In this document: positions 1-31,683 of the stretch, one piece after another
Layout of the letters: each line of letters begins with the position of its first letter
Numbering within the stretch: the first letter of the stretch is position 1
Source: a virus
Lineage: Duplodnaviria; Heunggongvirae; Uroviricota; Caudoviricetes
Virus record (IMG/VR): IMGVR_UViG_2711768054_000002
Strand: one strand, 5' to 3'
DNA length: 31,683 bases
The notes under the pieces: generated by a model
What the model was told of the DNA's origin: nothing
Seen by the model: only the letters and a program-made list of their open reading frames with translations
Databases searched by the model: none
Translations under genes and position numbers: made by a program

Positions 1-996
1 TTATGGACGCATTATGGACATTCCTGACACCGGGTTAAGAGTCACAGCATCTTGTAAGAAATCCGGTGCAAAGTGTGCGTAGGTCATAGTTTGCTGAATG
101 TTAGAATGACCCAGGATGCGCTGCAATGTGATTATGTTACCTCCATTCATTATAAAATGTGTGGCAAATGTATGCCTCAAAACATGTACTGCTTGTCCGT
201 CAGGTAAATCGGGTTTTACTTCCCTGAGAGCGTTACGCACTTTGTAGTAACTGGCATTAAAAAGCCTGCCTGAATTTTTGGTCTTGATCCGTTTAATCAG
301 GTCCTGCGAAACGGGAATTGTCCTGCGTTTTCCGTTTTTAGTTTTCATAAACGTAACCATCTGGTTAATGATGTGTTCAGCTTTTAAATTAGACACTTCA
401 CTCCAGCGTCCACCAGTAGAAAGGCAGACCAGAGTTGCATTTAATTCATCACCATCAAGCATGGATAACAGCCGCGTAATCTCTTCACTGGACAAAAAAG
501 CCATTTCCGTAACAGCTTCACGTAACCGTTTAATCTCACGGAACGGGTTGTGGGAGTGGTATTCACCGGCGTCAATTAACTTGGTGAACATCCCGCTCAT
601 TATTGCCAGATGTCGATTTACGCTGGCTGGTTTTAGACCATCGTTCATCATTACAACGCGATAATCAGTTATCGTTTTCTTTGTTAGCTGGTCAGCTCTG
701 GACACTCCCATTTCTGCAAATTTGGCGATTATTGTCGTTAAACGCCCCCGTTCAATATCTCCACGCTCATGTGATTTTCCGTGATATATCCACCATCTAC
801 CTAACAACTCTGTAAGAGTTCGGCGGTCGGCTGGTTTCTCCAACCACTCTTTGTTGTGGTAGTTAACCAGTACATGACGTTCGAATGCCTGAGCTTCACC
901 TTTAGTTTTAAATTTCCGCCTGATACGTTTTCCATCTGCACCCTGCGGTCTGACGTCCACTTCATAACGACCATCATCGAGCTTTTTAATAGACAT
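1..996 (-). CDS. int: Tyrosine-type site-specific integrase (P2 Int-like)
   Basis: 331-aa ORF; N-terminus MSIKKLDDGRYEVDVRP and C-terminal HxLRHTFAT...ILGH...TMTYAHF catalytic region resemble P2 Int; stop codon at 1-3 so the ORF appears complete; first gene of the prophage as in P2. Confidence 0.93.
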   Translation of the reverse strand: MSIKKLDDGRYEVDVRPQGADGKRIRRKFKTKGEAQAFERHVLVNYHNKEWLEKPADRRTLTELLGRWWIYHGKSHERGDIERGRLTTIIAKFAEMGVSRADQLTKKTITDYRVVMMNDGLKPASVNRHLAIMSGMFTKLIDAGEYHSHNPFREIKRLREAVTEMAFLSSEEITRLLSMLDGDELNATLVCLSTGGRWSEVSNLKAEHIINQMVTFMKTKNGKRRTIPVSQDLIKRIKTKNSGRLFNASYYKVRNALREVKPDLPDGQAVHVLRHTFATHFIMNGGNIITLQRILGHSNIQQTMTYAHFAPDFLQDAVTLNPVSGMSIMRP

Positions 997-1089
997 AAAG
1001 CCCTCCGATGACGCTGTTTACTTCTACTACTTGAAAATTAATGCAATTTTCTTTCGTACATTTACTACACACATATGCTGAATAAATCG

Positions 1090-1389
1090 TCAGCCAGTCT
1101 TCTGGTCTGAGTGGTGCAAGGTTGTTGAGTCTTGCCCAATGTGTGCGAGAGCCGGGGCTATTTGTCCAGCTGCTGGATCTGTTTCATCAAACATGAACCA
1201 GTCACGATACTTGCGAAAGCGTGGATGCTTAAACAGCTTCATACCTGCTTCCATAGGCATTTTTGATTTTCCTGATTCATATCCATGATATGTGTAGTAA
1301 TTAATTCCAATTAATTCAGCAAGTTCCTTAGTTTTAAGGCGTTCGGATTCACGGATGAGCTTTAGTTTCTCACTTTGTTCACTTGACAT
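1090..1389 (-). CDS. C: Immunity repressor C (HTH DNA-binding)
   Basis: Track ORF 1090..1407 begins with TTG; the ATG at 1389 (SD-like GGAGA upstream on minus strand) gives 99 aa, the length I recall for P2 C; C-terminus GQIAPALAH...QKTG resembles P2 C; transcribed divergently from cox. Confidence 0.85.
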   Translation of the reverse strand: MSSEQSEKLKLIRESERLKTKELAELIGINYYTYHGYESGKSKMPMEAGMKLFKHPRFRKYRDWFMFDETDPAAGQIAPALAHIGQDSTTLHHSDQKTG

Positions 1390-1497
1390 AATTTTGCTAA
1401 TCTCCAATTATATTGCTACTTGGCAATTTGTGATTCACTCAAAAAGGCTCTAGATGGCTCCAGTTGGTGAATCGCAAATCTTATGGAGGATAGCAAA
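1390..1497. promoter_or_regulatory. Lysis-lysogeny switch region between divergent C and cox (expected Pc/Pe promoters and operators)
   Basis: Inferred from position by analogy to P2; I could not assign -35/-10 hexamers or operator repeats with confidence. Confidence 0.5.
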
Positions 1498-1854
1498 GTG
1501 ACGACAAATGTAGAAATTTCTTGTCCAACTAGCGATGAGGCAAGTTTCGAAAATGAAGCCAAACGTAAAAGCATTCAGATTTCAGAGCGCCCATCTGATT
1601 TGCTGTCGAAAGAAGGTTTTGCTCTTTACATCGGTAAGACACCACGCGCGGTGGCTGAAATGGCTAAAGCAGGAAAGCTGCCAGCCTTCTACATGACAGA
1701 CCCATTAAAACCAAGAGGGAAAGCTGAATTATGGATTAATCGCCGTGAGTGGGACAAGTACGCAGCCCAACTGGTTGATGAAGCTCCGACAGAATGGCAT
1801 GACTGGAAAAATCGCATTAGTTACAGCAAATCAAGACATGGCCGTGCGGCTTAA
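1483..1854 (+). CDS. cox: Cox-like excisionase/early repressor (start uncertain: ATG 1483 or GTG 1498)
   Basis: Core GKTPRAVAEMAKAGKLPAFYMTDP resembles the P2 Cox helix-turn-helix region; GGAGGA at 1486-1490 favours the in-frame GTG at 1498; the ORF is longer than the 91 aa I recall for P2 Cox. Confidence 0.75.
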   Translation: MEDSKVTTNVEISCPTSDEASFENEAKRKSIQISERPSDLLSKEGFALYIGKTPRAVAEMAKAGKLPAFYMTDPLKPRGKAELWINRREWDKYAAQLVDEAPTEWHDWKNRISYSKSRHGRAA

Positions 1855-1864
1855 GGTGGAAAGG

Positions 1865-2035
1865 ATGAACGAGCCTCGTTGTATTGCTCAGTTATTGCGT
1901 AACGAAAGCCCCAGGGCGATTGACTTCACCATCACCCACGGGAAGGGTCGCAAGGGAATCATTATCCGCACCAAAAAACAGAGTCCGTTAAAAAAGGCTC
2001 TGACCTTTCTGAAAAGCCGGAGGTTCTGGAAATGA
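1865..2035 (+). CDS. Small early protein, P2 orf78 position
   Basis: ATG at 1865 preceded by AAGGTGGAAAGG; 56 aa; stop overlaps the B start (ATGA at 2032-2035). The longer track ORF 1745..2035 starts with GTG inside cox and was trimmed. Confidence 0.55.
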   Translation: MNEPRCIAQLLRNESPRAIDFTITHGKGRKGIIIRTKKQSPLKKALTFLKSRRFWK

Positions 2036-2532
2036 CAGTGATGACGCTCAATCTCGTCGAAAAACAGCCAGCAACTATGCGCCGGATAATTGGTAAGCAT
2101 CTGGCCGTCCCTCGCTGGCAGGATACATGTGATTATTATAATCAGATGATGGAGCGCGAACGGTTAACGGTTTGCTTTCATGCGCAGTTAAAACAGCGTC
2201 ACGCAACGATGCGTTTTGAAGAAATGAACGACGTCGAACGTGAACGGCTGGTTTGTGCAATTGATGAATTGCGTGGGGCATTCTCAAAACGCCGTCAGGT
2301 TGGCGCAAGTGAGTATGCATATATTAGTTTTTTAACAGTCAGTCAGCGTCGTACTTTATTTATGCATGCCGGATTGACTGAAAAAGAATTCAACCAGCCA
2401 TACTGGCGAATTAATGAAGAGTCATGTTACTGGCGTGATGCTTTATTCCGTGCATTACGTGAATTATTCAGCCTGTTTGAGTATGCACCGACAATTCTGA
2501 CGTCGGTAAAACCAGAGCAATATCTGCATTAA
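2032..2532 (+). CDS. B: Replication protein B (helicase-loader-like)
   Basis: 166 aa, the length of P2 B; position after cox and before A as in P2. Confidence 0.8.
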   Translation: MTVMTLNLVEKQPATMRRIIGKHLAVPRWQDTCDYYNQMMERERLTVCFHAQLKQRHATMRFEEMNDVERERLVCAIDELRGAFSKRRQVGASEYAYISFLTVSQRRTLFMHAGLTEKEFNQPYWRINEESCYWRDALFRALRELFSLFEYAPTILTSVKPEQYLH

Positions 2533-2595
2533 GTAATTAACCAGAGTTTTTAACGCACTTAATCGTGCGGGGCTTCTTTTTGCCTGGAGAAAGTC

Positions 2596-2820
2596 ATGCA
2601 TACAGTTTCTGAAAATCAGTGCGGTAAATACGCATTACTGCTGCAACAGGCCAGAACCGAAGCACAGGCCGACGCTGCGACGCGCTTTTCTTCTCATCTT
2701 GACGCCATGATTCGCCATATCACAAAGGCGGAGTTATCCCGCGTGGAGATAGTCGAGCTGCTCAGTCAGGAGTCGGAAAAATTTCACAATATCGGATTGT
2801 CTCGCGGGGAGGTGCTTTGA
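2596..2820 (+). CDS. Hypothetical early protein (P2 orf80 position)
   Basis: 74-aa ORF with GGAGA SD upstream; position matches P2 orf80. Confidence 0.6.
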
Positions 2821-3122
2821 TGTCCTGTTCTCATTCAGTTGTATTACTGAATAACGCCTTAAAAATCGCCGTTATGAAAAATGGCGATTTGTCTCTTATT
2901 CAACTTTGTCTTGATAAAGAAAAACGCGACATAACTGAATCTGTTATCGCGATTTATCAGAATGAATTAAACCTCCTGTCTGATGTGGTCAATTTACTTG
3001 TTAAACGCGCTGTATTTCATAAGCAAATTTCATCCGTGGATGAACTGACAAAATTAACGACAGAAATCGCCAGCTATTGCGCTGATGAATTTAAGAAGCT
3101 GAACGACAAAAGGAGCTGGTAA
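2817..3122 (+). CDS. Hypothetical early protein (P2 orf81 position)
   Basis: 101-aa ORF, start overlaps previous stop (ATGA); visibly AT-richer than neighbours. Confidence 0.6.
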
Positions 3123-3346
3123 TGCCGGACAACATAGATTTTATTCAGGAACAACAGGCTGAATTACTGGAGCGCCAGATTAACGCGGCAAGGGTAAAAC
3201 ATAGCGGTGTTTCTGCGCTGGTTTGCGAAGAGTGTGACGCGCCAATACCTGCTGCCCGTCGTGCAGCTTATCCGTCAGCCACGCGTTGTGTTTCCTGCCA
3301 GTCAGTCTTTGAAGCAAAAAACAAGCATTACCGGAGAATGGCATGA
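3122..3346 (+). CDS. TraR/DksA-family C4 zinc-finger protein (P2 orf82-like)
   Basis: 74 aa with CEEC...x17...CVSC four-cysteine motif typical of the TraR/DksA zinc finger. Confidence 0.8.
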   Translation: MPDNIDFIQEQQAELLERQINAARVKHSGVSALVCEECDAPIPAARRAAYPSATRCVSCQSVFEAKNKHYRRMA

Positions 3347-3618
3347 GTATTCGTATCGAAATTGGCGAACGTTATGTCGTTACCAGTGACAGCTTTCAGT
3401 TTATTCTCCACGAGAAAAAGAGAGCGGAAAGCGGTAAAAACGCCGGTCAGGAATGGCTGGCGGTGGTTGGTTATTACCCGAAATTAAGCCAGCTCGTTTC
3501 CGGCCTGATGCATCACGATATTCTGACCGGAAGCGCAAAGTCTTTTGCTGATTTAAACGCGCAGGTTGAGCAACTCAGCAAGCGTTGTTCTGAGGCTTTT
3601 GGCTCATATGGCCGTTAA
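3343..3618 (+). CDS. Hypothetical early protein (P2 orf83 position)
   Basis: 91-aa ORF, translationally coupled to neighbours. Confidence 0.6.
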   Translation: MSIRIEIGERYVVTSDSFQFILHEKKRAESGKNAGQEWLAVVGYYPKLSQLVSGLMHHDILTGSAKSFADLNAQVEQLSKRCSEAFGSYGR

Positions 3619-5875
3619 AGCCTCCGGGCGTTTTGTCCCTCCGTCAGCATTTGCCGCAGGCACCGGTAAGGCGTTTACCGGTGCTTATGCATGGAACGCG
3701 CCACGCGAGGCTGTCGGGCGCGAAAGACCTCTTACACGTGACGAGATGCGTCAGGTGCAAGGTGTTTTATCCACGATTAATCGCCTGCCTTACTTTTTGC
3801 GCTCGCTGTTTACTTCACGCTATGACTACATCCGGCGCAATAAAAGCCCGGTGCACGGGTTTTATTTCCTCACATCCACTTTTCAGCGTCGTTTATGGCC
3901 GCGCATTGAGCGTGTTAATCAGCGCCATGAAATGAACACCGACGCGTCGTTGCTGTTTCTGGCAGAGCGTGACCACTATGCGCGCCTGCCTGGAATGAAT
4001 GACAAGGAGCTGAAAAAGTTTGCCGCCCGTATCTCATCGCAGCTTTTCATAATGTATGAGGAACTCTGCGATGCCTGGGTGGATGCGCATGGCGAGAAAG
4101 AATCGCTGTTTACGGATGAGGCGCAGGCTCACCTGTATGGTCATGTTGCTGGCGCTGCACGTGCTTTCAATATTTCCCCGCTCTACTGGAAAAAATACCG
4201 TAAAGGGCAGATGACCACGAGGCAGGCATATTCTGCCATTGCCCGTCTGTTTAACGATGAGTGGTGGACTCATCAGCTTAAAGGCCAGCGTATGCGCTGG
4301 CATGAGGCGTTACTGATTGCTGTCGGGGAGGTCAATAAAGACCGTTCTCCTTATGCCAGTAAACATGCCATTCGTGATGTGCGTGCGCGCCGCCAGGCAA
4401 ATCTGGAATTTCTTAAATCGTGTGACCTTGAAAACAAGGAAACCGGCGAGCGCATCGACCTTATCAGTAAGATGATGGGCAGTATTTCTAATCCCGAAAT
4501 TCGCCGGATGGAGCTGATGAACACCATCGCCGGTATTGAGCGTTACGCTGCCGCAGAGGGTGATGTGGGGATGTTTATCACGCTGACCGCGCCGTCAAAG
4601 TATCACCCGACACGTCAGGTCAGAAAAGGCGAAAGTAAAACCGTCCAGCTAAATCACGGCTGGAATGATGAGGCATTTAATCCAAAGGATGCGCAGCGTT
4701 ATCTCTGCCGTATCTGGAGCCTGATGCGCACGGCATTCAAGGATAATGATTTACAGGCCTACGGTTTGCGTGTTGTTGAACCACACCACGACGGAACGCC
4801 GCACTGGCATATGATGCTTTTTTGTAATCCACGCCAGCGTAACCAGATTATTGAAATCATGCGTCGCTATGCGCTCAAAGAGGATGGCGACGAAAGAGGA
4901 GCCGCGCGAAACCGTTTTCAGGCAAAACACCTTAACCGGGGCGGTGCTGCGGGATATATCGCGAAATACATTTCAAAAAATATCGACGGCTATGCACTGG
5001 ATGGTCAGCTCGATAACGATACCGGCAGACCGCTGAAAGATACTGCGGCGGCTGTTACCGCATGGGCGTCAACGTGGCGCATCCCGCAATTTAAAACGGT
5101 TGGCCTGCCGACAATGGGAGCTTACCGTGAGCTACGTAAATTGCCTCGCGGCGTCAGCATTGCTGATGAATTTGACGAACGCGTGGAGGCTGCACGCGCC
5201 GCCGCAGACAGTGGCGATTTTGCGTTGTATATCAGCGCGCAGGGCGGGGCAAATGTCCCGCGCGATTGTCAGACTGTCAGGGTCGCCCGTAGCCCGTCGG
5301 ATGACGTTAACGAATACGAGGAAGAAGTCGAGAGAGTGGTCGGCATTTACGCGCCGCATCTCGGCGCGCGTCATATTCATATCACCAGAACGACGGACTG
5401 GCGCATTGTGCCGAAAGTTCCGGTCGTTGAGCCTTTGACTTTAAAAAGCGGCATCGCCGCGCCTCGGAGTCCTGTCAATAACTGTGGAAAGGTCACCGGT
5501 TGTGATACTTCGTTACCGGCTCCCACACCTTCTGAGCACGCCGCAGCAGTGCTTAATCTGGTTGATGACGGTGTTATCGAATGGAATGACCCGGAGGTTG
5601 TGAGGGCGCTCAGGGGCGCATTAAAACACGGCCTGAGAACGCCAAATCGTCAGCAAAGAAACGGAAGCCCGTTAAAACCACATGAAATTGCACCATCGGC
5701 CAGACTGACCCGGTCGGAAAGAATGCAAATTACCCGTATCCGCGTTGACCTTGCTCAGAACGGTATCAGGCCGCAGCGATGGGAGCTTGAGGCGTTGGCG
5801 CGCGGGGCAACAGTAATTTATGACGGTGAGCGGTTTAGTTATGCTGTAAAAGACGATTGGGTGATGTTTTCTTAA
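3608..5875 (+). CDS. A: Replication initiation endonuclease A (rolling-circle initiator)
   Basis: Track ORF starts at TTG 3566; the ATG at 3608 gives MAVKASGRFVPP, the P2 gpA-like N-terminus; contains HWHMMLF and YIAKYISK motifs of this family. The P2 origin lies inside A; I did not locate it here. Confidence 0.92.
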   Translation: MAVKASGRFVPPSAFAAGTGKAFTGAYAWNAPREAVGRERPLTRDEMRQVQGVLSTINRLPYFLRSLFTSRYDYIRRNKSPVHGFYFLTSTFQRRLWPRIERVNQRHEMNTDASLLFLAERDHYARLPGMNDKELKKFAARISSQLFIMYEELCDAWVDAHGEKESLFTDEAQAHLYGHVAGAARAFNISPLYWKKYRKGQMTTRQAYSAIARLFNDEWWTHQLKGQRMRWHEALLIAVGEVNKDRSPYASKHAIRDVRARRQANLEFLKSCDLENKETGERIDLISKMMGSISNPEIRRMELMNTIAGIERYAAAEGDVGMFITLTAPSKYHPTRQVRKGESKTVQLNHGWNDEAFNPKDAQRYLCRIWSLMRTAFKDNDLQAYGLRVVEPHHDGTPHWHMMLFCNPRQRNQIIEIMRRYALKEDGDERGAARNRFQAKHLNRGGAAGYIAKYISKNIDGYALDGQLDNDTGRPLKDTAAAVTAWASTWRIPQFKTVGLPTMGAYRELRKLPRGVSIADEFDERVEAARAAADSGDFALYISAQGGANVPRDCQTVRVARSPSDDVNEYEEEVERVVGIYAPHLGARHIHITRTTDWRIVPKVPVVEPLTLKSGIAAPRSPVNNCGKVTGCDTSLPAPTPSEHAAAVLNLVDDGVIEWNDPEVVRALRGALKHGLRTPNRQQRNGSPLKPHEIAPSARLTRSERMQITRIRVDLAQNGIRPQRWELEALARGATVIYDGERFSYAVKDDWVMFS

Positions 5876-5958
5876 ACTGATGGCATCATGATACATTAAC
5901 AAATCTGAAGCAATGCTTTAGTAGTCGTGCATTAATAACTTATAAGGAATTATTATCG

Positions 5959-7281
5959 ATGAGTGCGTTAAGGGATGAAGTATCTATGAAGGTTGCGTTC
6001 TCTAATGGCATGATAAACAAATTATGCAAAAGTTTTTTTTATAGTCATGGTAAGGAGCAGCCTTGTATTCAAGTCGGTAAAGCATTAGAAGATTTTGCTT
6101 TTTGGCTTGCATATAATGATGAGGAGATTGCAAAATGTGCTAGTAGGTTATTAAAAGCATATGGCCCCCAATTAGGTATAAGTGACCTTCACAATGCGAA
6201 AAGATTATTGTTAGGTTTTTGTTCTGAAGCCTTCAATCGCATTGATGCTGATTTTCTGTCGCTTAATCCTGATAAGATTTGTGTTGATGATATTATAACG
6301 CAAGTTCATAGAAAAAATCTTAGTGAGATGTTTAAGTATTATATACTTTCACGAATAAAATCCTGTCCGTATATTTATAATCTTGGGTGTGCTGGCTTTG
6401 ATGGGAAGCTTGAGCTTAGAGAAAATTTATTTTTATATGGCCCGGGGCTAGGGGTGGAATTACTTTCTGATATTAAAGACAAAACTGACATCAAGGTTCC
6501 TGTTGATTTTTATGATGATGAATATATGCGGCATAAACCAATTGGGAAATATTTTCGACAGTCAAAATCCTGCTTGGTGGTGGCATATGCTTCATCAGAG
6601 GATAAAGCGGTGAAAATGTTTGATAGTTTGTTTGGAGCTTTATGTCTTGCGGTTGATAATCCTTTTGCGATTAATCGAGTTGCTGTTAATAATCTAGTTG
6701 AGTCTTTTGGTGTCGGGAAATATCATGAAAGTGAGTTTCGGGTGAATATTCCGTCTGTATATAATTTAAATATAACGGATTCAGCCTTGGCGATACTTAC
6801 AAAAATACTTTCATCACCTGATAAAAGGATGTTGTCTGCTCTTTCCTTTATAGCGCACGGGTGGAGGGATGACAAACGTGAAAGGTTTTTGAATCAATTT
6901 ATAGCATTGGATGCTATGTATGGAACCAATAATGGTAATAAAAATTCAATTATTGGCGGTGTTTGCAGAGATGCGGCGAAAATTATTGATATTGATTCAA
7001 AAATAGGAATAATCTATGAGCTTAGGTGTAAGTTTGTTCATGGAGATATTTCATCGTTATCTGATAATGATAGCTATCGAAAGTTTATTGATAGCTATGG
7101 CGTGGACCCTATTGTTTCTCTTTTTGAAATTCTTAAAGAATGCGTCCTTAATTATAATGGTACTTACAAAACGCCAAAAGATGTTGGAAAGGCAGATAGG
7201 TCTATTTGCGTTCCTGCTGAGTTGCTTCCAGCGGTTGAGAGGATGATAGCGGAATACAGTGGAGTTAAAAAAACAAACTAA
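5959..7281 (+). CDS. Hypothetical 440-aa cargo protein in the A-Q variable region; R-x4-H (HEPN-like) motif
   Basis: Clean ATG with AAGGA SD; visibly AT-rich relative to flanking phage genes; occupies the P2 tin/old position; motif ELRCKFVHGD at residues 355-364 (nt 7021-7050); no Walker A motif, so not Old-like. Confidence 0.75.
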   Translation: MSALRDEVSMKVAFSNGMINKLCKSFFYSHGKEQPCIQVGKALEDFAFWLAYNDEEIAKCASRLLKAYGPQLGISDLHNAKRLLLGFCSEAFNRIDADFLSLNPDKICVDDIITQVHRKNLSEMFKYYILSRIKSCPYIYNLGCAGFDGKLELRENLFLYGPGLGVELLSDIKDKTDIKVPVDFYDDEYMRHKPIGKYFRQSKSCLVVAYASSEDKAVKMFDSLFGALCLAVDNPFAINRVAVNNLVESFGVGKYHESEFRVNIPSVYNLNITDSALAILTKILSSPDKRMLSALSFIAHGWRDDKRERFLNQFIALDAMYGTNNGNKNSIIGGVCRDAAKIIDIDSKIGIIYELRCKFVHGDISSLSDNDSYRKFIDSYGVDPIVSLFEILKECVLNYNGTYKTPKDVGKADRSICVPAELLPAVERMIAEYSGVKKTN

Positions 7282-7422
7282 AGATGTTCTTTTTAGCCTC
7301 GCCTGCATTAGGTGCATAAATTTGCATTCATTTTCAAATATATCTTTTGACAGCGAGCACCAGAACAGGCGCTTGCCGGGGGGATGATGCACCTGCATTA
7401 AAACCGCCCCATGAAGCGGGCG

Positions 7423-7441
7423 GGCGAGGCGGGGAAAGCAC
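7423..7441. other. cos cohesive-end site
   Basis: Exact GGCGAGGCGGGGAAAGCAC, the P2 19-nt cohesive end as I recall it, in the expected position between the A side and Q. Confidence 0.85.
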
Positions 7442-7685
7442 TGCGCGCAATTGTTCATTTTGTCATATATGTAATTTGATTTGAGTAACTATCCGCATAT
7501 TGTTAACCAAGTGTATAACTGCGATAAAAATGTGTCTATTAGGTTGTATTGACTTGATTTAATATAAGAGAATGGTTAGATTCGTACACGTGGCATTTGG
7601 TTGTGCAATCGTGTTGTTGCACGCTAAATAATAACCTTGTGTTCTTTTTATTTAATTTGCTGGTTAAGTTTTTATAGGAAATAAA

Positions 7686-8687
7686 ATGAGTATTATAATT
7701 GATGAGTCAAATGAAAAAAATAATGGGGTTAATAGTGGGTTACCTGCTTCTCGGGATATTAATACTAGCATTCGTATTTATCAGCAAATTTATCAACATA
7801 TAACGGGAACAACAGAAACAATAAGGCAGAGAACCTCTGAGAATTTACTTATAAATATCGATGAGATAAGAAGCGTTCATCAAAAAATAAATCAATTGTG
7901 TGATGTTCATAATATTATATCGAAAAATGAAACGGTAACTATTTTACATTCAAAAGATAGAAAGGAACAGTTTACCTCTTTTGATAAGTTTGCAATGTCG
8001 AGTAGTGCGGGAAGTAGTCCAACAATTAGTGTAATTTTAAAATATAACTTTGCAATTTTATCGACAGGGGCATCATTACCTAACCACTATGAAGTTACTG
8101 TTAAATTAGCATCAAGAATTGCTATGCAGAAAGAAATGGAAGAAGATGCGCCACCTTTCATTAGGGGGCGTTTTGTTGCATTCATGCTCACCAGTTCAGC
8201 AGAAATAGTTGTTGAATATGCTGATTATGTAGTGGCTAGAGGTTTTATCGAAGCATTTAAAGAATGGGTTGAAGGATGTCAAAGAGTTACAAACAAAATA
8301 CCATTGATACAGCAAGCTCAAAGGATATCGTATTTAATTCCACTGATTATGCGGTTTTCTTTTTCTATATTGATTTTAAGTTATGCACTGTACAATGTTG
8401 GTGAATATATTGATATTGGTGATAAAGAAAGGTTAGTAAAATTTTTAATGCTCTTTCTTGGTGCGTTTTCTATTATCCCATTGTTAGCGGAGCATTTAGG
8501 TGAAGGCCTAGAGAGATTAATTGATGGTTATACTCCAGCATCGTACATTGTATTAAATAAGGGTGATGAGAGGTTGTATGATGAATATAGTAAGAAGCGA
8601 AAGAAGAGTATTTTAAGAGTGGTGTTAAATATAGTTTCAACAGTTGTTCTAGGTATTGTTTCAGCTAGGCTGGACAAATTATTATAA
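7686..8687 (+). CDS. Hypothetical 333-aa membrane cargo protein between cos and Q
   Basis: ATG with AGGA SD; very AT-rich (about 32% GC on one line counted by hand); soluble N-terminal domain, then three hydrophobic segments (ISYLIPLIMRFSFSILILSYALY, LVKFLMLFLGAFSIIPLL, ILRVVLNIVSTVVLGIVSA). Confidence 0.75.
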   Translation: MSIIIDESNEKNNGVNSGLPASRDINTSIRIYQQIYQHITGTTETIRQRTSENLLINIDEIRSVHQKINQLCDVHNIISKNETVTILHSKDRKEQFTSFDKFAMSSSAGSSPTISVILKYNFAILSTGASLPNHYEVTVKLASRIAMQKEMEEDAPPFIRGRFVAFMLTSSAEIVVEYADYVVARGFIEAFKEWVEGCQRVTNKIPLIQQAQRISYLIPLIMRFSFSILILSYALYNVGEYIDIGDKERLVKFLMLFLGAFSIIPLLAEHLGEGLERLIDGYTPASYIVLNKGDERLYDEYSKKRKKSILRVVLNIVSTVVLGIVSARLDKLL

Positions 8688-8850
8688 CTGGAGTTGGCCA
8701 CATTTTATGTGGCCAACGTAACGGCGTGGTAGTGACAGTTTTTTTGCGTCTGAGCGCGTCGTGATGGCATTTAGTCGGCCTGCCGGGGCGTTGGTGTGTC
8801 TGCGGGGTGTTTTGTGCGGTGGTGAGCGTGTGAGGCCGTGATGACGGGTT

Positions 8851-8874
8851 GTAAAAAAGCCGCCCGCAGGCGGC
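8851..8874 (-). terminator. Rho-independent terminator downstream of Q
   Basis: GCCGCC-CGCA-GGCGGC hairpin (8859-8874) followed on the minus strand by a U6 tract (complement of AAAAAA 8853-8858), just past the Q stop. Confidence 0.7.
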
Positions 8875-8879
8875 GATGT

Positions 8880-9914
8880 TCAGCCGTTGTCAGTGTCCAG
8901 TGAGTAGTTTTTAAAGCGGATGACCTCCTGACCGAGCCAGCCGTTTATCTCGCGGATCCTGTCCTGTAGCGGAATAAGCTCATTGCGGACAAAGACCTTT
9001 GCCACTTTCTCAATATCACCCAGCGACCCGACGTTCTCCGGCTTGCCGCCCATCAACTGAAAGGGGATGCGGTGCGCATCCAGCAGGTCAGCGGCGCTGG
9101 CTTTTTTGATATTAAAAAAATCGTCCTTCGTTGCCACTTCACTGAGCGGGATAATTTTAATGCCGTCGGCTTTCCCCTGTGGGGCATAGAGAAACAGATT
9201 TTTAAAGTTGTTGCGGCCTTTCGACTTAACCATGTTTTCGCGAAGCATTTCGATATCGTTGCGATCCTGCACGGCATCGGTGACGTACATGATGTATCCA
9301 GCATGTGCGCCGTTTTCGTAATACTTGCGGCGGAACAGCGTGGCCGATTCATTCAGCCAGGCAGAGTTAAGGGCGCTGAGATATTCCGGCAGGCCGTACA
9401 GCTCCTGATTAATATCCGGCTCCAGCAGGTGAAACACGGAGCCGGGCGCGAAAGGTGTCGGCTCGTTGAAGGACGGCACCCACCAGTAAACATCCTCCTC
9501 AACACCACGGCGGGTATATTTTGCCGGTGAGGTTTCCAGTCTGATGACCTTACCGGTGGTGCTGTAGCGCTTTTCCAGAAACGCATTACCGAACACCAGA
9601 AAATCCAGCACAAAGCGGCTGAAATCCTGCTGGGAAAGCCACGGATGCGGGATAAATGTCGAGGCCAGAATATTGCGTTTAACGTAAATCGGTGAGCTGT
9701 GATGCACGGTAGCACGCAGGCTTTTTGCCAGACCGGTAAAGCTGATTGGTGGCTCATACCATCTGCCGTTACTGATGCATTCGACGTAATCCAGAATGTC
9801 ACGGCGGTCGAGTACCGGCACCGGCTCACCAAAGGTGAATGCCTCCATTTTCGGGGCGCTGGCGGTCATTTTTTTTGCCGCAGGTTGCGGTGTTTTCCCT
9901 TTTTTCTTGCTCAT
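8880..9914 (-). CDS. Q: Portal protein Q
   Basis: 344 aa, matching P2 gpQ in length and position; start overlaps the P stop. Confidence 0.93.
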   Translation of the reverse strand: MSKKKGKTPQPAAKKMTASAPKMEAFTFGEPVPVLDRRDILDYVECISNGRWYEPPISFTGLAKSLRATVHHSSPIYVKRNILASTFIPHPWLSQQDFSRFVLDFLVFGNAFLEKRYSTTGKVIRLETSPAKYTRRGVEEDVYWWVPSFNEPTPFAPGSVFHLLEPDINQELYGLPEYLSALNSAWLNESATLFRRKYYENGAHAGYIMYVTDAVQDRNDIEMLRENMVKSKGRNNFKNLFLYAPQGKADGIKIIPLSEVATKDDFFNIKKASAADLLDAHRIPFQLMGGKPENVGSLGDIEKVAKVFVRNELIPLQDRIREINGWLGQEVIRFKNYSLDTDNG

Positions 9915-11686
9915 CAGTAAAACTCCAGAATGGTGGATGTCAGCGGGGTGCTGATACCGGCGGTGAGTGGCTCATTTAACAGGGCGTGCATGGTCGCCCA
10001 GGCGAGGTCGGCGTGGCTGGCTTCCTCGCTGCGGCTGGCCTCATAGGTGGCGCTGCGTCCGCTGCTGGTCATGGTCTTGCGGATAGCCATAAACGAGCTG
10101 GTGATGTCGGTGGCGCTGACGTCATATTCCAGACAGCCACGGCGGATAACGTCTTTTGCCTTGAGCACCATTGCGGTTTTCATTTCTGGCGTGTAGCGGA
10201 TGTCGCGTGCGGCGGGATAGAACGAGCGCACGAGCTGGAACACGCCGACACCGAGGCCGGTGGCATCAATACCGATGTATTCGACGTTGTATTTTTCGGT
10301 GAGTTTGCGGATGGATTCAGCCTGGGTGGCAAAGTCCATGCCTTTCCACTGGTGACGCTCAAGTATTCTGAATTTGCCACCGGCCACCACCGGCGGTGCC
10401 AGCACCACGCATCCGGCGCTGTCGCCACGGTGTGACGGGTCGTAACCAATCCATACCGGGCGGGAGCCGAACGGATTGGCGGCAAACGGCGCATAGTCTT
10501 CCCATTCTTCCAGCGTGTCGACCATACAGCGTTGCAGCTCCTCGAACGGGAACACCGACGCCTTGTCGTCAACAAATTCACACATGAACAGGTTTTTAAA
10601 ATCGTCGGCGCTGTTTTCGCGTTTGAGCTGCTCAATGTCGAACAGCGTGCAGCCGCCTTTCAGGGCGTCCTCAATGGTGACAATCTGCCGCCACTGGCCG
10701 TCCGCACAGAGAAGCCCACCGGCAAGGGCGTTATGACTGACGTCGATTTCCACGCGTTCGGCGGCGCTGGCGCGTCCCCGGTTGAACAGTTCACCCGACC
10801 AGAACGGGTAGGCGTCGTGCGCCAGCGTGGACGGGGTGGAGAAATAGGTCGATCGCAGGTGACTCTGTGAGGCCATACCTGATGCCACCTTACGCAGCAC
10901 CTGAAAATTCGGGATCCAGAAAATCTCGTCGACGTACAGGTCGCCGTTATGGCTCTGCGCGGTGTTGGAGTTGGTGCCGAGAAAAATCAGTTTTGCGCCG
11001 TTATTGCCCAGGACAATCGGGTCACCGGTCAGGTCAACATCAACCAGACGGGCAAAGGCGATGATGTATTCACGGAACACATACGCCTGCGTTTTACTGG
11101 CCGACAGAAAAATCTGGTTATGACCGGTTTTCAGGGCGCGCAGCAGCGCCTCGCGGGAAAAATAAAACGTCGCGCCAATCTGGCGGGATTTCAGGATATC
11201 GCGGATGCGGTGCTCAAGCCCGGCGCGATACCAGTGCAACTGATAATCGAAAGACTGCTCAAAGAAAATCTGCTCCAGCTTTTCGATGGCCTCGTCACTG
11301 AAAAAATTCTTTTTCGGTTTGCGCCGCCCGCCTTTGTTGCGGTTAGCGACGTTCGGATTAAGGTCTGCCTCGTTGCCGGTCTGGCTGTAGCGGTTTACCC
11401 GTGCCAGTCGTTCAATCTGGCGTCCCAGCAGGTCAATTTCCTTGAAATCACCGCCGGTTTTCTGCGGTTTGATGATGAGCTGGGTCAGCCGCGCTTCCAG
11501 ACTCATTTCGACACGGCTGATGGGGGCAACGCTGTCCCAGCCGTCGCGCTGTTTCCAGCTCTGCACCGTCGGGCGTTTCATCTGCAACATGGCGGCAATC
11601 TGCGGCACGGAAAATCCCTGCCAGTACAGCAGCGCCGCCTGACGACGCGGGTCGTGTAAAAGAGTGGTGTCTGTGGTGATGGTCAT
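9914..11686 (-). CDS. P: Terminase large subunit P (ATPase/nuclease)
   Basis: Track ORF trimmed to the ATG at 11686 (MTITTDTT...), preceded by GAGGT SD; about 590 aa as in P2 gpP. Confidence 0.92.
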   Translation of the reverse strand: MTITTDTTLLHDPRRQAALLYWQGFSVPQIAAMLQMKRPTVQSWKQRDGWDSVAPISRVEMSLEARLTQLIIKPQKTGGDFKEIDLLGRQIERLARVNRYSQTGNEADLNPNVANRNKGGRRKPKKNFFSDEAIEKLEQIFFEQSFDYQLHWYRAGLEHRIRDILKSRQIGATFYFSREALLRALKTGHNQIFLSASKTQAYVFREYIIAFARLVDVDLTGDPIVLGNNGAKLIFLGTNSNTAQSHNGDLYVDEIFWIPNFQVLRKVASGMASQSHLRSTYFSTPSTLAHDAYPFWSGELFNRGRASAAERVEIDVSHNALAGGLLCADGQWRQIVTIEDALKGGCTLFDIEQLKRENSADDFKNLFMCEFVDDKASVFPFEELQRCMVDTLEEWEDYAPFAANPFGSRPVWIGYDPSHRGDSAGCVVLAPPVVAGGKFRILERHQWKGMDFATQAESIRKLTEKYNVEYIGIDATGLGVGVFQLVRSFYPAARDIRYTPEMKTAMVLKAKDVIRRGCLEYDVSATDITSSFMAIRKTMTSSGRSATYEASRSEEASHADLAWATMHALLNEPLTAGISTPLTSTILEFY

Positions 11687-11859
11687 GAATACCTCGCCGT
11701 GATGAATACACGGCAAGGCTACTGAGTCGCGCCCTGCGATTCGCTAAGGTGCTGTTGTGTCAGTGATAAGCCATCCGGGACTGATGGCGGAGGATGCGCA
11801 TCGTCGGGAAACTGATGCCGACATGTGACTCCTCTAATCACTATTCAGGACTCCTGACA
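11687..11859. promoter_or_regulatory. Divergent late promoter region between P and O (expected Ogr-dependent)
   Basis: By synteny with P2; I looked for an exact TGT-N12-ACA dyad and found none, so exact sites are unassigned. Confidence 0.45.
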
Positions 11860-12714
11860 ATGGCAAAAAAAGTCTCAAAATTCTTTCGTATCGGCGTTGA
11901 GGGTGACACCTGTGACGGGCGTGTCATCAGTGCGCAGGATATTCAGGAAATGGCCGAAACCTTTGACCCGCGTGTCTATGGTTGCCGTATTAACCTGGAA
12001 CATCTGCGCGGCATCCTGCCTGACGGTATTTTTAAACGTTATGGTGATGTGGCCGAACTGAAGGCCGAAAAGATTGACGATGATTCGGCGCTGAAAGGCA
12101 AATGGGCGCTGTTTGCGAAAATCACCCCGACCGATGACCTTATCGCGATGAACAAGGCCGCGCAGAAGGTCTACACCTCAATGGAAATTCAGCCGAACTT
12201 TGCCAACACCGGCAAATGTTATCTGGTGGGGCTGGCCGTCACCGATGACCCGGCAAGCCTCGGTACGGAATACCTGGAATTCTGCCGCACGGCAAAACAC
12301 AACCCCCTGAACCGCTTCAAATTAAGCCCTGAGAACCTTATTTCAGTGGCAACGCCCGTTGAGCTGGAATTTGAAGACCTGCCTGAAACCGTGTTCACCG
12401 CCCTGACCGAAAAGGTGAAATCCATTTTTGGCCGCAAACAGGCCAGCGATGACGCCCGTCTGAATGACGTGCATGAAGCGGTGACCGCTGTTGCTGAACA
12501 TGTGCAGGAAAAACTGAGCGCCACTGAGCAGCGCCTCGCTGAGATGGAAACCGCCTTTTCCGCACTTAAGCAGGAGGTGACTGACAGGGCGGATGAAACC
12601 AGCCAGGCATTCACCCGCCTGAAAAACAGTCTCGACAACACCGAAAGTCTGACCCAGCAGCGCCGCAGCAAGGCCACCGGTGGTGGCGGTGACGCCCTGA
12701 TGACGAACTGCTGA
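11860..12714 (+). CDS. O: Capsid scaffolding protein O
   Basis: ATG at 11860 (MAKKVSKFFRIGVEGDTCDGR, P2 gpO-like N-terminus); 284 aa. Confidence 0.92.
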   Translation: MAKKVSKFFRIGVEGDTCDGRVISAQDIQEMAETFDPRVYGCRINLEHLRGILPDGIFKRYGDVAELKAEKIDDDSALKGKWALFAKITPTDDLIAMNKAAQKVYTSMEIQPNFANTGKCYLVGLAVTDDPASLGTEYLEFCRTAKHNPLNRFKLSPENLISVATPVELEFEDLPETVFTALTEKVKSIFGRKQASDDARLNDVHEAVTAVAEHVQEKLSATEQRLAEMETAFSALKQEVTDRADETSQAFTRLKNSLDNTESLTQQRRSKATGGGGDALMTNC

Positions 12715-12772
12715 CCGGCGTCAGTCAGTCCGGGAAAACCTTCACGATTAACCCTTAATTTCAGGAAAAACT

Positions 12773-13846
12773 ATGCGCCAGGAAACCCGCTTTAAATTTA
12801 ATGCCTACCTGTCCCGTGTTGCCGAACTGAACGGCATCGACGCCGGTGATGTGTCGAAAAAATTCACCGTTGAACCGTCGGTCACTCAGACCCTGATGAA
12901 CACCATGCAGGAGTCCTCTGATTTTCTGACCCGCATCAACATTGTGCCGGTCAGCGAAATGAAAGGGGAAAAAATTGGTATTGGTGTCACCGGCTCCATC
13001 GCCAGCACCACCGACACCGCCGGTGGCACCGAGCGTCAGCCGAAGGACTTCTCGAAGCTGGCGTCAAACAAGTACGAATGCGACCAGATTAACTTCGATT
13101 TTTATATCCGCTACAAAACGCTGGACCTGTGGGCGCGTTATCAGGATTTCCAGCTCCGTATCCGTAACGCCATTATCAAACGCCAGTCCCTTGATTTCAT
13201 CATGGCCGGTTTTAACGGCGTGAAGCGTGCCGAAACCTCTGACCGCAGCAGTAATCCGATGCTGCAGGATGTGGCGGTCGGCTGGCTGCAGAAATACCGC
13301 AATGAAGCACCGGCGCGCGTGATGAGCAAGGTCACTGACGAGGAAGGGCACACCACATCTGAGGTCATCCGCGTGGGTAAGGGCGGTGATTATGCCAGCC
13401 TTGACGCACTGGTGATGGATGCGACCAACAACCTGATTGAGCCGTGGTATCAGGAAGACCCTGACCTTGTGGTGATTGTGGGGCGTCAGCTACTGGCGGA
13501 CAAGTATTTCCCCATCGTTAACAAGGAGCAGGACAACAGCGAAATGCTGGCCGCTGACGTCATCATCAGCCAGAAACGCATCGGCAACCTGCCAGCGGTA
13601 CGCGTCCCGTACTTCCCGGCGGATGCGATGCTCATCACGAAGCTGGAAAACCTGTCCATCTACTACATGGATGACAGCCATCGCCGCGTGATTGAGGAAA
13701 ACCCGAAACTCGACCGCGTGGAGAACTACGAGTCAATGAACATTGATTACGTGGTGGAAGACTACGCCGCCGGTTGCCTGGTGGAAAAAATTAAGGTCGG
13801 TGATTTCTCCACACCGGCTAAGGCGACCGCAGAGCCGGGAGCGTAA
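12773..13846 (+). CDS. N: Major capsid protein N
   Basis: 357 aa, identical in length to P2 gpN; follows O. Confidence 0.94.
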   Translation: MRQETRFKFNAYLSRVAELNGIDAGDVSKKFTVEPSVTQTLMNTMQESSDFLTRINIVPVSEMKGEKIGIGVTGSIASTTDTAGGTERQPKDFSKLASNKYECDQINFDFYIRYKTLDLWARYQDFQLRIRNAIIKRQSLDFIMAGFNGVKRAETSDRSSNPMLQDVAVGWLQKYRNEAPARVMSKVTDEEGHTTSEVIRVGKGGDYASLDALVMDATNNLIEPWYQEDPDLVVIVGRQLLADKYFPIVNKEQDNSEMLAADVIISQKRIGNLPAVRVPYFPADAMLITKLENLSIYYMDDSHRRVIEENPKLDRVENYESMNIDYVVEDYAAGCLVEKIKVGDFSTPAKATAEPGA

Positions 13847-13849
13847 CCG

Positions 13850-14593
13850 ATGACGAGTCCCGCACAGCGCCACATGATGCGGGTCTCGGCAGCGATGACC
13901 GCGCAGCGGGAAGCCGCCCCGCTGCGACATGCAACTGTCTATGAGCAGATGCTGGTTAAGCTCGCCGCAGACCAGCGCACACTGAAAGCGATTTATTCAA
14001 AAGAGCTGAAGGCCGCGAAAAAACGCGAACTGCTGCCGTTCTGGTTGCCGTGGGTGAACGGCGTGCTGGAGCAGGGCAAAGGTGCACAGGATGACATTCT
14101 GATGACGGTCATGCTGTGGCGTCTGGATACCGGCGATATTGCCGGTGCGCTGGAGATTGCCCGTTATGCCCTGAAGTACGGTCTGACCATGCCGGGTAAA
14201 CACCGCCGCACCCCGCCGTACATGTTCACCGAGGAGGTCGCACTCGCGGCCATGCGCGCTCACGCTGCCGGTGAATCTGTGGATATCCGCCTGCTGACGG
14301 AGACCCTTGAACTGACCGCCACGGCTGACATGCCTGATGAAGTGCGCGCAAAGCTGCACAAAATCACCGGTCTGTTTCTGCGTGACGGTGGTGATGCCGC
14401 CGGTGCGCTGGCGCACCTGCAACGTGCGACACAGCTCGACTGTCAGGCAGGCGTCAAAAAAGAGATTGAACGACTGGAGCGGGAACTGAAACCGAAGCCG
14501 GAGCCGCAGCCAAAAGCGGCCACCCGCGCCCCGCGTAAGATCCGGAGCGTGACACCGGCAAAACGTGGACGCCCGAAAAAGAAAGCCAGTTAA
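13850..14593 (+). CDS. M: Terminase small subunit M
   Basis: 247 aa as in P2 gpM; basic C-terminal tail RGRPKKKAS. Confidence 0.92.
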   Translation: MTSPAQRHMMRVSAAMTAQREAAPLRHATVYEQMLVKLAADQRTLKAIYSKELKAAKKRELLPFWLPWVNGVLEQGKGAQDDILMTVMLWRLDTGDIAGALEIARYALKYGLTMPGKHRRTPPYMFTEEVALAAMRAHAAGESVDIRLLTETLELTATADMPDEVRAKLHKITGLFLRDGGDAAGALAHLQRATQLDCQAGVKKEIERLERELKPKPEPQPKAATRAPRKIRSVTPAKRGRPKKKAS

Positions 14594-14692
14594 CAACCGA
14601 ATGCGCCCCGCGCCAGGGCGGCACGCCGGTCAGTGAGGGTGAATCACCTGACACTGTACCGGCGTCCACCGCCCGACTTTTCAGAGGTAGTC

Positions 14693-15202
14693 ATGATGAC
14701 GCTGATTATTCCGCGAAAGGAGGCTCCCGTGTCCGGTGAGGGTACGGTGGTCATCCCGCAACCGGCAGGCGACGAGCCGGTGATTAAAAACACGTTCTTT
14801 TTTCCCGATATCGACCCGAAGCGCGTCCGGGAACGTATGCGCCTTGAGCAGACCGTCGCCCCCGCCCGTCTGCGTGAGGCCATCAAGTCAGGCATGGCGG
14901 AAACAAATGCGGAGCTGTACGAGTACCGCGAACAGAAAATTGCCGCCGGTTTTACGCGTCTGGCGGACGTTCCGGCGGACGACATCGACGGTGAAAGTAT
15001 CAAAGTTTTTTACTACGAGCGCGCCGTGTGTGCGATGGCGACCGCGTCGCTTTATGAGCGTTATCGCGGTGTGGATGCCAGTGCGAAAGGCGACAAGAAG
15101 GCTGACAGCATTGACAGCACCATTGATGAACTGTGGCGGGATATGCGCTGGGCGGTGGCGCGTATCCAGGACAAGCCGCGCTGCATCGTGAGTCAAATCT
15201 GA
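14693..15202 (+). CDS. L: Head completion protein L
   Basis: Track ORF trimmed to ATG 14693 (MMTLIIPRKEAP) with GAGGTAG SD; about 169 aa as in P2 gpL. Confidence 0.9.
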   Translation: MMTLIIPRKEAPVSGEGTVVIPQPAGDEPVIKNTFFFPDIDPKRVRERMRLEQTVAPARLREAIKSGMAETNAELYEYREQKIAAGFTRLADVPADDIDGESIKVFYYERAVCAMATASLYERYRGVDASAKGDKKADSIDSTIDELWRDMRWAVARIQDKPRCIVSQI

Positions 15203-15405
15203 TGAAGACCTTTGCGCTACAGGGCGACACGCTCGACGCCATTTGTGTCCGGTATTACGGGCGCACTGAGGGCGTGGTTGAGACCGTGCTCGCCGCAAAT
15301 CCGGGACTGGCTGAACTGGGTGCGGTGCTGCCACACGGCACCGCCGTCGAACTGCCCGACGTTCAGACCGCGCCCGTGGCTGAAACTGTCAATCTTTGGG
15401 AGTAA
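15202..15405 (+). CDS. X: Tail protein X
   Basis: ATG at 15202 overlapping the L stop; 67 aa, MKTFALQGDTLDAICVRYYGRTEG. Confidence 0.88.
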   Translation: MKTFALQGDTLDAICVRYYGRTEGVVETVLAANPGLAELGAVLPHGTAVELPDVQTAPVAETVNLWE

Positions 15406-15408
15406 CGC

Positions 15409-15690
15409 ATGACAGCAGAAGAAAAAAGCGTCCTGTCGCTTTTCATGATTGGGGTGCTGATTGTTGTCGGCAAGGTGCTTGCCGGTGGTGAACCCATCAC
15501 CCCGCGTCTGTTTATCGGGCGCATGTTGCTCGGTGGTTTTGTCTCGATGGTTGCCGGTGTTGTTCTGGTGCAGTTTCCTGACCTGTCACTGCCTGCGGTG
15601 TGCGGCATCGGCTCCATGCTGGGTATCGCCGGTTATCAGGTGATTGAGATTGCCATTCAGCGCCGCTTTAAGGGCAGGGGGAAACCGTAA
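15409..15690 (+). CDS. Y: Holin Y
   Basis: 93 aa with hydrophobic transmembrane segments and a charged C-terminus; immediately precedes the endolysin. Confidence 0.9.
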   Translation: MTAEEKSVLSLFMIGVLIVVGKVLAGGEPITPRLFIGRMLLGGFVSMVAGVVLVQFPDLSLPAVCGIGSMLGIAGYQVIEIAIQRRFKGRGKP

Positions 15691-16187
15691 TGCCGGTAAT
15701 TAACACGCATCAGAATATCGCCGCCTTTCTCGACATGCTGGCCGTGTCCGAAGGGACGGCGAATCACCCGCTGACGAAAAACCGGGGCTATGACGTGATA
15801 GTCACCGGACTGGACGGAAAGCCGGAAATATTCACCGACTACAGTGACCACCCGTTCGCGCATGGCCGACCGGCGAAGGTGTTTAACCGTCGCGGTGAAA
15901 AATCCACGGCTTCCGGTCGCTATCAGCAGCTTTACCTGTTCTGGCCGCACTACCGCAAACAGCTTGCCCTGCCGGATTTCAGTCCGTTGTCACAGGACAG
16001 ACTTGCCATTCAGTTGATCCGTGAACGCGGTGCACTGGATGACATCCGGGCGGGATGCATTGAGCGCGCCATTTCACGCTGTCGCAATATCTGGGCGTCC
16101 CTGCCGGGAGCCGGTTACGGTCAGCGTGAGCATTCACTGGAAAAACTGGTCACCGTCTGGCGTACCGCTGGCGGCGTACCGGCTTAA
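15690..16187 (+). CDS. K: Endolysin K (lysozyme)
   Basis: 165 aa as in P2 gpK; position in the lysis cassette. Confidence 0.9.
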   Translation: MPVINTHQNIAAFLDMLAVSEGTANHPLTKNRGYDVIVTGLDGKPEIFTDYSDHPFAHGRPAKVFNRRGEKSTASGRYQQLYLFWPHYRKQLALPDFSPLSQDRLAIQLIRERGALDDIRAGCIERAISRCRNIWASLPGAGYGQREHSLEKLVTVWRTAGGVPA

Positions 16188-16201
16188 ACGGAGTAAACAC
16201 C

Positions 16202-16627
16202 ATGAAGAAATTATCCCTTTCACTGATGCTGAACGTGTCGCTGGCGCTGATGCTGGCACTGTCCCTGATTTACCCGCAGAGCGTGGCCGTCAATTTTGTC
16301 GCCGCCTGGGCGATTCTGGCGACAGTTATCTGTGTGGTTGCCGGTGGTGTCGGCGTGTATGCCACTGAGTATGTACTTGAACGCTACGGGCGGGAGCTGC
16401 CGCCGGAATCGCTGGCCGTGAAGATTGTCACGTCGCTGTTTTTGCAGCCGGTGCCGTGGCGCAGACGGGCGGCGGCTCTGGTGGTGATGGTGGCGACGTT
16501 TATCTCGCTGGTTGCCGCCGGGTGGATTTTTACTGCACTGATTTATCTCGTGGCGTCGCTGTTTTTCCGGCTGATACGTAAAGCCTGTCGTCAGCGTCTT
16601 GAGGGGCGGGAACCATGTCAAAACTGA
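16202..16627 (+). CDS. lysA: Lysis regulator LysA (membrane protein)
   Basis: 141 aa, multiple transmembrane segments, position after K. Confidence 0.85.
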   Translation: MKKLSLSLMLNVSLALMLALSLIYPQSVAVNFVAAWAILATVICVVAGGVGVYATEYVLERYGRELPPESLAVKIVTSLFLQPVPWRRRAAALVVMVATFISLVAAGWIFTALIYLVASLFFRLIRKACRQRLEGREPCQN

Positions 16628-17040
16628 TGATTGTGCTGGTTGTGTTGTTATCGCTGGCGGTGGCCGGTCTGTTTCTGGTGAAACACAAAAATGCCAGCCT
16701 GCGCGCCTCGCTGGACAGGGCGAACAACGTCGCCAGTGAACAGCAGACGACCATCACCATGCTGAAAAACCAGCTTCATGTTGCCCTCACCAGGGCAGAC
16801 AAAAACGAGCTGGCGCAGGTGGCACTGCGTCAGGAACTGGAGAACGCCGCAAAGCGTGAAGCTCAGCGCGAGAAAACCATCACGAGGTTACTTAATGAAA
16901 ACGAAGATTTTCGCCGCTGGTACGGTGCTGACCTGCCTGATGCTGTGCGCCGGTTGCACCAGCGCCCCGCCTGCACTGACGCCAGTGATTGTCGCCAACG
17001 CCTGCCCGAAAGTGAGCCTTTGCCCGATGCCGGGCAGTGA
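16615..17040 (+). CDS. lysB: LysB, Rz-like inner-membrane spanin
   Basis: 141 aa; N-terminal transmembrane anchor (MIVLVVLLSLAVAGLFLV) then coiled-coil-like region. Confidence 0.88.
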   Translation: MSKLMIVLVVLLSLAVAGLFLVKHKNASLRASLDRANNVASEQQTTITMLKNQLHVALTRADKNELAQVALRQELENAAKREAQREKTITRLLNENEDFRRWYGADLPDAVRRLHQRPACTDASDCRQRLPESEPLPDAGQ

Positions 17041-17185
17041 CCCGCAGACGAACGGCGATTTAAGTGCCGATATCCGGCAGCTTGAGAACGCGCTGGCACG
17101 CTGTGCCAGCCAGGTAAAAATGATTAAACACTGTCAGGACGAAAACGATGCTCAAACCCGACAGCCTGCGCAGGGCGCTGACTGA
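16895..17185 (+). CDS. lysC: LysC, Rz1-like outer-membrane lipoprotein spanin
   Basis: ATG at 16895 with GAGGT SD, in another frame within lysB; lipobox LCAGC in MKTKIFAAGTVLTCLMLCAGCTS; 96 aa. Confidence 0.85.
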   Translation: MKTKIFAAGTVLTCLMLCAGCTSAPPALTPVIVANACPKVSLCPMPGSDPQTNGDLSADIRQLENALARCASQVKMIKHCQDENDAQTRQPAQGAD

Positions 17186-17615
17186 TGCCGTCACGGTGCT
17201 GAAAACCAGTCCAGAGATGCTTCGGATATTCGTGGATAACGGGAGTATTGCCTCCACGCTGGCGACGTCGCTGTCGTTCGAAAAGCGTTACACGCTCAAT
17301 GTGATTGTGACCGACTTTACCGGTAATTTTGACCTGCTCATCGTGCCGGTGCTGGCGTGGCTGCGGGAAAATCAGCCCGACATCATGACCACTGACGAAG
17401 GCCAGAAAAAGGGCTTCACGTTTTATGCAGACATCAACAATGACAGTAGCTTTGATATCAGCATCAGCCTGATGCTGACCGAGCGCACGCTGGTCAGTGA
17501 GGTGGACGGCGCACTGCATGTGAAGAATATCCCGGAACCTCCTCCGCCGGAGCCGGTCACCCGCCCGGTGGAGCTGTATATCAATGGCGAACTGGTGAGT
17601 AAGTGGGATGAATGA
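17148..17615 (+). CDS. R: Tail completion protein R
   Basis: 155 aa as in P2 gpR. Confidence 0.9.
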   Translation: MLKPDSLRRALTDAVTVLKTSPEMLRIFVDNGSIASTLATSLSFEKRYTLNVIVTDFTGNFDLLIVPVLAWLRENQPDIMTTDEGQKKGFTFYADINNDSSFDISISLMLTERTLVSEVDGALHVKNIPEPPPPEPVTRPVELYINGELVSKWDE

Positions 17616-18060
17616 GTTTAAGCGTTTTGAAGACCGGCTGACCGGACTGATTGAGTCGCTGTCACCGTCAGGGCGTCGGCGACTGAGTGCCGAACTGGCG
17701 AAACGTCTGCGTCAGAGTCAGCAGCGCCGGGTGATGGCACAGAAAGCCCCGGACGGCACCCCCTACGCGCCACGCCAGCAGCAGAGCGCCAGAAAAAAGA
17801 CCGGTCGTGTTAAGCGAAAAATGTTTGCGAAACTTATCACCAGTCGTTTTTTGCATATCCGCGCCAGCCCGGAACAGGCAGCAATGGAATTTTACGGCGG
17901 GAAGTCACCGAAAATCGCCAGCGTGCATCAGTTTGGTCTGTCGGAAGAAAACCGGAAAGACGGTAAGAAAATTGATTATCCGGCGCGTCCTCTGCTCGGC
18001 TTTACCGGTGAGGATGTGCAGATGATTGAAGAGATTATCCTGGCTCATCTCGACCGTTAG
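17608..18060 (+). CDS. S: Tail completion protein S
   Basis: 150 aa as in P2 gpS. Confidence 0.9.
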   Translation: MNEFKRFEDRLTGLIESLSPSGRRRLSAELAKRLRQSQQRRVMAQKAPDGTPYAPRQQQSARKKTGRVKRKMFAKLITSRFLHIRASPEQAAMEFYGGKSPKIASVHQFGLSEENRKDGKKIDYPARPLLGFTGEDVQMIEEIILAHLDR

Positions 18061-18126
18061 TTGTGCCATTCCCGACACCTCATCGTCACATTGCCGCCGG
18101 TATGACCCGGCGGCATCCTTCCCGTT

Positions 18127-18768
18127 ATGAACACTCTCGCAAATATTCAGGAACTCGCGCGCGCACTGCGCAACATGATCCGCACCGGCATTATCGTCGA
18201 AACCGACCTTAACACCGGTCGCTGCCGTGTGCAGACCGGCGGCATGTGCACCGACTGGCTTCAGTGGCTGACCTGTCGTGCCGGGCGTTCGCGCACATGG
18301 TGGGCACCTTCCGTGGGGGAGCAGGTGCTGATTCTGGCCGTGGGCGGTGAACTTGACACGGCGTTTGTTCTGCCGGGGATTTATTCCGGCGATAACCCCG
18401 CGCCGTCTGCGTCGGCTGATGCCCTGCATATCCGTTTCCCTGACGGAGCGGTGATTGAGTATGAACCCGAAACCAGTGCACTCACGGTAAGCGGAATTAA
18501 AACGGCCAGCGTGACGGCTTCTGATTCTGTTACTGCCACGGTGCCGGTGGTCATGGTGAAAGCGTCAACCCGCATCACCCTGGACACACCGGAAGTGGTC
18601 TGCACTAACAAACTGACTACCGGCACGCTGGAAGTGCAGAAGGGCGGAAAGATGCACGGCAACATCGCGCATACCGACGGGAAATTCACGTCTAACGGCG
18701 TTCAGGTGGATGAACACGGTCACGGTGGTGTTAAGTCAGGAGACAACTGGACGCAGGGGACAAAATGA
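18127..18768 (+). CDS. V: Baseplate spike protein V
   Basis: 213 aa, P2 gpV-like in length and position. Confidence 0.9.
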   Translation: MNTLANIQELARALRNMIRTGIIVETDLNTGRCRVQTGGMCTDWLQWLTCRAGRSRTWWAPSVGEQVLILAVGGELDTAFVLPGIYSGDNPAPSASADALHIRFPDGAVIEYEPETSALTVSGIKTASVTASDSVTATVPVVMVKASTRITLDTPEVVCTNKLTTGTLEVQKGGKMHGNIAHTDGKFTSNGVQVDEHGHGGVKSGDNWTQGTK

Positions 18769-19112
18769 CAGCGCGTTATCTCGGAATGAATCGCAGTGAT
18801 GGCCTGACTGTCACTGACCTTGAACATATCAGCCAGAGTATCGGCGATATCCTGCGCACGCCGGTCGGCTCACGGGTGATGCGTCGTGATTACGGCTCGT
18901 TGCTGGCGTCAATGATTGACCAGCCGCAGACCCCGGCGCTTGAGTTGCAGATTAAGGTCGCCTGTTACATGGCAGTGCTGAAATGGGAACCCCGCGTCAC
19001 CCTGTCATCCGTCACCACGGCGCGCAGTTTTGACGGGCGAATGACGGTCACGTTAACCGGTCAGCACAACGACACCGGTCAGCCACTTTCGTTAACCATC
19101 CCTGTGAGTTGA
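18765..19112 (+). CDS. W: Baseplate wedge protein W (gp25/GPW family)
   Basis: 115 aa as in P2 gpW. Confidence 0.9.
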   Translation: MTARYLGMNRSDGLTVTDLEHISQSIGDILRTPVGSRVMRRDYGSLLASMIDQPQTPALELQIKVACYMAVLKWEPRVTLSSVTTARSFDGRMTVTLTGQHNDTGQPLSLTIPVS

Positions 19113-19116
19113 AACC

Positions 19117-20025
19117 ATGCCGATTATCGACCTGAACCAGCTACCCGCACCGGATGTGGTCGAGGAGCTGGACTTTGAAACCATTCTTGCCGAACGCAAG
19201 GCGACACTGATTTCCCTTTACCCGGAAGACCAGCAGGAGGCGGTCGCCCGTACCCTGACGCTGGAATCCGAGCCTCTCGTCAAATTGCTGGAGGAAAATG
19301 CTTATCGTGAGCTTATCTGGCGTCAGCGTGTGAATGAGGCCGCACGGGCGGTAATGCTGGCCTGTGCCGCCGGTAATGACCTTGATGTGATTGGTGCCAA
19401 TTACAACACCACGCGCCTGATTATCACCCCGGCAGATGATTCGACCCTCCCGCCGACACCGGCAGTGATGGAATCTGACACCGATTATCGTCTGCGTATT
19501 CAGCAGGCGTTTGAAGGTTTAAGCGTCGCCGGGTCGGTGGGGGCCTATCAGTATCATGGTCGCAGTGCCGACGGGCGTGTCGCGGATATTTCTGTAACCA
19601 GTCCGTCTCCGGCCTGCGTCACCATCTCTGTGCTGTCACGTGAAAATAACGGTGTCGCATCCGAAGACCTGCTGGCGGTGGTGCGTAACGCCCTTAATGG
19701 CGAGGACGTCAGGCCGGTGGCCGACCGCGTGACCGTGCAGTCTGCCGCCATCGTTGAATACCAGATAAACGCCACGCTTTACCTTTACCCTGGCCCCGAA
19801 AGCGAACCCATACGCGCTGCTGCCGTGAAAAAACTGGAAGCGTACATCACGGCACAGCACCGGCTGGGGCGCGACATCCGTCTGTCTGCCATTTATGCCG
19901 CTTTGCATGTGGAAGGCGTGCAGCGTGTCGAACTGACTGCACCGCTGGCCGACATCGTGCTCAACAGTACGCAGGCGTCTTTCTGTACCGAATACCGCGT
20001 CGTGACCGGAGGCTCGGATGAGTGA
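19117..20025 (+). CDS. J: Baseplate assembly protein J
   Basis: 302 aa as in P2 gpJ. Confidence 0.9.
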   Translation: MPIIDLNQLPAPDVVEELDFETILAERKATLISLYPEDQQEAVARTLTLESEPLVKLLEENAYRELIWRQRVNEAARAVMLACAAGNDLDVIGANYNTTRLIITPADDSTLPPTPAVMESDTDYRLRIQQAFEGLSVAGSVGAYQYHGRSADGRVADISVTSPSPACVTISVLSRENNGVASEDLLAVVRNALNGEDVRPVADRVTVQSAAIVEYQINATLYLYPGPESEPIRAAAVKKLEAYITAQHRLGRDIRLSAIYAALHVEGVQRVELTAPLADIVLNSTQASFCTEYRVVTGGSDE

Positions 20026-20548
20026 TTCGCGACTGCTGCCGACCGGCTCATCACCGCTTGAAATTGCTGCCGCAAAAGCCTGTGCGGAAATTGAAAAAAC
20101 GCCGGTCAGTATTCGTGAACTGTGGAACCCGGATACCTGTCCGGCAAATCTGCTGCCGTGGCTGGCGTGGGCGTTTTCGGTCGACAGGTGGGATGAAAAG
20201 TGGCCGGAAGCGACAAAACGCGCCGTTATCCGCGATGCCTATTTCATCCACTGTCATAAGGGCACTATCGGTGCAATCCGGCGTGTGGTGGAGCCGCTCG
20301 GCTATCTCATCAACGTGACGGAGTGGTGGGAAAACAGTGACCCGCCAGGCACCTTCCGGCTTGATATTGGTGTACTGGAAAGCGGCATCACAGAGGCAAT
20401 GTATCAGGAAATGGAACGGCTGATTGCTGATGCCAAACCTGCAAGCCGCCACCTTATCGGCCTGAACATTACCCGGGACATTCCCGGCTACCTGTTCGCC
20501 GGTGGTGTGGCTTACGACGGCGATGTAATTACGGTTTACCCCGGATAA
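20018..20548 (+). CDS. I: Baseplate protein I
   Basis: 176 aa as in P2 gpI. Confidence 0.9.
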   Translation: MSDSRLLPTGSSPLEIAAAKACAEIEKTPVSIRELWNPDTCPANLLPWLAWAFSVDRWDEKWPEATKRAVIRDAYFIHCHKGTIGAIRRVVEPLGYLINVTEWWENSDPPGTFRLDIGVLESGITEAMYQEMERLIADAKPASRHLIGLNITRDIPGYLFAGGVAYDGDVITVYPG

Positions 20549-20558
20549 GTGAGGAATA

Positions 20559-22568
20559 ATGAGCACAAAATTCAGAACCGTTATCACCACTGCCGGTGCA
20601 GCAAAGCTGGCAGCGGCAACCGCACCGGGAGGGCGGAAGGTCAACATTACCACGATGGCCGTCGGGGATGGCGGTGGTAAATTGCCTGTCCCGGATGCCG
20701 GACAGACCGGGCTTATCCACGAAGTCTGGCGACATACGCTGAACAAAATCAGCCAGGACAAACGAAACAGTAATTATATTATCGCAGAGCTGGTTATTCC
20801 GCCGGAGGTGGGCGGTTTCTGGATGCGTGAGCTTGGCCTGTACGATGATGCGGGAACGTTAATTGCCGTGGCGAACATGGCCGAAAGTTATAAGCCTGCC
20901 CTTGCCGAAGGCTCAGGGCGTTCGCAGACCTGCCGCATGGTCATCATCGTCAGCAGTGTGGCCTCAGTGGAGCTGACTATTGACACCACAACGGTGATGG
21001 CAACGCAGGATTACGTTGATGACAAGATTGCAGAGCATGAACAGTCACGACGTCACCCGGACGCCTCGCTGACCGCAAAAGGTTTTACTCAGTTAAGCAG
21101 TGCGACCAACAGCACGTCTGAAACACTGGCCGCAACGCCGAAAGCGGTAAAGGCCGCGTATGACCTGGCTAACGGGAAATATACCGCACAGGACGCCACC
21201 ACAGCGCGAAAAGGCCTTGTCCAGCTTAGTAGCGCCACCAACAGCACGTCTGAAACGCTCGCCGCAACACCAAAAGCCGTTAAGACGGTAATGGATGAAA
21301 CGAACAAAAAAGCGCCATTAAACAGCCCTGCACTGACCGGAACGCCAACGACGCCAACTGCGCGACAGGGAACGAATAATACTCAGATCGCAAACACGGC
21401 TTTCGTTATGGCCGCGATTGCCGCCCTTGTAGACTCGTCGCCTGACGCACTGAATACGCTGAACGAGCTGGCGGCGGCGCTGGGCAATGACCCGAATTTT
21501 GCTACCACCATGACTAATGCGCTTGCGGGTAAGCAACCGAAAGATGCTACCCTGACGGCGCTGGCGGGGCTTGCTACTGCGGCAGACAGGTTTCCGTATT
21601 TTACGGGGAATGATGTTGCCAGCCTGGCGACCCTGACAAAAGTCGGGCGGGATATTCTGGCTAAATCGACCGTTGCCGCCGTTATCGAATATCTCGGTTT
21701 ACAGGAAACGGTAAACCGAGCCGGGAACGCCGTGCAAAAAAATGGCGATACCTTGTCCGGTGGACTTACTTTTGAAAACGACTCAATCCTTGCCTGGATT
21801 CGAAATACTGACTGGGCGAAGATTGGATTTAAAAATGATGCCGATGGTGACACTGATTCATACATGTGGTTTGAAACGGGGGATAACGGCAATGAATATT
21901 TCAAATGGAGAAGCCGCCAGAGTACCACAACAAAAGACCTGATGACGTTGAAATGGGATGCACTAAATATTCTTGTTAATGCCGTCATTAATGGCTGTTT
22001 TGGAGTTGGTACGACGAATGCACTAGGTGGTAGCTCTATTGTTCTTGGTGATAATGATACCGGATTTAAACAGAATGGAGACGGTATTCTTGATGTTTAT
22101 GCTAACAGTCAGCGTGTATTCCGTTTTCAGAATGGAGTGGCTATTGCTTTTAAAAATATTCAGGCAGGTGATAGTAAAAAGTTCTCGCTATCCAGCTCTA
22201 ATACATCCACGAAGAATATTACCTTTAATTTATGGGGTGCTTCCACCCGTCCAGTGGTTGCAGAGTTAGGCGATGAGGCCGGATGGCATTTCTATAGCCA
22301 GCGAAATACAGATAACTCGGTAATATTTGCTGTTAACGGTCAGATGCAACCCAGCAACTGGGGAAATTTTGATTCCCGCTATGTGAAAGATGTTCGCCTG
22401 GGTACGCGAGTTGTTCAATTGATGGCGCGAGGTGGTCGTTATGAAAAAGCCGGACACACGATTACCGGATTAAGAATCATTGGTGAAGTAGATGGCGATG
22501 ATGAAGCCATCTTCAGGCCGATACAAAAATACATCAATGGCACATGGTATAACGTTGCGCAGGTGTAA
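20559..22568 (+). CDS. H: Tail fibre protein H
   Basis: 669 aa as in P2 gpH; internal peptide repeat; C-terminal part visibly lower in GC (mosaic receptor-binding end). Confidence 0.92.
   Translation: MSTKFRTVITTAGAAKLAAATAPGGRKVNITTMAVGDGGGKLPVPDAGQTGLIHEVWRHTLNKISQDKRNSNYIIAELVIPPEVGGFWMRELGLYDDAGTLIAVANMAESYKPALAEGSGRSQTCRMVIIVSSVASVELTIDTTTVMATQDYVDDKIAEHEQSRRHPDASLTAKGFTQLSSATNSTSETLAATPKAVKAAYDLANGKYTAQDATTARKGLVQLSSATNSTSETLAATPKAVKTVMDETNKKAPLNSPALTGTPTTPTARQGTNNTQIANTAFVMAAIAALVDSSPDALNTLNELAAALGNDPNFATTMTNALAGKQPKDATLTALAGLATAADRFPYFTGNDVASLATLTKVGRDILAKSTVAAVIEYLGLQETVNRAGNAVQKNGDTLSGGLTFENDSILAWIRNTDWAKIGFKNDADGDTDSYMWFETGDNGNEYFKWRSRQSTTTKDLMTLKWDALNILVNAVINGCFGVGTTNALGGSSIVLGDNDTGFKQNGDGILDVYANSQRVFRFQNGVAIAFKNIQAGDSKKFSLSSSNTSTKNITFNLWGASTRPVVAELGDEAGWHFYSQRNTDNSVIFAVNGQMQPSNWGNFDSRYVKDVRLGTRVVQLMARGGRYEKAGHTITGLRIIGEVDGDDEAIFRPIQKYINGTWYNVAQV
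21079..21300 (+). repeat. Imperfect tandem repeat inside H (two copies of about 90 nt)
   Basis: Peptide QLSSATNSTSETLAATPKAVK occurs twice about 30 aa apart; DNA copies share ACCAACAGCACGTCTGAAAC. Confidence 0.8.
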
Positions 22569-22571
22569 GTT

Positions 22572-23099
22572 ATGCAGCATTTAAAGAACATTAAGTCAGG
22601 TAATCCAAAAACAAAAGAGCAATATCAGCTAACAAAGAATTTTGATGTTATCTGGTTATGGTCCGAAGACGGAAAAAACTGGTATGAGGAAGTGAAGAAC
22701 TTTCAGCCAGACACAATAAAGATTGTTTACGATGAAAATAATATTATTGTCGCTATCACCAGAGATGCTTCAACGCTTAATCCTGAAGGTTTTAGCGTTG
22801 TTGAGGTTCCTGATATTACCTCCAACCGACGTGCTGACGACTCAGGTAAATGGGTGTTTAAGGATGGTGCTGTGGTTAAACGGATTTATACGGCAGATGA
22901 ACAGCAACAACAGGCAGAATCACAAAAGGCCGCGTTACTTTCCGAAGCGGAAAACGTTATTCAGCCACTGGAACGCGCTGTCAGGCTGAATATGGCGACG
23001 GATGAGGAACGTGCACGACTGGAGTCATGGGAACGTTACAGCGTTCTGGTCAGCCGTGTGGATCCTGCAAATCCTGAATGGCCGGAAATGCCGCAATAA
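22572..23099 (+). CDS. G: Tail fibre assembly chaperone G
   Basis: 175 aa as in P2 gpG; directly follows H. Confidence 0.9.
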
Positions 23100-23368
23100 G
23101 TTGTATGACCTCTGTTGTGAACTTACATATCTATGGCACAGAGTAAAGCCTAATCTGACAGTCCGCTCTGTGCCAGAAGCGGACGTTGCGGGACGTCAGA
23201 TATCTAAAAAAACTAATGGTCCGCTTGGATAGATACTTACACAGGATGCAATAAAGAGTTTCTATTTCTTTGTGGTAGCAAACTTTGATTTCTGAAGGAT
23301 AATACCTCCAATAAGTTGAAATCACATATATCGCTAAAGACTCTATACAACAACCAAGAGAGACCGCA

Positions 23369-24754
23369 ATGGATAGTGTCAGTAGTGTTGAGCGTTTAAG
23401 AACAAAAGCTTTTTATCAGTTGCTTGTGGATAGGCTTGGAACTGAGGCCTGGGCTGCTCGCAAAGCTGCATATTTCAAGCGCATAAGAGAGAAGGAGGCT
23501 AAGTTTAACATCAATCTGCCGATAGAGCCCCAGCTCTTCATACCAGCAGAAGATGACATCGACTGGTACATTCTGGCGTCGTATCTGTCTCATGATTTTC
23601 CATATAGTGATGCTACTTACAGCAGCAGACGTATCTACCCCTATGCTATGGCCATCGGAGCTGTTGCAGACCAGCTTCGCAAAGTCCCATACGTCGATGA
23701 TGTTCTGGACAAAATGCTAGCAAATAACAATAAACCAGAAACTCAAATTTTTGAGCTGCTGACGGCATCGTTCTACCTAAAGAACGGCTATGAGGTTGCC
23801 TTCATCCCAGAAAGCAGCATTGTTTGGCCCGATGGAAAGACCAAAAAATCACCGGATATGCTTGTCAAGTTAGGTGATCTGGAGTTCTACGTCGAGTGCA
23901 AAAGGTCGGATAAGCAAACCAAGTACTCAAAGACAGAAGAGCAAGCCTGGGCCAACATCTGGCATCAATTGAGCCAACATATGCTCAAAGTCGCACCATG
24001 GAACATTGTCGATATAATTTTCCATGAGCAGGTCGCCAGTGTGACTCCGGCAGACGTTATTAAAGCGGTGAATCTAGCCATTAAAGGGGGGACGGGAAAA
24101 GCTAATGAAGGTTCAATCAGTGTGGGAATACGAGCCATCGACAAATTAGGTCTCAGACGTCACTACAGAAAATTTTCAGTCAGAGCCAATAGCCCACAGC
24201 ATGAATTGCTGGTATTTGGGGATCTAGATAGCAATGAGAAACGAAGTATCTCGACTATCGCTCAGAGAGTTATTCGTCCTGGCACCAATAACGATATTCT
24301 CAACATTTTTGTAGAGGATGTTGCAAAGTGCGTTGGAGCTCAGTGGCGCTGCGATCATGAGATTTCTCTTGGCCTCAGATCCAAGCATTTCAAGAGCTTG
24401 CTCAATGATGGAGTCATGCAGATTCCCCCTGATCGTGCTGGCGTGGTGCATATTTGGTATGAGACTTGCGAAGGCATAGATATTGAAGAACTACGTAGGG
24501 ATAAAAACATGGAGCATATCTCGGCCTACGATGCCTCTAAAACAACTGTGTTGGGTGCTTTCCTGCATGCCGTTAATTATTACCCATTAGAGGACAACTA
24601 TGAGTGGGCTGAGACTGTTCAAGACTTTGCCCGTGTCCCGGATTTGATGGGGCTCTTCCTTAGACAGCCATTGATGCTTACATCTGACTCGACGCGTGGG
24701 GTCGAAGGTGTCACACATTGGGAGCAAGATAAGGCCGCAAAAAGCATGCGTTGA
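23369..24754 (+). CDS. Hypothetical 461-aa cargo protein in the Z/fun position; PD-x(n)-E-x-K nuclease-like motif
   Basis: Lies between G and FI where P2 carries Z/fun; lower GC than the tail genes; motif SPD(163)MLVKLGDLE(172)FYVE(176)CK(178) at nt 23849-23902. Confidence 0.75.
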   Translation: MDSVSSVERLRTKAFYQLLVDRLGTEAWAARKAAYFKRIREKEAKFNINLPIEPQLFIPAEDDIDWYILASYLSHDFPYSDATYSSRRIYPYAMAIGAVADQLRKVPYVDDVLDKMLANNNKPETQIFELLTASFYLKNGYEVAFIPESSIVWPDGKTKKSPDMLVKLGDLEFYVECKRSDKQTKYSKTEEQAWANIWHQLSQHMLKVAPWNIVDIIFHEQVASVTPADVIKAVNLAIKGGTGKANEGSISVGIRAIDKLGLRRHYRKFSVRANSPQHELLVFGDLDSNEKRSISTIAQRVIRPGTNNDILNIFVEDVAKCVGAQWRCDHEISLGLRSKHFKSLLNDGVMQIPPDRAGVVHIWYETCEGIDIEELRRDKNMEHISAYDASKTTVLGAFLHAVNYYPLEDNYEWAETVQDFARVPDLMGLFLRQPLMLTSDSTRGVEGVTHWEQDKAAKSMR

Positions 24755-24957
24755 AAGTGGCTGGAATATGGCGATACTGGGAACATAACTATTCACCGCG
24801 TTTCATAACCCACTCTCGGCTGATTAACACACGTTATCGTTGGGGGAAAGGACCAATTCCCTACGTCCGCTCCTCGCTCCAAGCAGACTGTCAGATTTGA
24901 TAGCGTTTTGGCTATGTAAATTGTCAGTCGTAAAATTAGTGAGTACAAATCAGGACA

Positions 24958-24984
24958 GGTGGGCGAATTGCCCGCCTTTTCTTT
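24958..24984 (+). terminator. Candidate rho-independent terminator at the end of the Z/fun-position island
   Basis: GGTGGGC-GAATT-GCCCGCC stem-loop (one G-U pair) followed by TTTTCTTT. Confidence 0.5.
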
Positions 24985-25080
24985 ATCTGTTGTTTCATCC
25001 ACTGACCAGCCAGGTCAAATAGCGTCTCATGTACTACCCAACGGAAAATAGTTGCACCCATTAACCACGGAGTTAAACGG
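24985..25080 (+). promoter_or_regulatory. Expected late promoter region for the FI operon
   Basis: By synteny with P2; contains dyad TGACC-N5-GGTCA (25003-25017); no exact TGT-N12-ACA found. Confidence 0.4.
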
Positions 25081-26271
25081 ATGAGTGACTATCATCACGG
25101 CGTGCAGGTGCTGGAGATTAACGACGGCACCCGCGTCATTTCCACCGTATCCACGGCCATTGTCGGCATGGTCTGCACGGCCAGCGATGCGGATGCGGAA
25201 ACCTTCCCCCTCAATAAACCGGTGCTGATCACCAATGTGCAGAGCGCAATTGCAAAGGCCGGTAAAAAAGGCACGCTGGCGGCATCGTTACAGGCCATCG
25301 CCGACCAGTCAAAACCGGTCACCGTTGTCGTGCGTGTGGAAGACGGCACCGGCGACGACGAGGAAACGAAACTCGCGCAGACCGTTTCCAATATCATCGG
25401 CACCACCGACGAAAACGGTCAGTACACCGGACTGAAAGCCCTGCTGGCGGCGGAGTCGGTAACCGGTGTTAAACCGCGTATTCTCGGTGTGCCGGGACTG
25501 GACACCAAAGAGGTGGCTGTTGCACTGGTATCCGTCTGTCAGAAGCTGCGCGCTTTCGGGTATATCAGCGCATGGGGCTGTAAAACCATTTCCGAGGTGA
25601 AAGCCTACCGCCAGAATTTCAGCCAGCGTGAGCTGATGGTCATCTGGCCGGATTTCCTCGCATGGGATACGGTCACCAGTACCACCGCCACCGCGTATGC
25701 CACCGCCCGTGCGCTGGGTCTGCGCGCTAAAATCGACCAGGAGCAGGGCTGGCATAAAACGCTGTCCAACGTCGGGGTAAACGGTGTTACCGGCATCAGC
25801 GCATCTGTATTCTGGGATTTGCAGGAGTCCGGCACCGATGCTGACCTGCTTAACGAGTCAGGCGTCACTACGCTGATTCGCCGCGACGGTTTCCGATTCT
25901 GGGGTAACCGTACCTGCTCTGATGACCCGCTGTTCCTCTTTGAAAACTACACCCGCACCGCGCAGGTGCTGGCCGACACGATGGCTGAGGCGCACATGTG
26001 GGCGGTGGACAAGCCCATCACCGCAACGCTGATTCGCGACATCGTTGACGGCATCAATGCCAAATTCCGTGAGCTGAAAACAAACGGCTATATCGTGGAT
26101 GCGACCTGCTGGTTCAGCGAAGAATCCAACGATGCGGAAACCCTCAAGGCCGGAAAACTGTATATCGACTACGACTATACCCCGGTGCCTCCTCTTGAAA
26201 ACCTGACCCTGCGCCAGCGTATTACCGATAAATACCTGGCAAATCTGGTCACTTCGGTTAACAGCAATTAA
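25081..26271 (+). CDS. FI: Tail sheath protein FI
   Basis: 396 aa as in P2 gpFI. Confidence 0.94.
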   Translation: MSDYHHGVQVLEINDGTRVISTVSTAIVGMVCTASDADAETFPLNKPVLITNVQSAIAKAGKKGTLAASLQAIADQSKPVTVVVRVEDGTGDDEETKLAQTVSNIIGTTDENGQYTGLKALLAAESVTGVKPRILGVPGLDTKEVAVALVSVCQKLRAFGYISAWGCKTISEVKAYRQNFSQRELMVIWPDFLAWDTVTSTTATAYATARALGLRAKIDQEQGWHKTLSNVGVNGVTGISASVFWDLQESGTDADLLNESGVTTLIRRDGFRFWGNRTCSDDPLFLFENYTRTAQVLADTMAEAHMWAVDKPITATLIRDIVDGINAKFRELKTNGYIVDATCWFSEESNDAETLKAGKLYIDYDYTPVPPLENLTLRQRITDKYLANLVTSVNSN

Positions 26272-26283
26272 GGAGCCTGACCG

Positions 26284-26802
26284 ATGGCAATGCCGCGCAA
26301 ACTCAAGTTAATGAACGTCTTTCTGAACGGCTACAGCTATCAGGGCGTTGCAAAGTCCGTCACGCTGCCAAAACTGACCCGTAAGCTCGAAAACTATCGC
26401 GGTGCGGGGATGAACGGCAGCGCACCGGTAGACCTCGGCCTTGATGACGATGCACTGTCAATGGAGTGGTCACTCGGGGGCTTCCCGGATTCGGTTATCT
26501 GGGAGCTTTACGCCGCAACCGGCGTGGATGCCGTACCGATTCGTTTTGCAGGCTCTTACCAGCGCGACGATACCGGCGAAACGGTGGCCGTTGAAGTGGT
26601 CATGCGTGGACGTCAGAAAGAAATCGACACCGGCGAGGGTAAACAGGGAGAAGACACCGAGTCGAAAATCTCCGTAGTCTGCACCTATTTCCGGCTGACG
26701 ATGGACGGTAAGGAGCTGGTCGAAATCGACACCATCAACATGATTGAGAAGGTGAACGGCGTCGACCGGCTGGAGCAACACCGCCGCAATATCGGCCTGT
26801 AA
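26284..26802 (+). CDS. FII: Tail tube protein FII
   Basis: 172 aa as in P2 gpFII. Confidence 0.93.
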   Translation: MAMPRKLKLMNVFLNGYSYQGVAKSVTLPKLTRKLENYRGAGMNGSAPVDLGLDDDALSMEWSLGGFPDSVIWELYAATGVDAVPIRFAGSYQRDDTGETVAVEVVMRGRQKEIDTGEGKQGEDTESKISVVCTYFRLTMDGKELVEIDTINMIEKVNGVDRLEQHRRNIGL

Positions 26803-26858
26803 TTTTCATCCGGTCAGCCAGGCTGACCGGTTAACCCCGATTCAGAAGTGAGAAAACC

Positions 26859-27134
26859 ATGAACAAAGAAAATGTCATTACCCTGGACAATCCGGTCAAA
26901 CGTGGTGAGCAGGTTATCGAACAGGTCACGCTGATGAAACCCAGTGCCGGGACGCTGCGCGGTGTCAGTCTGGCAGCGGTCGCGAACTCCGAAGTCGATG
27001 CACTGATTAAGGTGCTGCCGCGCATGACGGCACCGATGCTGACCGAGCAGGAAGTCGCCGCGCTGGAACTGCCTGACCTTGTGGCGCTGGCCGGTAAGGT
27101 GGTCGGTTTTTTGTCGCCGAACTCGGTGCAGTAA
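26859..27134 (+). CDS. E: Tail assembly chaperone E
   Basis: 91 aa as in P2 gpE; contains the slippery heptamer near its 3' end. Confidence 0.9.
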   Translation: MNKENVITLDNPVKRGEQVIEQVTLMKPSAGTLRGVSLAAVANSEVDALIKVLPRMTAPMLTEQEVAALELPDLVALAGKVVGFLSPNSVQ

Positions 27135-27286
27135 CGTTCCCGAAAAATCTGTCGGTCGATGACCTGATGGCGGATGTGGCAGTGATATTTCACTGGCCGC
27201 CATCAGAACTGTATCCCATGAGCCTGACCGAACTCATCACATGGCGCGAAAAGGCGCTCCGGCGAAGCGGAAACACGAATGAGTAA
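26859..27286 (+). CDS. E': Tail assembly chaperone E+E' (programmed -1 frameshift product)
   Basis: Slippery site G GTT TTT TG at 27105-27113; the -1 frame stays open to TAA at 27284-27286, overlapping the T start; predicted fusion about 142 aa. Confidence 0.8.
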
Positions 27287-29726
27287 CAATGTAAAATTAC
27301 AGGTATTGCTCAGGGCTGTTGACCAGGCATCCCGCCCGTTTAAATCCATCCGTACAGCGAGTAAGTCGCTGTCGGGGGATATCCGGGAAACACAAAAATC
27401 ACTGCGCGAGCTGAACGGTCACGCATCCCGTATTGAGGGATTCCGCAAGACCAGTGCACAGCTCGCCGTGACTGGTCATGCACTTGAAAAGGCACGGCAG
27501 GAAGCCGAAGCCCTTGCCACACAGTTTAAAAACACCGAACGTCCGACCCGTGCTCAGGCGAAAGTGCTGGAATCAGCAAAGCGAGCGGCGGAAGACTTAC
27601 AGGCGAAATATAACCGCCTGACGGATTCCGTTAAACGCCAGCAGCGGGAACTGGCCGCTGTGGGAATTAATACCCGCAATCTTGCACATGATGAGCAGGG
27701 GCTGAAAAACCGTATCAGTGAAACCACCGCACAGCTTAACCGTCAGCGCGACGCACTGGCGCGTGTCAGTGCACAACAGTCAAAACTTAACGCAGTCAAA
27801 CAGCGTTATCAGGCCGGAAAAGAACTGGCCGGAAATATGGCCTCAGTGGGCGCTGCCGGTGTGGGGATTGCGGCGGCGGGAACGATGGCCGGTGTTAAGC
27901 TGCTGATGCCAGGTTATGAGTTTGCGCAGAAAAACTCAGAATTGCAGGCCGTGCTCGGTGTGGCAAAAGACTCCGCCGAAATGGCTGCACTACGCAAGCA
28001 GGCGCGTCAGCTCGGCGACAATACCGCAGCCTCGGCAGATGATGCAGCCGGTGCACAGATTATCATTGCGAAAGCGGGTGGAGATGCTGCGGCTATTCAG
28101 GCGGCAACGCCGGTCACGCTGAATATGGCACTGGCGAATCAGCGGTCGATGGAAGAAAACGCGCAACTGTTGCTGGGGACTAAGGCATCCTTTCAACTGT
28201 CAAATGATGATGTCAGCCATGTGGGCGACGTGTTGTCGGCAACGATGAATAAGTCGGCGGCTGATTTTCAGGGACTCAGTGATGCACTGACTTACCTCGG
28301 GCCGGTTGCGAGGACGGCAGGTGTAAGTCTTGAACAGGCAGCGGCCATGACAGGTGTGCTGCATGACAATAACATCAGGGGGTCAATGGCGGGTACGGGT
28401 AGCAGTGCCGTTGTCACCCGATTACAGGCACCGACTGGAAAAGCATGGGATGCACTCAAAGAACTTGGCGTTAAAACCTCGGACAAAAAGGGAAATATGC
28501 GTCCGTTGTTCACCATTCTGAAAGAGATTCAGGCCAGCTTTGATAAACACAAGCTGGGAACGTCTCAGAAGGGGGAATACCTTAAAACCATTTTTGGTGA
28601 GGAAGCCCTGAAATCAGCGAACGTTTTACTGGCAGCGGCAGCAAGCGGAAAACTGGATACGCTGACCGCCACGCTGAAAGCCTCGGACGGTAAAACGGAA
28701 GAGCTGGTTAAAATCATGCAGGATAACCTCGGCGGTGACTTTAAGGAGTTTCAGTCCGCTTATGAGGCGGTGGGGACTGACCTGTTTGACCAGCAGGAAG
28801 GCGCGCTGCGTAAGCTCACGCAGACGGCCACAAAGTATGTGTTAAAACTCGACGGCTGGATCCAGAAAAACAAATCACTGGCATCAACCATCGGCCTCAT
28901 TGTCGGTGGTGCACTGGCGCTGATTGGTGTCATCGGTGCCATTGGTCTTGTAGCCTGGCCGGTTATCACCGGCATCAATGCCATTATCGCGGCAGCAGGC
29001 GCAATGGGGGCAATCTTCACGACGGTTGGCAGTGCTGTTATGACGGCCATCGGGGCGATTAGCTGGCCGGTTGTGGCCGTGGTGGCTGCAATTGTCGCCG
29101 GGGCGTTGCTTATCCGTAAATACTGGGAGCCTGTCAGCGCATTCTTTGGCGGTGTGGTGGAAGGGCTGAAAGCGGCATTTGCGCCGGTGGGAGAACTGTT
29201 CACGCCACTGAAGCCGGTGTTTGACTGGCTGGGCGAAAAGTTACAGGCCGCGTGGCAGTGGTTTAAAAACCTGATTGCCCCGGTCAAAGCCACACAGGAC
29301 ACCCTGAACCGTTGCCGTGACACGGGCGTCATGTTCGGGCAGGCACTGGCTGACGCGCTGATGCTGCCGCTTAATGCGTTCAACAAACTGCGCAGCGGTA
29401 TTGACTGGGTACTGGAAAAACTCGGTGTTATCAACAAAGAGTCAGACACACTTGACCAGACCGCAGCCAGAACTCATGCCGCCACGTATGGCACCGGTGG
29501 TTATATTCCGGCGACCAGCTCTTATGCAGGCTATCAGGCTTATCAGCCGGTTACGGCACCGGCTGGCCGCTCTTATGTGGACCAGAGTAAAAACGAATAT
29601 CACATCAACCTGACGGGCGGTACTGCACCGGGAACACAGCTTGACCGCCAGTTACAGGATGCGCTCGAAAAATACGAGCGGGATAAACGTGCGCGCGCCC
29701 GTGCCAGCATGATGCATGACGGTTAA
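27279..29726 (+). CDS. T: Tail tape measure protein T
   Basis: 815 aa as in P2 gpT; coiled-coil N-terminus and hydrophobic central segments. Confidence 0.93.
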   Translation: MSNNVKLQVLLRAVDQASRPFKSIRTASKSLSGDIRETQKSLRELNGHASRIEGFRKTSAQLAVTGHALEKARQEAEALATQFKNTERPTRAQAKVLESAKRAAEDLQAKYNRLTDSVKRQQRELAAVGINTRNLAHDEQGLKNRISETTAQLNRQRDALARVSAQQSKLNAVKQRYQAGKELAGNMASVGAAGVGIAAAGTMAGVKLLMPGYEFAQKNSELQAVLGVAKDSAEMAALRKQARQLGDNTAASADDAAGAQIIIAKAGGDAAAIQAATPVTLNMALANQRSMEENAQLLLGTKASFQLSNDDVSHVGDVLSATMNKSAADFQGLSDALTYLGPVARTAGVSLEQAAAMTGVLHDNNIRGSMAGTGSSAVVTRLQAPTGKAWDALKELGVKTSDKKGNMRPLFTILKEIQASFDKHKLGTSQKGEYLKTIFGEEALKSANVLLAAAASGKLDTLTATLKASDGKTEELVKIMQDNLGGDFKEFQSAYEAVGTDLFDQQEGALRKLTQTATKYVLKLDGWIQKNKSLASTIGLIVGGALALIGVIGAIGLVAWPVITGINAIIAAAGAMGAIFTTVGSAVMTAIGAISWPVVAVVAAIVAGALLIRKYWEPVSAFFGGVVEGLKAAFAPVGELFTPLKPVFDWLGEKLQAAWQWFKNLIAPVKATQDTLNRCRDTGVMFGQALADALMLPLNAFNKLRSGIDWVLEKLGVINKESDTLDQTAARTHAATYGTGGYIPATSSYAGYQAYQPVTAPAGRSYVDQSKNEYHINLTGGTAPGTQLDRQLQDALEKYERDKRARARASMMHDG

Positions 29727-29740
29727 GGAGGTGACGAAAA

Positions 29741-30220
29741 ATGATGCTCGCGTTAGGTATGTTTGTTTTTATGCGCCAGACGCTGCCACACCAGACCATG
29801 CAGCGTGAATCAGATTATCGCTGGCCGTCAAATTCCCGTATCGGTAAACGGGACGCTTTTCAGTTTCTCGGTGTGGGTGAGGAAAACATCACGCTTGCCG
29901 GTGTGCTTTATCCCGAACTGACCGGCGGCAAGCTGACGATGACCACGCTCAGGCTGATGGCAGAGGAGGGGCGGGCGTGGCCGTTGCTGGATGGCACCGG
30001 CATGATTTACGGCATGTATGTCATCAGCAGGGTGAGTGAAACAGGGAGTATTTTCTTTGCAGACGGCACACCCCGGAAAATTGATTTTACGCTGTCACTC
30101 ACCCGCGTTGATGAATCACTGGCCGCGCTTTATGGCGATATCGGTAAACAGGCGGAATCGCTCATCGGTAAGGCCGGCAGTATGGCGACCAGATTCACAG
30201 GTATGACGGGGGCGGGATAA
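29741..30220 (+). CDS. U: Tail protein U
   Basis: 159 aa as in P2 gpU. Confidence 0.9.
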   Translation: MMLALGMFVFMRQTLPHQTMQRESDYRWPSNSRIGKRDAFQFLGVGEENITLAGVLYPELTGGKLTMTTLRLMAEEGRAWPLLDGTGMIYGMYVISRVSETGSIFFADGTPRKIDFTLSLTRVDESLAALYGDIGKQAESLIGKAGSMATRFTGMTGAG

Positions 30221-31383
30221 TGCTGGATGCGCTGACATTTGATGCAGGCAGTACGCTGACGCCGGATTACATGCTGATGCTCGACAGCAGGGATATTACC
30301 GGCAATATCAGCGACCGTCTGATGAGCATGACCCTGACGGATAACCGGGGCTTTGAGGCTGACCAGCTTGATATTGAACTGAACGATGCCGACGGGCAGG
30401 TCGGGCTGCCGGTTCGTGGCGCTGTCCTGACGGTGTATATCGGCTGGAAAGGTTTTGCCCTGGTATGCAAAGGGAAATTTACCGTTGATGAGGTTGAACA
30501 CCGGGGCGCACCGGATGTGGTCACCATCCGCGCCCGGAGTGCAGATTTTCGCGGGACGCTCAATTCCCGCCTGGAAGGCTCATGGCATGACACCACGCTC
30601 GGTGCGATTGTTGAGGCGATAGCCTCCCGTAACAGGCTGGAAGCCAGTGTCGCTCCGTCACTGGCCGGAATTAAAATCCCGCACATCGACCAGTCGCAGG
30701 AGTCTGATGCGAAATTTCTGACCCGACTTGCAGAACGCAACGGCGGTGAGGTGTCGGTAAAAATGGGAAAACTGCTGTTTCTCAAAGCGGGGCAGGGGGT
30801 GACGGCCAGCGGTAAAAAAATCCCGCAGATTACCATCACCCGCAGCGACGGCGACCGTCATCATTTTGCGATTGCTGACCGCGGAGCCTACACAGGCGTA
30901 ACGGCAAAGTGGTTACACACCAAAGACCCGAAGCCGCAAAAGCAGAAGATAAAACTGAAACGCAAAAAGAAAGAGAAACACCTGCGCGCACTGGAGCACC
31001 CGAAAGCGAAACCAGTCACGCAGAAGAAAGCGCCAAAAGTACCGGAAGCGCGCGAAGGTGAATACATGGCCGGTGAGGCTGACAACGTTTTTGCCCTGAC
31101 CACGGTATATGCCACGAAAGCACAGGCCATGCGCGCCGCTCAGGCGAAGTGGGATAAACTGCAACGGGGCGTTGCGGAGTTCTCCATCAGCCTGGCTACT
31201 GGTCGGGCAGATATTTACACGGAAACACCGGTCAAAGTGTCTGGCTTTAAGCGCGTCATAGACGAGCAGGACTGGACAATCACTAAGGTGACACACTTTC
31301 TGAATAATAGCGGCTTCACGACGTCCTTAGAACTTGAGGTAAGGCTTTCTGATGTGGAGTACGAAACAGAAGATGATGAGTGA
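30220..31383 (+). CDS. D: Tail protein D
   Basis: 387 aa as in P2 gpD; start overlaps the U stop. Confidence 0.92.
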   Translation: MLDALTFDAGSTLTPDYMLMLDSRDITGNISDRLMSMTLTDNRGFEADQLDIELNDADGQVGLPVRGAVLTVYIGWKGFALVCKGKFTVDEVEHRGAPDVVTIRARSADFRGTLNSRLEGSWHDTTLGAIVEAIASRNRLEASVAPSLAGIKIPHIDQSQESDAKFLTRLAERNGGEVSVKMGKLLFLKAGQGVTASGKKIPQITITRSDGDRHHFAIADRGAYTGVTAKWLHTKDPKPQKQKIKLKRKKKEKHLRALEHPKAKPVTQKKAPKVPEAREGEYMAGEADNVFALTTVYATKAQAMRAAQAKWDKLQRGVAEFSISLATGRADIYTETPVKVSGFKRVIDEQDWTITKVTHFLNNSGFTTSLELEVRLSDVEYETEDDE

Positions 31384-31464
31384 TATCTTTTATTTATCTG
31401 TTTGTTTTATAAGGATAAATTAACTAAAATGGCACCATCAACAAAACCGGAAGAGGTGCTCGCG

Positions 31465-31683
31465 ATGTTTCATTGTCCTTTATGCCAGCATGCCGCACAT
31501 GCGCGTACAAGTCGCTATATCACTGACACGACAAAAGAGCGTTATCACCAGTGCCAGAACGTGAATTGCAGCGCCACGTTCATCACTTATGAGTCGGTAC
31601 AGCGATACATCGTGAAGCCGGGAGAAGTCCACGCCGTAAGGCCGCACCCGTTGCCGTCAGGGCAGCAAATTATGTGGATGTAA
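31465..31683 (+). CDS. ogr: Late transcription activator Ogr (zinc finger)
   Basis: Track ORF starts at TTG 31402; the ATG at 31465 with AAGAGGTG SD gives 72 aa, MFHCPLCQHAAHARTSRYI...CQNVNCSATF, the Ogr zinc-finger family. Confidence 0.9.
   Translation: MFHCPLCQHAAHARTSRYITDTTKERYHQCQNVNCSATFITYESVQRYIVKPGEVHAVRPHPLPSGQQIMWM

Follow-up and report, generated by a model that had tools for sequence, protein, structure and literature searches.

A 440-residue HEPN protein in the A–cos cargo slot of a P2-like prophage as a candidate single-gene abortive-infection effector

Introduction

Partnerless HEPN nucleases (ApeA, DARNA, HepS and Tha) are an emerging major class of prophage-borne abortive-infection systems, and what activates each of them is a key question. 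ApeA (Gao et al. 2020; Juozapaitis et al. 2026, 10.64898/2026.01.26.701840) is a single-gene system in which a C-terminal HEPN domain is preceded by non-catalytic N-terminal regions. The protein is predominantly helical (N-terminal, Mid and split-HEPN domains, with large insertions), forms a decameric or dodecameric ring with a deoxydinucleotide-binding pocket and cleaves tRNA anticodons (10.64898/2026.01.26.701840). HepS, encoded by the Gifsy-1 prophage of Salmonella, is also partnerless and off by default, cleaves tRNA anticodon loops in response to a phage component and was functional when put in the P2 old position (PMC13043305). DARNA, or PD-T7-3, is a 456-aa abortive HEPN anticodon nuclease with a large, non-catalytic, trigger-sensing domain (10.64898/2026.02.22.705581). 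The triggers described for these systems are deoxydinucleotides for ApeA (10.64898/2026.01.26.701840), SSB-presented single-stranded DNA for DARNA (10.64898/2026.02.22.705581) and a tail-tip protein for HepS (PMC13043305).

P2-like prophages carry variable cargo at defined positions. The canonical occupants of the slot between replication gene A and cos are old and tin, AT-rich cargo genes responsible for phage exclusion in P2; Old combines an ABC-ATPase with a TOPRIM nuclease. Of the eight additional P2 systems that Rousset et al. 2022 (PMC9122126) cloned, only three were protective against an eight-phage panel. In a quarter of P2 hotspots, the cargo is of a non-defence kind; partition systems and cytolethal distending toxin are examples (PMC9122126). 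A 2026 preprint found six of eight unknown P4 loci to be protective, and the machine-learning survey in the same preprint scored only 15–32% of P2 proteins of unknown function as antiviral. Taken together, these three fractions place the prior for a defence role at a moderate level.

Here we describe a cargo gene of a P2-like prophage that the initial annotation, made from sequence alone, had read as a candidate single-gene HEPN defence effector. The computational tests reported below support this reading, with protection against phage as the presumed phenotype.

Results and discussion

The window (the whole 31,683-nt stretch of DNA that was analysed) contains a P2-like prophage segment in which the position of the cos core leaves a single gene in the A-to-cos space (Table 1), as had been proposed. 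The same cos core is found in the P4 cos-adjacent clones of Table S2 in Rousset et al. 2022 (PMC9122126). The cargo gene is visibly AT-rich, with a GC content of 0.357 compared with 0.531 for gene A, 0.526 for Q and 0.515 for the window as a whole, and its product has no hydrophobic segments. Its start is ambiguous by nine codons (M1 at 5959 or M10 at 5986), the M10-equivalent start being used in many homologs. A consensus scan of the spacer upstream of the gene returned no sigma-70-like promoter at ≥9/12, and the scan overall was at background (13 sites versus 11.7 expected); because the gene has no convincing promoter of its own, its expression in the lysogen is only presumed, and it may be driven either by its own promoter or by read-through from A.

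Table 1 Features of the A–Q region in the window
Feature	Coordinates	Strand	Remarks
Replication gene A	3566..5875	+	P2-like prophage segment
A-to-cargo intergenic spacer, 83 nt	5876..5958	+	TAAGGA Shine-Dalgarno-like sequence ~10 nt 5′ of the ATG
Cargo gene, 440-aa soluble two-domain protein	5959..7281	+	ORF, ATG start
N-terminal α/β region, residues ~1–270, putative sensor/regulatory domain	5959..6768	+	
C-terminal HEPN domain, residues ~274–400	6778..7158	+	
Helix-2 block H300–G322 (HGW..RERFLNQFIALDAMYG), with acidic D318	6856..6924	+	Conserved
R356-x4-H361 motif (RCKFVH, then G362), predicted catalytic	7024..7041	+	Conservation and model
C-terminal amphipathic helix, residues 420–439, after a low-confidence linker	7216..7275	+	AF2 model
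P2/P4 cos core GGCGAGGCGGGGAAAGCAC	7423..7441	strandless	Exact match; right-hand boundary of the A–cos cargo slot
Second AT-rich ORF, 333 aa, GC 0.33	7686..8687	+	Between cos and Q
Portal gene Q	8880..9914	-	

Sequence databases gave few leads to function. The 440-aa protein had no match in Pfam or NCBIfam at E ≤ 1 or in PADLOC, 17 close relatives had none in Pfam or NCBIfam at E ≤ 10 and none in PADLOC, and a profile search against PDB sequences returned nothing meaningful; a full-length match was obtained to PHROG 23812, the function of which is not annotated. When a word-indexed protein database was re-searched with a profile of 110 superfamily sequences, essentially the same close family was recovered, with no Pfam labels. 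Curated HEPN-clan models searched against these 110 superfamily members gave sub-threshold matches only (RiboL-PSP for two, Apea for one (E = 0.018) and AbiU2 for one), and none of the 110 matched the PADLOC ApeA model. The gene is less novel than the initial annotation supposed: no Pfam, NCBIfam or PADLOC model describes it, but the HEPN label was already present in RefSeq and in the 2022 hotspot catalogue. HHpred, in the work of Rousset et al., did return HEPN_Apea.

The initial annotation had drawn attention to the sequence ELRCKFVHGD, which starts at residue 354 and contains the sole R-x(4-6)-H of the protein (R356-x4-H361), as a possible HEPN signature. Since R-x(4-6)-H is present in 62% of composition-preserving shuffles of the protein, the motif itself is not beyond chance and becomes meaningful only through conservation and fold, both of which bear out the assignment. 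Among 18 sequences of the close family (26 clusters, all Gammaproteobacteria), R356 is invariant and H361 is found in 17. When 1.84 billion cluster representatives were searched with a profile, 234 relatives were recovered at E ≤ 1e-3, most of them 400–450 aa long and similar chiefly in the C-terminal domain; R-x4-[HY]-G occupies the equivalent site in 136 of 141 distant matches, mostly as RNxLLHG. In the alignment of 110 superfamily sequences, which share 13–20% identity with the query, R356 and H361 are the sole invariant columns (110/110 each); G362 and P384 are each conserved in 109/110, A319 in 99/110 and G322 in 104/110, and the position of D318 is acidic throughout (D in 109/110, E in 1/110).

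The predicted structure points the same way. In the AF2 model, R356 occupies the final turn of helix 345–360, H361 is the first residue of the following loop and D318 lies within helix 306–321, a placement that agrees with the HEPN criteria of Anantharaman 2013. The C-terminal domain is a four-helix up-down bundle that superposes on solved HEPN domains, with R356 and H361 in a HEPN-like site; its best structural matches are the HepT-type TA toxins of PDB entries 8xdj, 7ae2 and 5yep, and TTHA0636, HI0074, TT1696, Csm6, the AbiA HEPN domain, sacsin HEPN and AF0298 also figure in the evidence for the fold. Very probably, then, an active-type HEPN domain of catalytically competent appearance makes up the C-terminal ~130 residues; conservation and the model together suggest R356, H361 and D318 as its proposed active site, and it would be expected to act as an RNase. 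The residue that follows the conserved arginine is usually a polar N, D or H in the HEPN superfamily (Anantharaman 2013); here it is S in 35, N in 32, C in 21 and A in 11 superfamily members, with an atypical Cys or Ser in the 440-aa protein and its close relatives. We consider it highly improbable that the domain is non-catalytic and serves in ligand binding or scaffolding, as nucleotidyltransferase-associated HEPN domains do, because HEPN domains of that kind typically lack Rx4-6H (Anantharaman 2013), whereas here the arginine and the histidine are the only residues to have remained invariant.

The N-terminal ~270 residues form a mixed α/β region with nine strands in the AF2 model, for which no convincing Pfam or PDB fold match was found. 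A profile of this region nevertheless aligned with the N-terminal regions of 79 distant relatives (94% probability, E = 1e-7, 233 columns), so that the two-domain architecture dates back to the ancestor of the superfamily and is not a clade-specific add-on. Pairwise identity is lower in the N-terminal region than in the HEPN domain, both in the close family (51% versus 69%) and across the superfamily (16% versus 30%), and this faster evolution fits a sensor or regulatory role without proving one. At the other end of the protein, a disordered linker (residues 402–414, pLDDT <50 in the AF2 model) leads to helix 420–439, the least conserved part, which is present in most close homologs, absent from several and, judging from these alignments, dispensable in some.

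Comparison with described systems set this protein apart from each of them. ApeA resembles it in several respects: it is P2-prophage cargo (Ec2ApeA occupies the S–V slot, in which the Serratia homolog described below also lies) and shares both the helix-2 motif [WF]IA[LI][ED] and R-x4-H. However, the ApeA proteins recovered from E. coli genomes are longer than 440 aa (Ec1ApeA, which RefSeq names, 601 aa; Ec2ApeA, 583 aa), as are ApeA family matches generally (~540–630 aa, mostly ~585), and whereas ApeA is predominantly helical and ~80 residues are inserted between H2 and H3 of its HEPN domain, the N-terminal region of the protein studied here is α/β and its HEPN domain is compact and lacks this insertion. 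Direct comparison gave E = 0.57 by BLASTP against Ec2ApeA and a probability of ~1% for the profile against single ApeA sequences. Against an ApeA profile of 62 sequences, hhalign produced two collinear segments and no alignment for residues 1–209: the first placed residues 210–339 on Ec2ApeA 259–393 (20% probability, E = 1e-3), with the helix-2 block on NLWIAIESLIP and, within it, FIALDAMYG on WIAIESLIP, and the second placed residues 326–415 on Ec2ApeA 475–552 (4%, E = 0.01), with R356 and H361 on R502 and H507. Mutation of R502 in Ec2ApeA by the ApeA authors abolished defence (10.64898/2026.01.26.701840). Membership of the ApeA family was rejected, given the BLASTP score, the partial nature of the hhalign alignments, the length, the architecture and the lack of a match to the NCBIfam model 'HEPN family anti-phage protein ApeA' or to the PADLOC ApeA models; the faint, collinear profile similarity nonetheless makes the HEPN domain remotely Apea-like, which agrees with the label given by Rousset et al.

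HepS and DARNA were set apart by the architectures described in their papers. HepS is likewise a prophage-encoded HEPN protein without a partner, but it consists of the HEPN domain only (with R100/H105, in a family limited to ≤250 aa; PMC13043305), whereas the protein studied here has an additional N-terminal region of ~270 residues; no sequence relationship between the two was detected, and identity with HepS was rejected on architecture. DARNA is a single protein of similar size in which HEPN is also combined with a large extra domain, but the order is reversed, with HEPN at its N terminus (residues 1–159) and an all-helical, Pds5-like domain at its C terminus. The PADLOC library presumably includes a PD-T7-3 model, and identity with DARNA was rejected on domain order and on the absence of a PADLOC match. 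Old shares with our gene its slot and its base composition, but the protein lacks a Walker A motif ([AG]xxxxGK[ST]), as noted in the initial annotation, has no match to Pfam ATPase or TOPRIM models and adopts a HEPN fold instead, and identity with Old was rejected.

HepT toxins, despite being the best structural matches, are minimal HEPN proteins of ~130–150 aa that always occur with an MNT antitoxin; our protein has 440 aa, neither the window nor any of eight homolog contexts includes an MNT nucleotidyltransferase gene, and it was rejected as a HepT–MNT toxin. The same matches bear on a broader alternative, in which the gene would encode a toxin that keeps the prophage stable as part of a TA or addiction module. 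The antitoxin role would then fall to a small ORF, an RNA or, in cis, the N-terminal domain, and any anti-phage effect would be secondary. HEPN toxins are common in TA systems (Anantharaman 2013; 10.64898/2026.02.22.705581), and small ORFs do overlap the 3′ end of the gene (for example, 7259..7387). We nonetheless regard a TA module as improbable, since the eight contexts contain neither MNT nor any other conserved partner, no tandem repeats or RNA antitoxin array of the ToxI or AbiF-like kind were found, the flanks (A and cos) are conserved P2 sequence rather than cargo, and the protein, three times as large as HepT, carries a conserved extra domain.

The locus is 99.9–100% identical in DNA sequence to E. 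coli X14-3 (NZ_CP084055), the gene itself being 100% identical, and the RefSeq product WP_053264581, named "HEPN domain-containing protein", corresponds to the identical gene. At ≥99% identity, the gene was present in 46 of the 5,426 complete E. coli genomes (0.85%), always on the chromosome and including clinical ST131 isolates, whereas its conserved flanks were matched in 2,157 genomes; in addition, it was absent from all 50,697 deposited phage genomes, from which it follows that it is dispensable for P2-like phages. By its position, its variability and its atypical GC content, the gene is cargo of the P2 A–Q hotspot, which upholds the earlier view that it sits in a variable anti-phage hotspot. 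Table S5 of Rousset et al. 2022, which covers P2 A–Q loci, gives WP_053264581 and the ST131 variant WP_032190067 as single-gene "HEPN_Apea", with domain labels obtained by HHpred and HH-suite (PMC9122126). WP_053264581 is not among the cloned P2 systems in those portions of the Rousset tables that were inspected (PMC9122126), and a text search of the available literature for WP_053264581 and WP_032190067 returned no mention. The "Putative HEPN" construct pFR103 of Rousset et al., from strain S88, was considered as a possible copy of this gene and rejected; it encodes a different protein, so that its phenotype data are not transferable.

Homologs outside E. coli occupy several kinds of site. 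The Enterobacter homolog lies alone in the A–Q slot; the Serratia homolog is also cargo of a P2-like prophage but fills the S–V slot (tail gene S, baseplate gene V), where it runs opposite to the tail genes; the Vibrio homolog adjoins CBASS (SAVED plus a DncV-like NTase), HEPN-RES and HNH nuclease genes and a group II intron; the Pseudoalteromonas homolog belongs to an element bounded by an integrase, which also carries a Schlafen/AlbA_2 gene, a DEAD/ResIII helicase and a replicase; and the Shewanella and Idiomarina homologs are isolated, one of them adjoining IS21 copies. Contexts of more distant members were mostly short metagenomic contigs and were uninformative. Across the homolog contexts examined, no neighbouring gene was conserved, and homologs move alone between prophage cargo slots and defence islands. 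These contexts also inform the alternative that the protein is a HEPN RNase serving the prophage itself, whether in lytic RNA processing, in interference with P4-type satellites or through an effect on host physiology or virulence (for example, in ST131). Such a role could be accommodated by the location of the gene directly after early gene A, on the same strand and with no clear promoter of its own, by the partition systems and cytolethal distending toxin that P2 hotspots can carry and by its presence in clinical ST131 isolates, but homologs are also found outside phages, in mobile elements other than P2 and beside CBASS, HEPN-RES and HNH genes, the use of two P2 cargo slots, one of them opposite to the tail-gene strand, argues against integration in the P2 transcription programme, and the gene is dispensable for P2-like phages; we judge a prophage-serving function to be improbable too.

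We propose that this prophage cargo gene specifies an abortive-infection nuclease that is complete in a single protein. Its C-terminal HEPN domain would be a metal-independent endoribonuclease whose R356/H361/D318 active site is completed by HEPN–HEPN dimerisation, presumably as in other HEPN enzymes. In uninfected lysogens, the N-terminal α/β region most likely keeps the nuclease off; upon infection, it would sense a cue (a phage protein or a small molecule) and switch the nuclease on. By analogy with ApeA, DARNA and HepS, the likeliest substrates of the active enzyme are the anticodon loops of host tRNAs, with mRNA or phage RNA as less likely ones; the resulting arrest of translation would sacrifice the cell and halt the superinfecting phage. 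On balance, a phage-triggered abortive-infection HEPN RNase is, in our assessment, the probable identity of the protein, if only by a modest degree of confidence; the missing PADLOC, NCBIfam and Pfam matches, the Cys or Ser after the predicted catalytic arginine, the failure of the scan to find a convincing promoter, the non-defence cargo in a quarter of P2 hotspots and the low protective or antiviral fractions among P2 systems (three of eight; 15–32%) count against it. An active HEPN RNase could instead act on phage RNA, whether transcripts or RNA genomes, and in this way confer direct immunity while sparing the host. This seems unlikely, given that ApeA, DARNA and HepS, the characterised stand-alone HEPN defences whose logic is most similar, all act as abortive anticodon nucleases and that the sequence suggests no module for phage-RNA specificity.

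Although the HEPN call was already known (RefSeq; Rousset 2022) and single-protein HEPN defences in prophage hotspots are well described, the active-site evidence, the wider, unmodelled 'NTD-HEPN' superfamily and the exclusion of the protein from ApeA, DARNA, HepS and HepT are new here. The superfamily comprises at least 234 clusters at 50% identity (median length ~427 aa). In it, the catalytic module of the partnerless HEPN nucleases is combined with an N-terminal domain that is different and unmodelled. It is conceivable, if rather doubtful, that the 440-aa protein is the E. coli member of a previously undefined compact superfamily that forms a remote sister group of ApeA and whose N-terminal domain is a new infection sensor with a trigger unlike those of ApeA, DARNA and HepS. 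Being invisible to PADLOC, Pfam and NCBIfam, the family has probably been missed by defence-annotation pipelines, and a profile built from the 110-sequence alignment would allow such tools to detect it. Carriage by 0.85% of complete E. coli genomes, ST131 among them, could affect susceptibility to phage therapy.

The second AT-rich ORF of the region, beyond cos and not mentioned in the initial annotation, encodes a 333-aa protein and lies outside the A–cos space, yet inside the A–Q hotspot as defined in the literature. It was rejected as a partner of the 440-aa gene, the two occurring together in 1 of the 5,426 genomes; it is present in 10 genomes and can accompany different A-side cargo, an AAA ATPase for example.

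Cargo slots in P2-like prophages

The region between replication gene A and portal gene Q of the P2-like prophage carries a second AT-rich cargo gene (GC 0.33), encoding a 333-aa protein and situated between cos and the terminator of Q, a position that would form the left end of the genome as packaged. Because a strong terminator-like hairpin lies directly past the Q stop codon, the Q terminator was left undamaged by this insertion. Searches of Pfam, NCBIfam, PADLOC and PHROG placed the 333-aa protein in no family, and its gene had no match among 50,697 phage genomes; towards its C-terminus lie three hydrophobic segments (residues ~213-236, ~249-272 and ~307-330). Among 5,426 E. coli genomes, 10 carry the gene (WP_053285577), paired with varying A-side cargo (for example, an AAA ATPase). 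Since it occurs with different A-side cargo, the A-Q hotspot seems to be divided by cos into two sub-slots that exchange independently.

A different P2-like slot, from tail gene S to baseplate gene V, is common to Ec2ApeA, an ApeA-family HEPN protein with an experimentally validated defence role, and to the Serratia quinivorans homolog of the 440-aa HEPN-domain protein encoded on the A side of cos (the window protein). That both occupy this position suggests that the S-V slot is a further anti-phage hotspot, trading HEPN cargo with the A-Q slot.

Features of the cargo slots and homolog neighbourhoods
Feature	Coordinates	Strand	Context
Second hairpin, G+C-rich	window 7404-7423	-	adjoins cos core
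333-aa AT-rich cargo gene	window 7686-8687	+	flanks 7442-7685 and 8688-8879
Strong terminator-like hairpin, GCCGCCTGCGGGCGGC then T-run	window 8859-8874	-	directly 3' of Q stop codon
Ec2ApeA gene	L017:2501-4252	opposite	E. coli JNQH497, S-V slot
Serratia quinivorans homolog	L010:6001-7218	opposite	S-V slot
Vibrio-type homolog contexts (three)	L003:7079-10521; L004:7042-10484; L005:349-3791

Homolog neighbourhoods and gene starts

In all three Vibrio-type contexts, the homolog is preceded by the same unknown 222-aa protein and followed by a 374-aa HNH_5 protein, with a 198-aa tyrosine recombinase coming next in two of them; a tyrosine recombinase is also found downstream of the Pseudoalteromonas homolog (L006). 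This arrangement may represent a small mobile cassette, or else a multi-gene system particular to the clade.

The start of the window protein is ambiguous between 5959 (M1) and 5986 (M10). Many homologs start at the M10 equivalent (MKV[AS]F...); the nine codons ahead of M10 are kept in Citrobacter and Enterobacter, and these same codons encode AGGGA, a Shine-Dalgarno-like motif for the M10 start. In one close homolog (P0026, 392 aa), Tyr replaces the catalytic His (RCKFVYGE) and the protein stops early; this copy may have been inactivated or be in decay.

In RefSeq records NZ_CP084055, NZ_AP045787, NZ_CP087564, NZ_CP124517, NZ_CP124420 and NZ_AP040168, the query falls at record position 2093 or 2352. 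Coordinate 1 of these several unrelated complete E. coli chromosomes is the exact start of prophage gene A, which suggests that an assembly-rotation tool chose the P2 replication endonuclease as the point from which to number the chromosome.

Follow-up and report, generated by a model that had tools for sequence, protein, structure and literature searches.

Background

The region between gpA and gpQ of P2-like phages, the 'cos-proximal' defence hotspot with old/tin of P2 as prototype, was mapped by Rousset et al. 2022 (PMC9122126) and was taken up again in a 2026 study in NAR (PMC13586616). In their sections on this hotspot, both publications handle A-Q as a single locus, with no distinction between cargo on the left of cos and cargo on its right. 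A cargo site on the Q side of cos has been described as well: according to PMC5694545, Dodd and Egan 1996 found the retrons Ec67 and Ec86 in place of the DNA between cos and a terminator in a 186-related prophage, and phiCTX (Nakayama 1999) is cited there for the same cosL-to-Q insertion site. The core around the cohesive end common to P2-family and P4 elements comprises 55 bp (Ziermann and Calendar 1990, as given in a citing paper). In the P4 satellite hotspot, the psu-int region described by Rousset 2022 (PMC9122126), cargo likewise adjoins the shared cos core, but the element and the flanking genes differ from those of the A-Q region, and an exchange of cargo between P2 and P4 is reported as almost never occurring (PMC13586616).

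Results and discussion

A P2-like prophage with one cargo gene on either side of cos

The stretch of DNA that was analysed, here called the window, has 31,683 nt and a GC content of 51% and is over its whole length a complete P2-like prophage of E. coli; every essential P2 gene is present and intact. Positions 5876-8879 probably are the gpA-gpQ accessory hotspot of this prophage, divided by cos into two separate cargo slots whose modules swap independently (Table 1). The accessory genes between gpA and gpQ vary among otherwise syntenic prophages. The locus shares with the published hotspot (PMC9122126, PMC13586616) the position, an AT-rich cargo swapped between near-identical backbones and many multi-system loci. 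On comparison with other prophages, both genes proved to be separately exchangeable single-gene modules in already known cargo slots. The sequence-only reading had considered both genes novel. This has to be corrected: entries in Table S5A of Rousset 2022 (PMC9122126) contain gene 1 as single-gene 'HEPN_Apea' and gene 2 as 'hypothetical' beside DUF4238 or another hypothetical.

Table 1 Features of the A-Q region and its anchor genes, with positions in the window
Feature	Position	Strand	Characteristics
gpA replication endonuclease	3566-5875	+	Left anchor of the A-Q hotspot; Pfam Phage_GPA, E=1.5e-121; 96% amino acid identity to P2 A
A-to-gene 1 spacer	5876-5958	+	31% GC; AAGGAA ribosome-binding site 5944-5949; no plus-strand terminator after A
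Gene 1	5959-7281	+	440 aa; N-terminal alpha/beta region, C-terminal HEPN domain at about residues 274-400
Three TGCAY repeats	7304-7327		Spacing of about 10 bp; at -119, -110 and -100 relative to cos; outer element of the cos region, on the A side
cos core	7388-7448		Two TGCAY repeats 7388-7398, hairpin 7404-7423, cohesive end 7423-7441, TGCGCGC 7442-7448
5' part of the gene 2 module	7449-7685	+	30% GC; begins exactly at cos+27; >99% identity together with gene 2 in 10 genomes
Gene 2	7686-8687	+	333 aa; N-terminal alpha/beta domain at about residues 25-200, then three long hydrophobic helices
Stem-loop GTTGGCCAC-ATTTTAT-GTGGCCAAC	8693-8717	+	Perfect 9-bp stem directly after the gene 2 stop; no adjacent U-run; read from sequence
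P2-type cos-to-Q spacer	8709-8879		Kept downstream of gene 2; alignment to P2 and ST131
Portal gene Q	8880-9914	-	Right anchor of the hotspot; Pfam Phage_portal; 98.5% amino acid identity to P2 Q

The cos site was identified by the 19-nt P2 cohesive end GGCGAGGCGGGGAAAGCAC, which is identical to the annotated cosL/cosR of P2 (NC_001895) and has a single exact occurrence in the window; none is expected in shuffled sequences. A position of cos between the two cargo genes of the A-Q island, as proposed before from the sequence, was thus confirmed: gene 1 ends 142 bp to the left of cos, and gene 2 starts 245 bp to the right. The conserved P2 flanks are kept, with TGCATTAAAACC and the hairpin on the left side of the cohesive end and TGCGCGC on the right side. 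Hairpin and T-run of the core resemble a terminator of leftward transcription, on the minus strand only. A comparison of 81 diverse loci revealed conservation from -35 to +26, the P2-type cos core, which is intact in the window; left of this core, the three TGCAY repeats at 7304-7327 were the sole conserved feature and are a candidate terminase-binding element. The full conserved region from -130 to +26 is unbroken, and its conservation is one-sided, towards A. Because all conserved elements, the TGCAY repeats, the hairpin and the cohesive end, are located on the A side or within +26, an insertion at +27 should be tolerated. Intact copies of the terminase genes P and M are present, and cleavage at this cos by the gpM/gpP terminase is predicted. 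With the full set of essential P2 genes, the location of gene 1 at the right virion end and of gene 2 at the left one would follow from the established cos biology of P2; on the DNA end of P2 that is packaged or injected first, nothing usable was found in the literature. A minus-strand ORF crossing cos (7057-7458) was taken as spurious. A complementarity between 7297-7304 and the start of cos in the RNA fold is absent from the aligned P2 sequence and was treated as chance.

Gene 1 in the A-side slot

Reaching from the stop codon of A to about 130 bp before cos, the A-side slot, with gene 1 as its cargo, corresponds to the site that old/tin classically occupy at the right end of the virion DNA. 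In P2, old and tin are read leftward by a promoter close to cos (NC_001895); gene 1, by contrast, has the orientation of A. The C-terminal domain of gene 1 has an all-alpha HEPN fold with an Rx4-6H motif, R356-CKFV-H361; R356 does not vary among 26 homologues, and the conservation of H361 is at least 90%. Four-helix fold and Rx4H motif are shared with HEPN abortive-infection and toxin proteins, namely AbiV, the HEPN domain of AbiA, HEPN/MNT toxins and Csm6/Cas13, but an additional region of 270 residues precedes the HEPN domain in gene 1, and neither an antitoxin nor an MNT partner is present. The likeness to HEPN proteins is one of fold and motif: a HEPN family match to curated Pfam models, such as the HEPN_Apea model whose name is used in Table S5A, was obtained at E<=10 for none of the 26 family members, NCBIfam gave no match, and the PADLOC, Pfam and NCBIfam models had no match to the gene 1 protein, despite its PGAP name 'HEPN domain-containing'. 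An RNase-type abortive-infection or toxin effector is predicted. The 'putative HEPN' pFR103 tested by Rousset was considered as gene 1, but is a different protein, and the supplements of Rousset 2022 yielded no experimental test of the gene 1 or the gene 2 protein.

Gene 2 in the Q-side slot

The Q-side slot begins exactly 7 bp after the cohesive end, at what would be the left virion end, and has gene 2 and its own AT-rich leader of 236 bp as cargo. Relative to P2 and the ST131 prophages, the gene 2 module (7449-8708) is a block of 1.26 kb inserted after TGCGCGC, hence foreign DNA between the left cohesive end and the portal-operon terminator. This is the slot known as the cosL-to-Q site of P2/186-like phages. 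In contrast to the published examples (PMC5694545), a single uncharacterised gene of another kind fills the slot here, and the P2-type spacer with tQ is retained, not replaced; the terminator scan placed tQ, the terminator of the P-Q operon, at 8859-8874 on the minus strand. The stem-loop behind gene 2 may mark where the transcript ends. The leader contains a candidate promoter, TTGATT-17-TAGATT, at 7554-7582 and a palindrome, GTGCAA-N8-TTGCAC, at 7603-7622.

The hydrophobic helices of the gene 2 protein comprise the residues 213-236, 249-272 and 307-330. The conserved domain of 200 residues and a basic KKRKK loop before the third helix predict that the bulk of the protein is cytoplasmic, not periplasmic. 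Gene 2 is predicted to encode a stand-alone protein of the inner membrane, with a sensor domain in the cytoplasm followed by three membrane helices. The family comprises 1014 representatives at 50% clustering, of nearly uniform length (about 331 aa), in Gamma- and Betaproteobacteria. Searches of Pfam, PADLOC, NCBIfam and PDB gave no match to the gene 2 protein and no informative fold match; its distant relatives, too, had no match among the PADLOC profiles of known and candidate defence systems. As neither cargo protein matched PADLOC, Pfam or NCBIfam models, the defence role is argued from location and domain logic, which suggest that both modules probably act against phages; gene 2 we read as a membrane-acting phage-exclusion gene.

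Homologues of gene 2 are located between cos and the portal gene in P2-like prophages of Klebsiella, Pantoea and Yersinia. Q-side cargo other than gene 2 was present in 7 of about 93 P2-type loci in IMG/VR (ca. 8%) and started always right after TGCGCGC. Among these cargos were a type IV retron together with a 2TM protein, Drt2 (DRT2), Avs5, a PD-T4-4/HEC-02-like ATPase and PDC-S02.

Independent assortment and exchange at cos

Of 5426 complete E. coli genomes, 46 contained gene 1, 10 contained gene 2, and a single one had both; random assortment over 2948 P2-type places would give about 0.16 joint loci. Strict co-occurrence, named beforehand as the observation that would speak against modularity, is clearly absent. 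The gene 2 module (>99% identical) was found with at least seven different A-side cargos; among the partners were PDC-S06 (AAA_13 ATPase), AbiP2 (reverse transcriptase), PDC-S39 (DUF7380), DUF3850 sets and DUF4238, and there was also a case with no annotated gene. Relatives of gene 1 were accompanied by other Q-side cargos or by none. An identical gene 1 allele was present with gene 2 in seven contigs and without it in eight. Hence the modular reading is borne out by the comparison of genomes, not by the position of cos. In draft assemblies, the 440-aa gene 1 was present in 18 of the 24 contigs read with this exact gene 2 allele; the pair is thus a successful circulating lineage rather than a single case, and a fitness advantage of the combination is possible.

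Recombination around cos as a route for the exchange of cargo, another proposal of the sequence-only reading, gained support from blocks of near-identity that stop exactly at cos+26. In contigs with the same gene 1 allele the left arm was 99.945% identical and the right arm 97.3%, with the switch at cos. The window contains a patch without mismatches to strain DAX4 at 5501-7448 and near-identity to STN0717-20 from 7449 to about 8880, in a backbone diverged by 1-4%. The last 370 bp or so of gpA belong to the block travelling with gene 1 (0 mismatches to DAX4 from about 5501 on). In the same manner, the window's copy of the cos-to-Q spacer travels with the gene 2 module: in the bin 8501-9000, 3 mismatches in 500 aligned bases were counted to STN0717-20 versus 14 in 262 aligned bases to DAX4. 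Gain, loss and swapping of the two modules by recombination proceed independently; one breakpoint falls at the cos core, the opposite one in the 3'-terminal part of A or in the spacer/Q. Reassortment by one crossover at any place in the genome together with cos cleavage was considered as well, but is disfavoured by the short near-identical patches (5501-7448, 7449 to about 8880) in a mosaic backbone, which fit better to a local patch exchange.

Transcription

An AT-rich region upstream of each gene, noted before, was verified with 31% GC for 5876-5958 and 30% for 7450-7685 against the 51% of the window. The two genes had further been regarded as separately transcribed modules on account of cos between them. 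As modules they stood in the genome comparison; the position of cos had to be given up as an argument, being uninformative for the lysogen, where the DNA is contiguous. Consensus scanning for promoters was at the level of chance (13 promoter-like sites versus 11.4 expected), and a relaxed search obtained at best 8 of 12 matches. The terminator scan, which covered intrinsic termination, showed no plus-strand terminator between A, gene 1 and gene 2 (none from 5600 to 8690). With these two results, separate transcripts are something we infer, with putative separate promoters for gene 1 and gene 2. The spacer between A and gene 1 is partly conserved where gene 1 is only 62% identical and has a weak candidate promoter, TTAACA-17-TAGTAG, at 5896-5924, so that gene 1 may be read from the A operon.

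Alternative explanations

A single two-component system of a HEPN nuclease and a membrane partner, in the manner of sensor-effector pairs and with cos by chance inside its operon, would account for two adjacent genes on the same strand without a plus-strand terminator between them; HEPN-plus-TM and RT-plus-2TM pairings are known among defence systems, and the combination recurs across many draft assemblies. This is highly improbable and largely refuted by the co-occurrence data: gene 2 is absent from 45 of the 46 complete genomes with gene 1, and gene 1 from 9 of the 10 with gene 2; the identical gene 1 allele occurs also without gene 2. Moreover, relatives of gene 2 in 18 other loci have no conserved neighbour and are partnered by many unrelated cargos, and in 17 loci with gene 1 relatives a relative of gene 2 was present only within the same lineage. 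Consistent co-occurrence of the two families, expected for a two-gene defence system, was not observed. Modules that are independent in evolution could yet be co-transcribed, if gene 1 or the derepressed early A operon reads through cos into gene 2. The same orientation of A, gene 1 and gene 2, the lack of plus-strand terminator-like sites at 5600-8690, a T-run of the cos hairpin on the minus strand only and the weakness of the promoter candidate before gene 1 agree with this. We consider read-through rather unlikely, since the AT-rich leader of 236 bp accompanies gene 2 whichever way the preceding cargo is oriented, e.g., behind the minus-strand AbiP2 in HKUOPY1, and the Klebsiella homologue has a good match to a promoter, TTTACA-18-TATCAT, just after cos.

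Inserted DNA at a distance of 7 bp from the cohesive end might also cripple cos, which would leave the prophage defective and keep the genes from ever reaching opposite virion ends. Cargo between cos and Q was found in none of about 60 listed records of isolated P2-like coliphages, and some copies of the lineage have decayed, with deletions in L185, L188 and L193 and an IS1 interrupting gene 2 in strain H9. But the essential P2 genes are all intact, the conserved region from -130 to +26 is unbroken, at least eight unrelated other cargos share precisely one start base across different prophages, and relatives of gene 2 occupy the slot in four genera, which argues for a tolerated site and renders a crippled cos quite improbable. 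Also, four ORFs (ORF1-4) between cosL and gpQ are reported for phiRSY1, an isolated Ralstonia P2-like phage (as cited in PMC5694545); this phage and the recurrence of cargo at one base suggest packaging competence with an insertion at +27. For gene 2, a role other than that of an abortive-infection effector is somewhat unlikely, yet credible: the product could be a membrane protein of superinfection exclusion or of another kind of lysogenic conversion, for instance one that blocks injection, or could act for the phage itself, as might be expected for a prophage-encoded inner-membrane protein without a match to known defence models or an informative fold match. The predicted cytoplasmic bulk, deduced from the domain and the KKRKK loop, speaks against it, as do non-phage homologues among HsdM, NERD, Fic and BrnT-type genes and the established defence systems that fill the same slot elsewhere.

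Implications

The arrangement is ordinary P2 biology, in a hotspot mapped in 2022 with a cosL-Q slot proposed in the 1990s. A further-reaching reading we put forward tentatively and as one that may well fail: gene 2 would be the founder of a new, widespread family of single-protein membrane defence, which P2-like phages from four or more genera keep in the slot 7 bp away from the left end of the DNA, and the gpA-gpQ 'hotspot' would be two slots split by a one-sided cos, with cargos assorting independently and cos+26 as a fixed boundary of recombination. Where a survey takes gpA-gpQ as a single locus, two single-gene modules without relation to each other would be listed as one 'arrangement' or 'system', and dividing the locus at cos+26 would lead to cleaner system definitions. 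The mechanism of cargo swapping is, according to the 2026 study (PMC13586616), still to be elucidated; the breakpoint at cos+26, which is sharp and recurs, offers a concrete handle on it when combined with the conservation of cos on one side only. For tests of phage defence, both cargo genes are inexpensive candidates, above all the large family of gene 2.

Prophage anatomy

The window holds a complete P2-like (Peduovirus) prophage that is essentially identical to that of E. coli X14-3. All essential P2 genes from int to ogr were present with 88-100 % amino-acid identity to P2, except int, C and cox with only 53, 50 and 35 %; this divergence probably makes the phage heteroimmune to P2. In comparison with the P2 gene set, orf30, fun(Z), orf91, tin and old were absent. 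Two ORFs with a GC content of 33-36 %, against 51 % for the window, separate gpA from the portal gene Q. At the fun(Z) position, the second known P2 hotspot, lies a different cargo, a 461-aa ORF that had no Pfam or PADLOC match and is the third uncharacterised accessory gene of the prophage. The 133-aa ORF overlapping gene 1 and spanning cos is probably not a gene. The int/C/cox block had no mismatch to the prophage of E. coli STN0717-20 over 1-1500 and two in 1501-2000. Both related prophages compared, from DAX4 and STN0717-20, adjoin pflA. Many finished E. coli chromosomes have gene 1 at 2352-3674 or a match at 2269-4003 (NZ_CP084055, NZ_AP045787, NZ_CP087564, NZ_CP135653, NZ_AP040168, NZ_AP040215, NZ_CP124517 and others), and the X14-3 record begins with the first base of the prophage gpA. 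Apparently, start-fixing software treats the P2 'replication endonuclease' as a replication gene of the chromosome.

Coordinates of prophage features in the window
Feature	Position	Strand	Remark
int/C/cox block	1-1850
gpA	3566-5875
Gene 1	5959-7281	+	between gpA and Q
133-aa ORF	7057-7458	-	overlaps gene 1 3' end, crosses cos
Three TGCAY repeats	7304-7327		spaced ~10 bp, around -100 to -124 from cos
Two TGCAY repeats	7388-7398		-35 and -29 from cos
cos, 19-nt cohesive end	7423-7441
Gene 2 block, 1.26 kb	7449-8708
Palindrome GTGCAA-N8-TTGCAC	7603-7622		gene 2 leader
Gene 2	7686-8687	+	between gpA and Q
Stem-loop, perfect 9 bp, without U-run	8693-8717		just past gene 2 stop codon
Portal gene Q	8880-9914	-
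461-aa ORF	23369-24754	+	fun(Z) position, between G and FI

The cos site and the Q-side slot

A sequence-only reading had placed cos between the two cargo genes. This was correct: the 19-nt cohesive end of P2 has a single exact match in the window, with conserved P2 flanks. In P2, cutting at cos forms the virion ends (NC_001895 annotation), so packaged DNA would have gene 1 near its right end and gene 2 near its left. A variant cohesive end with three changes, GGCGTGGCGGGGATAGCAT, is common to P2-like prophages of Yersinia (Yersinia enterocolitica loci L131/L134, 7577-7595) and Pantoea (L137/L138, 5624-5642).

Among 81 diverse P2/P4-type cos loci (within IMG/VR loci L011-L130), conservation spanned -35 to +26. 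Beyond this core the three distal TGCAY repeats were the sole conserved feature, and to the right of +26 conservation was limited to the common spacer. As far as it can be recognised, the cos signal is thus one-sided, a plausible reason for the tolerance of insertions this near the cut on the Q side. The TGCAY repeats may be binding sites of the terminase small subunit.

Alignment with P2 and a gene 1-only ST131 prophage delimited the gene 2 block, which begins directly after TGCGCGC, 7 bases past the cohesive end; on its 3' side the usual P2 spacer and tQ terminator resume. In a survey of 120 IMG/VR loci with cos and TGCGCGC, Q followed in ~93. In ~86 of these, 157-173 bp separated cos from the Q stop codon, while in seven the interval was 0.9-3.2 kb of AT-rich DNA starting at the very position where the gene 2 block starts. 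These inserts encoded a type IV retron (reverse transcriptase and 2TM protein), Drt2, Avs5, a PD-T4-4/HEC-02-like ATPase pair, PDC-S02 and unknown proteins. Q-side cargo was absent from all ~60 isolated P2-like coliphages among the records listed.

Independent modules and exchange at cos

The two genes could form one system or two separate modules. Of 5426 complete E. coli genomes, 46 carried gene 1, 10 the gene 2 module and one both; random assortment over ~2948 P2-type places predicts ~0.16 joint loci, and a single one is unremarkable. In a larger collection, an exact-allele look-up found a 440-aa gene 1 on 18 of 24 examined contigs with this gene 2 allele, which makes the pair a circulating lineage. 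Identical copies of the gene 1 allele were nevertheless found seven times with gene 2 and eight times without, the latter at normal cos-Q spacing. Copies of the gene 2 module were 99.3-99.8 % identical across differing A-side cargo: a PDC-S06 AAA_13 ATPase, an AbiP2 reverse transcriptase on the opposite strand, PDC-S39/DUF7380, DUF3850 sets, a mixed set or no annotated gene. Rousset et al. list DUF4238 and another hypothetical protein as further partners (Table S5A, PMC9122126). Conversely, relatives of gene 1 (61-100 % identical) were located between A and cos in 17 of 17 IMG/VR loci, with no Q-side partner, a 156-aa protein, DUF2188, a SIR2 protein (PDC-S25) or a three-gene set. The two genes are not one system, and comparative co-occurrence and independent pairing bear out the separate-module reading. 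An IS1A element splits gene 2 in one of the ten complete genomes carrying it (E. coli H9, L009, 5237-6776), and several draft-genome copies of the prophage lineage have large deletions (L185, L188, L193).

Recombination around cos had been suggested as the route of cargo exchange, and short identity patches meeting at cos+26 support it. A locus with both genes and a gene 1-only locus of the same allele differed at three positions in the left 5.49 kb up to cos+26 (99.945 % identity); in the right 2.5 kb beyond, identity was 97.3 %. In whole-prophage comparison, the window had zero mismatches to DAX4 only in 5501-7448 and was nearly identical to STN0717-20 only in 1-1900 and 7449-~8880, while the remaining backbone diverged by 1-4 %; the DAX4 and STN0717-20 patches share cos+26 as boundary. 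Since identity around cos is confined to 5501-7448 and 7449-~8880, cargo moves as short patches, and local patch replacement fits these alignments better than reassortment of whole arms.

Transcription signals

Consensus promoter matches were no more frequent than chance, and the terminator scan revealed no plus-strand terminator separating A, gene 1 and gene 2. The cos hairpin is terminator-like for leftward transcription only. Gene 2 was invariably accompanied by its own 236-bp AT-rich leader, irrespective of the upstream cargo, and a Klebsiella homologue has a good promoter match directly after cos; gene 2 therefore likely has its own promoter. The palindrome in the leader may be an operator. 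For gene 1, the sole candidate promoter is weak and partly conserved; the gene could be transcribed from the A operon.

The cargo proteins

Gene 1 matched no curated sequence model. PGAP nevertheless gives it the label HEPN, as do Rousset et al. (Table S5A, PMC9122126). The AlphaFold model had a pLDDT of 81, and the motif R356-x4-H361 was conserved in 26 homologues that extend beyond Enterobacteriaceae as far as Vibrio and Shewanella. We predict an RNase-type toxin or abortive-infection effector, with the first 270 residues presumably serving sensing or regulation.

In the gene 2 model (pLDDT 76), residues 25-200 form an alpha/beta domain, after which come three long hydrophobic helices; a basic loop before the third helix suggests a cytoplasmic location of the large domain. 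Fold searches with this model returned nothing specific. The large family (1014 representatives after clustering at 50 %) varies very little in length and is unannotated. Homologues lie between cos and the portal gene in P2-like prophages of Klebsiella, Pantoea and Yersinia. In Yersinia (L131/L134), the homologue is oriented toward cos, and an AAA_15/AAA_21 ATPase lies in the same Q-side slot. A Limnohabitans homologue neighbours HsdM, NERD, Fic and BrnT-type genes, and across 18 further loci no conserved neighbour was observed. Our best guess is a single-gene phage-exclusion protein acting at the membrane.

Relation to known hotspots

Rousset et al. described the gpA-gpQ hotspot in 2022 (PMC9122126), and a 2026 study revisited it (PMC13586616); in the excerpted text of these surveys, A-Q is handled as one locus and cos is not used as divider. 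In the 1990s, work on retrons Ec67 and Ec86 and on phiCTX had already proposed the cosL-gpQ position as a hotspot of insertion, and the isolated Ralstonia phage phiRSY1 has an insertion there too (as cited in PMC5694545). The observation of the sequence-only reading was correct and its interpretation largely so, and the arrangement is a fresh instance of an already known organisation. The island has two candidate defence genes, both uncharacterised, and the more interesting lead is the gene 2 family.

What the first reader, a model, noticed from the sequence alone, without database searches (positions are those of the whole stretch)
7442..8879. Extra membrane-protein gene inserted between cos and the portal gene
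As I recall P2, Q ends within a couple of hundred bp of cos. Here about 1.4 kb separates cos (7423..7441) from the Q terminator, filled by a very AT-rich 333-aa gene (7686..8687). The protein has a roughly 200-aa soluble N-terminal domain and about three C-terminal transmembrane helices, an architecture typical of membrane-acting abortive-infection effectors and superinfection-exclusion proteins. In the virion this gene would sit at the extreme left end of the genome. I do not recognise the protein.
Basis: partly seen in the sequence, partly recalled or inferred. Interest (0 to 1): 0.8.

Follow-up and report, generated by a model that had tools for sequence, protein, structure and literature searches.

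The report
Unnamed membrane gene beside P2 cos
A P2-like prophage carries a rare, foreign 333-residue inner-membrane protein gene between its DNA-packaging site and its portal gene; this is a known landing spot for anti-phage cargo, and the protein belongs to a large unnamed family whose function has never been tested.

Summary
An exact P2 cos (7423-7441) is followed by about 1.27 kb of 30-35% GC DNA. It holds one 333-aa ORF (7686-8687) and then the usual ~150-bp spacer and Q terminator. In complete E. coli genomes, 1523 have the uninterrupted 188-bp cos-to-Q arrangement and only 10 carry this insert.

The protein has a ~180-aa cytoplasmic alpha+beta domain of generic TBP/AdoMetDC-like fold, three conserved hydrophobic helices, and a conserved cytoplasmic loop (SYxxLNxGD). 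It matches nothing in Pfam, PADLOC, NCBIfam or PHROGs, no solved structure and no deposited phage genome. It nonetheless belongs to a family of about 1000 clusters at 50% identity, nearly all ~330 aa.

It is independent of the 440-aa neighbour: the same gene sits beside at least six different cargoes on the A side of cos. Homologues at 41-55% identity lie between cos and the portal gene in Klebsiella, Serratia, Pantoea and Yersinia peduovirus prophages. Elsewhere the gene is solitary with no conserved partner.

The position is a published hotspot (Rousset 2022; Dodd and Egan 1996; Nakayama 1999). My best reading is a stand-alone, membrane-acting anti-phage gene that senses in the cytoplasm. 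This is inferred, not shown. It is a new member of a known kind, of moderate interest.

The parts
7423..7441 (+). P2-type cos, the 19-nt cohesive-end sequence
   Evidence: Exact match to GGCGAGGCGGGGAAAGCAC. It is unique in the window, with 0 matches expected from shuffles.
7442..7448 (+). Conserved cos+7 junction (TGCGCGC); the cargo starts immediately after it
   Evidence: Homology to the fiAA91-ss left end stops here. The same junction, cos + TGCGCG(C/T), precedes the homologue in Klebsiella, Serratia, Pantoea and Enterobacter loci.
7449..8721 (+). Inserted low-GC cassette of about 1.27 kb (leader, ORF, 3' hairpin)
   Evidence: Absent from fiAA91-ss. The cos-to-Q site is uninterrupted in 1523 E. 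coli genomes. GC is 0.30-0.39. The whole interval is present at 99.2-99.8% identity in 10 genomes. The right-hand boundary is approximate (8722-8738).
7449..7685 (+). AT-rich leader, presumed to hold the gene's own promoter and ribosome-binding site (AGGA, 8-11 nt before the ATG)
   Evidence: Read from the sequence. The consensus scan found no convincing promoter: 4 sites against 5.8 expected. The promoter is therefore inferred. No Rfam family matches.
7686..8687 (+). 333-aa ORF: a membrane protein of an unnamed family
   Evidence: ORF listing. There are 197 homologues in the word-indexed search and 1007 clusters at E<=1e-3 in the exhaustive search. All homologues start at the same Met, and 34 columns are invariant.
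7755..8300 (+). Cytoplasmic alpha+beta domain (residues 24-205), the most conserved part of the protein
8322..8399 (+). Transmembrane helix 1 (about residues 213-238)
   Evidence: Kyte-Doolittle 19-residue window reaches 1.6-1.9. The segment is hydrophobic across the family and helical in the AF2 model.
8433..8501 (+). Transmembrane helix 2 (about residues 250-272). The loop before it (239-249) is short, poorly conserved and nearly free of K/R, so it is presumed periplasmic.
   Evidence: loop K+R mean 0.3, conservation 0.32.
8502..8600 (+). Conserved cytoplasmic loop (residues 273-305) with E276, D280 and the S286-Y287-x2-L290-N291-x-G293-D294 motif, followed by a K/R-rich stretch
   Evidence: Invariant columns in the 34-sequence alignment. 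K+R mean 5.4 and conservation 0.64.
8601..8675 (+). Transmembrane helix 3 (about residues 306-330)
   Evidence: Kyte-Doolittle window reaches 2.2. The segment is conserved across the family.
8693..8717 (+). Perfect 11-bp hairpin, 5 nt after the stop codon; probably the cassette's terminator or an mRNA stabiliser
   Evidence: Read from the sequence. Fold of 8680-8760: -28.9 kcal/mol, z = -2.9. No U-tract follows directly, so a terminator function is inferred. Other lineages have a hairpin at the same place, between the gene and Q.
8739..8879 (.). Native P2 spacer between cos and Q, including the Q terminator (8859-8874, - strand)
   Evidence: This is the only part of the interval matched, at 90-96% identity, in about 1520 E. 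coli genomes and 70 phage records. Terminator scan.
8880..9914 (-). Portal gene Q, convergent with the inserted gene
   Evidence: ORF listing. 98-99% identical to annotated portal proteins.
5959..7281 (+). 440-aa low-GC gene on the A side of cos: a separate hotspot cargo, not a partner of the 333-aa gene
   Evidence: Full-length match to phrog_23812. RefSeq calls it a 'HEPN domain-containing protein', and it is present in 46 genomes. Of the 10 genomes with the 333-aa gene, seven were read directly: only X14-3 has this neighbour, and the other six have different or no A-side cargo. The three other ETEC strains were not inspected.

Best explanation
The interval holds a moron-type cassette (leader, one gene, 3' hairpin) inserted 7 nt beyond cos on the portal side of a P2-like prophage.

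Shown:
- The gene encodes a single-gene, self-contained inner-membrane protein.
- Its N-terminal ~180-aa alpha+beta domain and the conserved loop between TM2 and TM3 face the cytoplasm. Three helices span the membrane, and almost nothing is exposed to the periplasm.

Inferred:
- It is expressed from the prophage and acts as a stand-alone anti-phage, abortive-infection-type protein.
- The conserved cytoplasmic domain detects a signal of infection: a phage product, or more likely a conserved small molecule or host component.
- Through the conserved loop, that signal switches the three-helix membrane part, probably as an oligomer, into a state that damages membrane integrity or energetics.
- The competing phage is stopped at the cost of the infected cell.

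The gene works alone and not with the 440-aa neighbour. It moves as an independent module.
For: Position and mobility:
- The gene lies inside the experimentally supported gpA-gpQ defence hotspot of P2-like phages. [quoted passage not shown] The cosL-to-Q position has been called a pick-up site for foreign genes (PMC5694545).
- It is a rare accessory cassette with low GC.
- It is independent of its neighbours: the same gene, at >=99% identity, sits beside HEPN, AAA_13, DUF7380, RT, DUF3850 or DUF2158 cargoes, or beside none.
- In Klebsiella and Serratia prophages it is the only sizeable cargo in the whole A-Q interval.

Family and context:
- The architecture is uniform: about 1000 clusters, nearly all ~330 aa.
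- No family is shared by more than 3 of 120 neighbouring proteins across 16 non-phage loci, so there is no conserved partner.
- Some neighbourhoods are defence-like: PIN, Fic, NERD, BrnT and an HsdM fragment; CHAT, HNH and DUF2326 beside cI/cro in a Shewanella prophage-like element; TIR/SEFIR; DRT, GajB-like and SoFic hits.

Protein:
- Three hydrophobic helices are conserved and the positive-inside rule fits an N-in topology.
- Conservation is concentrated in the cytoplasmic domain (0.71) and cytoplasmic loop (0.64), against 0.32 for the periplasmic loop.
Against: - No experiment exists, and there is no homology to any known defence protein (PADLOC) or any Pfam, NCBIfam or PHROG family.
- The strong conservation of the soluble domain, about 40% identity from beta- to gamma-proteobacteria, is unusual for a sensor of fast-evolving phage proteins. 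It could instead indicate an enzyme or a housekeeping-like membrane function.
- Many non-phage neighbourhoods are ordinary housekeeping genes such as RNR, tRNA synthetase and AcrB, so the defence-island signal is only moderate.
- None of 50,697 deposited phage genomes encodes a homologue.
- One of the ten E. coli copies is disrupted by IS1.
- The promoter is not identified.
Confidence: 0.42

Rival explanations
1. It is a superinfection-exclusion protein. It sits in the inner membrane and blocks DNA entry of incoming phages without killing the cell, as P22 SieA, T4 Imm or HK97 gp15 do.
For: It is a prophage-encoded inner-membrane protein at a moron position. It is a single gene with no partner.
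Against: The only periplasm-facing part is a loop of about 11 residues, which is the least conserved region (0.32), plus a short C-terminal tail. All conserved mass is cytoplasmic. Homologues are common as solitary chromosomal genes in bacteria with no P2-like prophage nearby. There is no sequence similarity to any known Sie protein in PHROGs or Pfam.
Confidence: 0.12
2. It is a lysogenic-conversion or fitness gene unrelated to phage defence. It would be a membrane-anchored enzyme or a small-molecule or lipid-binding protein that changes envelope physiology, carried as a passenger in a permissive slot.
For: The soluble domain is very strongly conserved, with many invariant polar residues: Y32, Q33, E44, K67, R92, K93, D180, R185 and W194. 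The folds it resembles bind ligands, lipids or act as enzymes: AdoMetDC, Bet v 1/START, KA1. Many non-phage neighbourhoods are housekeeping. The same slot carries non-defence morons in other P2-like phages, such as a Vgr-like ORF in phiRSY1 (PMC5694545); from my memory, the ctx cytotoxin gene in phiCTX is another.
Against: The distribution is patchy and islet-like, the GC is low, and there is no conserved operon partner or pathway context. Homologues recur in prophage cargo slots of two different phage types.
Confidence: 0.2
3. It is a two-gene system with the 440-aa HEPN-annotated neighbour, split by cos. The 440-aa protein would be the sensor or nuclease and the 333-aa protein the membrane effector. 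This follows the first reader's suggestion to test the two together.
For: In the prophage the two low-GC genes are adjacent and co-oriented, 5959-7281 and 7686-8687. The same pair occurs in E. coli X14-3.
Against: Of the 10 genomes with the 333-aa gene, seven were read directly. Only X14-3 has the 440-aa gene; the other six carry different A-side cargo or none, and the three further ETEC strains were not inspected. The 440-aa gene is in 46 genomes, mostly with the empty cos-to-Q site; for example, CM2010-0578/1 appears in both. Homologues in other genera have no such neighbour.
Confidence: 0.03

Closest known systems
Cargo of the cos-proximal gpA-gpQ hotspot of P2-like phages (old, tin, retrons and others; Rousset et al. 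2022, PMC9122126), and the cosL-to-Q 'foreign gene' site noted for 186-related prophages, phiCTX and phiRSY1 (PMC5694545)
   Same: It lies between gpA and gpQ next to cos. It has low GC and varies between otherwise near-identical prophages. The protein (WP_053285577, one residue different from the window's) is already listed as 'hypothetical' in Rousset's raw locus table.
   Different: It lies on the portal side of cos, which is empty in about 98% of E. coli P2-type loci. It is too rare in E. coli (10 of 5426 complete genomes) to be a likely candidate for Rousset's curation, which required arrangements seen at least 10 times, and no paper in the searched library cites its accessions. It has no recognised defence domain.
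Single-protein, membrane-anchored abortive-infection proteins of prophages (for example PdpSau of S. aureus prophages, PMC10127798), and transmembrane effectors of Abi systems in general (RexB; the TM effectors of CBASS, Pycsar and retrons)
   Same: It is prophage-encoded. It combines a membrane anchor with a cytoplasmic domain. It has no enzymatic domain recognisable by sequence. A membrane-damage mode of action is plausible.
   Different: There is no sequence or significant structural similarity to any of them. The TM effectors of signalling systems need a partner synthase, whereas this gene has no conserved partner. No activity has been tested.
Inner-membrane superinfection-exclusion proteins (P22 SieA, T4 Imm, HK97 gp15)
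   Same: It is an accessory inner-membrane protein encoded by a temperate phage.
   Different: It is much larger, with a conserved cytoplasmic domain of about 180 aa, and has almost no conserved periplasmic surface. There is no homology.
TBP-like / AdoMetDC-like / Bet v 1-like alpha+beta folds (spermine synthase N-terminal domain 3c6k, AdoMetDC 2iii, the KA1 domain, RnlA N-terminal domains)
   Different: Identity is 3-12%, there is no sequence-level relationship, and no catalytic motif was identified. The resemblance is at fold level only.

Membership tests
P2-like gpA-gpQ (cos-proximal) defence hotspot cargo | Located between the replication gene A and the portal gene Q of a P2-like prophage, adjacent to cos | tested here: met
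   A is at 3566-5875, cos at 7423-7441, the gene at 7686-8687 and Q at 8880-9914. The hotspot definition is from PMC9122126.
P2-like gpA-gpQ (cos-proximal) defence hotspot cargo | Variable presence among closely related prophages | tested here: met
   10 E. coli genomes carry it, against 1523 with the empty site. It is absent from all 70 matching phage records.
P2-like gpA-gpQ (cos-proximal) defence hotspot cargo | Confers resistance to phage infection | not testable with these tools
   This needs plaque assays. No publication mentions the protein accessions.
Known anti-phage defence protein families (PADLOC-DB 2.0) | Significant HMM match to a defence-system model | tested here: not met
   No family at E<=1 for the window protein. 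Across 34 family members there are only scattered chance-level hits.
Membrane-acting abortive-infection effector | Integral membrane protein with transmembrane helices | tested here: met
   Three Kyte-Doolittle segments of at least 1.6, conserved in the family and consistent with the positive-inside rule. AF2 predicts long helices at 206-243, 247-280 and 292-327. No dedicated TM predictor was available.
Membrane-acting abortive-infection effector | Infection-triggered membrane depolarisation or cell death | not testable with these tools
   Experimental only.
Superinfection-exclusion inner-membrane proteins | Blocks DNA entry, which implies a functional surface facing the periplasm or the incoming ejection machinery | tested here: inconclusive
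   The periplasmic loop is about 11 residues long and is the least conserved region, at 0.32. This argues against the family but does not exclude it.
Moron (autonomous accessory cassette in a phage genome) | Composition differs from the backbone; own promoter and terminator; located between two conserved phage features | tested here: inconclusive
   The GC contrast is met. The clean junctions at cos+7 and the native spacer are met. A 3' hairpin is present but lacks a U-tract. The promoter was not identified above background.
AdoMetDC / pyruvoyl-enzyme-like or TBP-like fold proteins | Fold similarity plus the family's sequence or catalytic signature | tested here: inconclusive

The most novel reading that the evidence does not exclude
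The family would be a new, widespread single-gene immune module (about 1000 clusters at 50% identity, with no name in any library). A conserved TBP/AdoMetDC-like cytoplasmic domain would sense a conserved infection cue and gate a three-helix membrane effector. Its repeated anchoring exactly 7 nt beyond cos on the portal side, in E. coli, Klebsiella, Serratia, Pantoea, Enterobacter and (inverted) Yersinia elements, would not be accidental. It would reflect a functional or transmission link to the genome end: for example, spread by cos-associated recombination, or expression from the terminal segment of the incoming or packaged DNA.
Probability: 0.1. Interest if true: 0.7.

Novelty: new member of a known kind. 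Interest (0 to 1): 0.45.

Why it matters
If the gene is active, it adds a new single-gene defence family with a fold not yet linked to immunity. The family is present in roughly a thousand sequence clusters across gamma- and beta-proteobacteria and is missed by Pfam, PADLOC, NCBIfam and PHROGs.

It also splits the published P2 'gpA-gpQ hotspot' into two independently assorting slots on either side of cos. The A side is frequently occupied. The portal side is empty in about 98% of E. coli P2-type loci, but this one family uses it repeatedly in several genera.

The cassette is small (1.3 kb) and self-contained, so a plaque-assay test is cheap.

Tried and rejected
- Family assignment by sequence. 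Pfam, PADLOC, PHROGs and NCBIfam gave nothing for the window protein. Scanning 34 family members against Pfam and PADLOC gave nothing consistent. A profile search against PDB sequences gave 0 hits at E<=10.
- Foldseek against AFDB50 was not available. Foldseek against viral structures (BFVD) gave no hit at E<=0.001.
- tblastn against 50,697 phage genomes gave no match. Against plasmids it gave one distant hit, on a prophage-like Shewanella contig.
- Two-gene system with the 440-aa neighbour: rejected on the co-occurrence data.
- Conserved partner gene. None was found among 120 neighbouring proteins in 16 non-phage loci.
- Fusion variants. The only longer family member in the list (P0215, 548 aa) has no Pfam domain in its extension.
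- Non-coding RNA in the leader: no Rfam match of note.
- Promoter consensus scan: not above background.
- Which end of P2 DNA is packaged or injected first. A literature search gave nothing usable, so no argument is built on entry order.
- The genome-contig scan returned only 14 loci, because only two peptide patterns were used. The context statistics are therefore a small sample.
Full report
**1. What is in the sequence**

The window is a complete P2-like prophage: integrase at the left end, gene A at 3566-5875, and the late genes from Q at 8880 onward.

- The 19-nt P2 cos sequence occurs once, exactly, at 7423-7441.
- A 333-codon ORF runs 7686-8687 on the + strand, convergent with the portal gene Q (8880-9914, - strand).
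- Q has a terminator-like hairpin at 8874-8859.
- GC falls to 0.30-0.35 over 7400-8600, against 0.50-0.59 in A and in Q/P.
- In phage fiAA91-ss, cosL is annotated at 1-19 and the Q stop at 189.
- Aligned to that left end, homology runs through cos plus 7 nt (window 7448) and resumes at about 8722-8738.

The extra DNA is therefore about 1.27 kb. It consists of a 237-nt AT-rich leader, the ORF, and a perfect 11-bp hairpin at 8693-8717.

**2. How unusual the insertion is**

- Against 5,426 complete E. coli genomes, the whole interval 7442-8879 is present in 10 genomes at 99.2-99.8% identity. About 1,520 further genomes match only its last 141 nt, which is the native cos-to-Q spacer.
- The uninterrupted 188-bp cos-to-Q arrangement of fiAA91-ss is present in 1,523 of 1,552 matching genomes.
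- No deposited phage genome has the insert or encodes any homologue (tblastn).

The portal side of cos is thus empty in roughly 98% of E. coli P2-type loci. This gene is a rare occupant of it.

**3. It is independent of the neighbouring 440-aa gene**

The 440-aa low-GC gene on the A side of cos (5959-7281) matches phrog_23812 full-length, and RefSeq labels it 'HEPN domain-containing'. It occurs in 46 genomes.

I read seven of the ten genomes that carry the 333-aa gene directly. Their A-side cargo is:

| Strain | A-side cargo |
|---|---|
| X14-3 | the 440-aa HEPN-annotated gene |
| STN0717-20 | AAA_13 ATPase |
| CFSAN061761 | DUF7380 protein |
| ETEC1730 | nothing annotated |
| H9 | DUF2158 plus hypotheticals; the 333-aa gene itself is split by IS1 |
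| HKUOPY1 | reverse transcriptase |
| MS 16-3 | DUF3850 plus hypotheticals |

The three other ETEC strains were not inspected.

Rousset et al.'s raw locus table lists the protein (WP_053285577) as 'hypothetical' next to DUF4238 and other partners. The two sides of cos therefore assort independently, and the 333-aa gene is a stand-alone module.

**4. The protein**

*Sequence-level searches.*
- No Pfam, PADLOC, PHROG or NCBIfam family matches the window protein.
- Nothing consistent appears when 34 family members are scanned.
- A profile of the family finds no PDB chain at E<=10.
- The protein is nonetheless clearly real and conserved. There are 197 hits in the word-indexed search and 1,007 clusters at 50% identity with E<=1e-3 in the exhaustive search (282 at E<=1e-30). 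Nearly all are ~330 aa and match end to end.
- Hosts named in the records are gamma- and beta-proteobacteria: Pantoea, Erwinia, Enterobacter, Cronobacter, Serratia, Yersinia, Klebsiella, Plesiomonas, Shewanella, Marinobacter, Methylobacter, Limnohabitans, Acidovorax, Nitrosomonas, Accumulibacter, Zoogloea and Thauera.

*Membrane segments and topology.*
- A 34-sequence alignment has 34 invariant columns.
- Hydropathy gives three membrane-spanning segments, at residues about 213-238, 250-272 and 306-330. They are conserved across the family.
- K+R counts are 3.4 before TM1, 0.3 in the 11-residue loop between TM1 and TM2, and 5.4 in the loop between TM2 and TM3.
- This fits an N-in topology. The loop at 273-305, with invariant E276, D280 and S286-Y287-x2-L290-N291-x-G293-D294, faces the cytoplasm.
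- Mean column conservation is 0.71 for the N-terminal domain, 0.64 for the cytoplasmic loop, 0.45-0.52 for the helices and 0.32 for the periplasmic loop.

*Structure prediction.*
- AlphaFold2 gives pLDDT 76 for the whole protein and 79 for residues 23-206 alone.
- This is a common alpha+beta two-layer fold used for ligand, lipid or protein binding. It does not identify a function.
- BFVD gives nothing significant. AFDB50 could not be searched.

**5. Where the relatives sit**

In the Enterobacterales loci I examined, the family is tied to the same slot.

- A cos sequence lies directly upstream of the homologue, and the portal gene is convergent just downstream, in a Klebsiella pneumoniae 186-like prophage (41% identity) and a Serratia marcescens prophage (44%).
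- The same holds in two Pantoea prophage remnants, at 53-56% identity.
- In Enterobacter mori only cos and the gene remain, without phage genes.
- In all of these the cargo begins right after cos + TGCGCG(C/T), the same junction as in the window.
- In Yersinia enterocolitica the homologue (45%) also lies between Q and cos. There it is inverted and sits beside an AAA_15/AAA_21 ATPase.
- In Klebsiella and Serratia it is the only sizeable cargo in the entire A-Q interval.

Outside Enterobacterales the picture is different.

- Fourteen loci from the species-representative genome scan, plus Limnohabitans and Shewanella loci, have no P2-like genes.
- Among 120 neighbouring proteins from 16 such loci, no family recurs in more than 3.
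- Some neighbourhoods are defence-like: PIN, Fic, NERD, BrnT and an HsdM fragment; TIR/SEFIR; DRT, GajB-like and SoFic hits.
- Others are plain housekeeping.
- A 28%-identical relative lies beside CHAT, HNH and DUF2326 genes next to cI/cro in a lambdoid prophage-like Shewanella replicon.

**6. Interpretation**

Shown:
- It is a rare, foreign, self-contained one-gene cassette at cos+7.
- It encodes an inner-membrane protein whose conserved parts are cytoplasmic.
- It has no partner gene.
- It recurs in phage cargo slots.

Inferred:
- It is an anti-phage gene of the abortive-infection, membrane-effector type. The cytoplasmic domain would act as sensor, and the conserved loop would couple it to the three-helix membrane part.

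Support for the inference comes from the hotspot's record. More than a third of systems cloned from the P4 and P2 hotspots were active (PMC9122126). In the P4 hotspot, 6 of 8 randomly chosen unknown-function loci were protective (bioRxiv 10.64898/2026.02.27.708500). The same preprint's machine-learning predictions flag only 15-32% of P2 unknown proteins.

The minimal, variable periplasmic exposure argues against a classical injection-blocking exclusion protein. The unusually strong conservation of the soluble domain keeps open a non-defence membrane enzyme or ligand-binding role. I put the defence/Abi reading at about 0.4, exclusion at about 0.1, another fitness function at about 0.2, and pairing with the 440-aa gene at about 0.03.

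**7. Comparison with what is known, and novelty**

- The location is known. Rousset et al. (2022) defined the P2 hotspot as everything between gpA and gpQ.
[quoted passage not shown] 1999) pointed to the cosL-to-Q position as a place where P2-like phages pick up foreign genes.
- The protein itself is in Rousset's raw table as 'hypothetical'. No paper in the searched library mentions its accessions.
- New here:
  - the family is delineated as large, unnamed and of single architecture;
  - a topology and fold assignment is given;
  - the gene is shown to be independent of A-side cargo;
  - the normally empty portal-side slot is seen to be used repeatedly by this one family across genera.
- This makes it a new member of a known kind (candidate hotspot cargo), not a new kind of system.

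**8. Limits**

- No dedicated TM predictor, multimer prediction or AFDB search was available.
- Context sampling outside E. coli is small: about 25 loci.
- The promoter is not identified.
- All functional statements are inference.

Noticed in passing
window 5959-7281 (+): A 440-aa low-GC gene sits on the A side of cos. It matches phrog_23812 full-length, and RefSeq labels it 'HEPN domain-containing protein', but it has no Pfam or PADLOC hit here. It is present in 46 complete E. coli genomes, mostly with an empty cos-to-Q site. It is a separate uncharacterised hotspot cargo.
   Followed up: partly
window 23369-24754 (+): A 461-aa ORF in a lower-GC stretch (about 0.45) lies between the tail-fibre genes and the tail sheath gene, which is the P2 Z/fun position and the second classical P2 cargo slot. 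Its only hit is a weak, sub-threshold one to the AHJR-like restriction endonuclease fold (E 0.0065).
   Followed up: partly
L014 (E. coli H9, NZ_CP195976.1) 5245-7020: In one of the ten E. coli copies, an IS1A insertion splits the 333-aa gene after residue ~262, before TM3. The gene can therefore be lost without loss of the prophage backbone.
   Followed up: no
L033 (Enterobacter mori) 5900-7005: A cos sequence with one mismatch and the homologue survive together with no recognisable P2 genes on either side. A TIR/SEFIR protein lies about 3.6 kb downstream. This looks like a prophage remnant that kept only cos plus this gene.
   Followed up: partly
L005-L008 (Yersinia enterocolitica) 5728-9595: Two genes lie between the portal gene and cos: a 606-aa AAA_15/AAA_21 ATPase and the family homologue, divergently oriented. 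The portal-side slot can therefore hold more than one cargo. Whether these two cooperate was not examined.
   Followed up: no
L003 (E. coli ETEC1730) 4993-5981: About 1 kb between gene A and cos has no annotated gene, although this slot usually holds cargo. It may be a pseudogene or an uncalled ORF.
   Followed up: no
L037 (Shewanella putrefaciens 'plasmid' CP080634.1) 8983-13830: A 28%-identical family member is followed by CHAT-domain, HNH and DUF2326 genes, next to cI/cro-like regulators and replication protein P. The 43-kb 'plasmid' looks like a lambdoid prophage or phage-plasmid with a defence-type moron cluster.
   Followed up: partly
window 8693-8717: A perfect 11-bp palindrome (GTTGGCCACAT TTT ATGTGGCCAAC) lies 5 nt after the stop codon. 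Each other lineage has a different hairpin at the equivalent place between the gene and the portal stop. The cargo alleles therefore bring or keep a hairpin that insulates them from convergent Q transcription.
   Followed up: partly

What the first reader, a model, noticed from the sequence alone, without database searches (positions are those of the whole stretch)
23100..25080. Z/fun-position island encodes a 461-aa protein with a PD-(D/E)xK nuclease signature
Between G and FI the conserved tail operon is interrupted by about 2 kb of lower-GC DNA carrying one gene (23369..24754). Its product contains SPD163-x8-E172-x3-E176-C-K178 (nt 23849-23902), matching the PD-x(n)-(D/E)-x-K core of restriction-endonuclease-fold nucleases. 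The Z/fun locus of P2 is a known site of anti-phage determinants. A large single-gene nuclease here is a strong candidate for an uncharacterised defence gene.
Basis: partly seen in the sequence, partly recalled or inferred. Interest (0 to 1): 0.85.

Follow-up and report, generated by a model that had tools for sequence, protein, structure and literature searches.

The report
Uncharacterised stand-alone nuclease in P2 hotspot
A P2-like prophage carries, in its known "Z/fun" anti-phage hotspot, one mobile gene for a 461-residue protein with a restriction-enzyme-type nuclease core; it belongs to an unnamed family that sits beside defence systems in other bacteria, so it is a good but untested candidate for a new single-gene phage-defence nuclease.

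Summary
ORF 23369..24754 (+) encodes 461 aa and carries P162-D163...E176-C-K178 at the stated bases. It lies in lower-GC DNA between the tail-fibre assembly gene G and the sheath gene FI.

The motif alone is weak. What supports it:
- E129, D163, E176 and K178 are invariant or ≥98% conserved in 62 relatives of only 19-54% identity.
- An AlphaFold model (pLDDT 87) puts them on the canonical α-β-β-β-α-β core.

No Pfam, NCBIfam or PADLOC (2023) model claims the protein, and PHROG 37220 has no known function. The N-terminal helical region and the conserved C-terminal half have no identifiable relative.

The family has no conserved partner gene and is under purifying selection (dN/dS about 0.1). At least 8 of 13 other loci hold known or candidate defence genes within four genes (Lamassu, AbiTii, RmrTA, type I RM).

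The gene is cargo of a ~1.75 kb cassette bounded by 35-nt inverted repeats. The same cassette occurs at ≥98.9% protein identity in ICE-like islands and Klebsiella plasmids. It can be stacked with a DUF3800 cassette.

Defence activity, trigger and substrate are untested. I rate it a new variant of a known kind, of moderate interest.

The parts
23152..23186 (.). Left terminal inverted repeat of the Z/fun cargo cassette. It contains the hairpin GTCCGC-N12-GCGGAC at 23161-23184.
   Evidence: It forms a 35-nt inverted repeat, 83% complementary, with 24863-24897. The exact hairpin pattern occurs once in the window, against 0.01 expected. As DNA it folds at -9.3 kcal/mol, z -2.2. Identity with the same cassette in ICE-like, island and plasmid contexts begins inside it. 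The equivalent position in P2-EC67 is annotated as 'left inverted repeat'.
23187..23368 (+). Upstream leader of 182 nt that always travels with the gene. It presumably holds the gene's own promoter and ribosome-binding site (inferred).
   Evidence: It is identical, or differs by one base, in E. coli ICE-like and island copies and in Klebsiella plasmid copies. The strict sigma-70 scan found no promoter here, so the promoter is not shown.
23369..24754 (+). CDS of the 461-aa protein, including the stop codon.
   Evidence: ORF list. Full-length homologues of 53-99% identity. dN/dS of 0.09-0.17 against homologues. AlphaFold model with pLDDT 87 and pTM 0.87.
23369..23719 (+). N-terminal all-helical region (aa 1-117) of unknown role, with conserved W28, R31, D62, W66, Y67, R88, P91 and G97.
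   Evidence: Secondary structure of the model. Conservation in alignment A2. No family or fold match was assignable.
23720..24154 (+). PD-(D/E)xK (restriction-endonuclease-like) nuclease core, aa 118-262. Helix 123-138 carries E129, strand 164-168 follows D163, and strand 171-179 carries E176 and K178. Helix 188-208 and strand 212-218 complete the core.
23753..23755 (+). Codon of E129, the conserved acid on helix 1 of the nuclease core.
   Evidence: Invariant in 62 of 62 distant relatives.
23852..23902 (+). Catalytic signature P162-D163 ... E176-C177-K178.
   Evidence: Coordinates verified. D163 is 62/62, E176 61/62, C177 58/62 and K178 61/62 in alignment A2. All are invariant in the 42-member close family.
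24155..24751 (+). C-terminal alpha/beta half (aa 263-461) with conserved K/R337, Q351, H361, E365, E373, R376 and E415. Its role is unknown; a sensor or regulatory role, or a second site, is possible (inferred).
24863..24897 (.). Right terminal inverted repeat of the cassette, with the core GTCCGC-N12-GCAGAC at 24865-24888.
   Evidence: It pairs with 23152-23186. Identity with the cassette copies in other contexts ends here. On its own it is a weak hairpin (-2 kcal/mol).
24957..24977 (+). Terminator-like hairpin followed by a T-run in the conserved P2 backbone. It probably ends transcription coming from the cargo gene and the late V-operon (inferred).
   Evidence: Terminator scan: 9-bp stem with 6 GC pairs, then TTTTCTTT. 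Conserved in P2, Wphi, P2-EC67 and phage 899.

Best explanation
The gene encodes a stand-alone, metal-dependent PD-(D/E)xK endonuclease of a previously unnamed family. About 514 clusters at 50% identity belong to it, nearly all 430-470 aa with the same three-part architecture. It is carried as accessory cargo in the Z/fun defence hotspot of a P2-like prophage.

The most likely role is protection of the lysogen against other phages or invading DNA. The central nuclease core (E129, D163, E176, K178) would cut nucleic acid. The N-terminal helical region and the conserved C-terminal half would keep it inactive or specific until it meets a feature of foreign DNA: a modification, a free end, a branched replication or recombination intermediate, or a phage protein. 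That would make it comparable to a type IV restriction enzyme or a Shedu-like self-restrained nuclease. No methyltransferase, antitoxin or other partner is needed.

Shown here:
- the ORF, the motif and its deep conservation;
- the predicted fold;
- purifying selection;
- absence of a conserved partner;
- the location in a hotspot and next to defence genes;
- mobility as a repeat-bounded cassette.

Inferred only: nuclease activity, the defence phenotype, the substrate, the trigger and how self-damage is avoided.
For: The motif and its coordinates are verified. E129 and D163 are 100% conserved, and E176 and K178 98%, across relatives of 19-54% identity. The AlphaFold model (pLDDT 87, pTM 0.87) has the alpha-beta-beta-beta-alpha-beta order with these residues on the expected elements.

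The family is broad and of uniform length. Seventeen loci share no partner gene. PADLOC hits lie within four genes in at least 8 of 13 non-P2 loci: LmuACB, AbiTii and a PDC-M14B-like protein; a type I MTase with its S subunit; RmrTA twice; PDC-M68B; and SMC-like ATPases. pAsa4 has an AAA ATPase plus a UvrD helicase next to the gene. E. coli A30 has a GIY-YIG protein and a 'restriction endonuclease' next to it.

The Z/fun position is a defence-enriched hotspot holding fun and three validated PD systems (PMC9519451). Sixteen percent of P2 defence systems lie in a hotspot downstream of GpL, within the late tail genes (bioRxiv 10.64898/2026.02.27.708500). In phage 899 the neighbouring DUF3800 gene is a separate repeat-bounded cassette, not an operon partner.
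Against: No experiment supports nuclease activity or phage protection. No sequence-level match reaches any curated threshold: the Pfam hit scores 16.5 bits against a 26.1 cut-off, and PADLOC, NCBIfam and PDB profile searches find nothing. Foldseek finds nothing at E<=0.001.

I could not inspect model coordinates, so the three-dimensional clustering of E129, D163, E176 and K178 is inferred from topology, not measured. The defence-neighbour count has no background control, and the loci are few and partly related. The defence libraries at hand date from 2023, so a later naming of this family cannot be excluded. Some contexts (plasmid or ICE accessory regions with toxin-antitoxin genes and ArdA) fit 'mobile-element accessory gene' in general, not defence specifically.
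Confidence: 0.6

Rival explanations
1. It is a mobile-element accessory nuclease whose benefit is not anti-phage. It might act in competition between plasmids, ICEs or prophages, degrading rival elements or excluding incoming conjugative DNA. Alternatively it might act as an addiction or stabilisation function for the element that carries it.
For: Fifty of the 60 plasmid records with a homologue are predicted conjugative. Contexts include ICE or Tra regions with HipA, TacAT and ArdA, a ~111 kb IncFIB Klebsiella plasmid and an ICE-like island with TrbL and VbhA.
Against: The same family lies in chromosomal defence islands next to Lamassu, AbiTii, RmrTA and RM genes, and in a phage hotspot with validated anti-phage genes. 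No antitoxin-like partner is conserved. Anti-phage and anti-plasmid roles are not mutually exclusive.
Confidence: 0.15
2. It is an orphan or solitary restriction enzyme: a type II-like enzyme whose methyltransferase lies elsewhere, or the nuclease subunit of an RM system.
Against: No methyltransferase is conserved next to it in 17 loci, and none lies in the cassette, which moves alone between hosts at 99% identity. A sequence-specific REase without a cognate methylase would be lethal on arrival. A modification-dependent (type IV-like) version is already included in the best explanation.
Confidence: 0.1
3. It serves the prophage's own life cycle, for example as a Holliday-junction resolvase or a recombination or repair nuclease, or it acts as an anti-defence factor.
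For: The closest local structural and sequence resemblances are to archaeal and viral Holliday-junction resolvases (Hjc, AHJR-like).
Against: Most P2-like phages lack the gene: 42 of the 1157 E. coli genomes that match the island query carry it. It occurs outside phages in plasmids, ICEs and chromosomal islands. It is four times the size of Hjc, with two extra conserved regions. It sits in a non-essential hotspot where P2 carries fun(Z), to which it is unrelated.
Confidence: 0.07
4. It is the transposase or homing nuclease of the inverted-repeat-bounded cassette itself, acting like a TnsA- or Rpn-type PD-(D/E)xK enzyme.
For: The cassette has terminal inverted repeats, contains only this gene, and occurs at 99% identity in unrelated contexts.
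Against: The same repeat ends bound cassettes carrying unrelated genes: DUF3800, Wphi orf44, P2-EC67 ORF1 and a further cassette in L039. Homologues in Pseudomonas, Aeromonas and Stenotrophomonas have no such ends. No Pfam transposase family was hit.
Confidence: 0.05

Closest known systems
PD-(D/E)xK (restriction-endonuclease-like) superfamily. The nearest named families are AHJR-like (PF18743), Hjc (PF01870) and Mrr_cat (PF04471).
   Different: No family model reaches its threshold. The core is embedded in a 461-aa protein between a 117-aa helical region and a ~200-aa conserved alpha/beta half that none of these families has.
Shedu (SduA, DUF4263): a single-gene defence nuclease with a self-inhibiting N-terminal sensor.
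   Different: There is no DUF4263 or PADLOC Shedu hit. Here the nuclease is central, not C-terminal, and there is an extra conserved C-terminal half. Oligomeric state and DNA-end sensing are untested.
Type IV (modification-dependent) restriction enzymes such as Mrr, MspJI and AspBHI.
   Different: No recognisable modified-base-binding domain (SRA or winged helix) was detected, and there is no curated match. Modification dependence is purely hypothetical.
P2 Fun(Z), the cargo at the same position in phage P2, which blocks T5 growth.
   Same: It occupies the same hotspot between G and FI, is non-essential, and is a single gene.
   Different: There is no sequence similarity (BLASTP E 1.7). Fun(Z) is on the opposite strand and is 528 aa.
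The PD-T4/PD-T7/PD-Lambda systems of Vassallo et al. 2022, three of which lie in this second P2 hotspot.
   Same: They share the hotspot and the style of discovery: hypothetical proteins with faint nuclease-like motifs.
   Different: None of the PADLOC models for those systems matches the window protein. One distant relative gives only a noise-level PD-T7-5 hit (E 0.0033).

Membership tests
PD-(D/E)xK nuclease superfamily | Core fold alpha-beta-beta-beta-alpha-beta (restriction-endonuclease-like) | tested here: met
PD-(D/E)xK nuclease superfamily | Catalytic D on strand 2 and (D/E)-x-K on strand 3, conserved across the family | tested here: met
   D163 is 62/62, E176 61/62 and K178 61/62, and E129 on helix 1 is 62/62, in relatives of 19-54% identity.
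PD-(D/E)xK nuclease superfamily | Spatial clustering of the catalytic residues around a metal site, and metal-dependent cleavage | not testable with these tools
AHJR-like REase (PF18743), Hjc (PF01870), Mrr_cat (PF04471) | Score at or above the Pfam gathering threshold | tested here: not met
   AHJR-like scores 16.5 bits against a cut-off of 26.1, E 0.0065. Hjc and Mrr_cat appear only as single weak hits (E 5e-4 and 2.5e-3) in 1-2 of 62 relatives.
Shedu (SduA) | DUF4263 nuclease domain or PADLOC Shedu model | tested here: not met
Known or candidate defence systems in PADLOC-DB v2.0.0 (2023) | Match to any of the 5027 models | tested here: not met
   The window protein matches 0 families at E<=10. 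Relatives give only scattered single hits at E>=7e-4.
Anti-phage defence gene (functional class) | Enrichment next to known defence genes and location in defence hotspots | tested here: met
   It lies in the P2 Z/fun hotspot. PADLOC-recognised neighbours lie within four genes in at least 8 of 13 other loci. No background rate was computed.
Anti-phage defence gene (functional class) | Protection against phage on expression | not testable with these tools
   This requires a plaque or efficiency-of-plating assay.
Restriction-modification system | Cognate methyltransferase linked to the nuclease | tested here: not met
   No conserved neighbour of any kind in 17 loci, and the cassette carries only this gene.
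P2 Fun(Z) | Sequence homology to Fun(Z) AAD03288 | tested here: not met
   Best BLASTP E-value is 1.7 over 8 residues.

The most novel reading that the evidence does not exclude
The protein founds a new stand-alone defence family. Its invariant C-terminal cluster (Q351, H361, E365, E415) would be a second functional site, a sensor pocket or a second catalytic centre, that gates the central PD-(D/E)xK nuclease. The gene would spread as one unit of a previously undescribed exchange system: cassettes bounded by 35-nt inverted repeats, each with its own leader. These stack head-to-tail (left end, right end, left end, right end) into integron-like arrays of defence genes, with no recombinase encoded in the cassette, and shuttle between P2 Z/fun hotspots, ICE-like islands, tRNA-linked islands and Klebsiella plasmids.
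Probability: 0.25. Interest if true: 0.72.

Novelty: new variant of a known kind. Interest (0 to 1): 0.5.

Why it matters
If the protein protects against phage, it adds a compact single-gene nuclease family, not covered by Pfam, NCBIfam or PADLOC-DB v2.0.0 (2023), to the defence catalogue. The family has about 514 clusters at 50% identity. Most members whose organism was identified here are Gammaproteobacteria, with a few plasmid homologues in Agrobacterium and Rhizobium.

Its unusual layout offers a tractable model for a general problem: how a lone nuclease is kept harmless to its host yet lethal to invaders. The nuclease core is flanked by two conserved regions of unknown fold affinity.

The cassette structure may also help explain how P2 hotspots swap cargo so quickly, a process the recent P2/P4 survey (bioRxiv 10.64898/2026.02.27.708500) describes as still to be elucidated. 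If it does not protect, the finding is simply another hypothetical moron gene.

Tried and rejected
**Sequence searches that found nothing useful**
- Pfam, NCBIfam and PADLOC on the protein. The only hit was a sub-threshold AHJR-like match. PHROGs placed it in PHROG 37220, which has no known function.
- Profile searches of PDB sequences, with the full-length alignment and with the nuclease-domain alignment, gave only chance hits.
- Pfam and PADLOC on 62 distant relatives gave only scattered weak hits.

**Structure searches**
- Foldseek against PDB and BFVD found nothing at E<=0.001.
- The afdb50 library was unavailable.
- A separate model of the C-terminal half reached only pLDDT 57, so I did not search with it.
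- hhalign found no internal duplication between the nuclease core and the N- or C-terminal regions.

**Hypotheses tested and rejected**
- DUF3800 as an obligate partner. In phage 899 and about 36 E. coli prophages it lies downstream, but the junction holds a right end plus a left end, so these are two cassettes. Seventeen loci share no partner.
- Homology to P2 Fun(Z).
- An RNA gene in the island: Rfam gave no match at E<=1.
- A strict sigma-70 promoter upstream of the gene: none found.

**Other limits**
- The right repeat is not a stable hairpin on its own (-2 kcal/mol), so I describe the ends as inverted repeats rather than two hairpins.
- Literature searches by accession numbers of family members found no paper.
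- Nilsson et al. 2004 (Mol Biol Evol 21:1), which first described the Z region, is not held in the library.
The close-family scan returned only 9 loci, all Pseudomonas or Stutzerimonas.
Full report
**1. The observation**

The window is a P2-like prophage. It runs from the integrase at 1-996, through early genes and A, to head, tail and tail-fibre genes. ORF 23369..24754 (+) encodes 461 aa.

GC falls to 0.39-0.49 over about 23050-25000, against 0.55-0.60 in FI and in the genes upstream of H. The 3' part of H and all of G are equally low.

The left neighbour (22572..23099) corresponds to gpG and the right neighbour (25081..26271) to gpFI. This holds in Wphi, P2, phage 899 and E. coli prophages.

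The motif alone is weak evidence. The same loose pattern also matches a meaningless site at residue 20, and E172 is not conserved.

**2. What the protein is**

No curated library recognises it:
- Pfam gives only a sub-threshold AHJR-like REase hit (16.5 bits against a 26.1 cut-off, aa 133-204).
- PADLOC-DB 2.0.0 and NCBIfam give nothing.
- PHROGs places it in PHROG 37220, of unknown function.

A word-indexed search found 132 proteins of 53-99% identity. All but a few are about 460 aa, and every one that carries a name is called 'hypothetical'. They come from Escherichia, Klebsiella, Providencia, Aeromonas, Pantoea, Enterobacter, Pseudomonas, Stutzerimonas, Stenotrophomonas, Rheinheimera and Comamonas.

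An exhaustive profile search of 1.84 billion representatives found 514 clusters at E<=0.001. Most are 430-470 aa and match over nearly the full length.

In 62 relatives of only 19-54% identity the conserved positions are as follows:
- Invariant: E129, D163, Q351 and H361.
- At least 90% conserved: E176, C177, K178, Y186, E190, W28, R31, D62, R88, P91, G97, E365 and E415.

An AlphaFold2 model built on 42 homologues is confident (pLDDT 87, pTM 0.87). It shows:
- a helical N-terminal region (aa 3-117);
- helix 123-138 carrying E129, then strand 142-145;
- strand 164-168 preceded by D163;
- strand 171-179 carrying E176 and K178;
- helix 188-208 and strand 212-218, completing the canonical PD-(D/E)xK order;
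- an alpha/beta region extending to about residue 421.

Foldseek finds nothing significant overall. It does give local Hjc matches with probability 0.8-0.9 and rmsd about 2 A, and similar sub-threshold resolvase or VRR-NUC matches in BFVD.

The C-terminal half modelled alone is poor (pLDDT 57), so it is not an autonomous domain. hhalign shows no relation between it and the nuclease core. Sequence-profile searches of PDB are empty.

I could not read model coordinates. The spatial clustering of the catalytic residues is therefore inferred from topology.

The gene is under purifying selection. dN/dS is 0.13 against Pseudomonas sp. GM50, 0.09 against Aeromonas and 0.17 against the Klebsiella plasmid copy.

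**3. Stand-alone or part of a system?**

In phage 899, Yersinia phage GMG73 and about 36 complete E. coli genomes, the same gene is followed by a 348-aa DUF3800 protein. The window and E. coli HCP5S3_I4 lack it.

The junction between the two genes in phage 899 holds a copy of the right repeat followed by a copy of the left repeat (L001 4266 and 4308). These are therefore two independent cassettes in tandem, not an operon.

Clustering the neighbours of 17 loci found no gene family shared beyond closely related islands. The gene behaves as a single-gene module.

**4. Context elsewhere**

| Organism or locus | Neighbours |
|---|---|
| P. aeruginosa | Between a complete Lamassu (LmuA, LmuC, LmuB) and a PDC-M14B-like gene plus AbiTii, in an integrase island |
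| Stenotrophomonas | Follows a type I-like methyltransferase and S subunit |
| Pseudomonas L023, L025 | RmrTA adjacent |
| Pseudomonas L028 | PDC-M68B adjacent |
| Stutzerimonas and Pseudomonas sp. ZH-FAD (L019, L021, L022) | A 957-aa SMC-like ATPase with LmuB- and AriA-like hits, divergently adjacent |
| A. salmonicida pAsa4 | An AAA ATPase plus a UvrD helicase follow |
| E. coli A30 | Between a GIY-YIG protein and an annotated restriction endonuclease, at tRNA-Phe |
| Klebsiella contigs, Aeromonas contigs | ICE or plasmid accessory regions with TacAT, HipA and ArdA |
| Klebsiella ~111 kb IncFIB plasmid | Mostly hypothetical genes, plus a class I SAM-dependent methyltransferase |

At least 8 of 13 sampled non-P2 loci have a PADLOC-recognised protein within four genes. 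I computed no background rate.

The literature supports the locus itself. Vassallo et al. 2022 report a second defence-enriched P2 locus holding fun and three of their validated systems (PMC9519451). The 2026 P2/P4 survey places 16% of P2 defence systems in a hotspot downstream of GpL, within the late tail genes. It also notes that 19% of P2 elements carry only unknown genes at their defence loci (bioRxiv 10.64898/2026.02.27.708500).

No paper naming this protein was found.

**5. The cassette**

The cargo is bounded by 35-nt imperfect inverted repeats at 23152-23186 and 24863-24897 (83% complementary). The same positions are annotated as left and right inverted repeats in the P2-EC67 Z-region record AJ512685.

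Alignments with four other contexts show identity starting inside the left repeat and ending at the right repeat, with unrelated sequence outside. The four contexts are:
- the TW14425/NCTC9038 ICE-like island;
- the A30 island;
- Klebsiella plasmid pKA2-4;
- Klebsiella contig L012.

The 182-nt leader travels with the gene.

A scan of all loci finds left/right pairs around every Enterobacterales copy for which both flanks were available. It also finds left-right-left-right arrays in phage 899, L036 and L039, and a further inverted left/right junction in L041. Pseudomonas, Stutzerimonas and Aeromonas copies show nothing beyond noise.

The gene occurs in 42 of 5426 complete E. coli genomes, always at >=99.6% nucleotide identity. 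That indicates recent horizontal spread.

**6. Mechanism**

The best-supported reading is a stand-alone PD-(D/E)xK endonuclease acting in defence of the lysogen. The central core would cut. The conserved N- and C-terminal regions would restrict activity to foreign nucleic acid or to an infection signal.

Because the cassette arrives alone in new hosts, the enzyme must be harmless to unmodified host DNA. This favours either a type IV-like mechanism (dependent on modification or DNA structure) or a Shedu-like, self-inhibited one. Which of these applies is not determinable here.

The rivals, with their weights, are given in the Rival explanations section:
- an anti-mobile-element or addiction function;
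- an orphan restriction enzyme;
- a phage life-cycle nuclease;
- a cassette transposase.

**7. Comparison and novelty**

The protein works like known single-protein defence nucleases but is not a member of any named family. Every tested membership criterion at family level failed (Pfam thresholds, PADLOC models, Fun(Z) homology). The superfamily-level criteria (fold and motif) are met.

The three-part architecture and the invariant Q351/H361 site have no described counterpart. I rate it a new variant of a known kind.

It is a solid, testable candidate. It is not surprising to a specialist, because P2 hotspots are known to be full of such genes. I set interest at 0.5.

Noticed in passing
window 23152-23186 and 24863-24897; L001 2562/4266/4308/5743; L039 1497/1570/3468; L041 5290/6994/12360/12402: The Z/fun cargo is a discrete cassette bounded by imperfect inverted repeats: a left type GTCCGCTCTGTGCCAGAAGCGGAC and a right type GTCCGCTCCTCGCTCAAAGCGGAC. 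Cassettes with unrelated cargo use the same ends and stack into left-right-left-right arrays. The identical cassette (gene >=99.6% nucleotide-identical in E. coli, 98.9% protein-identical in Klebsiella) sits in ICE-like islands, a tRNA-Phe island and Klebsiella plasmids. No recombinase is encoded in the cassette. GenBank AJ512685 already annotates the repeats.
   Followed up: partly
L001 4435-5481 (phage 899); absent from the window: Most E. coli prophages with this gene carry a second cassette encoding a 348-aa DUF3800 protein (Pfam E 1.4e-5). Retron literature lists DUF3800 as a retron-associated effector domain (PMC7736814). It may be an independent defence candidate.
   Followed up: partly
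window 5959-7281 and 7686-8687: The other P2 hotspot, between replication gene A and portal gene Q, holds two ORFs of 440 and 333 aa. In E. coli X14-3 the identical DNA is annotated as a 'HEPN domain-containing protein' plus a hypothetical protein. This is probably a second defence cargo in the same prophage.
   Followed up: no
window about 21700-23000: The 3' part of tail-fibre gene H and all of G have GC 0.37-0.44, as low as or lower than the island. This fits horizontal exchange of the host-range module, so low GC does not by itself mark the Z/fun cargo.
   Followed up: no
window 24155-24751 (aa 263-461): The C-terminal half has residues conserved across the whole family: Q351 and H361 at 100%, E365, E373, R376, E415 and K/R337. 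It has no detectable relative and does not fold confidently alone. It could be a second active site, a ligand pocket or an interface.
   Followed up: partly
L011 1562 (Wphi left repeat) compared with window 23161-23184: The Wphi left repeat reads GTCCAC...GTGGGC where the window has GTCCGC...GCGGAC. The change on both arms still allows pairing (A-T, plus a T-G wobble), which hints that the stem itself is under selection.
   Followed up: no
L008 3566-9383 (Stenotrophomonas): Here the homologue follows a type I-like methyltransferase and specificity subunit, with no HsdR visible in the 17 kb locus. It might substitute as the nuclease partner in this one lineage.
   Followed up: no
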